A stretch of DNA of 49,442 nt from a virus (taxonomy: Duplodnaviria; Heunggongvirae; Uroviricota; Caudoviricetes). The stretch is from the IMG/VR virus record IMGVR_UViG_2537561691_000009; one strand, written 5' to 3'. Below the pieces are notes generated by a model. The model was given only the letters and a program-made list of their open reading frames with translations. It ran no database searches and was not told the DNA's origin. Each line of letters begins with the position of its first letter. Positions within the stretch are counted from its first letter, which is position 1. This document shows positions 1 through 49,442 of the stretch, piece after piece. Made by a program: the position numbers and the translations under genes.

Positions 1-28
1 CAGTGTGGTACATGGATATCGATACCAC
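1..28. repeat. attL: attL core: 28-bp direct repeat identical to 49415..49442
   Basis: Exact 28-nt identity between the first and last 28 nt of the window (cagtgtggtacatggatatcgataccac); integrase gene lies immediately inside. Confidence 0.8.
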
Positions 29-119
29 GGCTAAGTACAAATCTGGTGTTACTACCGTAAAAGACTCGGTACGACTGGATCCGTGGGTGTTTATGTTCTC
101 CGCAGGATATCGTTTTTAA
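3..119 (+). CDS. ompW: 3' end of ompW-like outer membrane protein gene (C-terminal 38 codons, 5' part lies upstream of window); phage-supplied replacement 3' end
   Basis: Frame 3 translates to VWYMDIDTTAKYKSGVTTVKDSVRLDPWVFMFSAGYRF-stop, which resembles the OmpW C-terminus as I recall it; overlaps the att core. Confidence 0.65.
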   Translation: MWYMDIDTTAKYKSGVTTVKDSVRLDPWVFMFSAGYRF

Positions 120-164
120 TTTTCTCTGCAAAACCTCTGCAAAACCCCTCTGCAAAACTGGTCA

Positions 165-1295
165 TCAAATGACCAGTTTTTTCCATTCCTTACCGCGTGC
201 GTCGTTGTAAATATCGGTCATTTTTTGATTCGAATGGCCTAGCAAAATTTTGGTATCAACCCCCTGCTCTCTGAACAATCGCTCTGATAAAGATCTCTGC
301 TCATGGAAAGAGGGTGGGGTGCCATTAGCACGCCAGTTGTAATCCACAGAATCCCGGGCTTTTTTAAATGCAACGGTTAATGTTGCTGGCTTAACCATCC
401 CGCCGCGCTTAGCTGTCCCTTTCGCGTGATGGTGGTGCAATAGCCACGGACTAAGAACGCAATCGCGGCAGGATGACACTACATCATCCAGGGTGAGATT
501 TAATTTATCGCAACGCAGAGCCAGAGGGATGGCAATCCGGGTTCCTGTTTTTTGCTGTTCGACATGAAGATAACCATCCCGGATATCCGAAAATTGCATT
601 TTGCAAATATCTGAAAGGCGCTGGCCTGTCATCAGTGCCAGCAGCATACCGCGCTGTAAAAAGTAACCATCCTTTTCCGCTGCGTTATAAATCATCATCC
701 ACTCATCAAAAGTCAGTCGCTGTCTTGATATCCGCACCTGCGGTTTTTTTGCCGATTCTGCAGGGTTAAAGCCTGGCGGGACATCGCCCGTTTGCTGAGC
801 TTCCCGGAAAACATCGATCAGTACTTTCCTGAAAATTTGTCCCATTCTGTTATGTCCTCTGGCCTTGTACTCTTCCAGTACTGATACCACATCTTTTACG
901 GTTATGGCATCTAACGGTCTGGTGCCAAAACGTTCATCAAATACCCTGAGAGGGGCCGCTTTCTGTTTCAGCGTGTTGAGTTTGATCTCGCCGTTTTCAT
1001 ATCTTTCCTGTTGAATTTTTCTGTAATTATTCAGAAAAATGGTAACGGTTGATGAACCGCCGGTATCACTAATAATTTTCTCCTGCAGACTGAGCATTTG
1101 TTCCATTTGCTGCCGGGCAAGACGGCTGTTCGCTTCTGCTGCAATAGTTTCTGCCAGTTTCTGGTCAATACTGCCGAGACCGTGATTTTTGCCTGTTATG
1201 GGATGCCTGTAACGCCAGTAAACTTTGTTATTTCTTTTGTCAAAATACGGAGATAATCCCGGAACATCGGTTTTATATTTTCGCGGGCGCGCCAT
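165..1295 (-). CDS. int: Tyrosine site-specific integrase
   Basis: 376-aa ORF next to attL; C-terminal LGHS...MT..Y tyrosine-recombinase motif; phage-integrase-like N-terminus. Confidence 0.92.
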   Translation of the reverse strand: MARPRKYKTDVPGLSPYFDKRNNKVYWRYRHPITGKNHGLGSIDQKLAETIAAEANSRLARQQMEQMLSLQEKIISDTGGSSTVTIFLNNYRKIQQERYENGEIKLNTLKQKAAPLRVFDERFGTRPLDAITVKDVVSVLEEYKARGHNRMGQIFRKVLIDVFREAQQTGDVPPGFNPAESAKKPQVRISRQRLTFDEWMMIYNAAEKDGYFLQRGMLLALMTGQRLSDICKMQFSDIRDGYLHVEQQKTGTRIAIPLALRCDKLNLTLDDVVSSCRDCVLSPWLLHHHHAKGTAKRGGMVKPATLTVAFKKARDSVDYNWRANGTPPSFHEQRSLSERLFREQGVDTKILLGHSNQKMTDIYNDARGKEWKKLVI

Positions 1296-1521
1296 CTTCC
1301 AGTATCCTCTTCAAAGCAGGGTGATCTGTGGCGATCACCTCCGGCTTGTTTACCATTCCGACAAAGCGAGCTTGCGGATCCACTCGCCAGCGTCTCCCAA
1401 CTTTTTTGGGGAGAGGAAATATCATTCCGGCTTTAGCGTATTTACTTAACGTACTCGGAGTAGGGACCGGTTCACTGAATTCCTCTTTTGCCCACTCAGT
1501 GAGCAGAATAAGTCTTGCCAT
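1273..1521 (-). CDS. xis: Excisionase (Xis/AlpA-like)
   Basis: 82-aa ORF overlapping the int start by 23 nt; small basic DNA-binding protein in the canonical position upstream of int. Confidence 0.7.
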   Translation of the reverse strand: MARLILLTEWAKEEFSEPVPTPSTLSKYAKAGMIFPLPKKVGRRWRVDPQARFVGMVNKPEVIATDHPALKRILEDGAPAKI

Positions 1522-1585
1522 GAGCGTCGTTCGCTAATCATGGTCGCCGCCACTATAGCTGGTGGGCAACGACCGGGGTTGAACA

Positions 1586-4057
1586 TTAAAAATCAGCCTG
1601 ATTCGGGATCAGTTTTTGCCAGATAACTGAAACGTATTTTGCCTGGTAACGGGCGTCATCAAGTGCATTATGGCGCTCACCTTCGAATGGAATAGCCGTT
1701 CTGGCATCGAAGTCTATGGCTTTCCCCAGCTCAACGATTGTGCGTACATCGCGATCGTTGTAGTAACGCCATGGGCAGGGGATCCCCTGCCGTTCGTATG
1801 AACGGCGCAAAATCGTGTTGTCGAAGTTGGCTCCATTTCCCCAGACCTGAACAAAAAATTCGCCGGAGTTTTCGTCGATAAATTCCCGCAATTGCAGCAG
1901 TGCATCATCTAACGGGATTTCATCGGTCAGAATGGCAGATTGCGCCTCCCGTGATTGCTTAAGCCACCATTTAATGGTGCCACGATCAATGACTCCGCCA
2001 GCAGTATCCATATCGATGGTCTTACTAAATTCCGGCCCCATATCTCCGGTTTGCGGATCGAAAAATATTGCACCTATTGAGATAAGCGGGGCATCGGGAT
2101 TTTTTCCCATGGTTTCAAGGTTGATCATCATGTGGTGCCACATTCTGCTGGTGGATGTGATAACGGGATGACCGTTCATCGCAATTAAGGGATCTGCCGT
2201 CTCGCCAGTTTCACTATCGCTGGCGTGATCCTGAGCGCTACCAGCATTCTCCTTGTGTGGATGTTCAGCGCCTTCCATTTCCTTCGGATCATTTTCCTGA
2301 ACTTCAACCTGATTCTCTTCATCGAATGTTTCCTGGTATGTTGCGTCGCCCATTACCGCGCCACAATCAGGGCAGTTGCCACCACCGCTTTGACCGCAGG
2401 CGGTGCAGACTTTTTCCGGTTCCTGTTGCGCTACTGGCTCAGGTTGTTTCGTTTCTGGCTCGTTTTGTAACGCATTTGGGCTGTTTTGTTCCGCTTTCTG
2501 GCCGTTCTGTTCCGTTTCTTGTTGGTTCTGATTCACTGAATCGCGGGTTTCAATCCCCTTCACCCATTTCGGATCATTCGGGTCGCTAATCCCTGCAACA
2601 AATTCACCACGTGATACAGCAAGCAACTTATTGGCGTCAGGCTGGCTGATATTGGCTGCCTGCATAATTTTGTTTACTTCGTCAGCGGTAACTTTTACCG
2701 GCTCTGGTTGTGCGATCGTGTCAGATGCACCAGTATTTTGTTGTGAACCTGAGTATGTACTGTTTTTGCGGGCGAAATATTCTTCTTTCGTGATTTCAGT
2801 AGCCCCGGCAGCCAGCGCCTTATCCAGACCAGAAAGTTTGTTTGCGCGACCGTATTTTTCGCCATCCTTGTCGGTGAAGAGGAAGTAGAACGGCCCTTCA
2901 CGCTCTACAGATGGTTCGACTTCCACTTTGCATTCGGTTTTTTCGTTGTCCGGAATTGCCGTTTCCACTGCATCAGTTTCTGGTACTGGCGACGAGAGAG
3001 TATCAGTTGCGCTCTGATTTCTTCCTTCATCTTCAAACACGCCCTTTGTAGTCAGGTATTCAGTAATGTATTTGTTCAGTGCCACAGGGTCTTTGTGAAT
3101 GTCGATCGGACGTTCACGGACAAGGCCAAAAATAGTCTGGCGGTCGTAGCGAAGGGCATCAGGCTGTTTGCGCATTGATGCCGAGATACGCTTCCAGTCT
3201 TCGCGGTCGTTGTCGATAACTTCATTTTTTGCCCAGCGATGGATGCTGCCGTCAATGTTTCCGGCATCCACATCACCAGGCCAGAGAGCGTAGGCCAGTT
3301 CGTCATCCAGTGTTTTCCATGTCTGCTTGTATTCGCGATGAATGGCAGCAATGACCGGGCTGATTTTTCCTGTTGAATTTTCACTGTGCTGTTGATTGGT
3401 TCTGGCGCGGGCGAGATCAACAACAGACGTGTATTTTCCGGTTTCCTTGCGTTCACCTTCGCGACGTTTTTTCCAGATGCGCATCTCTGCCTGAATTTCG
3501 GGCCATTTGGCACCAGGCTTACATTTATGCTTAACCCACCCGATGGCATGCAGCTTAAGCTCCGGATACATGGCGTTAACTTCTGGCATTTTCATCAACG
3601 CTTCAACGATATGTCCGTCGAATGTTGCCATGTCTTCCTGCAACAATTCCTGTGCGCTAATAACCATATCAACGGTGATGTTTTCACATGTGTCGAACTT
3701 AACCATGACAGCGTTCTGTACTTCAGGGGACAGCTTGTCAAAATTGACGTTCATCGGATCGGATTCTGGTTCGACCGGAATAAAGGAAGCGGATTCCTCA
3801 TCCCAGCGGTTTTCCTGCATATATTCAGCATCCCAGGAATCGAGGGCAGGGCGGGGTATACCGGGTTTATCCTCGCAGACAAGAAATTTATAAGCGCAGT
3901 CCTGAGCAGCCGGATAATGTTCCAGGAATTGCCAGTGAAATTTTGCGCGGGCGCGACGTTCATCACCGGCTTCAATGGCAGTGGCTACAGCGACGGCACC
4001 TTCTTCCTTTATTGCCTGTTCGTCCGGAATGGCGGCGCAAATAAAGACTTTACTCAT
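1586..4057 (-). CDS. Prophage exonuclease (exodeoxyribonuclease VIII-like) with C-terminal DnaQ/DEDD-type 3'-5' exonuclease domain and internal Cys4 zinc ribbon
   Basis: 823-aa ORF; C-terminal HNALDDA-type exonuclease motif; CTACG...CPDCG zinc-ribbon; early-left operon position. Confidence 0.75.
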   Translation of the reverse strand: MSKVFICAAIPDEQAIKEEGAVAVATAIEAGDERRARAKFHWQFLEHYPAAQDCAYKFLVCEDKPGIPRPALDSWDAEYMQENRWDEESASFIPVEPESDPMNVNFDKLSPEVQNAVMVKFDTCENITVDMVISAQELLQEDMATFDGHIVEALMKMPEVNAMYPELKLHAIGWVKHKCKPGAKWPEIQAEMRIWKKRREGERKETGKYTSVVDLARARTNQQHSENSTGKISPVIAAIHREYKQTWKTLDDELAYALWPGDVDAGNIDGSIHRWAKNEVIDNDREDWKRISASMRKQPDALRYDRQTIFGLVRERPIDIHKDPVALNKYITEYLTTKGVFEDEGRNQSATDTLSSPVPETDAVETAIPDNEKTECKVEVEPSVEREGPFYFLFTDKDGEKYGRANKLSGLDKALAAGATEITKEEYFARKNSTYSGSQQNTGASDTIAQPEPVKVTADEVNKIMQAANISQPDANKLLAVSRGEFVAGISDPNDPKWVKGIETRDSVNQNQQETEQNGQKAEQNSPNALQNEPETKQPEPVAQQEPEKVCTACGQSGGGNCPDCGAVMGDATYQETFDEENQVEVQENDPKEMEGAEHPHKENAGSAQDHASDSETGETADPLIAMNGHPVITSTSRMWHHMMINLETMGKNPDAPLISIGAIFFDPQTGDMGPEFSKTIDMDTAGGVIDRGTIKWWLKQSREAQSAILTDEIPLDDALLQLREFIDENSGEFFVQVWGNGANFDNTILRRSYERQGIPCPWRYYNDRDVRTIVELGKAIDFDARTAIPFEGERHNALDDARYQAKYVSVIWQKLIPNQADF

Positions 4058-4152
4058 TTTGTTTTAACCTCATTACAGATTTCAGGGTGAACGAATCCCT
4101 GCCATTGCTGGCATTTTTAATCCGTTGGTATGGCGTTAATATGGCTGGGGGG

Positions 4153-4341
4153 TTATCCAGCCGGGATTTCGTTATTCAGGTTCAGCGATACTTTTTTTAA
4201 CGGGAGGCATTCACCGGGGATTTTTTGTTCGTCCCTTACCTGAATGCAGGATGACTTACTGTCATAAATTCCGGTAATCACATTTTGTGGCTCACCCGTT
4301 ATAAGAAAAACGGTCATCACCAGTGCAAATGCTGAAGTCAC
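4153..4341 (-). CDS. Hypothetical small protein with hydrophobic N-terminus
   Basis: 62-aa ORF; ATGA overlap with upstream ORF suggests coupling. Confidence 0.4.
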   Translation of the reverse strand: MTSAFALVMTVFLITGEPQNVITGIYDSKSSCIQVRDEQKIPGECLPLKKVSLNLNNEIPAG

Positions 4342-4631
4342 TGCTGTTCTCCGATAATACCAAGTTCAAGAAGGGCAATTCTGGAAAGTATGGAATTATC
4401 ATTGAGAAGATAAGGTTCATATTTTCTCATCTTAATGGCATCTTCCGTAAACTCCCGGTTACTGAGCAGAACACCAATATCAAAACAACCTTCAGACGTA
4501 TTAACGTTTGGTAATAACGTTTCCATTATCGCGTCCTCAACAATGAATTTTGTGATGCGGTGCCTGGTGCCTCCAGGTGACGTTAACCAGTTAACAATTA
4601 ACGCCGGATACAGAGAATCCACCCATAACAC
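4338..4631 (-). CDS. Hypothetical early protein
   Basis: 97-aa ORF in early-left operon; start could be the internal Met. Confidence 0.4.
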   Translation of the reverse strand: MLWVDSLYPALIVNWLTSPGGTRHRITKFIVEDAIMETLLPNVNTSEGCFDIGVLLSNREFTEDAIKMRKYEPYLLNDNSILSRIALLELGIIGEQQ

Positions 4632-4888
4632 TGTTTTTGGTTTTAACTGTTCCGCGTGCGCTCAGCCGCATTCACCACATCACAAAATTCACTTTAAAAA
4701 GGGCGGCAGAGCAGTCACGGAGTAAAACTGATACCGCCAAACGTCACCAGAAAATTGATAACAGAGGGCGTTGCAGCGGAGTTGTCACTTAAGCGTATGG
4801 TCAACCTGACAACCCGGTGTCCTCAACGGAGGAAGAAATAACCCCGCCATACTTACCGCCGCGCCATTTCGCGGAGTGCCACAACCGG

Positions 4889-4950
4889 AAGCGCACGGTC
4901 GAACTAAATTTAACGACACCGTACAGAGAGACCAATTTCGCCGTGCGCTT
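4889..4950. other. Long hairpin (10-bp perfect stem aagcgcacgg/ccgtgcgctt, about 42-nt loop) within a 450-bp ORF-free gap
   Basis: Perfect inverted repeat read directly; no ORF of 60 aa or more in 4632..5091. Confidence 0.4.
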
Positions 4951-5091
4951 TCGCTTTATGCCCTGACTTTTCAGGGACATATCCTTTCAGTAAACTGTCA
5001 GTGCCGGATGTTCACCCGTGTCCGGCGCACGCACTCCACCTGACCCGTGGAGAACTCCTTAATTACCAACCTTAGCTTCGTTGGTTAGCTA

Positions 5092-5310
5092 TTAACGCGG
5101 GTATGTAACCATTCTGGCAATGCTTAATGCCGCTGCTTTTTCCAGCCTGGTGATATCCTGCTCCAGAGCGGACAGATTTTCAGCCTGCTTAGTCCTGGCT
5201 TCATTGGCCCATTTCAGATCCTGCGCTGCATTAATTTTCTGGCGCATCCACTCATAAAGTTCATCATCGGTATAGTCTGGCGCGATGATGACGGGTTCTC
5301 GTTTCTGCAT
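5092..5310 (-). CDS. Hypothetical early protein
   Basis: 72-aa ORF, coiled-coil-like composition. Confidence 0.5.
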   Translation of the reverse strand: MQKREPVIIAPDYTDDELYEWMRQKINAAQDLKWANEARTKQAENLSALEQDITRLEKAAALSIARMVTYPR

Positions 5311-5339
5311 ACTGATTCCTCGCGGTGCTGCTTCGCTTA

Positions 5340-5468
5340 TCAGCCGTTAGATTTTGCCGAGCTGGAAAGCGCCTGTTTAAACTCACTGAAGCTGAGAGCT
5401 TCTTCGCCTTCGGCAAGGCCTTCGAAGTATTCTTCGTAAGCCTTTTCCATGATTGTGTCGAAATCCAT
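5340..5468 (-). CDS. Small acidic protein, 42 aa (MDFDTIMEKAYEEYFEGLAEGEEALSFSEFKQALSSSAKSNG)
   Basis: Below the 60-aa track threshold; found by hand translation; AGGTGA-like SD upstream; tightly packed between flanking minus-strand ORFs. Confidence 0.4.
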   Translation of the reverse strand: MDFDTIMEKAYEEYFEGLAEGEEALSFSEFKQALSSSAKSNG

Positions 5469-5469
5469 A

Positions 5470-5706
5470 TCACTCACCTGAGTTTCTTTCCAGCCAGCGA
5501 CGGGCACCATTTTCGGTTTTAAACGTTTTGCTTTTGGTATACGTCATTGCGGTGAACGTGCCGTCCTGGTTGGGGAACACGCCACATACCAGAGATTCGC
5601 TGTTGCCAAGATCGATAGTATCCATGCTGACCTCATTTCCCCTTAACGCCGGGGGAGCGGAACAAAAACCTGCTGCATAGTTATTAAAGTTGAACCCTGC
5701 CGTCAT
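5470..5706 (-). CDS. Hypothetical small early protein (possibly starts at internal Met)
   Basis: 78-aa ORF; stop abuts the start of the 42-aa ORF. Confidence 0.4.
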   Translation of the reverse strand: MTAGFNFNNYAAGFCSAPPALRGNEVSMDTIDLGNSESLVCGVFPNQDGTFTAMTYTKSKTFKTENGARRWLERNSGE

Positions 5707-5828
5707 GTTCTTACGCCTCGGGCTGGCTACTTAACCCCTGACCACTGCCTGGTAACTCGAGGTATTGCCCTGTATTGTGTGGGACGGGATGGGTTGGTAT
5801 GGGAAAACTATAGGAAATGCCTAATTAC

Positions 5829-5850
5829 TTGTCAATAGGCTATGCCTAAT
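5829..5850. promoter_or_regulatory. Putative operator, left copy of 22-bp inverted repeat (ttgtcaataggctatgcctaat)
   Basis: Exact reverse complement of 6473..6494; extra gcctaat half-site-like copies nearby; flanks repressor gene. Confidence 0.55.
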
Positions 5851-5943
5851 AATTTGGGCGCGACCTAATAGGTGATGGTTTGTGGGAGAGGTAGTAGGAG
5901 TTAACTAACGGGAACTAGGAATTTCCCGTCGGACCATATAAGT

Positions 5944-6420
5944 TTAAGTTCCTGTCTTGGTGATGTTCTGGCTTTTCCGTTTTGATTCTTGATTTTTCAG
6001 ATAGTTAGCTACCTTCATTTCCATTGCGGCAATGTAGGCGCGAACGTCATGATCAACCCAACTAGGCTCCGTAGCATTTCCAGATAAGAGGAAAGCCACA
6101 ATTGCTCTTTTTTCATCAGAGGCGGCTTGATAAAGGCTGTTTATGTCTAAAAGTTCACTTTTTGTATCTGAAGTGGATGGGGTTGGTATGGGGGATTCGT
6201 TAAGCCCCCAATGCTCTGGACCAACCACATCAGAAAAGAAACGCCATAGTTCTGGAAGTTTGTCTTTACTTATCGAACCTTTCTTAATCCAGTCATGGAT
6301 TGATGGTGGTTGGACTTTGAAATGACGTGCGATTTCCGCCTTTGATTTGACGGCTCCTGATGCAATTTTTTTGTTAATGGCCTGCTCAATCGCTCGGCCT
6401 AAGTCTTTACCACTAAGCAT
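5944..6420 (-). CDS. Prophage repressor (RacR-like)
   Basis: 158-aa ORF divergent from a cro/ydaS-like gene; HTH-like region; flanked by operator-like inverted repeats. Confidence 0.8.
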   Translation of the reverse strand: MLSGKDLGRAIEQAINKKIASGAVKSKAEIARHFKVQPPSIHDWIKKGSISKDKLPELWRFFSDVVGPEHWGLNESPIPTPSTSDTKSELLDINSLYQAASDEKRAIVAFLLSGNATEPSWVDHDVRAYIAAMEMKVANYLKNQESKRKSQNITKTGT

Positions 6421-6472
6421 TGCTTAATAGTCTCCTATGCGCATCGCGTTAGGCAATCCCTACTCTCGATGT

Positions 6473-6494
6473 ATTAGGCATAGCCTATTGACAA
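6473..6494. promoter_or_regulatory. Putative operator, right copy of 22-bp inverted repeat (attaggcatagcctattgacaa) in divergent promoter region
   Basis: Exact reverse complement of 5829..5850; contains TTGACA; lies between the divergent repressor and cro-like genes. Confidence 0.55.
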
Positions 6495-6544
6495 TTGCAT
6501 TAGGCTAAGCCTAATATTGTTGCGTGTTTTTTGGAGTTCATTCG

Positions 6545-6868
6545 ATGAAAAAAGATAACTATTCATTCAAACGAGCTTGTGCTGTTGTCGGTGGGCAATC
6601 AGCAATGGCTAGGCTTTTAGGTGTATCTCCTCCAAGCGTAAATCAATGGATCAAAGGTGTACGTCAGTTGCCTGCTGAGAGATGTCCTGCGATTGAACGA
6701 GCAACAAAAGGTGGTGTCCTGTGTGAAGAACTTCGTCCTGATGTTGATTGGACATACTTACGACGCTCGTCATGTTATTCGCAGAATATGTCGATGAAGC
6801 AACCAAATGACGAAAACGATCATACCCGAAGCATCAAGAGGCAAATGATTCATGAAAATCAAACATGA
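6545..6868 (+). CDS. Cro-like HTH protein (YdaS-like)
   Basis: ORF divergent from repressor; HTH segment SAMARLLGVSPPSVNQWIKG; start taken at MKKDNY. Confidence 0.7.
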   Translation: MKKDNYSFKRACAVVGGQSAMARLLGVSPPSVNQWIKGVRQLPAERCPAIERATKGGVLCEELRPDVDWTYLRRSSCYSQNMSMKQPNDENDHTRSIKRQMIHENQT

Positions 6869-7277
6869 GCACATCCGCATGGCGATGAATGCTTGGGCAT
6901 ACCCTGATGGTGAGAAAGTTCCTGCAGCTGAAATAGCCCGGACTTATTTCGAACTGGGGATGACGTTCCCTGAACTGTACGACGACAGCCATCCGGAAGC
7001 CCTGGCCCGTAATACACAGAAAATTTTCCGTTGGCTGGATAAAGACACCCCTGATGCTGTTGAAAAAATTCAGGCTCTGTTACCGGCGATCGAAAAGGCA
7101 ATGCCGCCTCTGCTGGTGGCCCGTATGCGCAGTCACAGCTCTGAGTATTACCGGGAGATTGTCGAACGGCGGGATCGGCTGGTGAAGGATGTCGACGATT
7201 TTGTTGCGTCAGCGGTTGTTTTGTATGACCAGATGAATCGCGGCGGCCCGGCAGGGAATGCTGTGGTGATGCACTAA
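6852..7277 (+). CDS. YdaT-like protein (toxin-like partner of the Cro/YdaS-like gene)
   Basis: 141-aa ORF overlapping the upstream gene end; position and size match the Rac-type ydaS-ydaT pair. Confidence 0.65.
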   Translation: MKIKHEHIRMAMNAWAYPDGEKVPAAEIARTYFELGMTFPELYDDSHPEALARNTQKIFRWLDKDTPDAVEKIQALLPAIEKAMPPLLVARMRSHSSEYYREIVERRDRLVKDVDDFVASAVVLYDQMNRGGPAGNAVVMH

Positions 7278-7284
7278 AAGCACG

Positions 7285-8262
7285 GTGTTCGGGGGTTTTA
7301 TGAGCAGCAAGCTTCATGGTCTTGTCTGGGAAGGGTGCGCCTTCACCGGCATGATCTTATCCAGGGTGGCGGTTATGGCCCGTCTTGCAGACTACAGCAA
7401 TGACGAGGGCGTGTCATGGCCTGCCATTGAAACTATCCGGCGTCAGATCGGTGCAAGAAGTGAATCCACAGTGAAATCGGCTATTGCAGAACTGGCGAAA
7501 GAGGGCTGGCTGACGAAGGAAGAGCGTAAGGTCGGTGGGCGTAATGTAAGCAATATCTATCGACTTAATGTGGAAAAACTCGAAGCAGCTGCGGCGGCGG
7601 CGCGTGAGTCATATAAACCGAAAAGAAAAATTAGCCCGGCAAAAAATGACCCGTTAACAGTTGACCCGTCAAATATTGACCCCTCAACGGTTGACCCGTC
7701 AAATTTTGATGGATCAACTGTTGATAAAAAACTGCCGATTAGGGGGGCGATGATTGACCCCGATCCGTCAGTATTAAAACCTGATCCGTCAGATAAAAGA
7801 TCTTCTTGTCCGGACGCTTCGCAACCGGACCCGCAGACGGCTGAACAGGATTTTTTAACCCGACACCCTGACGCGGTTGTGTTCAGTGCGAAAAAACGCC
7901 AGTGGGGAAGTCAGGAAGATTTGGTGTGCGCACAGTGGATCTGGGGACGAATCGTGAGTCTTTACGAGCAGGCGGCCAGCTATGATGGCGAGATCACTAG
8001 ACCGAAAGAACCCAACTGGACAGCATGGGCCAATGACGTTCGCACAATGCGGATGCTGGATGGCAGAACTCACAGACAAATTTGTGAAATGTTTGGGCGT
8101 CTCCAGCGGGATTCGTTCTGGGTAAAAAACATCATGAGTCCGGCAAAACTCCGGGAAAAATGGGATGAACTGGTTATCCGCCTGGGGCGTTCGCCTGCGC
8201 AGCGTTGCGTGAATCACATTTCTGAACCGGACACTGAAATTCCGCCGGGCTTCAGGGGGTAA
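7285..8262 (+). CDS. Putative replication initiation protein (N-terminal HTH, Asp/Pro-rich repeat linker)
   Basis: 325-aa ORF after the immunity region; N-terminal wHTH-like segment; DPSxxDPS repeats. Confidence 0.5.
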   Translation: MFGGFMSSKLHGLVWEGCAFTGMILSRVAVMARLADYSNDEGVSWPAIETIRRQIGARSESTVKSAIAELAKEGWLTKEERKVGGRNVSNIYRLNVEKLEAAAAAARESYKPKRKISPAKNDPLTVDPSNIDPSTVDPSNFDGSTVDKKLPIRGAMIDPDPSVLKPDPSDKRSSCPDASQPDPQTAEQDFLTRHPDAVVFSAKKRQWGSQEDLVCAQWIWGRIVSLYEQAASYDGEITRPKEPNWTAWANDVRTMRMLDGRTHRQICEMFGRLQRDSFWVKNIMSPAKLREKWDELVIRLGRSPAQRCVNHISEPDTEIPPGFRG

Positions 8263-8302
8263 GTGTTAATTTCTGGTCATGAGGTAATTTTCAGGAGGGC
8301 TT

Positions 8303-8725
8303 GTGGCAAAAGTTTTTACACAAGAAGAGCGGGAAAAAATTAAAGGGCAGGTTGTTGAACTCGTACGCCAGAGTGGGCGCGAGACGTTACGACAACTGGA
8401 AACTAAAACTGGGGCAACAAGATATCTGATGAGCGTTCTGGCCAGAGAGCTGGTTGCCAGCGGCGATGTATACAACTCCGGCTACGGGTTATTCCCCTCT
8501 GAACAGGCGCGTAAGGACTGGCAAAACGCCCGCAAAAAACTCTCGAGGGCAAAGGTGAAGAAACCTGCTGTGGTTGATCCGGACCTTATCTGGTCATCAC
8601 CTGACGGAGAAATACGTCGCTACGACAGTCGCCTAAACATAATCTGTCGCGAGTGCCGGAAGAGTGAAGCTATGCAGCGTGTACTGGCTTTCTATCAGGG
8701 TAATTTTCAGGAGGCGGTACTGTGA
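8303..8725 (+). CDS. Hypothetical protein
   Basis: 140-aa ORF in replication/nin region. Confidence 0.5.
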   Translation: MAKVFTQEEREKIKGQVVELVRQSGRETLRQLETKTGATRYLMSVLARELVASGDVYNSGYGLFPSEQARKDWQNARKKLSRAKVKKPAVVDPDLIWSSPDGEIRRYDSRLNIICRECRKSEAMQRVLAFYQGNFQEAVL

Positions 8726-8782
8726 GTGAAATTAGCTATCAGGCTTCAATTACCGCTGGCATTCGCATCAAAGGAGAGGAGC

Positions 8783-9139
8783 ATGGAAATAAAACCAGAG
8801 GATGAGTTAAGCAATATCGTTTTATTTCCGGTAAAAGAGGATGACCCTCGTAATCAGGTTAATTTTCTTTATGAGCCATCGGAAAGACCATATTGTCATC
8901 ACGCCTCTGTCCGGGTTGACGAAAAAGAGCGTCAGGTCCGCTGTAAAATCTGCGGTGCAGTTGTGGAGCCATTTGACTGGATGCTCTCTGTGGCGAAAAG
9001 AGAAACCAGACTGGCAGATGATGTAAGGCTCTTGCGTCAAGAGGAGCGGGAAAGGCGAAAAAATATAGAAAAGCTAATTCAGATTGAGCGTAACGCGAAA
9101 GCGCGGATACGCAGGGCGACAAAATCCAGAACTGAATAA
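8783..9139 (+). CDS. Hypothetical protein with CxxC...CxxC zinc-ribbon-like motif
   Basis: Start placed at MEIKPEDE behind aaaggagaggagc SD; CHH...CKICG cysteines. Confidence 0.5.
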   Translation: MEIKPEDELSNIVLFPVKEDDPRNQVNFLYEPSERPYCHHASVRVDEKERQVRCKICGAVVEPFDWMLSVAKRETRLADDVRLLRQEERERRKNIEKLIQIERNAKARIRRATKSRTE

Positions 9140-9232
9140 TTAAATTTAGCTCTGTTAAAAATTTAATCCTTAACCGGAGGGATTTCTGCACCCTCAGAAC
9201 ATCAGGAGGCCGCCCGAAAGGGCGGTAGTTAA

Positions 9233-9415
9233 ATGCGAAAGTTTAAAATAATTATTGAAACGGGAATAGCCGGTGGAGATTTCGAGGATGAATTCGAAGT
9301 GGATGATGATGCGACGCCTGATGAAATACATGACGAAGCAAAAGATATTTTCTTTAACTACTGCAATTACTCATATCACGAAATAAAAGACGAAGAGGAA
9401 GAACAAAATGGCTGA
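9233..9415 (+). CDS. Small highly acidic protein, 60 aa
   Basis: About one third D/E residues; overlapping start with next ORF (ATGGCTGA). Confidence 0.5.
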   Translation: MRKFKIIIETGIAGGDFEDEFEVDDDATPDEIHDEAKDIFFNYCNYSYHEIKDEEEEQNG

Positions 9416-9584
9416 TTTTGGTTCAACTAAATACAACGTCAGTTTTGAAGAATGGCATGAACTGTTAATGGACTATGCAGAGTTACGTGGTGGCAGTGCT
9501 GCTGATGCTGAAGCATGGCGGGATGATTATGAAGCAGGAAAAACTCCGGTCGAAGCATATTGTGATGAGTGGGGCGATGAATGA
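9408..9584 (+). CDS. Small acidic protein, 58 aa (MADFGSTKYNVSFEEWHELLMDYAELRGG...)
   Basis: Hand-translated, below track threshold; translationally coupled to flanking ORFs via ATGA-type overlaps. Confidence 0.45.
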   Translation: MADFGSTKYNVSFEEWHELLMDYAELRGGSAADAEAWRDDYEAGKTPVEAYCDEWGDE

Positions 9585-9838
9585 GCGAGGTTAATTATCA
9601 GGAAGGGCATGAAACGGCGGGGCAAGCAAAAACAGTGGCATGGCGATATCGCTACGTGAAAAAAAAGGCGTTACGGACTTTCAGGGGAAGTAGTGGTCTG
9701 GTGACTGGAAATATGTACCGAAAAAAGAGGATTGTAACGACAGGCCGAACTATGAAATTCAGGCCTTATTCACTGCCCCGCCAGTCCCGGTTACATCAGA
9801 AGAACTGGTTAAAGCTGTGCACTTTTATGAACAACTAA
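9581..9838 (+). CDS. Hypothetical basic protein
   Basis: 85-aa ORF with start overlapping the previous stop. Confidence 0.35.
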   Translation: MSEVNYQEGHETAGQAKTVAWRYRYVKKKALRTFRGSSGLVTGNMYRKKRIVTTGRTMKFRPYSLPRQSRLHQKNWLKLCTFMNN

Positions 9839-10067
9839 AACGCGAAAATCCACCAGCATCCGGAAACCTGATTACAGATTCCCAGATAAGGCAATGAGCT
9901 ACCTGGCGCAGAACGGGCTGATAAGTATGGGGAATGTTTTACGATGAATATTTAGACTAAAGAGTTTGTAACGCTATGTAAGTGATTTTTTCTGGTTTAG
10001 ATATTTATATATCCGGCCAAATTGAGGTGTGTTTAAATGTAATTGCACATTGATTGTAGGAGGAATA

Positions 10068-10247
10068 ATGAAAAACGCATTGCAGTTTTTGTTTGTTGCG
10101 TTCTGGTTGTTCGTATCATGTATGCCCATCATCTTCACAGCAAGGTATATGGAAAAAGTTGATGTTTTGATATTAATATTTGGATATATAAATGCCCTTT
10201 TTTTAGGGGTGTTCATGGCGGTCATGTGCATTGAATACTGGCGGTAA
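10068..10247 (+). CDS. Small hydrophobic membrane protein, 59 aa, two predicted TM segments
   Basis: Strong SD (taggagga) 5 nt upstream of ATG; hydrophobic sequence; AT-rich upstream region. Confidence 0.5.
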   Translation: MKNALQFLFVAFWLFVSCMPIIFTARYMEKVDVLILIFGYINALFLGVFMAVMCIEYWR

Positions 10248-10379
10248 ATACAGCGAACGCCATTGGTTTAGTTGGATATTTACTGTGCCGGACAAAAACG
10301 GTTTGCGGGGAAATCTTAGTTAAGTAGAATGACTGCGGGTGCTTGAGGCTATCTGTCTCAGGCATGAACACCAAAAGGC

Positions 10380-10460
10380 AGATAGAGAAAAGCCCCAGTT
10401 AACATTACGCGTCCTGCAAGACGCTTAACATTAATCTGAGGCCATATCTATGCTCTACAC
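10380..10460 (-). ncRNA. sok: Putative Sok-like antisense RNA region (approximate)
   Basis: Inferred from hok/sok locus architecture (antisense RNA overlapping mok start); boundaries not determinable from sequence alone. Confidence 0.3.
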
Positions 10461-10662
10461 ACGTAGGTTAGCCTCTTACGTGCCGAAAGGCAAGGAGAAG
10501 CAGGCTATGAAGCAGCAAAAGGCGATGCTAATCGCCCTGATCGTCATCTGTTTAACCGTCATAGTGACGGCACTGGTAACGAGGAAAGACCTCTGCGAGG
10601 TACGAATCCGAACCGGCCAGACGGAGGTCGCTGTCTTCACAGCTTACGAACCTGAGGAGTAA
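10450..10662 (+). CDS. mok: Mok (modulator of killing) overlapping reading frame
   Basis: 70-aa ORF in frame with and extending upstream of hok. Confidence 0.55.
   Translation: MLYTRRLASYVPKGKEKQAMKQQKAMLIALIVICLTVIVTALVTRKDLCEVRIRTGQTEVAVFTAYEPEE
10507..10662 (+). CDS. hok: Hok/Gef family type I toxin, 51 aa
   Basis: MKQQKAMLIALIVICLTVIVTALVTRKDLCEVRIRTGQTEVAVFTAYEPEE has Hok-family TM helix and conserved C-terminal motif; 5' leader resembles hok mRNA leaders. Confidence 0.85.
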   Translation: MKQQKAMLIALIVICLTVIVTALVTRKDLCEVRIRTGQTEVAVFTAYEPEE

Positions 10663-10730
10663 GAGACCAGGCGGGGGAGAATCCCTCGCCACCTCTGATG
10701 TGTCAGGCATCCTCAACGCACCCGCACTTA

Positions 10731-10756
10731 ACCCGCTTCGGCGGGTTTTGTTTTTT
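10731..10756 (+). terminator. Rho-independent terminator after hok (cccgc-ttcg-gcggg + T-run)
   Basis: GC hairpin followed by ttttgtttttt. Confidence 0.55.
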
Positions 10757-10828
10757 CCTGGCATTCTGGTTTACAATTCGCACGTCAGCCTGAACACCTG
10801 ACACCTGCTGCGCCAGCAGAGAAAACAG

Positions 10829-11101
10829 ATGGCGCACAAAACCAAATTTCACAATTCTGATACCGACCTTGCCATCCGGCATGAGCGGCGTTCACACGCA
10901 TTTAAAACCGACTGGTACCAACACCCACCATGTACTGAAGAACAGGCCGAATGGCTGATTCATAACTACCGCAGACGTGGATATGAGTTTAGGAAAGCCC
11001 TCACCCTCGATTATCGTCACTGGATAATCTACGTCAGACTCCCTTATTCCGAACGCCCACCGCGTCCGTCCCGCACATTCCAGCAACGGATCTGGAGGTA
11101 A
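10829..11101 (+). CDS. Hypothetical protein
   Basis: 90-aa ORF upstream of DUF968-like gene. Confidence 0.45.
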   Translation: MAHKTKFHNSDTDLAIRHERRSHAFKTDWYQHPPCTEEQAEWLIHNYRRRGYEFRKALTLDYRHWIIYVRLPYSERPPRPSRTFQQRIWR

Positions 11102-11102
11102 C

Positions 11103-12161
11103 GTGCGGGTATTACTTCGATCTGTTCCGGTACCGGAACTTGGGCTGGTGGTCCTTAAGCCTGGTCGTGAATCCATGCAGGTATTCCGCAGCGGTCGTGT
11201 ACTGGTGGAGCCGGAACCGAAAAGCATGCGCGGTCTGCCGTCCGGAGTCGTTCCTGCCGTTCGCCAGCCATTGGCGGAGGATAAATCACTACTGCCATTT
11301 TTCAGCGATGAGCGGGTGATTCGTGCTGCTGGCGGTGCTGGTGCGCTGTCTGACTGGCTGTTACGCCACGTTAAATCCTGCCAGTGGCCTCATGGTGACT
11401 ATCATCACAGTGAAATCGTCATACATCGTTACGGTACCGGCGCGATGGTGTTGTGCTGGCACTGCGACAACCAGCTGCGTGACCAGACCTCCGAATCACT
11501 CGGGCAACTTGCTCATCAAAACCTGTCAGCATGGATGATTGACGTCATACGCCATGCAGTGAATGGCACGCAGGAGCGGGAATTATCGCTGGCTGAATTG
11601 TGCTGCTGGGCTTCTGTAAATGATGTAGTGGATGCCATGACCGAAAATATGGCGCGTCGAATCCTGAAGCTTCCGGGTGAAAAAATCCGCTCAGTATACC
11701 GCGAGAGCGACATCGTACCGGGAGAGCAGACCGCCATCAGCATACTGAAGCAGCGCACAAAAAATATTGCGCCGTTGCCTCACGCCCACCAGCAACAGAA
11801 TCCACCACAGGAAAAGACGGTGGTCAGCATTGCCGTTGATCCGGAGTCACCGGCTCAGTATCTCCAGCGCCAGAAACCACAACGGGAAGAGATGCCTGTA
11901 TACACGCGCTGGGTAAAAACGCAGAAATGCATGACGTGTGGCAATCAGGCAGATGATCCGCATCACATCATTGGTCATGGACTGGGAGGGATGGGAACAA
12001 AGGCTGATGATTTGTTTGTTATTCCGCTGTGCCGTAAATGCCATAGCGAACTACACGCCGGGGTAAAAGATTTTGAAGAAAAACACGGCAGCCAGCTGTT
12101 GTTGCTGATTCGTTTTTTAATGCACGCGAGAAATTCGGGTGTCCTGAAGTGGAAAGCATGA
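11103..12161 (+). CDS. DUF968/YdfU-like protein with C-terminal Cys/His-rich motif
   Basis: 352-aa ORF; C-terminal CMTCG...HHIIGHG...CRKCH motif; directly upstream of rusA. Confidence 0.65.
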   Translation: MRVLLRSVPVPELGLVVLKPGRESMQVFRSGRVLVEPEPKSMRGLPSGVVPAVRQPLAEDKSLLPFFSDERVIRAAGGAGALSDWLLRHVKSCQWPHGDYHHSEIVIHRYGTGAMVLCWHCDNQLRDQTSESLGQLAHQNLSAWMIDVIRHAVNGTQERELSLAELCCWASVNDVVDAMTENMARRILKLPGEKIRSVYRESDIVPGEQTAISILKQRTKNIAPLPHAHQQQNPPQEKTVVSIAVDPESPAQYLQRQKPQREEMPVYTRWVKTQKCMTCGNQADDPHHIIGHGLGGMGTKADDLFVIPLCRKCHSELHAGVKDFEEKHGSQLLLLIRFLMHARNSGVLKWKA

Positions 12162-12527
12162 ATGACTGAACGCATAGAATTTGTTTTGCCTTACCCGCCA
12201 ACGGTGAACACTTACTGGCGACGTCGTGGCAGCACATATTTTGTATCAAAAGCCGGTGAGCGTTATCGCCGTGATGTGGCGCTTATTGTTCGCCAGCAGC
12301 GGCTGAAATTAAACCTGTCCGGAAGGCTGGCGATAAAGATTATTGCAGAGCCACCGGATAAACGTCGTCGTGACCTGGACAATATCCTGAAAGCACCACT
12401 GGATGCGCTGACGCATGCCGGACTTCTCATAGACGACGAGCAGTTTGATGAAATCAATATTGTGCGCGGTCAGCGCGTTCCTGGGGGGCGGCTGGGCGTG
12501 AAGATTTACAAAATTGAGAGTGAGTGA
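12162..12527 (+). CDS. rusA: Holliday junction resolvase RusA
   Basis: 121-aa ORF with RusA-like sequence (LPYPPTVNTYWR..., acidic catalytic residues); nin-region position. Confidence 0.85.
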   Translation: MTERIEFVLPYPPTVNTYWRRRGSTYFVSKAGERYRRDVALIVRQQRLKLNLSGRLAIKIIAEPPDKRRRDLDNILKAPLDALTHAGLLIDDEQFDEINIVRGQRVPGGRLGVKIYKIESE

Positions 12528-12535
12528 TCGTAAAT

Positions 12536-13081
12536 ATGATATATCCGGAAATTACAGGCAAAAGCGGCGAGCATTTACGTCTAAAAACGCTGGAAGCCGT
12601 CTGGATCCAGGGGAAATTACGGATGTGGGGGCGTTGGTCGTACATAGGTGGTGGCAAACCAGGAAATATGTTCAATCAGTTGCTGGCATCCAAAACACTT
12701 ACAAAAACTGCGATCAATGAAGCTCTGCGCAGAATAAAAAAATCAGGGATTGATAAAACTGAGCTGGAAGCGTTTTTGCGTGAGATGATCAACAGCAAGC
12801 AAAAGAGCGGGCTGGCTTATTGTACTGATGCCGAGGCGTTATGTATCGATCGGGTAATTAGTAAAGTGTTGGCAGAGCATCCGGGATTGATTTGTATCCT
12901 CCGACAAAGATATGAAGGGCTGGGAATGAGCAAGCTGAAAATGGCAGAACAGTTAAAAAAGAATCACCCTGACTGGAGCCTGAAAACTTGTAGAAATCGC
13001 ATTGATGTTTGGTTGGCGATGGCTGAAACCATGCTTTTCCTTCCAATGTGCGTGGCACTTCGGTGCTTTTCTGATAACTGA
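12536..13081 (+). CDS. Putative late-gene antiterminator Q
   Basis: About 181 aa directly after rusA; RMWGRWSY motif reminiscent of Q-family antiterminators; position before late/lysis region. Confidence 0.6.
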   Translation: MIYPEITGKSGEHLRLKTLEAVWIQGKLRMWGRWSYIGGGKPGNMFNQLLASKTLTKTAINEALRRIKKSGIDKTELEAFLREMINSKQKSGLAYCTDAEALCIDRVISKVLAEHPGLICILRQRYEGLGMSKLKMAEQLKKNHPDWSLKTCRNRIDVWLAMAETMLFLPMCVALRCFSDN

Positions 13082-13109
13082 TGATAGAAGTGCATCAGCT
13101 ATCAATCTT

Positions 13110-13138
13110 GTTGACGTTCATCAAGGTCTGGACAATAC
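13110..13138 (+). promoter_or_regulatory. Candidate sigma70 promoter downstream of Q (ttgacg-17 nt-aatact), possible pR'-like late promoter
   Basis: -35/-10-like hexamers read by eye with 17-bp spacing; untested. Confidence 0.25.
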
Positions 13139-13170
13139 TTACGTTAAGTTCCAACATATGGAAGATAAGA

Positions 13171-14361
13171 ATGATATTTACACGATTGAGATTTATCAAT
13201 TTGTACGCTTTTGAGGATGCAGAGCTTAACCTGTCCTATCCAAGGAAACCTGTAAACATGCCTCTTGATGGGGAGTTTTTGGCTGGACGGCCTAAATTTT
13301 ACTATAAAAAAGTCTGTATCATAACGGGGGGAAATGCTTCAGGCAAGACGTCACTAGGGCGAATTCTTTGTGGAATTCAGGTGTTTCTAAGAACCAAAGA
13401 GTTGCGGAGTAATCTGCGAGTGAATAATAAAAATAATGATGCTTCGTTTGAAGTAGACTTTGCTACGGAGGAACATTTTCATCATCGTTTGTATGTACGC
13501 TTTGCTACCAGTGAAGGCGGAGCGCACATAATCAAAGAAATTAAATATGGTTTTGTTCAAATAGCATTAAATGATTCTTGCTATAAAACCACAGAAAAAC
13601 TGAATCAACTCTTTTCTGGAAGGGCCCCAGGAGATACAGAATATTTTTTTCAGGAACTAGCTACTGATAGCGAACCAGTTGTATTGGAGTTTTTCAAGCA
13701 ACTTAAGTTTTTTGGTGGATGGTACTATTTGTTGTCTGAAACTAAAGAAAGTACCACTGCAATTTCAGGAATGAATAAAAATATTCTTGAAAGGATAATT
13801 CGCACTTTCGATTCAAGTATTATAGGAGTTACCGAGATGCTGGAGTCTGAAAGTGACGGGGATGAAAATAAATCATCTGCGGTTTATCTGATTAAATTTA
13901 AAAACTCTGATTCTCTTGTCGTTACCAGTAAAGGTGAAATAATTAACTCAGACCGTCTTTCTCGAGGAACATACGAGGCAGTGACGGTAGCGCATTTTAT
14001 AAGCGCTATTATCTCTGATTGTGAAAGACTAGGTAAGCAATCTCTAATACCATCAATGACTTATTTTCTTGACGAGAAATTGGCTTATACACATTCAGAG
14101 TTAGAGCGTATGATTGTGGCGCTGATTATATCTAATTTGAAAGAAAATACTCAGTTTTTCTATACAACGCATAACATGGATATTTTTGAGTTGGATCTGC
14201 CTGTTCACTCGTTCATTTTTATTAAAAAAACGAAAGACTATTCGGAGTTTGTTGAAGCAAATTCAGTTGTTAAAAAAAATGACCGTAGCATGCGAAACGC
14301 TGTTGAGAGAGATGTCTTTGGTGTCTTACCTGACACATCATTAGTATCGGAGCTACTCTGA
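13171..14361 (+). CDS. P-loop ABC-type ATPase (AAA_21/AAA_15-like; AbiLi/RloA/AriA-like)
   Basis: Walker A GGNASGKTS near N-terminus; later YFLDE (Walker B-like) and TTHN (H-loop-like); start placed at MIFTRLRFINLY; AT-rich codon usage. Confidence 0.75.
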   Translation: MIFTRLRFINLYAFEDAELNLSYPRKPVNMPLDGEFLAGRPKFYYKKVCIITGGNASGKTSLGRILCGIQVFLRTKELRSNLRVNNKNNDASFEVDFATEEHFHHRLYVRFATSEGGAHIIKEIKYGFVQIALNDSCYKTTEKLNQLFSGRAPGDTEYFFQELATDSEPVVLEFFKQLKFFGGWYYLLSETKESTTAISGMNKNILERIIRTFDSSIIGVTEMLESESDGDENKSSAVYLIKFKNSDSLVVTSKGEIINSDRLSRGTYEAVTVAHFISAIISDCERLGKQSLIPSMTYFLDEKLAYTHSELERMIVALIISNLKENTQFFYTTHNMDIFELDLPVHSFIFIKKTKDYSEFVEANSVVKKNDRSMRNAVERDVFGVLPDTSLVSELL

Positions 14362-14894
14362 TGGCGGGGTTGTCTAAAATAAGAATAATTTTTGTCGAAG
14401 GTGAAACAGAAAACTCTCTTTTTCAGAAGATGAAACAACAGAGAGTTATTGATGCCAAATCAATTGTAAAAAGAAACTTTTGGCAAGAGAGCATAAGAAA
14501 TTATGCGATTACTATTCCGAAGGGAAGTGATATACTAATTGTCTTTGATAGTGATGAAGTGGAGCAATCTGCAAGATTCATTGAAAATGTAAAGTTCCTT
14601 AAAAACAGAGGGCATAAAGTTTATCTTTTGCAGCAGAAAAGAAATTTTGAGGAGGAGTTGGCCTGGTGTTGCGGAATTCCTGTAAAAAAACTAATTGCTG
14701 GGTTCTGTGCAAAAAAAACATCGGGTATAAATGATTTCAAGAGAGATTTTATTGCTTGTAACAATCAACTTTCAAAGTTACTGAAAATGGGCATGCAGGA
14801 AACTAAGTGGTTTACAAGAGATTTACATACTGTATTGGAGCCTGTTGCAAGTTTTAAGTCATCTTTTTCTAAACATTTCAGGTTAACAAGATGA
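14361..14894 (+). CDS. Small Toprim-like protein (RloB/AbiLii/OLD-Toprim-like), 177 aa
   Basis: N-terminal IIFVEGETE plus downstream VFDSDE (acidic E...DxD Toprim-like pattern); start ATG overlaps ATPase stop (TGATG). Confidence 0.65.
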   Translation: MAGLSKIRIIFVEGETENSLFQKMKQQRVIDAKSIVKRNFWQESIRNYAITIPKGSDILIVFDSDEVEQSARFIENVKFLKNRGHKVYLLQQKRNFEEELAWCCGIPVKKLIAGFCAKKTSGINDFKRDFIACNNQLSKLLKMGMQETKWFTRDLHTVLEPVASFKSSFSKHFRLTR

Positions 14895-15027
14895 TTTATT
14901 TTCTTTTTTGTTCAGTTGATTGTTTTTGTTTGTAAAATGTCTTGATTTTTTGCCAATAAACTGTTTCAATCCAGCTACGCTTCGCAAAGCTATACCGCGA
15001 GGCGAATAGCAGACATGGACACCTGAA

Positions 15028-15054
15028 AGAACCCGCTTTATGCGGGTTTTTTTA
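15028..15054 (+). terminator. Rho-independent terminator after the ATPase/Toprim cassette
   Basis: aacccgc-ttta-tgcgggtttttttat hairpin with T-run. Confidence 0.7.
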
Positions 15055-15176
15055 TGCCTGAAAAACGGCACAGAACATTAAACGCGCTGGTAGTTGTGAA
15101 TACTGGTCTTTCAGCTTGCTGGCTTTTTCGACAAGAGGTATTGGTATGTCACGTTAACCGGAAAAGGGAAAAAGGC

Positions 15177-15374
15177 ATGCTAAAACAGCAGGATATGACC
15201 GAAACCGCCAGAGTGGTGTTTAATGAATTAAGCGTCACCGAACCGGCGACCGTCGGGGAAATTGCGCAGAATACTTACCTTTCACGCGAACGCTGCCAGT
15301 TAATACTGACTCAGCTTGTTATGGCGGGTCTGGCAGATTATCAGTTCGGTTGTTACAGACGCCTTCCGCAGTGA
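15177..15374 (+). CDS. Small putative wHTH protein, 65 aa
   Basis: Start at MLKQQD with aaggga SD; upstream of methyltransferase. Confidence 0.45.
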   Translation: MLKQQDMTETARVVFNELSVTEPATVGEIAQNTYLSRERCQLILTQLVMAGLADYQFGCYRRLPQ

Positions 15375-15524
15375 AGGCTTTTTAATTTGTGGTAATGGGC
15401 GGCTGGTGGGGGTTAGCGGCACCTGCCAGCCATCTGCTCATGCGTTGGGGTCACAAGCAAACCTCAGGCCCATCTGCTTTGCGCAAAAGCGGTATGAGCC
15501 TATCAGAGAAGTGCTTATTGATCT

Positions 15525-16574
15525 ATGGCTAATACTGTAAAAATATCCAGTTGTGAGTTAATCAACGCTGATTGCCTGGAATTTATCCAGACCTTACCGG
15601 AAAACTCTGTCGATCTTATAGTCACAGACCCGCCATACTTTAAAGTGAAACCCGAGGGCTGGGATAACCAGTGGAAGGGCGACGATGATTACCTGAAGTG
15701 GCTGGACCAGTGTCTGGCGCAGTTCTGGCGGGTGCTGAAACCTGTCGGAAGTCTTTACCTGTTCTGTGGTCATCGCCTGGCATCTGATATCGAAATCATG
15801 ATGCGTGAACGCTTCAGTGTGCTGAACCATATTATCTGGGCGAAGCCGTCCGGACGCTGGAACGGATGCAACAAGGAAAGCCTGCGGGCGTATTCCCCCG
15901 CCACAGAGCGCATTCTGTTCGCGGAACATTATCAGGGGCCGTATCGTCCGAAAGATGCCGGGTATGCGGCGAAGGGCAGTGCACTGAAACAGCATGTGAT
16001 GGCCCCGCTGATTTCTTACTTTCGTGATGCGCGCGCGGCCCTGGGGATAACGGCAAAACAGATTGCAGATGCCACAGGAAAGAAAAACATGGTGTCGCAC
16101 TGGTTCAGTGCCAGTCAGTGGCAGCTACCGAACGAAAGCGATTATCTGAAATTACAGTCGCTGTTTGCCCGGGTGGCAGAAGAGAAACATCAGCGCGGTG
16201 AACTGGAAAAGCCCCACCACCAGCTGGTGGATACGTATACGTCACTGAACCGGCAGTATGTGGAGCTGCAGAGTGAATATAAGCATCTGCGGCGGTATTT
16301 TGGTGTGACGGCGCAGGTGCCGTACACGGATGTGTGGACACATAAACCGGTGCAGTTCTATCCCGGGAAACATCCGTGCGAAAAACCGGCAGAAATGCTG
16401 CAGCAGATAATCAGCGCAAGCAGTCGTCCGGGAGACCTGGTTGCAGATTTTTTTATGGGCTCAGGTTCAACGGTAAAAGCTGCACTGGCGCTCGGGCGTC
16501 GTGCGATTGGCGTTGAACTGGAGACCGGACGTTTTGAGCAGACAGTCAGGGAAGTTCAGGATTTAATCGTTTGA
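15525..16574 (+). CDS. DNA N6-adenine methyltransferase (DPPY motif)
   Basis: 349-aa ORF with VTDPPYF catalytic motif near N-terminus and SAM-binding-like region near C-terminus; no adjacent restriction endonuclease evident. Confidence 0.85.
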   Translation: MANTVKISSCELINADCLEFIQTLPENSVDLIVTDPPYFKVKPEGWDNQWKGDDDYLKWLDQCLAQFWRVLKPVGSLYLFCGHRLASDIEIMMRERFSVLNHIIWAKPSGRWNGCNKESLRAYSPATERILFAEHYQGPYRPKDAGYAAKGSALKQHVMAPLISYFRDARAALGITAKQIADATGKKNMVSHWFSASQWQLPNESDYLKLQSLFARVAEEKHQRGELEKPHHQLVDTYTSLNRQYVELQSEYKHLRRYFGVTAQVPYTDVWTHKPVQFYPGKHPCEKPAEMLQQIISASSRPGDLVADFFMGSGSTVKAALALGRRAIGVELETGRFEQTVREVQDLIV

Positions 16575-16623
16575 AACGGATGAGATTGCAGAATTAATTA
16601 CGCACCATTATTATTCTGCTCCC

Positions 16624-16699
16624 GGCCCTTTAGCTCAGTGGTGAGAGCGAGCGACTCATAATCGCCAGGTCGCTGGTTCAAATCCAGCAAGGGCCACCA
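16624..16699 (+). tRNA. tRNA with CAU anticodon (Ile2/ileZ-like, or Met)
   Basis: Cloverleaf parsed by hand: acceptor ggccctt/aagggcc, anticodon loop ctCATaa, T-loop ttcaaat, 3' CCA. Confidence 0.8.
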
Positions 16700-16706
16700 T
16701 CACATA

Positions 16707-16783
16707 CCGCCATTAGCTCATCAGGAAAGAGCGCCAGCCTTCGAAGCTGGTTGCGCGGGGTTCAAGTCCCCGATGGCGGTCCA
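16707..16783 (+). tRNA. tRNA-Arg (anticodon UCG)
   Basis: Acceptor ccgccat/atggcgg, anticodon loop ctTCGaa, T-loop ttcaagt, 3' CCA. Confidence 0.8.
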
Positions 16784-16796
16784 TTATCTGCATCAT

Positions 16797-16873
16797 GCGT
16801 TGTTAGCTCAGCCGGACAGAGCAATTGCCTTCTAAGCAATCGGTCACTGGTTCGAATCCAGTACAACGCGCCA
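16797..16873 (+). tRNA. tRNA-Arg (anticodon UCU)
   Basis: Acceptor gcgttgt/acaacgc, anticodon stem attgc/gcaat, loop ctTCTaa, T-loop ttcgaat, 3' CCA. Confidence 0.8.
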
Positions 16874-17111
16874 CACTTATTTTCCCTGGCTCGCTTTTGT
16901 GGGCCTTTTTTTTAAATGTCTCACAATTTAGGCGGTTGACTGTTGTCTGGTTTGCGGGGAGTTTGTTAAAAGAAACTGGCATGGTGAATCCCCCTGTGCG
17001 GAGGGGCAATCAGCGAGTAGGTATATGGGATAATCGCGGATTCAGGTGCTGGTACTGAATTCACCGGGAGGCACCCGGCACCATGCAATGGCACATAGCG
17101 CCACTCTCCAG

Positions 17112-17133
17112 CCCCTCTCCGGAGGGGCTGTTT
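17112..17133 (+). terminator. Possible terminator hairpin (cccctc-tccg-gagggg + T-rich tail)
   Basis: GC stem-loop followed by ctgtttat. Confidence 0.35.
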
Positions 17134-17164
17134 ATATTGATTTTGTCAGATGTGAGTAAACTGC

Positions 17165-17500
17165 TTATGGACTTTGTTGTTTTAGCCCATAAGGACATAT
17201 TTGCAGAGTGCAACGGTTATTAAAGCATTCATTCAATACGTTATCTGTATTTGTAGGGCATTCCTGGCTGTTTTTGATTAAATTCCAGAATGTTTTATTG
17301 AATGGTACTACGTTGTAAATGGTTACAGGTAGCACTTTGTTATTGAGCATGATGCCTGTGTGAGTCAGTGTAAATATACTTTCAGGAGGTAAGAAAGCAT
17401 CCGATTGATACCAGATTATTAATTTTATTTTACTCCATATGACTGAAAAAGATATTCCGCATGATGGCTGGATAACTGTATCAATCACAATCCACTTCAT
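17165..17500 (-). CDS. Hypothetical Cys-containing protein in AT-rich island (occupies the position stx genes take in Stx phages)
   Basis: 111-aa ORF with aagga SD 6 nt upstream of ATG; AT-rich; opposite strand to late operon. Confidence 0.5.
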
Positions 17501-17745
17501 TTAGTTTCCTTGTTTATGCCTTGCTGGTGATGTTCTGAAAAGTATAAATGATATTTTTGATTGTAAACCATAGAGCAGAATTATTTTTCTGATGTTGTTT
17601 ATTGTTTATTTAAATGCAGGGTGGTTTATATCTCGTCTTGTAGTTTATCCATGCATATCTGCTTGATGATGAGGTTTTTATTTAAGGTATGGTTTTGTGT
17701 TTTTTCTGTATTACATGTCAGGTATTTTAAAGAATCATTTTTCAG

Positions 17746-19614
17746 ATGGTGGAAAGAACCATGGCATTTAAACACTATGATGTTGTCAGGGCGGCGTCGC
17801 CGTCAGATCTTGCGGAAAAGCTGACACATAAACTGAAAGAGGGCTGGCAGCCGTTTGGTAGTCCGGTGGCCATAACCCCTTATACCCTGATGCAGGCGAT
17901 TGCAGCAGAAGGTGATGTGGTCGTCAGTGGTGCAACTGAGCCGGAGTGGTACTACGTCATCGTACTGGCCGGGCAATCCAATGCCATGGCTTACGGTGAA
18001 GGGCTTCCGCTTCCGGATTCTTACGATGCGCCCCACCCACGCATTAAGCAACTGGCCCGTCGCAACACAGTGACTCCCGGTGGTAAAGCATGCGCATTTA
18101 ACGACATCATTCCGGCAGACCACTGCCTGCATGATGTTCAGGATATGAGCGCACTGAATCATCCGAAGGCAGACCTGAGCAAAGGGCAGTACGGCTGTGT
18201 CGGCCAGGGCTTACATATTGCCAAAAAACTGCTTCCGTATATCCCGAATAACGCGGGGATCCTGCTGGTACCATGCTGTCGTGGTGGTTCGGCATTCACC
18301 CAGGGCGCGGAGGGGACATTCAGTGCGGACACGGGGGCCAGCCAGGATTCGGCACGCTGGGGTGTGGGTAAACCGTTATATCAGGACCTGATCGCACGCA
18401 CCAAAGCGGCATTACAGAAGAACCCGAAAAATGTGTTGCTGGCGGTGTGCTGGATGCAGGGCGAATTTGACATGAGCGCTGCCACCTACGCACAGCAACC
18501 GGACCTGTTCACGGCCATGCTGAAGCAGTTCCGTACTGACCTTTCCGGATTTAACGCGCAGTGCCATGGCGGCAGTGCTGCAGTTGTACCGTGGATTTGT
18601 GGCGACACGACGTATTACTGGAAAAACACATACGGCACACAGTATGACTCCGTCTACGGCGCATACAAAAACAGGGAGAGCGACAACGTTTTCTTTGTGC
18701 CGTTCATGACCGACGGTAACGGCAACAACACGCCCACCAACTTACCGGCAGAAGACCCGGATATTGCTGATGCAGGTTATTACGGCGCGCAATCCCGTAG
18801 TAATGGTAATTGGGTATCGTCAAACCGCCCGACACATTTCAGTTCATGGGCGCGCAGGAGCATTATTCCGGATCGTATGGCAACCGCTATTCTGAACGCA
18901 GCCGGGCGCACCTCAGCCTTCATCAGTGGTAAGGCACCGGAAATCAAACCCTCGCCCGGCGTCGACACGCCATCGGGGCCGTCTGAAGATGCATCCGTAC
19001 GCACAATCTCCCTGTTGCCGACAGCCGGAGAGGCTGCTGCGCAGGGCTGGACCATTAAGGACGGCGGAATTCAGTTGTCGGGTGGTGTATTTAAGATCAC
19101 CAAGCAGAGCAATAAAACTTGGTCCCTGATGCATCCGGTGGATGACGCAGTCTCCCTGCTGACACGGGGTGGCAGACTGAGCTGTAAGTTTCGACTGTCA
19201 GGCGCACTGACCAACAACCAGTTCGGTCTGGGAATTTATCTGTATACCGATGTAGCGTTACCTGACGTCGTGGCGATGACCGGGACTGGTAACCCGTTCC
19301 TGATGTCGTTCTTCACCCAGACCACAGACGGCAAACTGAATCTGATGCATCACAGGAAAGCAGGAAACACAAAGTTGGGCGAGTTCGGGAATTACAGTAA
19401 CGACTGGCAGACGCTGGAGCTGGTGTTCACCGCCGGCAGTGCCACGGTTACTCCGAAACTGAATGGAGTGGCTGGCCCGGCATTCCAGGTCATAAAAGAC
19501 AGTCTGACACTGGGGCTGAATGCGCTGACGCTGACGGATATTACCAAAAATGCAGCGTATGGCGTTGAGATAGAAAGTCTGGTGCTGGAGATAAATGCAC
19601 CAGCATCATCATAA
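17746..19614 (+). CDS. nanS-p: Prophage sialate O-acetylesterase-like protein (NanS-p-like; SGNH/DUF303-type with GQSN motif)
   Basis: 622-aa ORF with GQSNA esterase motif; same position downstream of the tRNA genes as nanS-p in Stx-type lambdoid phages. Confidence 0.75.
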   Translation: MVERTMAFKHYDVVRAASPSDLAEKLTHKLKEGWQPFGSPVAITPYTLMQAIAAEGDVVVSGATEPEWYYVIVLAGQSNAMAYGEGLPLPDSYDAPHPRIKQLARRNTVTPGGKACAFNDIIPADHCLHDVQDMSALNHPKADLSKGQYGCVGQGLHIAKKLLPYIPNNAGILLVPCCRGGSAFTQGAEGTFSADTGASQDSARWGVGKPLYQDLIARTKAALQKNPKNVLLAVCWMQGEFDMSAATYAQQPDLFTAMLKQFRTDLSGFNAQCHGGSAAVVPWICGDTTYYWKNTYGTQYDSVYGAYKNRESDNVFFVPFMTDGNGNNTPTNLPAEDPDIADAGYYGAQSRSNGNWVSSNRPTHFSSWARRSIIPDRMATAILNAAGRTSAFISGKAPEIKPSPGVDTPSGPSEDASVRTISLLPTAGEAAAQGWTIKDGGIQLSGGVFKITKQSNKTWSLMHPVDDAVSLLTRGGRLSCKFRLSGALTNNQFGLGIYLYTDVALPDVVAMTGTGNPFLMSFFTQTTDGKLNLMHHRKAGNTKLGEFGNYSNDWQTLELVFTAGSATVTPKLNGVAGPAFQVIKDSLTLGLNALTLTDITKNAAYGVEIESLVLEINAPASS

Positions 19615-19699
19615 AAAGTGAGCCAGTCAAATGGAAGGTATCGTTAAACTCACCGGTAGTGTCAGTGGGTCGTCTGAGATGCCTGCATGAGTTATCAGA

Positions 19700-19729
19700 G
19701 CCATCAGTACTTAACTGGTGGCTTTTTTT
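19700..19729 (+). terminator. Rho-independent terminator-like hairpin after nanS-p (gccatcag-loop-ctggtggc + T7)
   Basis: Stem with one G-U pair followed by ttttttt. Confidence 0.5.
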
Positions 19730-19764
19730 ATTGTTGTCAGCTTCCGGATAACGGGAGACGGGGT

Positions 19765-19980
19765 ATGTACCAGATGGAAAAAATCACAACAGGTGTGTCA
19801 TACACCACGTCAGCGGTGGGAACGGGCTACTGGTTCCTGCAGTTGCTGGACAGGGTTTCCCCGTCTCAGTGGGCGGCAATAGGCGTGCTGGGGAGTCTGC
19901 TGTTTGGGCTGCTGACATATCTGACTAACCTGTATTTCAAAATCAGAGAGGACCGTCGTAAGGCTGCACGGGGAGAGTAA
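19765..19980 (+). CDS. S: Holin (S-like, dual-start MYQMEK motif)
   Basis: 71 aa with two closely spaced Met starts, TM segments, charged C-terminus; SD gggagacgggg; first gene of lysis cassette. Confidence 0.85.
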
Positions 19981-19984
19981 TTCA

Positions 19985-20329
19985 ATGACTCAAAACTATG
20001 AACTGATTGTGAAAGGGATCCGCAATTTTGAGAATAAAGTTACGGTAACTTTAGCGTTACGGGACAAAAAACGCTTTGACGGTGAAATTTTTGACCTGGA
20101 CATCTCGCTGGACCGTGTTGAAGGTGCCGCGCTGGAGTTTTATGAGGCAGCAGCCAGAAGGAGCATCAGACAGGTCTTCCTGGATGTTGCTGCCGGGTTA
20201 TGTGAAGGGGATGAGCAGTCGCCGGAAAAGCGCCCCGTAATTTTAGAGGCGCAGGATGTGTTGATAACCTACAGAGGAAAACTACCGGGAATAATTACGG
20301 GTTCTCTGAAGAGTCCGCCGAAATGGTAA
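19985..20329 (+). CDS. Hypothetical protein between holin and endolysin
   Basis: 114-aa ORF starting 5 nt after holin stop. Confidence 0.5.
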   Translation: MTQNYELIVKGIRNFENKVTVTLALRDKKRFDGEIFDLDISLDRVEGAALEFYEAAARRSIRQVFLDVAAGLCEGDEQSPEKRPVILEAQDVLITYRGKLPGIITGSLKSPPKW

Positions 20330-20567
20330 TTTTACCAGCATATTTTTCATCCAGTAATACAGCAAGCCGCCTGAAAGAGTCTTGTTGTTCCTGAGACCAT
20401 TTGGGATTGCATGATTCAAACTGGATTGATGCCAGCGTTGATTGCATCTGTTCCCTTGGAATTGAGAATGCCAGATATGAGAAGGCGACGGTAAGGGTAT
20501 TCACGTCTTCCCGAAGCCTGGAAATGCTGTCGAGCAACTCCTGTAGAGAAATGGTGTTATTGTCCAT
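20295..20567 (-). CDS. Hypothetical protein (convergent with preceding ORF)
   Basis: 90-aa ORF; plausible protein-like composition. Confidence 0.4.
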   Translation of the reverse strand: MDNNTISLQELLDSISRLREDVNTLTVAFSYLAFSIPREQMQSTLASIQFESCNPKWSQEQQDSFRRLAVLLDEKYAGKITISADSSENP

Positions 20568-20672
20568 AAATAATCCTCATGATTGTATTTACCTGTTAGC
20601 AGCCTGAGGCAACAGGCTGGAACTGATAAACATATCCAGGGCTCAGAAACCGATAAATCCTGATAAATATCC

Positions 20673-21206
20673 ATGAACGCAAAAATCAGATACGGCCTGT
20701 CGGCTGCCGTTCTGGCGCTGATTGCCGCTGGTGCGCCTGCGCCTGACATTCTCGACCAGTTTCTGGATGAAAAGGAAGGTAACCACACCACGGCATACCG
20801 TGATGGCGCGGGTATCTGGACCATCTGCCGCGGTGCCATCCTGGTGGATGGCAAACCTGTCGTTCCGGGCATGAAGTTGTCGAAGGAAAAATGCGACCGG
20901 GTTAACGCCATTGAGCGTGATAAGGCGCTGGCATGGGTGGAGAAAAACATCAAAGTGCCATTGAGCGAACCCCAGAAAGCGGGGATCGCGTCATTCTGTC
21001 CGTACAACATTGGTCCCGGTAAGTGTTTCCCGTCGACGTTTTATAAACGAATTAATGCAGGTGATCGCAGGGGAGCGTGTGAGGCGATTCGCTGGTGGAT
21101 TAAGGACGGTGGCAGAGACTGCCGTATTCGTTCAAACAACTGCTACGGTCAGGTATCCCGTCGTGACCAGGAGAGCGCGCTGGCGTGCTGGGGTATCGAC
21201 AGATAA
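20673..21206 (+). CDS. R: SAR endolysin (T4-lysozyme-like muramidase with N-terminal signal-anchor-release domain)
   Basis: 177 aa; hydrophobic Gly/Ala-rich N-terminal segment then lysozyme-like core; position after holin. Confidence 0.88.
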   Translation: MNAKIRYGLSAAVLALIAAGAPAPDILDQFLDEKEGNHTTAYRDGAGIWTICRGAILVDGKPVVPGMKLSKEKCDRVNAIERDKALAWVEKNIKVPLSEPQKAGIASFCPYNIGPGKCFPSTFYKRINAGDRRGACEAIRWWIKDGGRDCRIRSNNCYGQVSRRDQESALACWGIDR

Positions 21207-21295
21207 GCAGAATATTTTGCTGAAAAATGCGGTTTGCTTACACGGACGGATAACACGAAATCCTGCGAACTGACAAAAACTAAGTGAATAAAAGT

Positions 21296-21329
21296 AAAAA
21301 CCCCGTTTGTTGGCTGCAAGCGGGGTTTT
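21296..21329. terminator. Bidirectional terminator-like hairpin between R and Rz (aaaaaccccg...cggggtttt)
   Basis: Inverted repeat flanked by A-run and T-run. Confidence 0.4.
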
Positions 21330-21404
21330 GTGTTTCCTGACTCTGGAAAAGTCAAAGGAGAAAGTGTGTTTGATTTTAGCAAACTGATTCGGGAGATTCG
21401 AGTG

Positions 21405-21503
21405 ATGGCTGAAAAATTATCCACCTGGAAGTTCATTCTTATCTGGCTGGTGTTTGTGATTATGGCCTCCGGTTATTTCATCGGTCAGATACGCTGGTGG
21501 TGA
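21405..21503 (+). CDS. Possible small membrane peptide, 32 aa, immediately upstream of Rz
   Basis: MAEKLSTWKFILIWLVFVIMASGYFIGQIRWW; stop 1 nt before Rz start; hand-translated. Confidence 0.3.
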   Translation: MAEKLSTWKFILIWLVFVIMASGYFIGQIRWW

Positions 21504-21504
21504 A

Positions 21505-21972
21505 ATGAACCGCGTACTGTGCGTGGTCATCATTGCCCTGCTGGTGGCCTGTGGTGCGCTTAGTCTGGGGCTGAATCATTACCGTGATAACGCCATAACC
21601 TACAAAGAGCAGCGCGATAAAAAAGTCAGTGAGCTGGAGCAGGCAAATGCAACCATTACTGATATGCAGCAGCGCCAGCGTGATGTTGCTGCACTTGATG
21701 CCAGATACTCGAGGGAATTAGCCGATGCGAGAGCTGAAAATGAAACTCTGCGCGCTGACGTTGCCGCTGGTCGTAAGCGCCTGCGGATCAACGCCACCTG
21801 CCCCGGTACCGTGCGTGAAGCCCCCACCACCTCCGGCGTGGATAATGCAACCGGCCCCCGACTGGCAGACACCGCTGAACGGGATTATTTCACTCTCAGA
21901 GAGCGGTTGATGCTGATGCAGAAGCAGCTGGAAGTGGCGCAGGAATATATCCGCACTCAGTGCCTGAAATAA
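21505..21972 (+). CDS. Rz: Spanin inner-membrane subunit Rz
   Basis: 155 aa; N-terminal TM then coiled-coil; follows endolysin. Confidence 0.85.
   Translation: MNRVLCVVIIALLVACGALSLGLNHYRDNAITYKEQRDKKVSELEQANATITDMQQRQRDVAALDARYSRELADARAENETLRADVAAGRKRLRINATCPGTVREAPTTSGVDNATGPRLADTAERDYFTLRERLMLMQKQLEVAQEYIRTQCLK
21740..21910 (+). CDS. Rz1: Spanin outer-membrane lipoprotein Rz1 (embedded in Rz, +1 frame)
   Basis: MKLCALTLPLVVSAC lipobox then Pro-rich sequence; fully nested inside Rz. Confidence 0.8.
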   Translation: MKLCALTLPLVVSACGSTPPAPVPCVKPPPPPAWIMQPAPDWQTPLNGIISLSESG

Positions 21973-22225
21973 GTTTTGCTGATGCGCGGTATTGTCGCCG
22001 TATCCCCGCATTAACAGAGACCGCAGCCCGACCGGGAGACTCCTCTGCGCGAGTGTGCGGGGATAATCAAAAACGATACACACCGGGGTTTACCGCGTTA
22101 ACGGAGCGCGGCGTTGTCCCCTCATAGTCGCCTGTCCGGTGCGATGGTGGAAGAAACTGGACTACATTGAAAATGATAACCATTATCATTTTTGCGGGTC
22201 CTTTCCGGCGATCCGGGCCGTTACG

Positions 22226-22237
22226 GGGCGGCGACCT
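22226..22237. other. cos: cosN cohesive-end site (gggcggcgacct) within lambda-type cos region (about 22180..22400)
   Basis: Matches the lambda cosN 12-nt sequence as I recall it and lies about 188 bp upstream of the Nu1 start, as in lambda. Confidence 0.8.
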
Positions 22238-22413
22238 CGCGGTTTTTCACTATTTATGAAAATTTTTCAGGGAAAATCGTGTCGGTACTTCTCGAATATA
22301 ACTTTTTGTTTTTTTTTATATTGCATCCGTAAAGGTCCGACATGAAAGTGTCCGAAAATGCCTTTTTCTGGCGTTTTCATGTCGGGCCTTGTATTTGATA
22401 ATGGGTTGTTTTC

Positions 22414-22962
22414 ATGAAGGTTAATAAAAAGAGGCTTGCCGAAATTTTCAACGTGGACCCGCGGACGATTGAACGCTGGCAGTCTCAGGGACTCCCTTGC
22501 GCCTCCAAAGGTAGTAAGGGCATTGAATCTGTATTTGATACTGCCATGGCAATTCAGTGGTATGCGCAGAGGGAAACTGATATCGAAAACGAAAAGCTCC
22601 GCAAAGAACTGGACGATTTGCGTGCGGCAGCGGAGTCAGATTTACAACCCGGCACCATTGACTATGAACGCTACCGGCTCACAAAAGCGCAGGCAGATGC
22701 GCAGGAACTGAAAAATGCCCGTGAAGACGGAGTAGTGCTGGAAACTGAACTGTTTACCTTCATTCTGCAACGTGTGGCACAGGAGATTTCGGGGATACTT
22801 GTGCGTGTGCCGTTGACATTACAGCGTAAATATCCGGACATTTCACCATCACACCTTGATGTGGTGAAAACTGAAATCGCGAAAGCCTCCAATGTTTCAG
22901 CTAAGGCCGGTGAAAACGTGGGCGGGTGGATCGATGATTTCAGACGCGCAGAAGGCAGCTAA
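22414..22962 (+). CDS. nu1: Terminase small subunit Nu1
   Basis: 182 aa; lambda Nu1-like N-terminus ([12 protein letters not shown]...[10 protein letters not shown]). Confidence 0.93.
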
Positions 22963-24862
22963 TGCAGCCGGTGCGATAGCAACAGGGCTTTTATCTCTCA
23001 TTATTCCTGTTCCACTGACGACAGTTCAGTGGGCCAATAAACATTATTACCTTCCTAAAGAGTCGTCTTATACCCCGGGGCGGTGGGAAACACTGCCGTT
23101 TCAGGTTGGCATCATGAACTGTATGGGCAACGATTTGATTCGCACTGTTAACCTGATTAAATCTGCCCGTGTTGGTTATACAAAGATGTTGCTGGGAGTG
23201 GAGGCTTATTTTATTGAGCATAAATCACGCAACAGCCTTCTTTTTCAGCCCACGGACTCAGCTGCTGAAGATTTTATGAAATCTCATGTTGAGCCAACGA
23301 TAAGGGAGGTTCCTGCGTTGCTGGAGCTGGCTCCATGGTTCGGAAGAAAACACCGCGATAATACGCTCACCCTGAAGCGTTTTTCCTCCGGTGTGGGTTT
23401 CTGGTGTCTGGGGGGAGCGGCAGCAAAAAACTACCGTGAAAAATCCGTGGATGTGGTCTGTTATGACGAGCTTTCCTCGTTCGAACCGGATGTTGAAAAA
23501 GAGGGTTCGCCAACCCTGCTGGGGGATAAACGTATTGAGGGCTCTGTATGGCCCAAATCCATTCGCGGCTCGACTCCTAAAATCAAAGGCTCCTGCCAGA
23601 TCGAAAAAGCCGCTAACGAGTCGGCACACTTCATGCGTTTTTATGTGCCCTGTCCGCACTGTGGGGAGGAGCAGTATCTGAAATTTGGCGATGAGTCCAC
23701 GCCTTTTGGGCTTAAATGGGAGAAGGACAGCCCCGAAAGCGTTTTCTACCTCTGTGAGCATCATGGCTGCGTGATCCATCAGTCTGAACTGGACCAGAGT
23801 AACGGGCGGTGGATCTGTGAAAACACGGGCATGTGGACCCGTGACGGCCTGACGTTTTTCAGCGCTGCGGGTAATGAAATTCCGCCGCCGCGCTCCATCA
23901 CTTTCCATATCTGGACGGCGTACAGTCCGTTCACCACCTGGGTACAGATTGTCTATGACTGGCTGGATGCACTGAAAGATCCCAACGGCCTGAAAACCTT
24001 TGTGAACACCACGCTGGGCGAGACCTGGGAAGAGGCTGTGGGCGAAAAAATCGATCACCAGGTACTGATGGATAAGGTTGTGCGTTACACGGCGGCGGTG
24101 CCTGCCCGGGTGGTTTATCTGACGGCGGGCATTGACTCGCAGCGAAACCGTTTTGAGATGTATGTCTGGGGATGGGCTCCGGGAGAGGAAGCCTTTCTGG
24201 TGGATAAAATCATCATTATGGGGCGTCCCGATGAGGAAGAGACGCTGTTACGTGTGGATGCGGCGATCAACAAAAAATACCGCCATGCAGACGGAACCGA
24301 AATGACTATTTCCCGTGTCTGCTGGGACATCGGGGGGATCGATGGCGAAATCGTTTATCAGAGGTCAAAAAAACACGGTGTTTTCCGGGTGCTGCCGGTA
24401 AAAGGCGCATCTGTCTATGGCAAGCCGGTGATCACCATGCCAAAAACCCGCAATCAGCGGGGCGTGTATCTGTGTGAAGTGGGGACGGACACCGCAAAAG
24501 AAATTCTCTATGCCCGTATGAAAGCCGATCCCACGCCTGTGGATGAAGCCACGTCGTATGCCATCCGTTTTCCTGATGATCCGGAGATTTTTTCGCAGAC
24601 AGAGGCGCAGCAACTGGTCGCGGAAGAGCTTGTGGAGAAGTGGGAAAAAGGAAAGATGCGTCTGCTGTGGGATAACAAAAAGCGGCGTAACGAAGCGCTG
24701 GACTGCCTGGTGTATGCCTACGCGGCATTACGTGTGTCCGTGCAACGCTGGCAGCTTGATCTGGCTGTACTGGCAAAATCCCGGGAAGAAGAGACGACCC
24801 GGCCAACCCTTAAAGAACTGGCAGCGAAGCTGTCCGGAGGAGTGAATGGTTACAGTCGCTGA
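22934..24862 (+). CDS. A: Terminase large subunit A
   Basis: 642 aa from MISDAQ start; lambda gpA-like throughout including [14 protein letters not shown]. Confidence 0.93.
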
Positions 24863-25052
24863 ACTGCAGGCGCTGCGTCAGGCGCGCCTTGATTTATTAA
24901 CCGGTAAACGGGTGGTGTCTGTCCAGAAAGATGGTCGCAGAATTGAATATACGGCGGCTTCTCTGGATGAGCTTAACCGGGCGATCAATGATGCGGAGTC
25001 GGTACTGGGGACAACCCGGCGTCGCCGTCGTCCGCTGGGAGTGAGGTTATGA
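24846..25052 (+). CDS. W: Head-tail joining protein W
   Basis: 68 aa, lambda gpW-like; conserved order. Confidence 0.85.
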   Translation: MVTVAELQALRQARLDLLTGKRVVSVQKDGRRIEYTAASLDELNRAINDAESVLGTTRRRRRPLGVRL

Positions 25053-26641
25053 AACGAACGCCTGTCCTGATTGATGTGAACGGCGTTCCGCTTCGTGAGA
25101 GTCTCAGCTACAACGGGGGCGGTGCAGGATTTGGCGGGCAAATGGCTGAGTGGTTGCCACCGGCGCAGAGTGCCGATGCGGCCCTGCTACCCGCGTTGCG
25201 TCTGGGGAATGCCCGGGCAGATGATCTGGTGCGCAATAACGGAATAGCGGCTAATGCGGTGGCTCTGCATAAGGATCACATTGTCGGGCATATGTTTCTG
25301 ATCAGCTACCGTCCGAACTGGCGCTGGCTGGGGATGCGGGAGACCGCAGCAAAAAGCTTTGTCGATGAGGTGGAGGCGGCCTGGTCGGAATACGCCGAAG
25401 GGATGTTTGGCGAGATCGACGTGGAAGGAAAACGCACGTTCACGGAATTTATCCGTGAAGGTGTGGGCGTTCATGCGTTTAACGGCGAAATCTTTGTGCA
25501 GCCGGTCTGGGATACGGAAACCACGCAGTTATTCCGTACGCGTTTTAAAGCCGTGAGTCCGAAACGGGTGGACACGCCTGGACACGGTATGGGGAACCGT
25601 TTTCTGCGGGCCGGTGTGGAGGTCGATCGATATGGCCGTGCCGTCGCGTACCATATTTGTGAGGACGATTTTCCGTTCTCTGGTAGTGGACGATGGGAAC
25701 GGATCCCGCGTGAACTTCCCACCGGGCGTCCGGCCATGCTGCATATTTTCGAGCCGGTGGAGGACGGGCAGACCCGTGGGGCTAATCAGTTTTACAGCGT
25801 CATGGAACGGCTGAAGATGCTCGATTACCTGCAGGCAACACAGCTTCAGTCGGCCATAGTGAAGGCGATGTATGCAGCGACGATTGAAAGTGAACTTGAT
25901 ACCGAAAAGGCCTTTGAATATATCGCCGGTGCGCCGCAGGGGCAGAAGGATAATCCGCTTATTAATATTCTGGATAAGTTCTCCACCTGGTATGACACGA
26001 ATAGCGTGACGCTGGGCGGTGTCAAAATTCCGCACCTTTTCCCCGGTGATGATCTGAAACTTCAGACCGCGCAGGATTCAGACAATGGATTTTCGGCGCT
26101 TGAACAGGCGCTGCTGCGGTATATCGCCGCCGGTCTTGGCGTTTCCTACGAACAGTTGTCCCGTGATTACTCGAAGGTCAGTTATTCAAGTGCCCGCGCA
26201 TCCGCCAATGAGTCGTGGCGCTATTTTATGGGGCGGCGAAAATTTATTGCGTCCCGGCTGGCCACGCAGATGTTTTCCTGCTGGCTGGAAGAGGCACTTC
26301 TTCGGGGGATTATTCGTCCGCCACGGGCACGTTTTGATTTTTATCAGGCGCGATCAGCCTGGTCACGGGCTGAGTGGATTGGAGCCGGAAGAATGGCCAT
26401 TGACGGGCTCAAGGAGGTTCAGGAATCAGTGATGCGCATTGAGGCCGGACTGAGCACGTATGAGAAAGAGCTGGCGCTGATGGGCGAGGATTATCAGGAC
26501 ATTTTCCGCCAGCAGGTCAGGGAATCTGCAGAGCGGGAAAAAGTCGGACTCTCACGTCCGGTGTGGATAGCGCAGGCGTATCAGCAGCAGATAGCGGAGA
26601 GTCGCAGGCCGGAAGAGGAGACAACACCACGTGAGACGTAA
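25049..26641 (+). CDS. B: Portal protein B
   Basis: 530 aa, lambda gpB-like size and position. Confidence 0.9.
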   Translation: MKRTPVLIDVNGVPLRESLSYNGGGAGFGGQMAEWLPPAQSADAALLPALRLGNARADDLVRNNGIAANAVALHKDHIVGHMFLISYRPNWRWLGMRETAAKSFVDEVEAAWSEYAEGMFGEIDVEGKRTFTEFIREGVGVHAFNGEIFVQPVWDTETTQLFRTRFKAVSPKRVDTPGHGMGNRFLRAGVEVDRYGRAVAYHICEDDFPFSGSGRWERIPRELPTGRPAMLHIFEPVEDGQTRGANQFYSVMERLKMLDYLQATQLQSAIVKAMYAATIESELDTEKAFEYIAGAPQGQKDNPLINILDKFSTWYDTNSVTLGGVKIPHLFPGDDLKLQTAQDSDNGFSALEQALLRYIAAGLGVSYEQLSRDYSKVSYSSARASANESWRYFMGRRKFIASRLATQMFSCWLEEALLRGIIRPPRARFDFYQARSAWSRAEWIGAGRMAIDGLKEVQESVMRIEAGLSTYEKELALMGEDYQDIFRQQVRESAEREKVGLSRPVWIAQAYQQQIAESRRPEEETTPRET

Positions 26642-28136
26642 TCTTTCACACATTATTGCCGCAGCATTCAATGAACCGCTGCTTCTGGAGCCCGCCTATG
26701 CGCGGGTTTTCTTTTGCGCGCTCGGGCGCGAGATGGGGGCAGCAAGTCTTTCGGTACCACAACAGCAGGTACAGCTTGATGCTCCCGGAATGCTGGCTGA
26801 AACGGACGAGTACATGGCCGGAGGTAAACGACCGGCCCGTGTTTACCGGGGGGTGAACGGTATTGCGGTACTGCCGGTGAGCGGCACGCTGGTGCACCGG
26901 CTGGGGGGGATGCGGCCATTTTCCGGAATGACTGGCTATGACGGCATTGTCGCCTGTCTTCAGCAGGCAATGGCAGATAGCCAGGTGCGGGGCATACTGC
27001 TGGACATTGACAGTCCGGGCGGGCAGGCCGCCGGCGCGTTTGACTGCGCTGACATGATTTACCGCCTCCGGCAGCAGAAGCCGGTCTGGGCACTGTGTAA
27101 TGACACGGCCTGTTCTGCGGCCATGCTGCTGGCGTCGGCCTGCTCCCGACGGCTGGTTACCCAGACATCCCGTATCGGTTCCATTGGCGTGATGATGAGC
27201 CATGTCAGCTATGCCGGTCATCTGGCGCAGGCCGGTGTGGATATCACGCTGATTTACTCAGGGGCGCACAAGGTGGATGGCAATCAGTTTGAAGCGTTGC
27301 CGGCAGAGGTTCGCCAGGACATGCAGCAGCGGATTGATGCGGCGCGCCGGATGTTTGCCGAAAAAGTGGCGATGTTTACCGGTCTGTCTGTTGATGCAGT
27401 CACGGGAACAGAGGCCGCTGTTTTTGAAGGTCAGTCCGGCATTGAGGCCGGGCTGGCGGATGAATTAATCAATGCGTCGGATGCCATCAGTGTGATGGCC
27501 ACGGCGCTGAACAGTAATGTCAGAGGAGGCACTATGCCGCAATTAACTGCAACGGAAGCCGCCGTGCAGGAGAACCAGCGAGTGATGGGGATCCTGACAT
27601 GCCAGGAAGCGAAAGGACGTGAACAGCTTGCCACGATGCTGGCAGGGCAACAGGGCATGAGCGTTGAACAGGCCCGGGCGATTCTGGCCGCGGCGGCACC
27701 GCAGCAGCCGGTGGCATCCGCGCAGAGTGAAGCCGATCGCATTATGGCGTGTGAAGAAGCGAACGGGCGTGAACAACTGGCGGCAACGCTGGCGGCGATG
27801 CCGGAGATGACGGTGGAAAAAGCCCGCCCGATCCTGGCGGCTGCACCACTGGCGGATGCCGGGCCCTCGCTTCGTGATCAGATCATGGCCCTGGATGAGG
27901 CAAAAGGGGCAGAAGCGCAGGCTGAAAAACTGGCGGCCTGCCCGGGAATGACCGTGGAGAACGCCCGGGCTGTGCTGGCTGCGGGATCAGGTAAGGCCGA
28001 ACCGGTCTCTGCATCCACAACAGCCCTGTTTGAACATTTCATGGCGAATCATTCACCGGCAGCGGTGCGGGGGGGCGTGTCACAGACGTCAGCAGACGGT
28101 GATGCGGACGTGAAAATGCTCATGGCCATGCCATGA
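26631..28136 (+). CDS. C: Head protease/scaffold C (S49 peptidase) with Nu3-like scaffold region containing three tandem repeats
   Basis: 501 aa; S49-type region; C-terminal repeats (EAKGREQLA...MSVEQARAILAAA pattern, three copies). Confidence 0.88.
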   Translation: MRRNLSHIIAAAFNEPLLLEPAYARVFFCALGREMGAASLSVPQQQVQLDAPGMLAETDEYMAGGKRPARVYRGVNGIAVLPVSGTLVHRLGGMRPFSGMTGYDGIVACLQQAMADSQVRGILLDIDSPGGQAAGAFDCADMIYRLRQQKPVWALCNDTACSAAMLLASACSRRLVTQTSRIGSIGVMMSHVSYAGHLAQAGVDITLIYSGAHKVDGNQFEALPAEVRQDMQQRIDAARRMFAEKVAMFTGLSVDAVTGTEAAVFEGQSGIEAGLADELINASDAISVMATALNSNVRGGTMPQLTATEAAVQENQRVMGILTCQEAKGREQLATMLAGQQGMSVEQARAILAAAAPQQPVASAQSEADRIMACEEANGREQLAATLAAMPEMTVEKARPILAAAPLADAGPSLRDQIMALDEAKGAEAQAEKLAACPGMTVENARAVLAAGSGKAEPVSASTTALFEHFMANHSPAAVRGGVSQTSADGDADVKMLMAMP

Positions 28137-28172
28137 AGTCAGTGCTGACCATCAATATGAGGTTTTAACAAA

Positions 28173-28520
28173 ATGGTGACGAAAACCATCACTGAACAGC
28201 GTGCGGAAGTACGTATTTTTGCCGGTAATGATCCGGCTCATACCGCCACAGGCAGCAGCGGGATTTCTTCTGCAACACCGGCTCTGACGCCCCTGATGCT
28301 GGATGAAGCCACCGGGAAACTGGTGGTCTGGGATGGACAGAAAGCCGGTAGTGCGGTTGGCATACTGGTACTGCCGCTTGAAGGCACAGAGACGGTGCTG
28401 ACCTATTACAAGTCGGGGACCTTTGCGACGGAGGCAATCCGCTGGCCTGACAGTGTGGATGAACACAAAAAGGCAAATGCCTTTGCCGGCACAGCCCTGA
28501 GTCACGCGGCTCTGCCGTAA
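28173..28520 (+). CDS. D: Head decoration protein D
   Basis: 115 aa, lambda gpD-like (DPAHTAT..., TFAGTA...). Confidence 0.9.
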   Translation: MVTKTITEQRAEVRIFAGNDPAHTATGSSGISSATPALTPLMLDEATGKLVVWDGQKAGSAVGILVLPLEGTETVLTYYKSGTFATEAIRWPDSVDEHKKANAFAGTALSHAALP

Positions 28521-28577
28521 CACGTTATCAGGCCACCATGGTGACCTGACTGATTTCTGAATGAAAGGAACTGATTT

Positions 28578-29606
28578 ATGGGATTGTTTACGACCCGCCA
28601 GTTACTCGGTTATACCGAACAAAAAGTGAAATTCCGTGCGCTGTTTCTGGAGCTGTTTTTCCGCCGTACGGTGAATTTCCACACCGAAGAGGTGATGCTG
28701 GACAAAATTACCGGAAAAACGCCGGTGGCGGCCTATGTCTCCCCGATCGTTGAAGGAAAAGTGCTTCGCCATCGCGGTGGTGAAACCCGCGTGTTACGTC
28801 CGGGCTACGTCAAGCCGAAACACGAATTTAATTACCAGCAGGCGGTTGAGCGCCTTCCTGGTGAAGATCCGGCTCAGCTGAACGACCCGGCCTACCGTCG
28901 TCTGCGTATCATTACCGATAACCTCAAACAGGAAGAGCACGCCATTGTCCAGGTGGAAGAAATGCAGGCGGTGAATGCCGTGCTGTATGGCAAATACACC
29001 ATGGAAGGGGATCAGTTTGATACTGTCGAGGTGGATTTCGGGCGCTCTGAAGGAAATAACATTGAGCAGGCTGACGGTAAAAAATGGTCTGAGCAGGACC
29101 GTGATACGTTTGATCCGACGCATGATATTGACCTCTACTGCGATCAGGCCAGCGGCCTTGTGAATATCGCCATTATGGACGGTACGGTCTGGCGTCTGCT
29201 GAATGGCTTTAAGCTGTTCCGCGAAAAACTGGATACCCGTCGCGGCTCAAATTCACAACTCGAAACGGCAGTGAAAGATCTGGGCGCAGTGGTGTCCTTC
29301 AAGGGGTATTACGGCGATCTGGCCATTGTGGTGGCGAAAACGTCTTATGTGGCAGAGGACGGTACCGAAAAACGTTATCTGCCGGAGGGCATGCTGGTGT
29401 TGGGGAATACGGCGGCAGAGGGGATTCGTTGCTATGGTGCCATTAAGGATGCACAGGCGTTGTCTGAAGGAGTGGTGGCTTCTTCCCGTTACCCGAAACA
29501 CTGGCTGACCGTGGGCGATCCGTCCTGTGAATTCACCATGACGCAGTCCGCTCCGCTGATGGTGCTGCCGGATCCGGATGAGTTTGTGGTGGTACAGGTG
29601 AAATAA
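28578..29606 (+). CDS. E: Major capsid protein E
   Basis: 342 aa; size and position of lambda gpE. Confidence 0.9.
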   Translation: MGLFTTRQLLGYTEQKVKFRALFLELFFRRTVNFHTEEVMLDKITGKTPVAAYVSPIVEGKVLRHRGGETRVLRPGYVKPKHEFNYQQAVERLPGEDPAQLNDPAYRRLRIITDNLKQEEHAIVQVEEMQAVNAVLYGKYTMEGDQFDTVEVDFGRSEGNNIEQADGKKWSEQDRDTFDPTHDIDLYCDQASGLVNIAIMDGTVWRLLNGFKLFREKLDTRRGSNSQLETAVKDLGAVVSFKGYYGDLAIVVAKTSYVAEDGTEKRYLPEGMLVLGNTAAEGIRCYGAIKDAQALSEGVVASSRYPKHWLTVGDPSCEFTMTQSAPLMVLPDPDEFVVVQVK

Positions 29607-29657
29607 TCCGTGAGCGGGGGCGAAATGCCCCCGTGTCTTTTTTCACAGGAGGCTGAG

Positions 29658-30041
29658 ATGGCAACAAAAGAAGAAAATCTGAATCGTCTTCGTCAACTGG
29701 CTGACCTGCTGGGGCGCGAGGCGGATATGTCGGGGAGTGCTGCGGATATTGCTCAACGTGTGTCTGAGTGGGAAGAGGAGCTTGCTGTTTCCCCGGAGGG
29801 CATTATGCACTCTGATGAGAGCGGGGCTGATCAAAATCACACAGACGATGGTGAGCAGTTGAACAACACGGATGCTCCGGATGATGTTAAAGCCGTCCGG
29901 GTACGGAAGTGCCTGCAAGTAATGGGGTATTGCCCGGAGACAGGTCGTCCCGTTGAGCTGGCGTTACGGGGTATGCGTGTTCTGGTGCCATCATCACTGG
30001 CAACGGCCATGATACAGCACGGAACGGCTGAATATGCGTGA
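29658..30041 (+). CDS. FI: DNA packaging protein FI
   Basis: About 127 aa from MATKEEN with aggagg SD; position of lambda FI. Confidence 0.75.
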   Translation: MATKEENLNRLRQLADLLGREADMSGSAADIAQRVSEWEEELAVSPEGIMHSDESGADQNHTDDGEQLNNTDAPDDVKAVRVRKCLQVMGYCPETGRPVELALRGMRVLVPSSLATAMIQHGTAEYA

Positions 30042-30387
30042 TTTTCAGAATGCCTTTGATGCTGCCCTCGCCGGGGTAGACAGTACGATCGTTGAAGTGA
30101 TGGGGCTCTGTGCGCAGTTCACCTCGGGGGCACAGTGTGGCAGCGAAGTTCAGGGGGTTTTTGATGATCCGGAGTCGCTGGGGTTTGCCGGTGGCGGGGT
30201 CCGTATTGAAGGAAGCAGCCCGTCATTATTTGTGCGGACGGATACGGTTCGTGCCGTGCGGCGTGGTGACACGCTGACCATTAATGGTGAGATATTCTGG
30301 GTGGATCGTGTTTCTCCGGATGACGGGGGCAGCTGTTATCTCTGGCTCAACCGTGGTCAACCACCCGCAGTTAACCGGCGACGATAA
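30034..30387 (+). CDS. FII: Head-tail connector FII
   Basis: 117 aa as in lambda. Confidence 0.85.
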   Translation: MRDFQNAFDAALAGVDSTIVEVMGLCAQFTSGAQCGSEVQGVFDDPESLGFAGGGVRIEGSSPSLFVRTDTVRAVRRGDTLTINGEIFWVDRVSPDDGGSCYLWLNRGQPPAVNRRR

Positions 30388-30402
30388 ACGCAGGGTGAAA
30401 TT

Positions 30403-30936
30403 ATGGCGATAAAAGGGCTTGATCAGGCGATTGACAATCTGAGCCGGGTTCGTAAAAACGCCATTCCGGCGGCTTCAGCAATGGCCATTAACCGCGTGGC
30501 CACAACGGCGATTAATCAGTCTTCATCACAGGTTGCCCGGGAGACAAAGATTCGCCGGAAACTGGTTAAGGAACGGTCCAGACTGAAACGGGCGACGGTC
30601 AGAAATCCGAATGCCAGAATTATCGTTAACCGCGGTGATCTCCCTGTGATTAAGCTGGGGATCAGGATGCTGGGGCGTCGCCCGAACAGCATACTTAAAG
30701 CCGGTCAGCATCGGTATCAGCGGGCATTTATTCAGCGATTAAAAAATGGTCGCTGGCATGTCATGCAGCGTGTGGCCGGGAAAAACCGTTACCCCATTGA
30801 TGTGGTGAAAATCCCGATGGCGGCCCCACTGAAACAGGCATTTGATGAGAATGTTGACCGTATCCGGCGTGAACGCCTGCCTAAAGAACTGGCATACGCG
30901 CTGAAACAACAACTGAGGATTGCAATAAAACGATGA
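30403..30936 (+). CDS. Z: Tail completion protein Z
   Basis: 177 aa; conserved order. Confidence 0.8.
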   Translation: MAIKGLDQAIDNLSRVRKNAIPAASAMAINRVATTAINQSSSQVARETKIRRKLVKERSRLKRATVRNPNARIIVNRGDLPVIKLGIRMLGRRPNSILKAGQHRYQRAFIQRLKNGRWHVMQRVAGKNRYPIDVVKIPMAAPLKQAFDENVDRIRRERLPKELAYALKQQLRIAIKR

Positions 30937-31328
30937 AACACACTGACATTCGTGCCGCAGTGCTGGATGCACTCGAGCAGCATGAACACGGGGCGACGCT
31001 GTTTGATGGTCGCCCCGTTGTTTTTGACGAAGAGGATTTTCCTGCGATCGCGGTTTATCTGACGGATGCAGAGTATACCGGTGAAGAGCTGGATGCAGAT
31101 ACCTGGCGGGCCACGCTGCATATTGAGGTGTTTTTACCGGCACAGGTACCGGATTCAGAGCTTGATCAGTGGATGGAAAGCCGGATTTACCCGGCGATGA
31201 CCGCGATCCCGGCACTGGCAGGACTGATTACCACGATGGTTACGCAGGGCTATGAGTATCGTCGTGATGACGATATGGCGTTATGGAGTTCTGCAGATCT
31301 GACTTATTCCATTACATACGAGATGTGA
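30933..31328 (+). CDS. U: Tail terminator protein U
   Basis: 131 aa as in lambda; ATGA overlap with Z. Confidence 0.85.
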
Positions 31329-31335
31329 GGACGAT

Positions 31336-32088
31336 ATGGCAACACCAAATCCCCTTGAGCCGGTAAAAGGTGCCGGTACCACTCTGTGGGTTTACAACGG
31401 CAAGGGTGATGCTTATGCAAACCCGTTGTCAGACGATGACTGGCAGCGACTGGCTAAGGTGAAGGATCTGACGCCGGGCGAGATGACGGCAGAATCCTAC
31501 GATGATAACTACCTGGATGATGAAGACGCGGACTGGACCGCGACCGGGCAGGGGCAGAAATCTGCAGGTGATACCAGTTTTACGCTGGCCTGGAAACCGG
31601 GAGAGGAAGGCCAGAAAGGGCTTATAGGCTGGTTTGAAAGCGGCGATGTCCGGGCCTATAAAATCCGTTTTCCGAATGGCACGGTGGATGTGTTTCGTGG
31701 CTGGGTCAGCAGTATCGGTAAGGCCGTGACGGCGAAAGAAGTGATCACCCGCACGGTGAAAGTCACTAACGTGGGTAAACCTTCTGTAGCGGAAGAACGC
31801 AGCAAAATTACGCCGGTCAGTGCGATTAAGGTGACGCCGACATCCGGTACGGTGGCAAAAGGGAAAACAACCACCCTGACGGTTTCTTTTGAGCCGGAAA
31901 GTGCAACCGACAAGACGTTCAGAGCGGTTTCCGCCGATCCGTCGAAAGCCACCATTAGTGTGAAAGATATGACAATTACGGTAAACGGCGTGGCGACAGG
32001 TAAGGTGCAGATCCCTGTGGTGAGCGGAAATGGTCAGTTCGCCGCAGTGGCTGAAGTCACCGTTACTGAAGCGGGCGCTGCAGGGTAA
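31336..32088 (+). CDS. V: Major tail tube protein V (with C-terminal Ig-like domain)
   Basis: 250 aa; lambda gpV-like; C-terminal beta-rich Ig-like region. Confidence 0.9.
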
Positions 32089-32101
32089 ACGGAGGTAATA
32101 C

Positions 32102-32533
32102 ATGTTTCTGAAAACAGAACAATTTGAATATAACGGTGTGTCTGTCACGCTTTCCGAATTGTCTGCGCTGCAGCGTATCGAGCATCTTGCCCTCCTGAAA
32201 CGGCGTGCAGAACAGGCAGAATCCTGCGGCAACCTGCAGGTAAGCGTGGAAGATCTCGTCAGAACCGGCGCGTTTCTGGTGGCGATGTCCCTGTGGCATA
32301 ACCATCCACAGAAAACGCAGTCACCGTCAATGAATGAGGCCGTGATGAAGATAGAGCAGGAAGTGCTCACCACCTGGCCTGCCGATGCCATTGCCCGGGC
32401 GGAAGACGTGGTGTTGTGCCTGTCCGGGATGATCGAAGCTGTTCGTCCGGATACTGATATTACTGAAGTGGCGAAAAATAACACGCTGACTGATGATGAT
32501 TTTTCTGCGGGAAAGTCTTCGACGGCGAGCTGA
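32102..32533 (+). CDS. G: Tail assembly chaperone G
   Basis: 143 aa; slippery GGGAAAG near 3' end. Confidence 0.88.
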   Translation: MFLKTEQFEYNGVSVTLSELSALQRIEHLALLKRRAEQAESCGNLQVSVEDLVRTGAFLVAMSLWHNHPQKTQSPSMNEAVMKIEQEVLTTWPADAIARAEDVVLCLSGMIEAVRPDTDITEVAKNNTLTDDDFSAGKSSTAS

Positions 32534-32973
32534 ACTTTGCCCTCAGACTGGCGCGTGAGATGGGGAGACCCGACTGGCGCGCCATGCTTGCCGGGATGAC
32601 ATCCACCGAATATGCCGACTGGCACCGTTTTTACCGCACGCATTATTTTCAGGATACCCAGCTGGATATGCATTTTTCCGGGCTGACGTACGCTGTACTC
32701 AGCCTGTTTTTTTGCGATCCGGATATGCATCCCTCTGATTTCAGTCTGCTTGTCCCCCGGCATGAGGAAGAGCAGGTGGAGAGGCCGGATGAGGACAAAA
32801 TGCTGATGCAGAAAGCGGCAGGACTTGCCGGAGGCGTCCGGTTCGGTGGGGACGGAGGGCGCGATATTTTATCGTCTGCGGATGTGGCGGATGTCATGGT
32901 GGATGATGCCGCATTAATGATGGCTTCAGCGGGGATTCCGGGAGGGGTGAGATATGTCCCAGCCGGTTGGTGA
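32102..32973 (+). CDS. T: Tail assembly chaperone G-T fusion (via -1 frameshift at 32509..32515)
   Basis: -1 frame after slippery site hand-translated as open to 32973 and matches track ORF 32560..32973. Confidence 0.75.
32509..32515 (+). promoter_or_regulatory. Programmed -1 ribosomal frameshift slippery site G_GGA_AAG (G to G-T)
   Basis: Heptamer in G frame; the -1 frame stays open through 32973 (T), as in lambda. Confidence 0.8.
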
Positions 32974-35527
32974 TCTTGTTATTGACCTGAGTCTGGATGC
33001 TGTCCGTTTCGATGAGCAGATGAGCCGGGTAAGGCGTCATTTTTCAGGTCTGGATACCGACGCCAGAAAAACCGCCAGTGCTGTTGAACAGGGCCTGAGC
33101 CGCCAGGCGCTGGCTGCACAAAAAGCCGGGATTTCCGTCGGGCAGTATAAAGCGGCCATGCGAACCCTGCCCGCACAGTTTACGGATATCGCCACGCAGC
33201 TTGCCGGTGGTCAGAATCCCTGGTTGATCCTGCTGCAACAGGGCGGTCAGGTGAAGGACTCCTTCGGCGGGATGATCCCCATGTTCAGGGGGCTTGCCGG
33301 TGCGATCACCCTGCCGATGGTCGGGGTCACCTCGCTGGCGGTGGCGACAGGTGCGCTGGCGTACGCCTGGTACCAGGGCGACGCCACGCTTTCAGAATTT
33401 AATAAAACGCTGGTCCTTTCCGGCAATCAGGCCGGACTGACTGCCGATCGTATGCTGACGCTCTCAAGAGCCGGGCAGGCAGCAGGGCTGACGTTTAACC
33501 AGGCGAGAGAGTCACTGGCAGCCCTGGTGAATGCCGGTGTGCGTGGTGGTGAACAGTTTGATGCCATCAACCAGAGTGTCGCGCGTTTTGCGTCTGCATC
33601 CGGTGTGGAGGTGGATAAAGTCGCTGAAGCCTTCGGGAAGCTGACCACTGACCCGACGTCGGGACTGATGGCGATGGCGCGCCAGTTCCGTAACGTGACG
33701 GCAGAGCAGATTGCGTATGTTGCACAGCTGCAGCGTTCCGGAGACGAGGCCGGGGCATTGCAGGCGGCGAACGATATCGCCACGAAAGGCTTTGATGAGC
33801 AGACCCGTCGCCTGAAAGAAAACATGGGAACACTGGAGACCTGGGCGGATAAAACAGGGAAGGCATTCAAATCGATGTGGGATGCCATTCTGGATATCGG
33901 TCGTCCGGAATCCTCAGCGGATATGCTCGCCAGTGCGCAGAAGGCATTTGATGAGGCGGATAAAAAATGGCAGTGGTACCAGAGCCGGAGCCAGCGCCGG
34001 GGAAAGACCTCCTCTTTTCGTGCGAACCTTCAGGGGGCATGGGATGACCGGGAAAATGCCCGTCTGGGTCTGGCAGCGGCCACGCTGCAGTCGGATATGG
34101 AAAAAGCCGGTGAACTGGCGGCAAGGGACAGGGCTGAGCGTGAGTCGTCACAGCTGAAGTATACCGGAGAGGCGCAGAAGGCGTATGAGCGCCTGCAGAC
34201 GCCGCTGGATAAATATACCGCCCGTCAGAAAGAGCTGAATAAGGCCCTGAAAGACGGAAAAATCCTGCAGGCGGATTACAACACGCTGATGGCGTCGGCA
34301 AAAAAGGATTATGAATCGACGCTGAAAAAGCCGTCAGGTGTGAAGGTGTCTGCCGGTGAGCGCCAGGAAGACCGGGCGCATGCAGCCCTGCTGGCGCTTG
34401 AAACCGAGCTCAGGACGCTGGAAAAACACAGCGGTGTGAATGAGAAAATCAGCCAGCAGCGCCGGGATTTATGGGAAGCGGAAAGTCAGTATGTGGTCCT
34501 GAAAGAGGCCGCCACGAAACGGCAGTTATCTGAGCAGGAAAAATCCCTGCTGGCTCATGAGAAAGAGACGCTGGAGTACAAACGCCAGCTGGCTGAGCTG
34601 GGAGACAAGATTGAACACCAGAAGCGGCTGAATGAGCTGGCACAGCAGGCGGCGCGGTTTGAACAGCAGCAAAGCGCGAAGCAGGCGGCAATCAGCGCAA
34701 AAGCCCGCGGCCTCACCGACCGTCAGGCGCAGCGGGAGTCGGAAGAGCAGCGCCTTCGTGAGGTGTACGGTGATAATCCGGCTGCGCTGGCGAAGGCCAC
34801 ATCGGCACTGAAGAACACCTGGTCTGCGGAGGAGCAGCTTCGTGGAAGCTGGATGGCCGGGATGAAGTCCGGCTGGGGAGAGTGGGCGGAAAGTGCGACG
34901 GACAGTTTTTCGCAGGTTAAAAGTGTGGCCACGCAGACCTTTGACGGTATTGCACAGAATATGGCAGCGATGCTGACCGGCAGCGAACAGAACTGGCGTG
35001 GTTTCACCCGTTCTGTGCTGTCCATGCTGACAGAGATTTTTCTGAAGCAGGCGATGGTGGGGATAGTCGGGAGTATCGGCAGCGCCATTGGCGGGGCTGT
35101 TGGTGGCGGCGCATCCGCGTCAGGCGGTACAGCCATTCAGGCTGCGGCGGCGAACTTCCATTTCGCGACCGGGGGATTTACGGGGACGGGGGGTAAATAT
35201 GAACCTGCGGGGATTGTTCATCGCGGGGAGTTTGTCTTCACGAAGGAGGCGACCAGCCGGATTGGTGTCGGCAATCTGTACCGCCTGATGCGGGGCTATG
35301 CGGAAGGTGGTTATGTCGGCGGTGCCGGAAGTCCGGCGCAGATGCGGCGGGCGGAAGGCATTAATTTTAATCAGAACAATCACGTGGTGATTCAGAACGA
35401 CGGCCCCAACGGGCGGGCAGGGCCGCAGCTGATGAAAGCGGTGTATGAGATGGCCCGCAAGGGGGCACAGGATGAACTCCGGCTGCAGTTGCGTGATGGC
35501 GGTATGTTATCAGGGAGCGGTGGATGA
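32954..35527 (+). CDS. H: Tail tape measure protein H
   Basis: 857 aa; lambda gpH-like from MSQPVGDLVIDLSLDA onward. Confidence 0.93.
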   Translation: MSQPVGDLVIDLSLDAVRFDEQMSRVRRHFSGLDTDARKTASAVEQGLSRQALAAQKAGISVGQYKAAMRTLPAQFTDIATQLAGGQNPWLILLQQGGQVKDSFGGMIPMFRGLAGAITLPMVGVTSLAVATGALAYAWYQGDATLSEFNKTLVLSGNQAGLTADRMLTLSRAGQAAGLTFNQARESLAALVNAGVRGGEQFDAINQSVARFASASGVEVDKVAEAFGKLTTDPTSGLMAMARQFRNVTAEQIAYVAQLQRSGDEAGALQAANDIATKGFDEQTRRLKENMGTLETWADKTGKAFKSMWDAILDIGRPESSADMLASAQKAFDEADKKWQWYQSRSQRRGKTSSFRANLQGAWDDRENARLGLAAATLQSDMEKAGELAARDRAERESSQLKYTGEAQKAYERLQTPLDKYTARQKELNKALKDGKILQADYNTLMASAKKDYESTLKKPSGVKVSAGERQEDRAHAALLALETELRTLEKHSGVNEKISQQRRDLWEAESQYVVLKEAATKRQLSEQEKSLLAHEKETLEYKRQLAELGDKIEHQKRLNELAQQAARFEQQQSAKQAAISAKARGLTDRQAQRESEEQRLREVYGDNPAALAKATSALKNTWSAEEQLRGSWMAGMKSGWGEWAESATDSFSQVKSVATQTFDGIAQNMAAMLTGSEQNWRGFTRSVLSMLTEIFLKQAMVGIVGSIGSAIGGAVGGGASASGGTAIQAAAANFHFATGGFTGTGGKYEPAGIVHRGEFVFTKEATSRIGVGNLYRLMRGYAEGGYVGGAGSPAQMRRAEGINFNQNNHVVIQNDGPNGRAGPQLMKAVYEMARKGAQDELRLQLRDGGMLSGSGG

Positions 35528-35853
35528 AAACCTTTCGCTGGAAAGTGAAGCCGGATATGGAGGTGAACTCGCAGCCATCGGTGCGTGAAGTGCGTTTTGG
35601 TGACGGGTACTCACAGCGTATGGCGGCAGGGCTGAATGCTGACCTGAAAACATACAGGGTGACGCTTTCCGTGACCCGGGAGGAGGCCCGGCATCTGGAA
35701 GCGTTCCTGGCAGAGCACGGTGGCTGGAAGGCATTTTTGTGGAAGCCACCCTATGCATACCGGCAGATAAAGGTGACCTGTGCCGGGTGGTCTGCGCGGG
35801 TCGGGATGTTGCGCGTTGAGTTCAGCGCGGAGTTTAAGCAGGTGGTGAACTGA
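35524..35853 (+). CDS. M: Tail tip protein M
   Basis: 109 aa as in lambda. Confidence 0.88.
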   Translation: MKTFRWKVKPDMEVNSQPSVREVRFGDGYSQRMAAGLNADLKTYRVTLSVTREEARHLEAFLAEHGGWKAFLWKPPYAYRQIKVTCAGWSARVGMLRVEFSAEFKQVVN

Positions 35854-36551
35854 TGCAGGATATTCGCGAAGAAAGTCTGAACGAGTCGGTTAAGTCAGAG
35901 CAGTCACCGCGGGTGGTACTCTGGGAAATCGACCTGACGGTACAGGGTGGTGAGCGGTATTTTTTCTGTAATGAGCTGAATGAAAAAGGGGAGCCGGTCA
36001 CCTGGCAGGGGCGTAAGTATGAGGCGTACCCGATTGATGGCAGCGGCTTTGAAATGAACGGGAAAGGCAGCAGTGCCAGACCGTCGCTGACGGTGTCCAA
36101 TCTGTTCGGCCTTGTCACCGGGATGGCGGAAGACCTGCAGAGTCTGGTGGGGGCCACGGTGGTCCGCCGCCGGGTGTATGCCCGTTTTCTGGATGCGGTG
36201 AATTTTGTGGCGGGCAATCCGGAAGCGGACCCGGAGCAGGAGCTGAGCGACCGCTGGGTGGTGGAGCAGATGTCGCAGCTGACAGCCATGACGGCCTCGT
36301 TTGTGCTGGCCACACCGACCGAGACGGACGGAGCGCAGTTTCCCGGTCGTATCATGCTGGCGAACACCTGTATGTGGACCTACCGCTCTGATGAGTGTGG
36401 TTACACGGGCGGGGCTGTGGCGGATGAGTTCGATAAACCCACCACGGATATCCGTAAGGACAGATGCAGCAAGTGCATGCGCGGGTGTGAACTGCGCAGG
36501 AATGTCGGCAATTTTGGCGGTTTCCTTTCCATTAATAAACTTTCGCAGTAA
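35853..36551 (+). CDS. L: Tail tip protein L
   Basis: 232 aa as in lambda. Confidence 0.88.
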   Translation: MQDIREESLNESVKSEQSPRVVLWEIDLTVQGGERYFFCNELNEKGEPVTWQGRKYEAYPIDGSGFEMNGKGSSARPSLTVSNLFGLVTGMAEDLQSLVGATVVRRRVYARFLDAVNFVAGNPEADPEQELSDRWVVEQMSQLTAMTASFVLATPTETDGAQFPGRIMLANTCMWTYRSDECGYTGGAVADEFDKPTTDIRKDRCSKCMRGCELRRNVGNFGGFLSINKLSQ

Positions 36552-36561
36552 ATCCCGGTTT

Positions 36562-37305
36562 ATGACACAGACTGAATCAGCGATTCTGGCGCATGCCCGG
36601 CGGTGTGCGCCTGCGGAGTCGTGCGGCTTCGTGATAAGCACGCCGGAGGGGGAGCGGTATATCCCTTGTGTGAATATTTCCGCAGAGCCGGAGGCGTATT
36701 TTCGTATCGCACCGGAAGACTGGCTGCGGGCAGAGATACAGGGGGAGATTGTGGCACTGGTCCACAGTCATCCCGGTGAGCTGCCCTGGCTGAGCGAGGC
36801 TGACCGGCGGCTGCAGATAAAAAGCGCACTGCCCTGGTGGCTGGTCTGCCGGGGGGAAATTCATAAATTCTGCTGTGTGCCACATCTGACAGGACGGCGC
36901 TTTGAGCACGGGGTGACGGACTGTTACACGCTGTTCCGGGATGCATACCATCTGGCGGGAATTGATATGCCGGATTTTCATCGCGAGGATGACTGGTGGC
37001 GCAACGGCCAGAACCTGTACCTGGACAATATGGCAGTCACCGGCTTTTACCGGGTGCCCCTGTCCTCTGCACAGCCGGGCGATATCCTGCTGTGCTGCTT
37101 CGGCGCATCGGTGGCTAATCATGCCGCCATTTACTGCGGCAACGGTGAACTGCTTCACCATATTCCTGAACAACTGAGTAAACGGGAGAGGTATTCCGAA
37201 AAATGGCAACGACGAACGCATTCTGTCTGGCGTCACCGCCACTGGCACACATCTGCCTTCACGGGGATTTACAACGATTTGGCCGCCGCCTCAGCCTGTA
37301 TGTGA
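36562..37305 (+). CDS. K: Tail tip assembly protein K (JAB/MPN plus NlpC/P60-like)
   Basis: Start at MTQTESAILAHARR; lambda gpK-like. Confidence 0.85.
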   Translation: MTQTESAILAHARRCAPAESCGFVISTPEGERYIPCVNISAEPEAYFRIAPEDWLRAEIQGEIVALVHSHPGELPWLSEADRRLQIKSALPWWLVCRGEIHKFCCVPHLTGRRFEHGVTDCYTLFRDAYHLAGIDMPDFHREDDWWRNGQNLYLDNMAVTGFYRVPLSSAQPGDILLCCFGASVANHAAIYCGNGELLHHIPEQLSKRERYSEKWQRRTHSVWRHRHWHTSAFTGIYNDLAAASACM

Positions 37306-37883
37306 ACACGGCAGCGGAAGCCATTCGCGCCCTGTCGATGCAGATGCCGGGCTTTCGCCTTCAGATGAACGAAGGCTGGTACCAGATACGTATTGCCGGT
37401 GAAGACACGGCACCGGAGGTGGTGTACGCCCGCCTTCACGAACAGCTGGGTGAGGGAACGGTCATCCACATTGTGCCGCGACTGGCCGGGGCCGGAAAGG
37501 GTGGACTGCAGATTGTGTTGGGGGCGGCAGCCATCGTGGGCTCTTTCTTCACTGCCGGGGCATCAATGGCGTTATGGGGTTCAGCCCTGGCAGCCGGTGG
37601 TTTTTCTGCCACCACGATGCTGTTTTCACTTGGAGCCAGCATGATTCTGGGCGGTGTGGCCCAGATGCTGGCCCCGAAGGCAAAAACACCGGATTACCGC
37701 GCAACGGATAACGGCAGACAGAACACGTACTTTTCCTCGCTGGATAACATGATTGCCCAGGGGAACTCGATGCCGGTGCCTTACGGGGAAATGCTGGTTG
37801 GCTCCCGCCGTATATCCCAGGACATCAGCACCCGTGATGAAGGCGGGGGCGGAAAGGTCGTGGTTATCGGGCGACAGGGATAA
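37203..37883 (+). CDS. I: Tail tip assembly protein I
   Basis: 226 aa; lambda gpI-like (ICLHGDLQRFGRR...). Confidence 0.88.
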   Translation: MATTNAFCLASPPLAHICLHGDLQRFGRRLSLYVNTAAEAIRALSMQMPGFRLQMNEGWYQIRIAGEDTAPEVVYARLHEQLGEGTVIHIVPRLAGAGKGGLQIVLGAAAIVGSFFTAGASMALWGSALAAGGFSATTMLFSLGASMILGGVAQMLAPKAKTPDYRATDNGRQNTYFSSLDNMIAQGNSMPVPYGEMLVGSRRISQDISTRDEGGGGKVVVIGRQG

Positions 37884-37930
37884 AACATAAAAAAATCCCG
37901 CAGTGATCGCGGAGCTGCGGGGACAGACAA

Positions 37931-38056
37931 ATGAAGATCAATGTGAAGGAGTTGTTTTTGTTACTCGGGCAAAAAAACACTAACGCAGTGAAATTATACG
38001 CGCCACAGTCAGTGTGTGAAAATGTGAAGATATTCAGAAATTTTATTCCGTCATGA
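37931..38056 (+). CDS. Possible small ORF (41 aa) in 240-bp I-J intergenic insertion
   Basis: Hand-translated MKINVKELFLLLGQKNTNAVKLYAPQSVCENVKIFRNFIPS; no clear SD. Confidence 0.2.
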   Translation: MKINVKELFLLLGQKNTNAVKLYAPQSVCENVKIFRNFIPS

Positions 38057-38123
38057 CGCAGGCACCCGGTGAGGTGCCTGTTGTTTTTGTGAGTGAACAA
38101 TTATCACGGTAAGAGGTGATGTA

Positions 38124-41100
38124 ATGGGCAAAGGTGGCGGCAAGGCGCACACACCGCGTGAGGCGAAAGACAATCTCAAATCCACGCAGATGATGAGCGT
38201 GATTGATGCGATTGGTGAGGGGCCGATAGATGGCCCGGTGAAAGGCCTGCAGAGTATTCTGGTGAACAAAACCCCGCTGACGGACACGGACGGTAATCCC
38301 GTGATACACGGTGTGACCGCGGTCTGGCGTGCCGGGGAGCAGGAGCAGACACCACCGGAAGGCTTTGAGTCCTCCGGCTCTGAAACTGTACTGGGTGTCG
38401 AAGTGACCAGGGCAAAACCGGTAACACGCACCATTACGTCAGCGAACATTGACCGCCTGCGGGTGACCTTCGGGGTGCAGTCACTGGTGGAGACCACGTC
38501 AAAGGGTGACCGTAATCCGTCCTCTGTCCGTCTGCTGATTCAGTTACAGCGTAACGGTAACTGGGTGACAGAAAAGGATGTCACCATTAACGGCAAGACC
38601 ACCTCACAGTTCCTGGCCTCGGTGATTCTGGATAATCTGCCTCCCCGCCCCTTTAACATCCGGATGGTCAGGGAGACGGCGGACAGCACCACGGACCAGC
38701 TGCAGAACAGAACGCTGTGGTCGTCATACACCGAAATCATCGATGTGAAACAGTGCTACCCGAACACGGCCATTGTGGGGATGCAGGTGGATGCGGAGCA
38801 GTTTGGTGGTCAGCAGATGACGGTGAACTACCATATCCGCGGTCGCATCATCCAGGTGCCGTCAAACTATGACCCGGAAAAACGCACGTACAGTGGTATC
38901 TGGGACGGCAGTCTGAAACCGGCATACAGCAACAATCCGGCTTGGTGTCTGTGGGACATGCTGACTCACCCGCGCTACGGCATGGGAAAACGTCTGGGGG
39001 CGGCGGATGTGGACAAGTGGGCGCTGTATGCCATCGGGCAGTACTGCGACCAGATGGTGCCGGATGGCTTCGGGGGCACCGAGCCGCGGATGACCTTCAA
39101 TGCGTACCTGGCACAACAGCGTAAGGCGTGGGATGTTCTCAGTGATTTCTGCTCGGCGATGCGCTGTATGCCGGTATGGAACGGCCAGATGCTGACGTTT
39201 GTTCAGGACCGCCTGTCGGATGTGGTGTGGCCGTACACCAACAGCGATGTGGTGGTGGATGATAACGGCGTGGGGTTCCGCTACAGCTTCAGTGCCCTGA
39301 AGGACCGGCACACGGCGGTGGAGGTGAATTACACCGACCCGCAGAACGGCTGGCAGACCTCCACGGAGCTGGTGGAAGACCCGGAAGCCATACTGCGCTA
39401 CGGGCGCAATCTGCTGAAGATGGACGCGTTCGGCTGTACCAGCCGCGGTCAGGCCCACCGTGCCGGACTGTGGGTGATAAAGACCGAACTGCTGGAAACG
39501 CAGACGGTGGATTTCACGCTCGGGTCTCAGGGGCTGCGGCACACACCCGGTGACATTATTGAAATCTGTGATAATGACTATGCCGGGACCCTGACCGGCG
39601 GACGTGTCCTGTCCATTGATGCTGCCACCCGCACCCTGACGCTGGACCGTGAGGTTACCCTGCCGGAGACCGGTGCCGCCACGGTGAACCTGATTAACGG
39701 CAGCGGTAAGCCGGTGAGTGTGGACATCACCGAACACCCCGCGCCGGACCGGATACAGGTCAGTACCCTGCCTGATGGTGTGGAGACATACGGGGTGTGG
39801 GGACTCTCCCTGCCGTCACTGCGCCGTCGCCTGTTCCGCTGTGTCTCCATCCGGGAAAACACGGACGGCACCTTTGCCATCACGGCGGTGCAGCACGTAC
39901 CGGAAAAAGAAGCCATCGTGGATAACGGTGCCCGCTTTGAGCCGCAGTCAGGTTCCCTGAACAGCGTCATCCCACCGGCAGTGCAGCACCTGACGGTGGA
40001 GGTGAGCGCAGCTGACGGCCAGTATCTGGCGCAGGCGAAATGGGACACGCCGCGGGTGGTGAAGGGTGTGCGCTTCAGTCTGCGCCTGACCAGTGGTAAG
40101 GGAACGGATGCCAGACTGGTGACCACCGCCATCACCGCAGACACGGAGCACCGTTTCAGCGGCCTGCCGCTCGGGGAATACACCCTGACGGTGCGGGCGA
40201 TAAACAGCTATGGCCAGCAGGGTGAACCTGCCACCACCACCTTCCGGATTACCGCACCGGCAGCACCGTCGCGGATTGAGCTGACGCCGGGCTATTTTCA
40301 GATAACCGCAACGCCACATCTTGCCGTTTATGACCCGACGGTACAGTTTGAGTTCTGGTTCTCGGAAAAGCGGATTGCGGATATCAGGCAGGTTGAAACC
40401 GCAGCCCGCTATCTTGGCTCGGCGCTGTACTGGATAGCTGCCAGTATCAATATCAAACCGGGCCATGATTATTATTTTTATATCCGCAGTGTGAATACTG
40501 TTGGCAAATCGGCATTCGTGGAGGCTGTCGGTCGGGCGAGCGATGATGCGGAAGGTTACCTGGATTTTTTCAAAGGAGAAATCGGGAAAACACATCTGGC
40601 CCAGGAGCTGTGGACGCAGATTGATAACGGTCAGCTTGCGCCGGACCTGGCTGAAATCAGGACGTCCATTACGAATGTCAGCAATGAAATCACGCAGACC
40701 GTCAATAAAAAACTGGAAAATCAGAGTGCGGCAATCCAGCAGATACAGAAAGTTCAGGTTGATACAAATAATAACCTGAACAGCATGTGGGCCGTGAAAC
40801 TGCAGCAGATGCAGGACGGACGCCTTTATATTGCGGGTATCGGTGCCGGTATTGAGAATACGCCAGCAGGAATGCAGAGTCAGGTGCTGCTGGCGGCAGA
40901 CAGGATTGCGATGATTAATCCTGCGAATGGCAACACAAAGCCGATGTTTGTTGGTCAGGGCGATCAGATATTTATGAATGAAGTGTTCCTGAAATATCTG
41001 ACGGCTCCCACCATTACCAGCGGCGGGAATCCTCCGGCATTTTCCCTGACACCGGACGGGCGGCTGACGGCGAAAAATGCCGATATCAGCGGTAACGTGA

Positions 41101-41597
41101 ATGCGAACTCCGGGACGCTCAACAACGTCACGATTAACGAGAACTGTCGGGTTCTGGGAAAATTGTCCGCGAACCAGATTGAAGGCGATCTCGTTAAAAC
41201 AGTGGGCAAAGCTTTCCCCCGGGACTCCCGTGCACCGGAGCGGTGGCCATCAGGAACCATTACCGTCAGGGTTTATGACGATCAGCCGTTTGACCGGCAG
41301 ATTGTTATTCCGGCGGTGGCATTCAGCGGCGCTAAACATGAGAAAGAGCATACTGATATTTACTCCTCATGCCGTCTGATAGTGCGGAAAAACGGTGCTG
41401 AAATTTATAACCGTACCGCGCTGGATAATACGCTGATTTACAGTGGTGTTATTGATATGCCTGCCGGTCACGGTCACATGACACTGGAGTTTTCGGTGTC
41501 AGCATGGCTGGTAAATAACTGGTATCCCACAGCAAGTATCAGCGATTTGCTGGTTGTGGTGATGAAGAAAGCCACTGCAGGCATCACGATTAGCTGA
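38124..41597 (+). CDS. J: Central tail fibre / host specificity protein J
   Basis: 1157 aa; size and position of lambda gpJ. Confidence 0.92.
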
Positions 41598-41616
41598 ATT
41601 TTATAACCCAGATACG

Positions 41617-41641
41617 GGCGCCAGAAATGGCGCCTTTTTTA
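41617..41641 (+). terminator. Rho-independent terminator after J (ggcgcc-agaaat-ggcgcc + T7)
   Basis: Perfect 6-bp GC stem plus T-run. Confidence 0.7.
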
Positions 41642-41664
41642 TTGCAGAAAAGCGAGAGGTAATT

Positions 41665-42264
41665 ATGCGTAAATTATGTGCTGTTATTTTGTCCGCAGTA
41701 GTCTGGCAGGTCGCCGCTGCTACGCCAGCGAGTGCAGCAGAACATCAGTCCACGCTGAGCGCGGGGTATCTCCATGCCTCGACGAACGTTCCCGGTAGTG
41801 ATGATCTGAACGGGATTAACGTGAAATACCGTTATGAGTTTACGGACACGCTGGGGCTGGTGACGTCATTCAGTTATGCCAATGCCAAAGATGAGCAAAA
41901 AACGCATTACAGCGATACCCGCTGGCATGAAGATTCCGTGCGTAACCGCTGGTTCAGCGTGATGGCGGGGCCGTCTGTGCGCGTGAATGAATGGTTCAGC
42001 GCGTATGCGATGGCGGGTGTGGCTTACAGCCGTGTGTCGACTTTCTCCGGGGATTATCTCCGCGTAACTGACAACAAGGGGAAAACGCACGATGTGCTGA
42101 CCGGAAGTGATGACGGTCGCCACAGCAACACGTCTCTGGCGTGGGGGGCTGGCGTGCAGTTTAACCCGACCGAATCCGTGACCATTGACCTTGCTTATGA
42201 AGGTTCCGGTAGTGGCGACTGGCGAACGGATGCATTTATTGTTGGTATCGGATACCGTTTCTGA
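41665..42264 (+). CDS. lom: Lom-like outer membrane beta-barrel protein (Ail/Lom/OmpX family)
   Basis: 199 aa with signal peptide and C-terminal GIGYRF; follows J as in lambda. Confidence 0.88.
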   Translation: MRKLCAVILSAVVWQVAAATPASAAEHQSTLSAGYLHASTNVPGSDDLNGINVKYRYEFTDTLGLVTSFSYANAKDEQKTHYSDTRWHEDSVRNRWFSVMAGPSVRVNEWFSAYAMAGVAYSRVSTFSGDYLRVTDNKGKTHDVLTGSDDGRHSNTSLAWGAGVQFNPTESVTIDLAYEGSGSGDWRTDAFIVGIGYRF

Positions 42265-42368
42265 CAACAGACGCCGATTTATCTTCTGTAAATATTGTTA
42301 TGATACGCAGGTTCATCCACCTTATGGGGTGAACTGCGTTTGAGGAAACGTAAAGTTACACTGTCCTG

Positions 42369-42401
42369 AAGCCCGTGGCGTCACTGCTGCGGGCTTTTTT
42401 T
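42369..42401 (+). terminator. Rho-independent terminator after lom
   Basis: aagcccg...cgggctt hairpin followed by T7. Confidence 0.65.
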
Positions 42402-42415
42402 ATTGGTGGAAAAGT

Positions 42416-45322
42416 ATGACAGTAAAAATTTCTGGCGTGCTTAAAGATGGCACAGGAAAACCAGTACAGAACTGCACCATTGTGCTGAAGGCCAGACGAA
42501 CCAGCAGCACGGTGGTGGTGAACACGGTGGCCTCTGAAAATCCGGATGAAGCCGGACGTTACAGCATGGATGTTGAGCATGGTCAGTACAGCGTCACCCT
42601 GCTGGTTGAAGGTTTTCCGCCTTCACATGCCGGGACCATTACCGTCTATGAAGGTTCCAGACCAGGTACGCTGAATGATTTTCTCGGTGCCATGACGGAG
42701 GATGATGTCCGACCGGAGGCACTGCGCCGCTTTGAGCAGATGGTGGAAGAGGTGTCACGTAACGCCTCCGCGGTTGCACAGAATACGGCAGCCGCGAAAA
42801 AATCAGCCAGCGATGCCAGTGCATCAGCCAGCGAGGCGGCAACTCATGCAACCGATGCTGCAGCCTCAGCACGTGCCGCCAGCACGTCAGCCGGACAGGC
42901 CGCGTCGTCGGCTCAGTCAGCGTCTTCCAGCGCAGGAACGGCATCGACAAAGGCCCGTGAAGCAGCAAAAAGTGCTGCTGCTGCAGAGTCATCAAAAAGC
43001 GCGGCAGCTACCAGCGCCAGTGCCGCGAAAACGTCAGAAACGAATGCCGCAGCATCACAAAAATCGGCAGCCACTTCTGCATCCACAGCGACCACGAAGG
43101 CGTCAGAAGCTGCCACCTCGGCACGGGGTGCGGCGGCCTCAAAAGAGGCAGCGAAATCATCAGAAACGAACGCATCATCAAGCGCCAGTAGTGCCGCTTC
43201 CTCGGCAACGGCGGCAGGCAATTCCGCGAAGGCGGCAAAGACGTCTGAGACAAACGCCAGGTCTTCTGAAACGGCAGCGGGACAGAGCGCCTCGGCTGCG
43301 GCAGGCTCAAAAACAGCGGCTGCGTCGTCTGCCAGTGCCGCGTCAACAAGTGCCGGGCAGGCCTCAGCCAGTGCCACCGCCGCCGGAAAATCGGCAGAAA
43401 GCGCCGCATCATCCGCTTCAACAGCCACAACGAAGGCTGGCAAAGCCACTGAGCAAGCCACTGCAGCAGCGAGGTCTGCTTCTGCAGCAAAAACCTCTGA
43501 AACAAATGCAAAGACTTCAGCAGACAATGCTGCTTCCTCTAAGGCGGCAGCCGCATCGTCAGCCAGTTCAGCGGCGTCATCGGCATCATCTGCGTCTGCT
43601 TCAAAAGATGAGGCGACCAGACAAGCGTCAGCAGCGAAAGGTAGTGCCACGACAGCAACAATGAAAGCATCAGAGGCAGCTGGTAGTGTGACGGCGGCAG
43701 CTCAGAGCAAAAGTACGGCGGAATCCGCGGCAACGCGCGCCGAGACAGCAGCAAAACGGGCAGAGGATATTGCATCCGCCGTGGCGCTGGAGGATGCGAG
43801 CACGACGAAAAAGGGGATAGTACAGCTCAGCAGTGCGACCAACAGCACTTCCGAGTCACTGGCGGCAACGCCAAAAGCGGTTAAGGCGGTAATGGGTGAA
43901 ACGAACAAGAAAGCGCCCTTAAATAGTCCTGCACTGACCGGAACGCCAACAACACCAACTGCGCGACAGGGAACGAATAATACCCAAATCGCAAGCACGG
44001 CTTATGTTATGGCTGCGATCGCTGCCCTCGTGGACTCGTCGCCTGACGCACTGAATACGCTGAACGAGCTGGCTGCGGCGTTGGGCAACGACCCGAATTT
44101 TGCGACCACCATGACTAACGCGCTTGCGGGTAAGCAACCGAAAGATGCCACCCTGACGGCGCTGGCCGGGCTTGCTACTGCGGCAGACAGGTTTCCGTAT
44201 TTTACGGGGAATGATGTTGCCAGTCTGGCAACCCTGACAAAAGTTGGGCGGGATATTCTTGCGAAATCGACCGTTGCCGCCGTTATCGAATACCTCGGTT
44301 TACAGGAAACGGTAAACAAGGCTGGTAACGCCGTTCAGCGTTCCGGCGATAAAATGACCGGAGAACTGAAAATTGGCACGGTGAATGCGCTGCGAATTTT
44401 CAATGATGCCTTCGGTCTTATTTTCCGTCGTTCAGAAGATTTTCTTCATTTCATTCCGACGGCTGAAGGACAAGGCGAAAACGGTGATATAGGCCCATTA
44501 AGGCCATTCGCTATAAATCTGAGAACAGGTGCTATATCTGTCAGCCACGGGGCCAAAATTGATGGTGGGCTGGCGCTTGGTACAGATAACGCACTGGGCG
44601 GTAATTCCATTACTCTCGGAGATAACGACACTGGTATTAAACAGGGCGGCGACGGTGTCCTTTTATTCTATTCAAATGGACAACTGGCATTTGGACTTCA
44701 ACCCGCATCTGCTGATTTTTATAAGCGGGTTGCATATATTCATCAGGGAATAATTCCTGATGGAAGTGGCGCATTTGCAGACCAGTTGAATAATGCCACC
44801 GCGCCTTTTGTTCAGACGCAGTTTGCCTGGAATCCCACTCCTGGTGGTCATTACGTGCCGATAGTTAAGGGCTTGTCCATTCGCAATGGACAGGGCTATC
44901 CCGGCGCGGTCAGCTTTGGGTATTTACTGACAGAACAGTATGGATTTCCGGTTCCATGTATTCATATGCGTGGCGATGGCGGTAATGATGCTTTATGGCA
45001 GTTTAACCCGAACGATAAATCCTTTATTTCACCGGGTGCTCTTATTGCGGGTGGCGTCCGTTATAACACCGATGGAAATATATTTGGTGGGTGCTGGGGT
45101 TCAAACTTAAATGATTACCTGAATAGTTCTTTTATCAGAAATGTGCGTCTGGGAGGCAGACGTTCTGACACATTATATCGCGGAGGACTTTGCGAACCAG
45201 GTAATGGTCATGTGACAACAGGATTGCAAATTATTGGTGAGGTTGATGGAGATGACTGGATGGTGTCACGACCACTACAAAAATACATTTCTGGTAACTG
45301 GTATAACGTTGAACAGGCATAG
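42416..45322 (+). CDS. stf: Side tail fibre protein Stf (constant N-terminal part, Ala/Ser-rich repeat region, variable C-terminus inside invertible segment)
   Basis: 968 aa; long A/S/T-rich low-complexity core; gix-like crossover site inside at 44283..44310. Confidence 0.88.
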   Translation: MTVKISGVLKDGTGKPVQNCTIVLKARRTSSTVVVNTVASENPDEAGRYSMDVEHGQYSVTLLVEGFPPSHAGTITVYEGSRPGTLNDFLGAMTEDDVRPEALRRFEQMVEEVSRNASAVAQNTAAAKKSASDASASASEAATHATDAAASARAASTSAGQAASSAQSASSSAGTASTKAREAAKSAAAAESSKSAAATSASAAKTSETNAAASQKSAATSASTATTKASEAATSARGAAASKEAAKSSETNASSSASSAASSATAAGNSAKAAKTSETNARSSETAAGQSASAAAGSKTAAASSASAASTSAGQASASATAAGKSAESAASSASTATTKAGKATEQATAAARSASAAKTSETNAKTSADNAASSKAAAASSASSAASSASSASASKDEATRQASAAKGSATTATMKASEAAGSVTAAAQSKSTAESAATRAETAAKRAEDIASAVALEDASTTKKGIVQLSSATNSTSESLAATPKAVKAVMGETNKKAPLNSPALTGTPTTPTARQGTNNTQIASTAYVMAAIAALVDSSPDALNTLNELAAALGNDPNFATTMTNALAGKQPKDATLTALAGLATAADRFPYFTGNDVASLATLTKVGRDILAKSTVAAVIEYLGLQETVNKAGNAVQRSGDKMTGELKIGTVNALRIFNDAFGLIFRRSEDFLHFIPTAEGQGENGDIGPLRPFAINLRTGAISVSHGAKIDGGLALGTDNALGGNSITLGDNDTGIKQGGDGVLLFYSNGQLAFGLQPASADFYKRVAYIHQGIIPDGSGAFADQLNNATAPFVQTQFAWNPTPGGHYVPIVKGLSIRNGQGYPGAVSFGYLLTEQYGFPVPCIHMRGDGGNDALWQFNPNDKSFISPGALIAGGVRYNTDGNIFGGCWGSNLNDYLNSSFIRNVRLGGRRSDTLYRGGLCEPGNGHVTTGLQIIGEVDGDDWMVSRPLQKYISGNWYNVEQA
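44283..44310. promoter_or_regulatory. Left crossover site (gix/hix-like) of invertible tail-fibre segment
   Basis: ttatcgaatacctcggtttacaggaaac; inverted copy at 47364..47389 (22 of 26 positions match). Confidence 0.7.
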
Positions 45323-45337
45323 CCATCAGGAGAATAT

Positions 45338-45865
45338 ATGCAACATCTGAAAAATATTACCGCCGGAAACCCCAAAACCATTGAGCAGTATCAGCTTACG
45401 AAAAAAGCTGGCGTTATCTGGCTATATACAGAAGACGGTAAAAACTGGTATGACGAATTAAAAAACTTTCAGGATGATACTTTAAAAATAGCTTATGACC
45501 AGAAGGGGATTATTCGTTGTATTGAGAAAGACGTATCAACACTTAACCCTGACGGGTTAAGTGTTGTTGAGTTACCGAATATAACAGCCAACCGTCGCGC
45601 CGATATCTCGGGAAACTGGAAGTTTCTGGATGGTAAAGTAGTAAAGCGGGAATATACAAAACAGGAACTGCAACAGCAGGCAGAGTTACAAAAAGCCGCT
45701 TTGCTTTCCGAAGCGGAGTCTGTGATTCAACCGCTGGAACGTGCTGTCAGACTGAATATGGCAACTGATGAGGAACGCACACGACTGGAATCATGGGAAC
45801 GCTACAGCGTTATGGTCAGCCGTGTGGATACTGCAAAGCCTGAATGGCCACAGAAACCAGAATAA
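45338..45865 (+). CDS. tfa: Tail fibre assembly protein Tfa
   Basis: 175 aa directly after stf. Confidence 0.85.
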
Positions 45866-45874
45866 CAACAAATT

Positions 45875-45894
45875 AAGGCCCGTACGGGCCTTTT
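45875..45894. terminator. Bidirectional terminator hairpin between convergent tfa genes
   Basis: aaggcccgtacgggcctttt. Confidence 0.6.
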
Positions 45895-45895
45895 C

Positions 45896-46429
45896 TTATT
45901 CTGGTGGTTCCGGGAATGTTACAGGAAGAACCGAGGTATCAGTTGTCTCAACCTGTTGCACGTATCGCATCCAGTTCATCAGTTGCTGTCTGTCTGAATC
46001 AGTGATAATCCCCAAAGTAAGCTGTGTTTGCCAGAACTGCGTTTTTTCTCTGGCCTGCTGTAATAATATTTTTTTCTGGTTTTCCGTCTGTAGGCGCAAC
46101 TCTTCTTCGGTATATACACGTTTAATGACTGCGCCATCTTTAAACATCCATTTACCTGAGTCGTCAGCACGCCGGTTGGCGGTAATATCAGGAATCTCAA
46201 CGACGCTATAACCTTCAGGGTTAAGTGTGGAGGCATCTTTGGTTATGGCAACAATAATATTATTTTCATCGTAAACAATCTTTATGGTGTCTGGCTGAAA
46301 GTTTTTCACTTCCTCATACCAGTTTTTTTCGTCCTCAGAGTAAAGCCAGATAACTCCGTGTTTCTTTGTTAACTCATACTGTTCCAGTGTTTTAGCATTA
46401 CCCGCTTTTATGTTCTTTAAGTGCATCAT
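45896..46429 (-). CDS. Alternative tail fibre assembly protein Tfa'
   Basis: 177-aa ORF resembling tfa at 45338..45865 in reading and layout, inverse orientation. Confidence 0.8.
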
Positions 46430-46430
46430 A

Positions 46431-47381
46431 TTAAACGCTCGCTACATTATACCAGGTGCCATTTATATACTTTTGAACGGGTCTGTAATAAACGCCCGCT
46501 ATATTATCGGCAGAGTTAGACCCTGTATCCTGAACATTAATACCAGACAATACATGACCTGAAGGGCACCGGAAATACCATGTTTGCCAGTTGTTCACTC
46601 CATAATATTGCTGTGAACCAAGTCGAACATCTTTCACATAACGGGAATCAAAGTTACCGTAATCCGAGGGGTTAACACGCCCTGTAATATTTATGGTTTT
46701 ATTACTTTGAATGCTTCCGGAGACAAAGCGCATAACATGGACGTTATTAGCATAAACATCCAGATTACCATCGCCATTTTGTTTAAAGCCCGTGTCATTA
46801 TCACCCAATACAATCGAATTACCGCCAAGAGCACTGGATGTTCCGATACCCAGTGTACCATTCAGTTGACCACCAGATAACGGCAGTGCACCAACATCTC
46901 CTGCTGAAGGTTTTCTGGTGGTGGTGTAAAATTCGGACCAGTCGGCTTCAAAACCATAACCATCACGGGCTGAACGATAAAAAACACCGCCATTTTTATA
47001 ATTAATCCGAAACTGAGCTGCAGGACAACTTCCTTCTCCCATATAAAAATGAATAATTAACGTTGATGCACCACTAATAGTTGCGTTATAGGCTCCGCTA
47101 CTCCAGTTCCATCCAACTGCTTTATCATTCGCAACGGTGCTTCCTGTTTTCCCTAAGGCAAACGCACCAACATGACTTGCTTTTAATGTGATATCGGAGG
47201 AACCATCAAAAGCCACATTGCTTATTTTCCTGGCAGTTTTTAATTTTGCAGCTGTAGAAGCATTGCCGGATAGTTCACCAGAAAGGCCACCGCTGAATGT
47301 TTGTCGATTAGTCCAGGTATTCGCTGTACTGAGTAACGGTATTTTCTCCCCGCTTGTGCCGAGTTCTCGTAAACCGAGGTT
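46431..47381 (-). CDS. Alternative Stf C-terminal segment (no independent start; joined to stf constant part upon inversion)
   Basis: Minus-strand frame open from the right crossover site to 46431; shares LGGNSI.LGDNDTG.KQ and RP.QKYI.G.WYNV motifs with the stf C-terminus. Confidence 0.75.
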
Positions 47382-47389
47382 TTAGATAA
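47364..47389. promoter_or_regulatory. Right crossover site (gix/hix-like, inverted)
   Basis: ttctcgtaaaccgaggttttagataa, inverted copy of the site at 44283..44310. Confidence 0.7.
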
Positions 47390-47443
47390 TGGCGGTTTCT
47401 GGCCTGTATGGCATGATTTGTGCTTTTGGACGGGAGATTCAGC

Positions 47444-47680
47444 GTGCTGATTGGCTATGTAAGGGTATCAACAAATGACCAGAATACAGATCTGCAACGA
47501 AACGCTCTTGTTTGTGCAGGATATGAACAAATATTTGAAGATAAATTAAGCGGAACAAGGACAGGCCGACCTGGATTAAAACGTGCTTTAAAGCGCCTTC
47601 AAAAAGGTGACGCACTGGTTGTCTGAAAACTGGACTGACTGGTTCACTGTATGCGGCATCTTGTCGTGCTGGTGGTGGAA
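47444..47680 (+). pseudogene. pin: Decayed Pin/Gin/Hin-family serine DNA invertase (nonsense codons and 3' truncation)
   Basis: N-terminus MLIGYVRVSTNDQNTDLQRNALVCAG... is invertase-like but an in-frame TGA follows GDALVV, a second stop follows in the KLD...L.VHCMRHL remnant, and the gene ends at a tfa 3' repeat. Confidence 0.75.
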
Positions 47681-47819
47681 GCCTGGAAAAAGTATCGGGT
47701 GTTGCTGAACCGTGTTGATACATCAACTGCACCTGATATTGAGTGGCCTACGAACCCTGTCAGGGAGTAATCATTGGGATTATGCCGCAGCACGTCTTAA
47801 GCAAGAACGTGCTGCGGTT
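47678..47819. repeat. Direct repeat copy 1 (tfa 3' end fragment plus terminator hairpin)
   Basis: About 142 bp with only scattered mismatches relative to 48727..48869, including an identical 39-bp core. Confidence 0.8.
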
Positions 47820-47824
47820 GGATG

Positions 47825-48493
47825 CTATTTTTTCCCTGAAGCGGAAAACATTACTACAGTACCTTGAACCTTGGTTTTAACATTCTCGAAATGCTCTGAG
47901 AGTATATGTGTTAAGCCTTCTTCGGAATCTTTTGTGTTTGAAAAGATGCCTTTCTGATTGTAAATGCGCATCAGTTTTTGACCGAAGCTATTGTGCACAA
48001 CTCCATCGCCAAGAATTGTGGCTCCGTATAGAGTTCCATCGTCAGTTAAGGCCTGCGCCGCATTGCGTATTACACAGCTTTTTGTAGATATATTTCCAGG
48101 CAGGCAGTGAAGAAGGTAAAACATGGAAATGGAATCAAATTGACCATGTAACGCCGCGGGATAAGGTTCAAAAACATCATGGCTAATTTTATGTTTAATT
48201 TTTGATTCCCCAGCCCTTGTAGATGCCGCGTTCAGGCTAGCTTCGTTCAAATCCATTAAAGATATCAGACTACTCTCAGGTACGTGAGTAAGGTAAAACC
48301 CAGTTCCAACACCAATATCCAGATGGTTGTTACCTACATGTTCCAGAAAGTGTGGAAGAAGGTGTTCCTTTGTAGGACATCCCCATGCAAGCCGATTTGA
48401 TACTCCCAAAACCCACCAGTCATAAAGCTTTAGGGTAAGTGGTGTGTAAATTTTAGCACCATCATCTGTGTTTTTTTTCATTGATTTCACCAT
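47825..48493 (-). CDS. Class I SAM-dependent methyltransferase-like protein (cargo/moron)
   Basis: 222 aa with LDIGVGTG SAM-binding motif; AT-rich; bracketed by tfa 3' direct repeats. Confidence 0.7.
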   Translation of the reverse strand: MVKSMKKNTDDGAKIYTPLTLKLYDWWVLGVSNRLAWGCPTKEHLLPHFLEHVGNNHLDIGVGTGFYLTHVPESSLISLMDLNEASLNAASTRAGESKIKHKISHDVFEPYPAALHGQFDSISMFYLLHCLPGNISTKSCVIRNAAQALTDDGTLYGATILGDGVVHNSFGQKLMRIYNQKGIFSNTKDSEEGLTHILSEHFENVKTKVQGTVVMFSASGKK

Positions 48494-48549
48494 GTTATAG
48501 TTTTATTTGTGAATTAAATCAATTATGGCGATGAATTACAAGGGGTTAA

Positions 48550-48819
48550 ATGCTGCCGCAGCATAGCGATATTGAAATAGCCTGGTATGCTTCGATACAG
48601 CAGGAGCCGAATGGCTGGAAGACCGTCACCACACAGTTCTACATCCAGGAATTCAGTGAGTATATTGCGCCACTGCAGGATGCTGTAGATCTGGAAATCG
48701 CAACGGAGGAAGAAAGATCGTTGCTGGAGGCATGGAATAAATATCGGGTATTGTTGAATCGTGTTGATACATCAACTGCACCTGATATTGAGTGGCCTGC
48801 AAATCCTGTCAGGGAGTAA
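48550..48819 (+). CDS. Tfa-like C-terminal domain protein, 89 aa (short tail fibre assembly homolog)
   Basis: C-terminus resembles the tfa C-terminus (EER..LE.W..Y...RVDT...EWP); ends in repeat copy 2. Confidence 0.55.
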
Positions 48820-48869
48820 TCATTGGGATTATGCCGCAGACACGTCGTATGCAGGAACGTGCTGCGGTT
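48727..48869. repeat. Direct repeat copy 2 (tfa-like 3' end plus hairpin)
   Basis: Matches 47678..47819. Confidence 0.8.
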
Positions 48870-49104
48870 AGTTTGTGAGCTTTCGATAGTGGTTGTTATT
48901 TTTGCCCTTATTTGTTCCGGAGGCCATGGTTCAATGGTCCGTCTGCCCCCTGTGGTGATGTCAGCAAAATCAGCCACTGCGCGAACCACAATAGCCCGGG
49001 AAGATGCTGAAGATCACCAGGTAAAGCTATCAGCGCAGAAACTGGAAGAACTGCTCGCATCAATGGTTAAGGATGAGGTTGATCGCAATGATGGGATTTA
49101 TTGA
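48823..49104 (+). CDS. Hypothetical protein (start uncertain)
   Basis: 93-aa ORF; hydrophobic then charged segment. Confidence 0.3.
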   Translation: MGLCRRHVVCRNVLRLVCELSIVVVIFALICSGGHGSMVRLPPVVMSAKSATARTTIAREDAEDHQVKLSAQKLEELLASMVKDEVDRNDGIY

Positions 49105-49414
49105 CGTCAGCGAGAGCAGAAGGAAGAACTGAATAACCTGAATGATTTACGCTCAATCAGAGCGATGATGATTGGCAGTAATTAGCGGTCAATTTCGGTT
49201 TTTTTGGCTGTGCGCTCCCCGCCCAGCATTGCGCGTCAATTAGCCCCAAAAAAACGAAAAAGTTACAATCAAGTAAAAAATTCCTTCTGCAAAACTAAAA
49301 AAGATTTCAATAAAATCAGACAGTTAAAAACATAAAAAAAAGGTACAAAAAAACATCTCAAAGTCTTGTTTTTTGCTTCAAATACAATTGGTTATTGTGT
49401 TTTTTGAAACCTAC

Positions 49415-49442
49415 CAGTGTGGTACATGGATATCGATACCAC
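49415..49442. repeat. attR: attR core: 28-bp direct repeat identical to 1..28
   Basis: Exact identity with 1..28; preceded by AT-rich arm-like region 49105..49414. Confidence 0.8.

Follow-up and report, generated by a model that had tools for sequence, protein, structure and literature searches.

A triplicated module in the scaffold domain of a phage 21-type head protease, compared with lambda and other relatives

In phage lambda, the scaffolding protein Nu3 (201 aa) starts inside the protease domain of gpC (C residue 239) and carries one conserved module after a low-complexity linker of approximately 53 aa. Interactions Nu3-E, Nu3-Nu3, Nu3-C and Nu3-B have been described in the lambda literature (PMC3224144). 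In the head operon of phage 21 (GenBank accession: M81255), three repeats named Tri1, Tri and Tri3 boxes are annotated within the Nu3 analogue, gene 6. The triplication considered here is therefore already known, being annotated as the phage 21 Tri boxes. This prior knowledge rests on the GenBank features of M81255, a record dating from the early 1990s. No mechanism comes with the annotation, since the GenBank note labels the function of the boxes as 'unknown; putative'.

The window analysed in this study was a stretch of 49,442 nucleotides from a Caudoviricetes record of IMG/VR (IMGVR_UViG_2537561691_000009). The features of the gene under study are collected in Table 1. The first 11 nt of this gene were shared with the end of the portal gene, and the adjoining ORFs in the ORF list (25049-26641, 28173-28520 and 28578-29606) could be equated with phage 21 genes 4, shp and 7, matched by their position around the 97%-identical gene 5 (M81255). 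The gene C homologue was preceded by the portal gene and followed by the genes for the decoration protein and the major capsid protein, as in the lambda-type head operon. Phage 21 gp5 showed 97% amino acid identity over all 501 residues in a gap-free alignment with no length difference, and 10 of the 15 substitutions fell within the last 190 residues. Phage 21 also possessed the same internal ribosome-binding site (RBS) and ATG, and the same order of portal, protease/scaffold, shp decoration protein and major capsid protein. The M81255 repeat_region features at 2471-2574, 2611-2721 and 2752-2865 corresponded to positions 27601-27704, 27741-27851 and 27882-27995 of the window and coincided with the three unit cores.

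Table 1. Features of the head protease/scaffold gene, in positions of the window
Feature	Position	Strand	Residues and basis
Gene C / phage 21 gene 5 homologue	26631-28136	+	501 aa; head-maturation protease of family S49 with a fused scaffold domain, predicted; GTG start; ORF list
S49 (ClpP/SppA-like) peptidase domain	27066..27509	+	aa 146-293; Pfam PF01343, E=1.5e-34
AGGAGG ribosome-binding site, putative	27524..27529	+	4 nt upstream of ATG at 27534; sequence and annotation
Nested in-frame ORF, phage 21 gene 6 homologue / lambda Nu3 analogue	27534..28136	+	predicted 200-aa scaffolding protein; annotation of phage 21
Repeat unit 1	27570..27704	+	aa 314-358; core 27591-27698, aa 321-356; counterpart of 'Tri1 box'
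Repeat unit 2	27720..27854	+	aa 364-408; core 27741-27848, aa 371-406; counterpart of 'Tri box'
Repeat unit 3	27861..27995	+	aa 411-455; core 27882-27989, aa 418-453; counterpart of 'Tri3 box'
C-terminal tail	27996..28133	+	aa 456-501, 46 aa; conserved F..FM..SP and LM..P motifs; homologue alignments

The 501-aa protein matched the head maturation protease family phrog_53 (E=2e-228), and PHROG head scaffolding and capsid assembly families were matched in at least three stretches of it. It was 53% identical to lambda gpC over aa 3-372, and the predicted nested gene followed the same logic as lambda's. In an alignment of diverse homologues, Ser162 and Lys214 were at least 90% conserved, in nearly invariant columns. 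From what is established for S49 peptidases, these residues are the putative catalytic Ser/Lys dyad. The product is thus predicted to be a lambda gpC/Nu3-type S49 prohead protease with a scaffold part. The sequence-only reading had described a 501-aa ORF here as a lambda C homologue with repeats in its Nu3-like part; the ORF list, with its GTG start, bore out the former, and the Pfam S49 match, the identity to lambda gpC, the PHROG matches and the gene 6 annotation of phage 21 agreed with the latter. It had further proposed that the repeats expand the protein to 501 aa and might adjust scaffold stoichiometry. The protein is indeed longer than lambda C (439 aa), but the net gain is 62 aa and not two full units.

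A putative RBS for gene 6 is annotated in both M81255 and OL657228. A purine-rich RBS with ATG could be found at the equivalent place in E. coli, Trabulsiella and Providencia homologues despite differing local amino acids, and many database proteins had been independently called from the same Met as the start at 27534 (e.g. P0001, P0003 and P0037-P0040). This conserved internal RBS and ATG would yield a 200-aa scaffold, laid out as a 12-aa leader, the three units and the 46-aa tail, and hence consisting almost wholly of the three modules plus the tail. Lambda shares the conserved module ILNCEEAHGREEQARVLAETPGMTVKTARRILAAAP and the same type of C-terminal tail; it has one module, whereas three are present here. 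The predicted nested scaffold is nevertheless no longer than Nu3, owing to an internal start placed further downstream, beyond the protease domain (residue 302). The linker between the protease and the first unit was 14-17 aa in three-unit proteins, whereas its median length in one-unit proteins was 49 aa, and the tail measured 37-60 aa in most homologues, whatever the unit number. Where modules are added, the linker is thus shorter and the internal start displaced, which keeps the scaffold product at approximately 200 aa.

Within the scaffold part, a 36-aa core occurred three times with core-to-core spacings of 50 and 47 aa. The unit consensus was I[LM]xCxEAKGRExLAxxLAxxPGMTVExARxILAAA, and 16 columns were identical across units 1-3, in register. 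Smith-Waterman scores between units were 105, 86 and 97, against 25 ± 4.7 for shuffled sequences (z = 13-17). These results confirmed the earlier description of three consecutive units of about 45 aa with the pattern EAKGREQLA..M.VE.AR.ILAAA. Their assignment to the C-terminal third was correct as to the end of the protein but only approximate in extent, since aa 314-455 represent roughly the last 38% minus the 46-aa tail. Among lambda and other homologues, the module EAKGRE...GMTVE.A..ILAAAP is followed by a C-terminal tail; here the module was present three times and the tail aligned with theirs. Unit 1 was, on its N-terminal side, the positional counterpart of lambda's single unit. In unit 3 of this lineage, the near-invariant GRE motif reads GAE with loss of the Arg, and the three copies may therefore differ functionally. 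The Salmonella prophage Gifsy-1 encodes a gpC homologue (STM2605.Gifsy1, 498 aa) whose three units are in the same positions and whose internal Met lies in an identical context, GGTMPELSA. Its unit 3 retains GRE, whereas the present lineage has GAE. The Gifsy-1 scaffold part was approximately 60% identical, a value taken from related Salmonella fragments that were 58-65% identical to the query.

The sequence-only reading had called for comparison with lambda C/Nu3 and relatives to reveal copy-number variation, and such variation was observed: lambda has one unit and the number in relatives ranges from 1 to 4, and therefore is not the same in all lambda-like phages. A homologue search using the 200-aa scaffold part showed variants but returned mostly fragments, which are poor for counting; units were therefore counted from a profile search of representative proteins, from genome contigs and from named phages. 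The unit profile matched 1952 representative proteins at E<=1e-3 among 1.84 billion, nearly all of them phage protease/scaffold-like. Among the best 144 of these 1952 matches, 134 had one unit, eight had two and two had three. At species level, 75 of 80 genome loci had one unit and four had three. Lambda, mEp237, a Chi-like phage and Marinobacter PS3 belonged to the one-unit phages, and phage 21 and Gifsy-1 to those with three. A three-unit segment (at least 80% of 603 bp) was detected in 1865 of 5426 complete E. coli genomes; any part of it was present in 1870 genomes, and nearly all E. coli entries among the matches listed contained the full 603 bp. The triplication is ordinary, since E. coli prophages often carry it and the phage 21 record already lists it. 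In the best 80 viral contigs all three units were present, in protein copies that were 97-100% identical. Two-unit variants (P0013, P0019 and P0022) were rare and resembled deletions or hybrids between units, and in a four-unit relative (P0025) the three downstream units were nearly identical; expansion and contraction therefore do occur. One unit is the common and probably the ancestral state, and three units are an old, stable state of one enterobacterial lineage, with two or four arising occasionally.

AlphaFold modelling of a single unit (45 aa) gave three helices with a pLDDT of 85.6, arranged as a short helix, the EAKG loop, a helix, the PGMT turn and a further helix. In the model of the whole 200-aa scaffold, the unit helices reached a pLDDT of approximately 70-80 while the linkers were of low confidence (pTM 0.26), and the tail formed two low-confidence helices. 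Each unit is thus modelled as an independent small three-helix module joined to the next by flexible or disordered linkers. Nu3 of lambda was reportedly found, by Medina et al. in 2011, to be largely intrinsically disordered in solution, which sits uneasily with a stably folded module.

Several origins other than duplication of a protein module could be considered for the periodicity. A, E, Q and G are abundant in the region, and TRF on the DNA returned two trivial short repeats and no array with a period of about 140-150 nt, as would be expected if the repeats were a by-product of alanine-rich, low-complexity disordered scaffold sequence without true homology. TRF is, however, blind to these units because their nucleotide identity is only 59-68%, and by the same measure a DNA-level tandem array with copies at least about 70% alike was absent. 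A blastp search of the 501-aa protein against itself likewise gave only the diagonal, and Smith-Waterman alignment of the units with shuffles was used instead. None of 2000 composition-preserving shuffles reached the observed unit-unit scores, so alanine-rich composition does not explain the similarity; the in-register identical columns, the breadth of the profile matches and the modelled fold also stand against such an origin, which was refuted by the shuffle test and profile search and to which we give practically no credence. Equally little weight is given to DNA-level signals, in the form of regulatory sites or an opposite-strand gene. Two minus-strand 'CII binding sites' are annotated in OL657228 within the region, which also contains long antisense ORFs, but the window held six copies of TTGYN6TTGY, where chance alone predicts 11.5 ± 3.8. 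Moreover, units agreed at 69-83% of codon positions 1 and 2 compared to about 40% at position 3, a signature of selection on the + strand protein. This codon-position pattern effectively refuted the DNA-level account; the annotated CII sites are at chance level. A recent unstable array, its number shifting rapidly by slippage or unequal crossing-over as in a contingency-type locus, would agree with the two-unit and four-unit variants, and we regard it as very improbable. The units are too diverged in nucleotides for such an array (longest exact words in common 8-10 nt), and each resembled most closely the unit with its own number in proteins of Salmonella, Trabulsiella and Providencia. Where frequent copy-number differences among close relatives would be expected, the surveys of prophages and viral contigs showed the opposite: 1865 of the 1870 E. 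coli genomes with any of the segment kept at least 80% of it, and the three units were constant in the best 80 viral contigs. Sequence comparison thus showed three diverged copies, under purifying selection and position-orthologous across enterobacterial genera, and the triplication is judged real and old.

The explanation we favour as a whole, and hold with fairly good confidence, is that a conserved module of the lambda-family scaffold domain was anciently tripled, in-frame and in tandem, and that it would serve as a contact element. The scaffold domain would be the common C-terminus of the S49 head protease (gpC/gp5) and of the nested scaffolding protein (Nu3/gp6). The module may be the part of the scaffold that makes its working contacts, with the major capsid protein, with another scaffold or portal subunit, or with both, and would also bring the protease into the prohead, since the protease bears the same C-terminus. 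The phage 21 / Gifsy lineage would then have a trivalent, beads-on-a-string scaffold, whereas lambda's scaffold, of similar overall length, carries a single module on a long disordered linker. A sequence profile search of the PDB gave chance-level matches only, with no scaffold protein, and Foldseek against the PDB gave no match at E<=0.001 for the 200-aa or 45-aa model; with no solved relative by sequence or fold, the contact-element role is one that we infer. No description of a binding partner of the module was found in the literature searched, which did not extend to the original phage 21 head-operon paper. The P22 gp8-type scaffold is comparable in function only: in each case an otherwise extended, flexible scaffold has a small helical hairpin close to its C-terminus, but P22 lacks a fused protease, and the module here has three helices and occurs three times in this lineage. 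The C-terminal helix-turn-helix domain of the P22 scaffold is reported to be essential for coat binding (bioRxiv 10.1101/2022.12.13.520362). Homology to this helix-turn-helix was not detected by the PDB profile search or by Foldseek against the PDB, in which very short peptides match poorly. A possible, though clearly less probable, division of labour is that the modules serve scaffold self-association, portal recruitment or protease recognition and cleavage, while the C-terminal tail binds the capsid. Lambda Nu3 forms multimers, is required for portal incorporation and is degraded by C (PMC3224144), and the length and motifs of the tail are conserved regardless of unit number. Coat binding by the extreme C-terminus is seen in several other scaffolds, among them those of P22 and herpesviruses. 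Against this, the module is the most conserved scaffold part across very distant homologues, as expected of a key interface, whichever interface that may be. Extending the contact-element reading, the module could be a universal interface of the S49-protease/Nu3 scaffold family, with an evolvable valency (1 to 4) traded against linker length; the trivalent phage 21 / Gifsy scaffold would then contact several capsid subunits per chain in the same T=7 head, at a scaffold:capsid stoichiometry unlike lambda's. We put this forward as a speculation that is rather doubtful.

The triplication by itself adds little, as it stands in M81255 already and occurs in prophages of about one third of complete E. 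coli genomes. The modest value of this analysis lies in the comparative picture of a one-module rule, a stable three-module lineage and a shift in linker and start. Phage 21 and lambda may thereby serve as a natural experiment on the binding partner of the conserved scaffold module and on the importance, if any, of its valency.

The gene C homologue of the window starts with GTG and encodes a protein of 501 aa. Its identification in the sequence-only reading was correct: besides containing an S49 peptidase domain (PF01343), the protein was covered end to end by a PHROG 53 'head maturation protease' match, and it shared 53% identity with lambda gpC over aa 3-372 and 97% identity, gap-free, with phage 21 gp5. 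The window is a lambdoid phage or prophage with head genes of the phage 21 type. Ten of the 15 amino-acid differences from phage 21 gp5 lay in the last 190 residues; the rate of evolution is therefore several times higher in the scaffold part than in the protease part. Two long antisense ORFs within gene C are probably spurious products of GC-rich coding sequence.

Features of the gene C homologue and its surroundings (window coordinates)
Feature	Residues	Nucleotides	Strand	Remark
Gene C homologue		26631-28136	+	GTG start, 501 aa
S49 peptidase domain	146-293			Pfam PF01343, E=1.5e-34
Unit 1 core	321-356	27591-27698	+	36 aa
Unit 2 core	371-406	27741-27848	+	36 aa
Unit 3 core	418-453	27882-27989	+	36 aa
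Tri1 box (M81255)		27601-27704		unit 1 core
Tri box (M81255)		27741-27851		unit 2 core
Tri3 box (M81255)		27882-27995		unit 3 core
ORF		25049-26641		place of phage 21 portal gene
ORF		28173-28520		place of phage 21 shp decoration gene
ORF		28578-29606		place of phage 21 major capsid gene
Antisense ORF		26646-27221	-	191 aa
Antisense ORF		27431-27742	-	103 aa

The three repeat units reported in the C-terminal part could be confirmed. Their cores were spaced 50 and 47 aa apart, 16 of the 45 aligned columns were identical across all three, and the unit-versus-unit local alignment scores (105, 86, and 97) were reached by none of 2000 composition-preserving shuffles, which scored 25 ± 4.7. This shuffle test and the profile search ruled out a low-complexity artefact. 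Tandem Repeats Finder did not detect the unit repeat on the DNA because the copies were only 59-68% alike in nucleotides. Identity between units reached 69-83% at codon positions 1 and 2 and only about 40% at position 3, so the units are old copies maintained by selection on the protein; in the window lineage, there are three modules, each copy under purifying selection. The phage 21 / E. coli lineage departs from the EAKGRE motif in unit 3, where the near-invariant GRE has become GAE (aa 426-428; 27906-27914) and the next L is changed to Q; GRE is retained in the unit 3 orthologues of Salmonella, Trabulsiella, and Providencia. In the phage 21 / E. coli lineage, the role of the third copy may be relaxed or altered.

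The same units had been marked in the phage 21 head operon record (GenBank M81255) as repeat_region features inside gene 6, the Nu3 analogue, with the remark 'function unknown; putative'. The same nested 'scaffolding protein' is annotated in the newer phage 21 record, OL657228, which also places two 'CII binding sites' (TTGYN6TTGY) inside the scaffold gene (minus strand, window 27539-27552 and 27773-27786). The window contained six matches to this pattern, whereas 11.5 ± 3.8 would be expected by chance; the annotated sites are thus probably chance matches. DNA-level signals were ruled out on this ground and by the codon-position pattern, which points to protein-level selection. The triplication is an already annotated, widespread, and ancient scaffold-module repeat, to which the present analysis makes small additions, namely comparative copy numbers and the way linker length trades off against start site. 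The original phage 21 head-operon paper is Smith & Feiss 1993, Gene 126:1.

A 45-position unit profile searched against 1.84 billion representative proteins matched 1952 at E<=1e-3. The matches were of two kinds: proteins of 400-550 aa in which the unit lies close to the C-terminus, and short proteins of Nu3 size or fragments. Among the best 144 of these 1952 matches, 134 had one unit, eight had two, and two had three; multi-copy proteins rank higher in such a search, yet one-unit forms dominated. With one genome per species, 75 of 80 loci carried one unit and four carried three (E. coli, Shigella, Trabulsiella, and Providencia), while no unit was detected in the remaining short, partial locus (726 nt). 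A single unit is present in lambda, mEp237, Chi-like FSL SP-030, and Marinobacter PS3, and three units in phage 21, Gifsy-1, and all 80 closest viral contigs. Near-lambda-identical gene C copies also occurred in assemblies whose labels name unrelated organisms, such as Neobacillus, Kitasatospora, Shewanella, Oceanobacillus, Leeuwenhoekiella, an Akkermansia MAG, Enterococcus, and Veillonella (loci L093-L101, L105, L106, L112-L118, L135, L137, L155, L156). Lying on contigs that were short or had very low coverage, these copies look like lambda DNA contamination rather than prophages.

In the Salmonella, Trabulsiella, and Providencia proteins, the unit most similar to each window unit was the one with the same number; therefore, the triplication is older than the split of these prophage lineages. 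A recent, unstable repeat was ruled out by this cross-genus positional orthology, by unit divergence, and by constant length in complete E. coli genomes, where the 603-bp scaffold segment was found in 1870 of 5426 and over at least 80% of its length in 1865. Copy number, which varies from one to four units across lambda C/Nu3 relatives, is nevertheless not frozen. E. coli prophages contained several variants: the rare two-unit proteins P0013, P0019, and P0022 resemble deletions or unit 1/unit 2 hybrids, P0103 (382 aa) is without the linker and unit 1, and P0025, which belongs to another E. coli lineage, has four, of which units 2-4 hardly differ from each other. Independent duplications could be seen in two distant relatives (P0091, P0145). 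In one E. coli genome (H126, NZ_CP145703.1 5073856-5074401), the scaffold segment aligned in two pieces that spanned 546 bp rather than 603 bp, as would fit a variant with an in-frame deletion of 57 bp.

Three-unit proteins had a linker of 14-17 aa from the protease domain to their first unit, compared to a median of 49 aa in 50 non-redundant one-unit proteins. The repeats do make the protein longer than lambda C, as had been proposed, but, because of this shortening, by only 62 aa, less than two whole units. The start of lambda Nu3 (201 aa) lies within the protease domain (C residue 239; L003:833), whereas the predicted nested product of the window (200 aa) starts at residue 302 (27534), equivalent to the gene 6 ATG in M81255, which has a putative ribosome-binding site. 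The homologues from E. coli, Trabulsiella, and Providencia keep the AGGAGG/ATG pair in the form of a purine-rich ribosome-binding site and a Met, even where the surrounding amino acids differ, which supports a real internal start. The near-equal products, despite three modules versus one and differing starts, and the shortened linker might mean that scaffold length is constrained.

AlphaFold predicted three helices for a single unit (positions 2-9, 18-25, and 32-41; pLDDT 85.6, pTM 0.61), and the same helices for each unit of the 200-aa protein (pLDDT about 70-80), with low-confidence linkers and an inter-unit arrangement that was not fixed (pTM 0.26). Sequence and fold searches did not find a solved relative. 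Across the family, no other element of the scaffold region is as conserved as the module, which occurs in the protease and in the nested scaffolding protein alike. It is probably a scaffold interaction element that may bind the major capsid protein and/or other subunits of the scaffold or portal; the Nu3-E, Nu3-Nu3, Nu3-C, and Nu3-B interactions of lambda are given unmapped (PMC3224144). A serious alternative is that the conserved C-terminal tail, typically 37-60 aa past the last unit in one-unit and three-unit proteins alike, is the capsid-binding element instead. As an interaction element, the module would also bring the protease into the prohead, since the protease shares this C-terminus with the scaffold. 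On this view, the scaffold of the phage 21 / Gifsy lineage would be trivalent and of the beads-on-a-string type, in contrast to the single module on a long flexible linker in lambda. The repeats may, as the sequence-only reading suggested, tune scaffold stoichiometry.

Follow-up and report, generated by a model that had tools for sequence, protein, structure and literature searches.

The window, by which we mean the whole 49,442-nt stretch of caudoviral DNA that was analysed, carries a lambdoid tail-fibre locus with the layout of an inversion switch. Its features are collected in Table 1. One C-terminal part of the fibre gene stf and the assembly gene tfa lie on one strand, whereas a second assembly gene (tfa') and an alternative C-terminal exon (stf') lie on the other, and the whole is bracketed by two crossover sites. 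Thus, the host-range inversion module that the first-pass annotation had proposed for the tail fibre turns out to be right in every main point of its anatomy.

Table 1. Features of the tail-fibre switch and their positions in the window.
Feature	Positions	Strand	Remarks
stf, constant N-terminal part	42416..44294	+	Fixed when the segment flips; ORF of 968 aa (whole Stf)
Left crossover site, gix-type, 26 bp	44283..44308	+	Inside stf; central dinucleotide TC at 44295-44296
Stf variable C-terminus, expressed orientation	44297..45322	+	In frame with the constant part, giving 968 aa
tfa, tail fibre assembly chaperone belonging to the expressed C-terminus	45338..45865	+	Pfam Caudo_TAP, E=9e-35
GC-rich hairpin between convergent tfa and tfa'	45875..45892		Terminator-like on both strands; consensus match only
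tfa', alternative assembly chaperone	45896..46429	-	Pfam Caudo_TAP, E=6e-32
stf', alternative Stf C-terminal exon	46431..47375	-	Silent here; open in frame to the crossover; Pfam gp37_C
Right crossover site, gix-type, 26 bp	47364..47389	+	Central dinucleotide GA at 47376-47377
Gin/Pin-type serine invertase remnant	47444..47660	+	3' limit approximate; stops at 47624-47626 and 47636-47638
Putative equivalent of the Fis-dependent recombinational enhancer (sis)	47462..47533		Inside the invertase stub; function predicted from sequence
tfa-derived tail replacing the rest of the invertase gene	47673..47790	+	91% direct repeat of 48722-48839

To locate the crossover sites, the window was scanned with the Mu gixR reference (taken from NC_000929) allowing at most 3 mismatches. 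The scan returned only the left site, on the minus strand, and the right site, on the plus strand, against 0 matches expected from 100 shuffles. Two inverted sites of the gix type had been claimed before, and indeed these are 26 bp each and the sole gixR matches in the window. The left site reads TTATCGAATACC TC GGTTTACAGGAA and equals the reverse strand of gixR at 24 of the 26 positions; the right site, TTCTCGTAAACC GA GGTTTTAGATAA, does so for the forward sequence at 23. Together they form a 32-nt inverted repeat (84%) and have a GA/TC core in common, again in inverted orientation. Because the central dinucleotide is identical at both sites, the strands can be religated after rotation by 180 degrees. 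The centre of the right site lies 67.5 nt from the start of the invertase gene, which is the same distance as between gixR and gin in Mu. The two sites are the Phi4_5prime and Phi4_3prime sites of EC958, an E. coli O25b:H4-ST131 strain: what the window shows here is the locus of its prophage Phi4, and the finding is as such already known.

The constant part of Stf contains a phage_tail_N domain (Pfam, residues 1-134, E=5e-70), and up to the left site stf shares 90-95% identity with the fibres of other prophages, after which the similarity stops. The expressed C-terminus is almost unrelated to the alternative one. Its partner Tfa counts 175 aa, equal in length to the U proteins of Mu and P1 and 78-79% identical to both, whereas Tfa' counts 177 aa, as does Mu U', and is 69% identical to Mu U' and 56% to Tfa. 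In the hairpin between the two convergent genes, which was matched by the scan on both strands, 5 of the 7 stem pairs are GC. A promoter scan of positions 45200-47900 gave fewer matches than in shuffled sequence and yielded nothing useful.

The alternative exon was said to be open up to the crossover. Translation of the minus strand from 47378 to 46431 bears this out, as no stop is met, and flipping the segment in silico yields a fused Stf reading frame of 941 aa. This same 941-aa fibre is annotated as intact in RefSeq (WP_023363168.1) in genomes having the flipped state. The alternative exon of prophage Phi1 in EC958 matches stf' at 97% identity.

The invertase gene next to the right site is a different matter. 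It starts at GTG 47444 and runs into a TGA after 60 codons (about 59 in the first-pass annotation, which had rightly described a decayed Pin/Gin-like gene with an early in-frame TGA), followed by the second predicted stop, also a TGA, four codons later. The 60-aa product is nonetheless identical to Mu Gin (PDB 4M6F/3UJ3) at 57 of its 60 residues. At the nucleotide level the first 180 positions agree with Mu gin at 174, against only 123 with P1 cin. Homology to intact genes degrades past approximately 47637, and weak Pin-like sequence extends to approximately 47660. The stub covers at most positions 2-91 of the 145 of the Pfam Resolvase model, and the Pfam search found no HTH_7 domain in it, whereas the intact invertases used for comparison have both Resolvase and HTH_7. 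From 47673 onwards the gene is cut off by a tfa-derived repeat, again as claimed: this tail corresponds to positions 104-130 of Caudo_TAP and repeats the tfa remnant found at 48722-48839. The stub/tfa-tail junction recurs in other prophages. Residual activity of the 60-aa product was considered and rejected, since it is without the C-terminal half of the catalytic domain, the E helix and the DNA-binding domain. The functional serine invertase beside the segment by which membership of the switch family is judged is lacking here, and no intact invertase was found anywhere in the 49-kb window.

What the stub does retain is a stretch equivalent to the recombinational enhancer, which we placed by means of the P1 record (where the Cin enhancer is annotated at nt 19-90 of cin). 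This stretch is identical to Mu gin at 70 of the 72 nucleotides. The stub shares two G-N13-C cores, putative Fis cores at nt 22-36 (47465-47479) and nt 71-85 (47514-47528), with Mu gin and with the three intact prophage invertase genes compared, whereas P1 cin has only the second; one of the two substitutions relative to Mu gin falls in this second core. The putative enhancer in the stub may be functional and required.

Results obtained on 5,426 complete E. coli genomes show that both orientations are common. The same locus with the same stub is found in the orientation of the window in 233 genomes and exactly inverted in 139, the latter count being of genomes to which an in-silico inverted construct could be matched from end to end (99.4-99.9% identity). 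In the inverted genomes the sites are the exact reciprocal hybrids TTATCGAATACCTCGGTTTACGAGAA and TTCCTGTAAACCGAGGTTTTAGATAA, as expected for exchange at the core, and in those checked the stub is identical, both TGAs included. For positions 43400-48500 the best full match in the census is 99.7%. Such genome snapshots record that flips happened, and say nothing of their rate or of the enzyme.

Pairs of isolates provide a closer look. After re-inversion, the segment of U12A equals that of U13A over 5,601 bp with zero mismatches; both isolates come from one patient and are 26 core SNPs apart (PMC6692316). Likewise, 4/0 and 4/1-1 are identical over 5,701 bp after re-inversion, also with zero mismatches. 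In the WS3294A assembly the two ends overlap and have the segment in opposite orientations (identity of the window to WS3294A is 100% only from 43900 to 47900, and 97-99% outside this interval). For EC958, the PacBio reads from a single culture were found by Forde et al. (2014, PLoS One 9:e104400) to include the locus in both orientations. Given the two orientations with the same stub, the flip within a patient and the mixed EC958 reads, we conclude that the switch works in nature. The first-pass annotation had called it locked unless an invertase acts in trans. The conditional clause stands, but "locked" does not hold as a headline in view of the 233 against 139 genomes, U12A/U13A and the EC958 reads.

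Flipping is most likely performed by the enzyme of another, co-resident prophage. In all sister genomes checked, a P2-like prophage encodes a Gin-family invertase that is intact. In EC958 this invertase (957668..958267) has Resolvase and HTH_7 domains, and 100%-identical copies of the EC958 type are present in 4/1-1, 4/4, AR_0055, AR_0058, JJ1886 and JJ1887 as well as in JJ2434, CD306, EcPF18 and E302. The genomes with 100%-identical Phi1-type copies span both orientations. U12A and U13A carry another intact invertase allele, and a 1.6-kb segment of their P2-like prophage is itself flipped between the two isolates. A regular-expression search found no gix-like sites in the P2-like prophage of U12A and U13A; its 1.6-kb segment uses more divergent sites. 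Some genomes with a related stub module show no second match at the megablast level, a sensitivity at which distant Pin alleles are invisible. A 190-aa invertase allele by phnP, 100% identical in at least 60 genomes, was dropped as a general candidate. Since this allele is absent at 100% identity from most of the ST131 genomes listed, the Phi1-type allele is preferred, and it would be the probable enzyme doing the work. Inversion in trans by the Phi1 invertase has been proposed before (Forde et al. 2014, PLoS One 9:e104400). For the window we assume, by analogy with these genomes, that its own host would supply an invertase in trans.

Taking the evidence together, we hold it to be highly probable that the locus is a cassette of the Mu G-segment type in a lambdoid stf, whose own invertase is dead and which is flipped in trans by the invertase of a co-resident prophage. 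A cassette of the Gin/Cin/Pin/Hin family would have been grafted onto the stf of the lambdoid prophage. A dimer of the serine invertase would bind each 26-bp site, and the two dimers would assemble with a Fis-bound cis enhancer (within ~90 nt of the start of the invertase gene) into an invertasome that exchanges strands at the central 2 bp. As the own invertase is dead while both sites and the enhancer-equivalent stretch are kept, the segment is expected to be inverted in trans, presumably by the intact Gin-family enzyme of the P2-like prophage located at serS in ST131. Each flip would swap the last 342 Stf codons and Tfa for a 315-codon C-terminus and Tfa', and the exchanged fibre tip would change receptor recognition; the two fibres thus probably differ in their receptor.

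Several observations could be read differently. The truncated invertase with its two in-frame stops and without a DNA-binding domain, together with the lack of another invertase in the 49-kb window, might point to a fossil switch, locked as seen because nothing else acts. Such a state is improbable for the locus as a whole: both orientations are common among loci with an identical stub, isolates of one patient differ only by the flip, and single cultures contain both orientations (EC958, and also WS3294A). It could nevertheless hold for an individual host without any Gin-family invertase. Cassette flipping in trans also has to be weighed against an old polymorphism that was spread by horizontal transfer or homologous prophage replacement, with no ongoing inversion. 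The module is indeed mosaic and mobile, and its stub junction occurs at other chromosomal sites with different cargo. However, U12A and U13A, although just 26 core SNPs apart, have opposite orientations and zero other changes in 5.6 kb, the EC958 reads are mixed within one culture, and the segment of the P2-like prophage has been flipped too within the same lineage; we therefore regard this explanation as very unlikely.

Finally, the segment is bounded by an imperfect inverted repeat (32-36 bp), which might allow RecA-dependent homologous recombination instead of site-specific inversion. This is extremely unlikely, given that the longest exact run common to both arms is 12 bp, which is shorter than the length needed for efficient RecA recombination. 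Moreover, every inverted genome checked places the exchange inside these 12 bp, around the central dinucleotide, which is where a serine invertase would be expected to act. Inversion in trans by the enzyme of a second prophage remains the preferred reading.

The surroundings of the stub raise a further possibility. The right site, the ~67-nt spacer, the 5' stub of gin with its putative sis enhancer and the tfa tail make up an island of 380 bp. Lambdoid prophages share its stub junction at no fewer than three places in the chromosome, namely ompW/trpA, a Rac-like site and a position adjoining bio; the junction is 97% conserved, whereas the cargo beside it is only 72-80% alike. A second type of cargo also occurs in both orientations (77 against 61 genomes). 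Tentatively, and with somewhat more doubt than confidence, the island may be seen as a conserved mobile "orphan switch" which contains only the cis elements that inversion needs and relies on the invertases of co-resident P2- or Mu-like prophages. If the stub persists for its enhancer, the host range of a lambdoid prophage would depend on whether a second prophage is there.

The switch sets which of two receptor-binding tips the side tail fibres carry. It is thereby relevant to the host range of the phage and, in the pandemic clone ST131, possibly also to superinfection or defence phenotypes. A practical warning concerns the heterogeneity in orientation, which leads to assembly artefacts and odd RefSeq pseudogene calls. 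The biology as such is classical and has been familiar since the 1980s from Mu, P1 and e14, and the dead invertase and the trans hypothesis for this very locus were published in 2014. Our additions are modest: a count at population scale, the exact reciprocal junctions, the flip within a patient and the enhancer-equivalent stretch kept in the stub.

The closest known system is Phi4 of EC958, for which a 3,106-bp invertible segment, a truncated invertase without HTH domain and sites at 1484784..1484809 and c1487865..1487890 (Table 3 therein) have been described (Forde et al. 2014, PLoS One 9:e104400). The coordinates of our two sites in the EC958 record match that table. Crossover sites, truncated invertase and the ompW remnant-trpA context are all the same as in the window, which stems from another strain and is 99.3% identical over 42040-49167. 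A difference is seen in lom, which is intact in the prophage of the window, with no IS insertion, whereas lom of EC958 carries ISEc12.

Patterns are similar for the Mu G segment, which has the same gene order (S constant, gix, Sv, U, U', S'v, gix, gin) and resembles our locus in the sites, the stub, the spacing between site and gene and the lengths of U and U'. Mu differs in the host element, which is here a lambdoid prophage with a long Stf and a dead gin gene. Furthermore, the cargo C-termini are different: the expressed one shows hardly any relationship to Mu S, and the identity of the alternative one to S' (84%) is limited to 93 aa. The P1 C segment with Cin (and p15B with Min) belongs to the same switch family, although Cin lies on the other side, in an arrangement opposite to that of the window. 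The P segment of E. coli K-12 e14 (PinE) resembles the present locus in that a defective prophage contains a tail-fibre cassette able to invert. It keeps its own pinE, whereas the invertase gene of the window is dead. For the e14 fibre StfE2 an altered sensitivity to other phages has been reported. Kirigo et al. (2025, NAR 53:gkaf1041) report that the e14 cassette is flipped by PinQ of the Qin prophage, and that the chimeric e14 fibre protein has an anti-phage role.

The tail-fibre switch of this prophage is not locked in practice. A query of 43400-48500 with 44295-47377 reverse-complemented in silico (inverted) was searched, alongside its native counterpart, in 5,426 complete E. coli genomes. 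Of these, 233 contain the full-length native arrangement and 139 the inverted one, the latter as one aligned piece at 99.4-99.9% identity. In the inverted examples inspected (U12A, 4/0, JJ1886 and one end of WS3294A) both crossover sites are exact reciprocal hybrids, TTATCGAATACCTCGGTTTACGAGAA and TTCCTGTAAACCGAGGTTTTAGATAA, just as exchange within the 12-bp core would produce. The decayed invertase gene beside the right-hand site (the stub) is identical there to that of native-orientation genomes, both TGAs included. Once re-inverted, U12A shows no mismatch to U13A along 5,601 bp, nor does 4/0 to 4/1-1 along 5,701 bp. The same patient yielded U12A and U13A one year apart, with 26 core SNPs between them (PMC6692316). 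Given these counts and the flip between U12A and U13A, the first-pass annotation needs correcting in one point of interpretation, namely that the switch is locked; the feature itself is real and was correctly described. As to the agent, the longest exact run common to the two arms of the inverted repeat is 12 bp, which speaks for a site-specific enzyme and against recombination that depends on RecA.

Layout of the prophage and its invertible tail-fibre segment (window coordinates)
Feature	Coordinates	Strand	Remarks
Integrase	165-1295		window start
Terminase, portal, capsid, tape measure	between integrase and J		
J	38124-41597		
Lom	41665-42264		
Stf	42416-45322		
siteL (crossover site inside stf)	44283-44308		TTATCGAATACC TC GGTTTACAGGAA
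Stf variable C-terminus and tfa	between sites	plus	
tfa' and alternative Stf C-terminus	between sites	minus	
siteR (crossover site beside the stub)	47364-47389		TTCTCGTAAACC GA GGTTTTAGATAA

Together, siteL and siteR form the core of an inverted repeat (32 nt, 84%). Reference sites gixL and gixR were taken from the phage Mu record; gixR, run against the window with up to three mismatches, matches at siteL and siteR only (0 expected in 100 shuffles). The central dinucleotide is identical at both, and the two crossover sites proposed earlier are thus confirmed. The in-frame alternative exon also holds, being stop-free from 47378 down to 46431, and flipping 44295-47377 in silico yields a fused fibre of 941 aa. 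Tfa and Tfa' both match Pfam Caudo_TAP, and their lengths are those of U and U' in Mu. Similarity to other prophages (EC958 Phi1, fS58a, SZQ1, Mu) begins or ends within a few bases of the crossover sites (window 44303-44323 and 47369), so the cargo enclosed by them behaves like a cassette open to exchange. Conservation is 97% in the island formed by siteR and the stub, whereas the adjoining cargo is only 72-80% alike (including comparison loci L016, L017 5426-5808, own coordinates).

The stub starts at GTG 47444 and has 60 residues, 57/60 identical to Mu Gin (PDB 4M6F, 3UJ3). A TGA stands in place of Trp61 (47624-47626) and a second follows at 47636-47638; the first stop had been recognised earlier, though after about 59 codons instead of 60, a trivial correction. 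In the alignment, identity to intact relatives is ~95% as far as ~47637, past which the stub is degraded yet recognisable (intact-relative counterpart KLDRLGRSMKHLISLVGE); from 47673 onward the sequence duplicates the tfa remnant (48722-48839) at 91%. The stub retains no HTH_7 domain, whereas intact comparators show Resolvase and HTH_7. The two TGAs, the tfa-derived tail and the missing HTH_7 bear out the decay of the gene, and tblastn of the whole window found no other invertase.

In this family, wild-type invertases depend on a cis-acting enhancer that is bound by Fis and lies in the 5' part of the invertase gene itself (Kahmann 1985; Johnson and Simon 1985; as cited in PMC3798978). The P1 record annotates it at cin nt 19-90; the stub counterpart, 47462-47533, is 70/72 identical to Mu gin, and the distance from site centre to invertase gene start is the same in Mu as in the window. 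Since this stretch is retained while the protein is lost, the truncation spared the sequence that trans-catalysed inversion would need. Judging from its sequence, the stretch may still function.

The enzyme for flipping the window's segment could be supplied by the intact invertase of a co-resident P2-like prophage. EC958, a strain of the ST131 clone that is 99.3% identical to the window across 42040-49167, carries such a prophage at serS, with an intact invertase of 199 aa (Resolvase and HTH_7). Copies 100% identical to it occur in genomes with the native arrangement (4/1-1, 4/4, AR_0055) as well as the inverted one (AR_0058, Ecol_AZ153, JJ1886, JJ1887, JJ2434, CD306, EcPF18, E302). The invertase at this position in U12A and U13A is likewise intact but of another allele. 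The P2-like prophage's own 1.6-kb tail-fibre segment lies opposite in U12A and U13A (L014 10800-12407 vs L015 11574-13180), which indicates that an invertase is active in that lineage. The paper on these genomes makes no mention of this flip (PMC6692316), and a simple sequence pattern did not find the crossover sites of the 1.6-kb segment. Window 46110-47634 (alternative exon, siteR and stub) is 96% identical to the matching part of the EC958 P2-like prophage, so both cassettes offer nearly the same sites.

The cassette also leaves its mark on public records. RefSeq lists stf of the native-orientation genomes EC958, WS3294A and U13A as a pseudogene ("missing C-terminus") and gives its variable part no annotation (L001 1517-4437, L003 44425-47331, L007); the ORF is open, 968 aa, where translated (EC958, WS3294A), and the 4/1-1 record has this gene as intact. 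This inconsistency is caused by the invertible cassette. The WS3294A RefSeq chromosome (NZ_CP035819.1) ends inside the methyltransferase gene and resumes within tail genes belonging to the same prophage, so that ~17 kb is duplicated (L002 1-17000, L003 33200-49965). Its first prophage copy is frameshifted and the segment is opposite in orientation between the copies, which looks like an untrimmed end overlap from a mixed-orientation culture; artefactual duplication of this kind was warned of by Forde et al. 2014 (PMC4134206).

The window as a whole is an E. coli lambdoid prophage of ~49 kb, its right end extending to an ompW remnant adjoining trpA, as in related genomes. In the late-regulatory region (16624-16873) three tRNA genes lie in a row (Met-CAT, Arg-TCG, Arg-TCT), a placement common to many lambdoid and Stx-type phages. 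The middle of Stf (42790-43700) is a long Ala/Ser/Thr-rich stretch with six degenerate 33-nt repeats (64-79% identity), from which long spurious ORFs arise on other frames and the other strand. A class I, SAM-dependent methyltransferase gene (47825-48493, minus strand) is flanked by 90-91% direct repeats from the tfa 3' end (47673-47819 and 48722-48869) and, by its sequence context, looks like a moron inserted via recombination between tfa copies. Within 48550-49110, another N-terminally truncated tfa copy (89-aa ORF, Caudo_TAP positions 75-130) is followed by a DUF4376 pseudogene remnant with an internal stop (RefSeq call); ahead of the ompW remnant the right arm is a heap of tail-fibre debris.

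The locus is already known: Forde et al. 2014 (PMC4134206) published exactly this one in EC958 prophage Phi4, with an invertible segment of 3,106 bp, two 26-bp sites whose coordinates coincide with those found here, a truncated invertase without HTH domain (EC958_1582) and the alternative orientation on a spurious PacBio contig. They explicitly suggested the Phi1 invertase in trans. Their report is extended slightly by the counts of genomes in each orientation, by junctions that are exactly reciprocal, by the flip within one patient and by the enhancer-equivalent stretch kept in the stub. A further addition is that the stub-plus-tfa junction also occurs in lambdoid prophages elsewhere on the chromosome, with other cargo and Trp61 intact; one such second module is itself present in both orientations (77 and 61 genomes). 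The sole mildly new angle is that this may be an orphan switch module, enhancer-only and reliant on the invertases of other prophages. A precedent between prophages is PinQ, which according to Kirigo et al. 2025 (NAR 53:gkaf1041) acts in trans on e14, and by type the system belongs to the classical family of Mu G, P1 C and e14 P.
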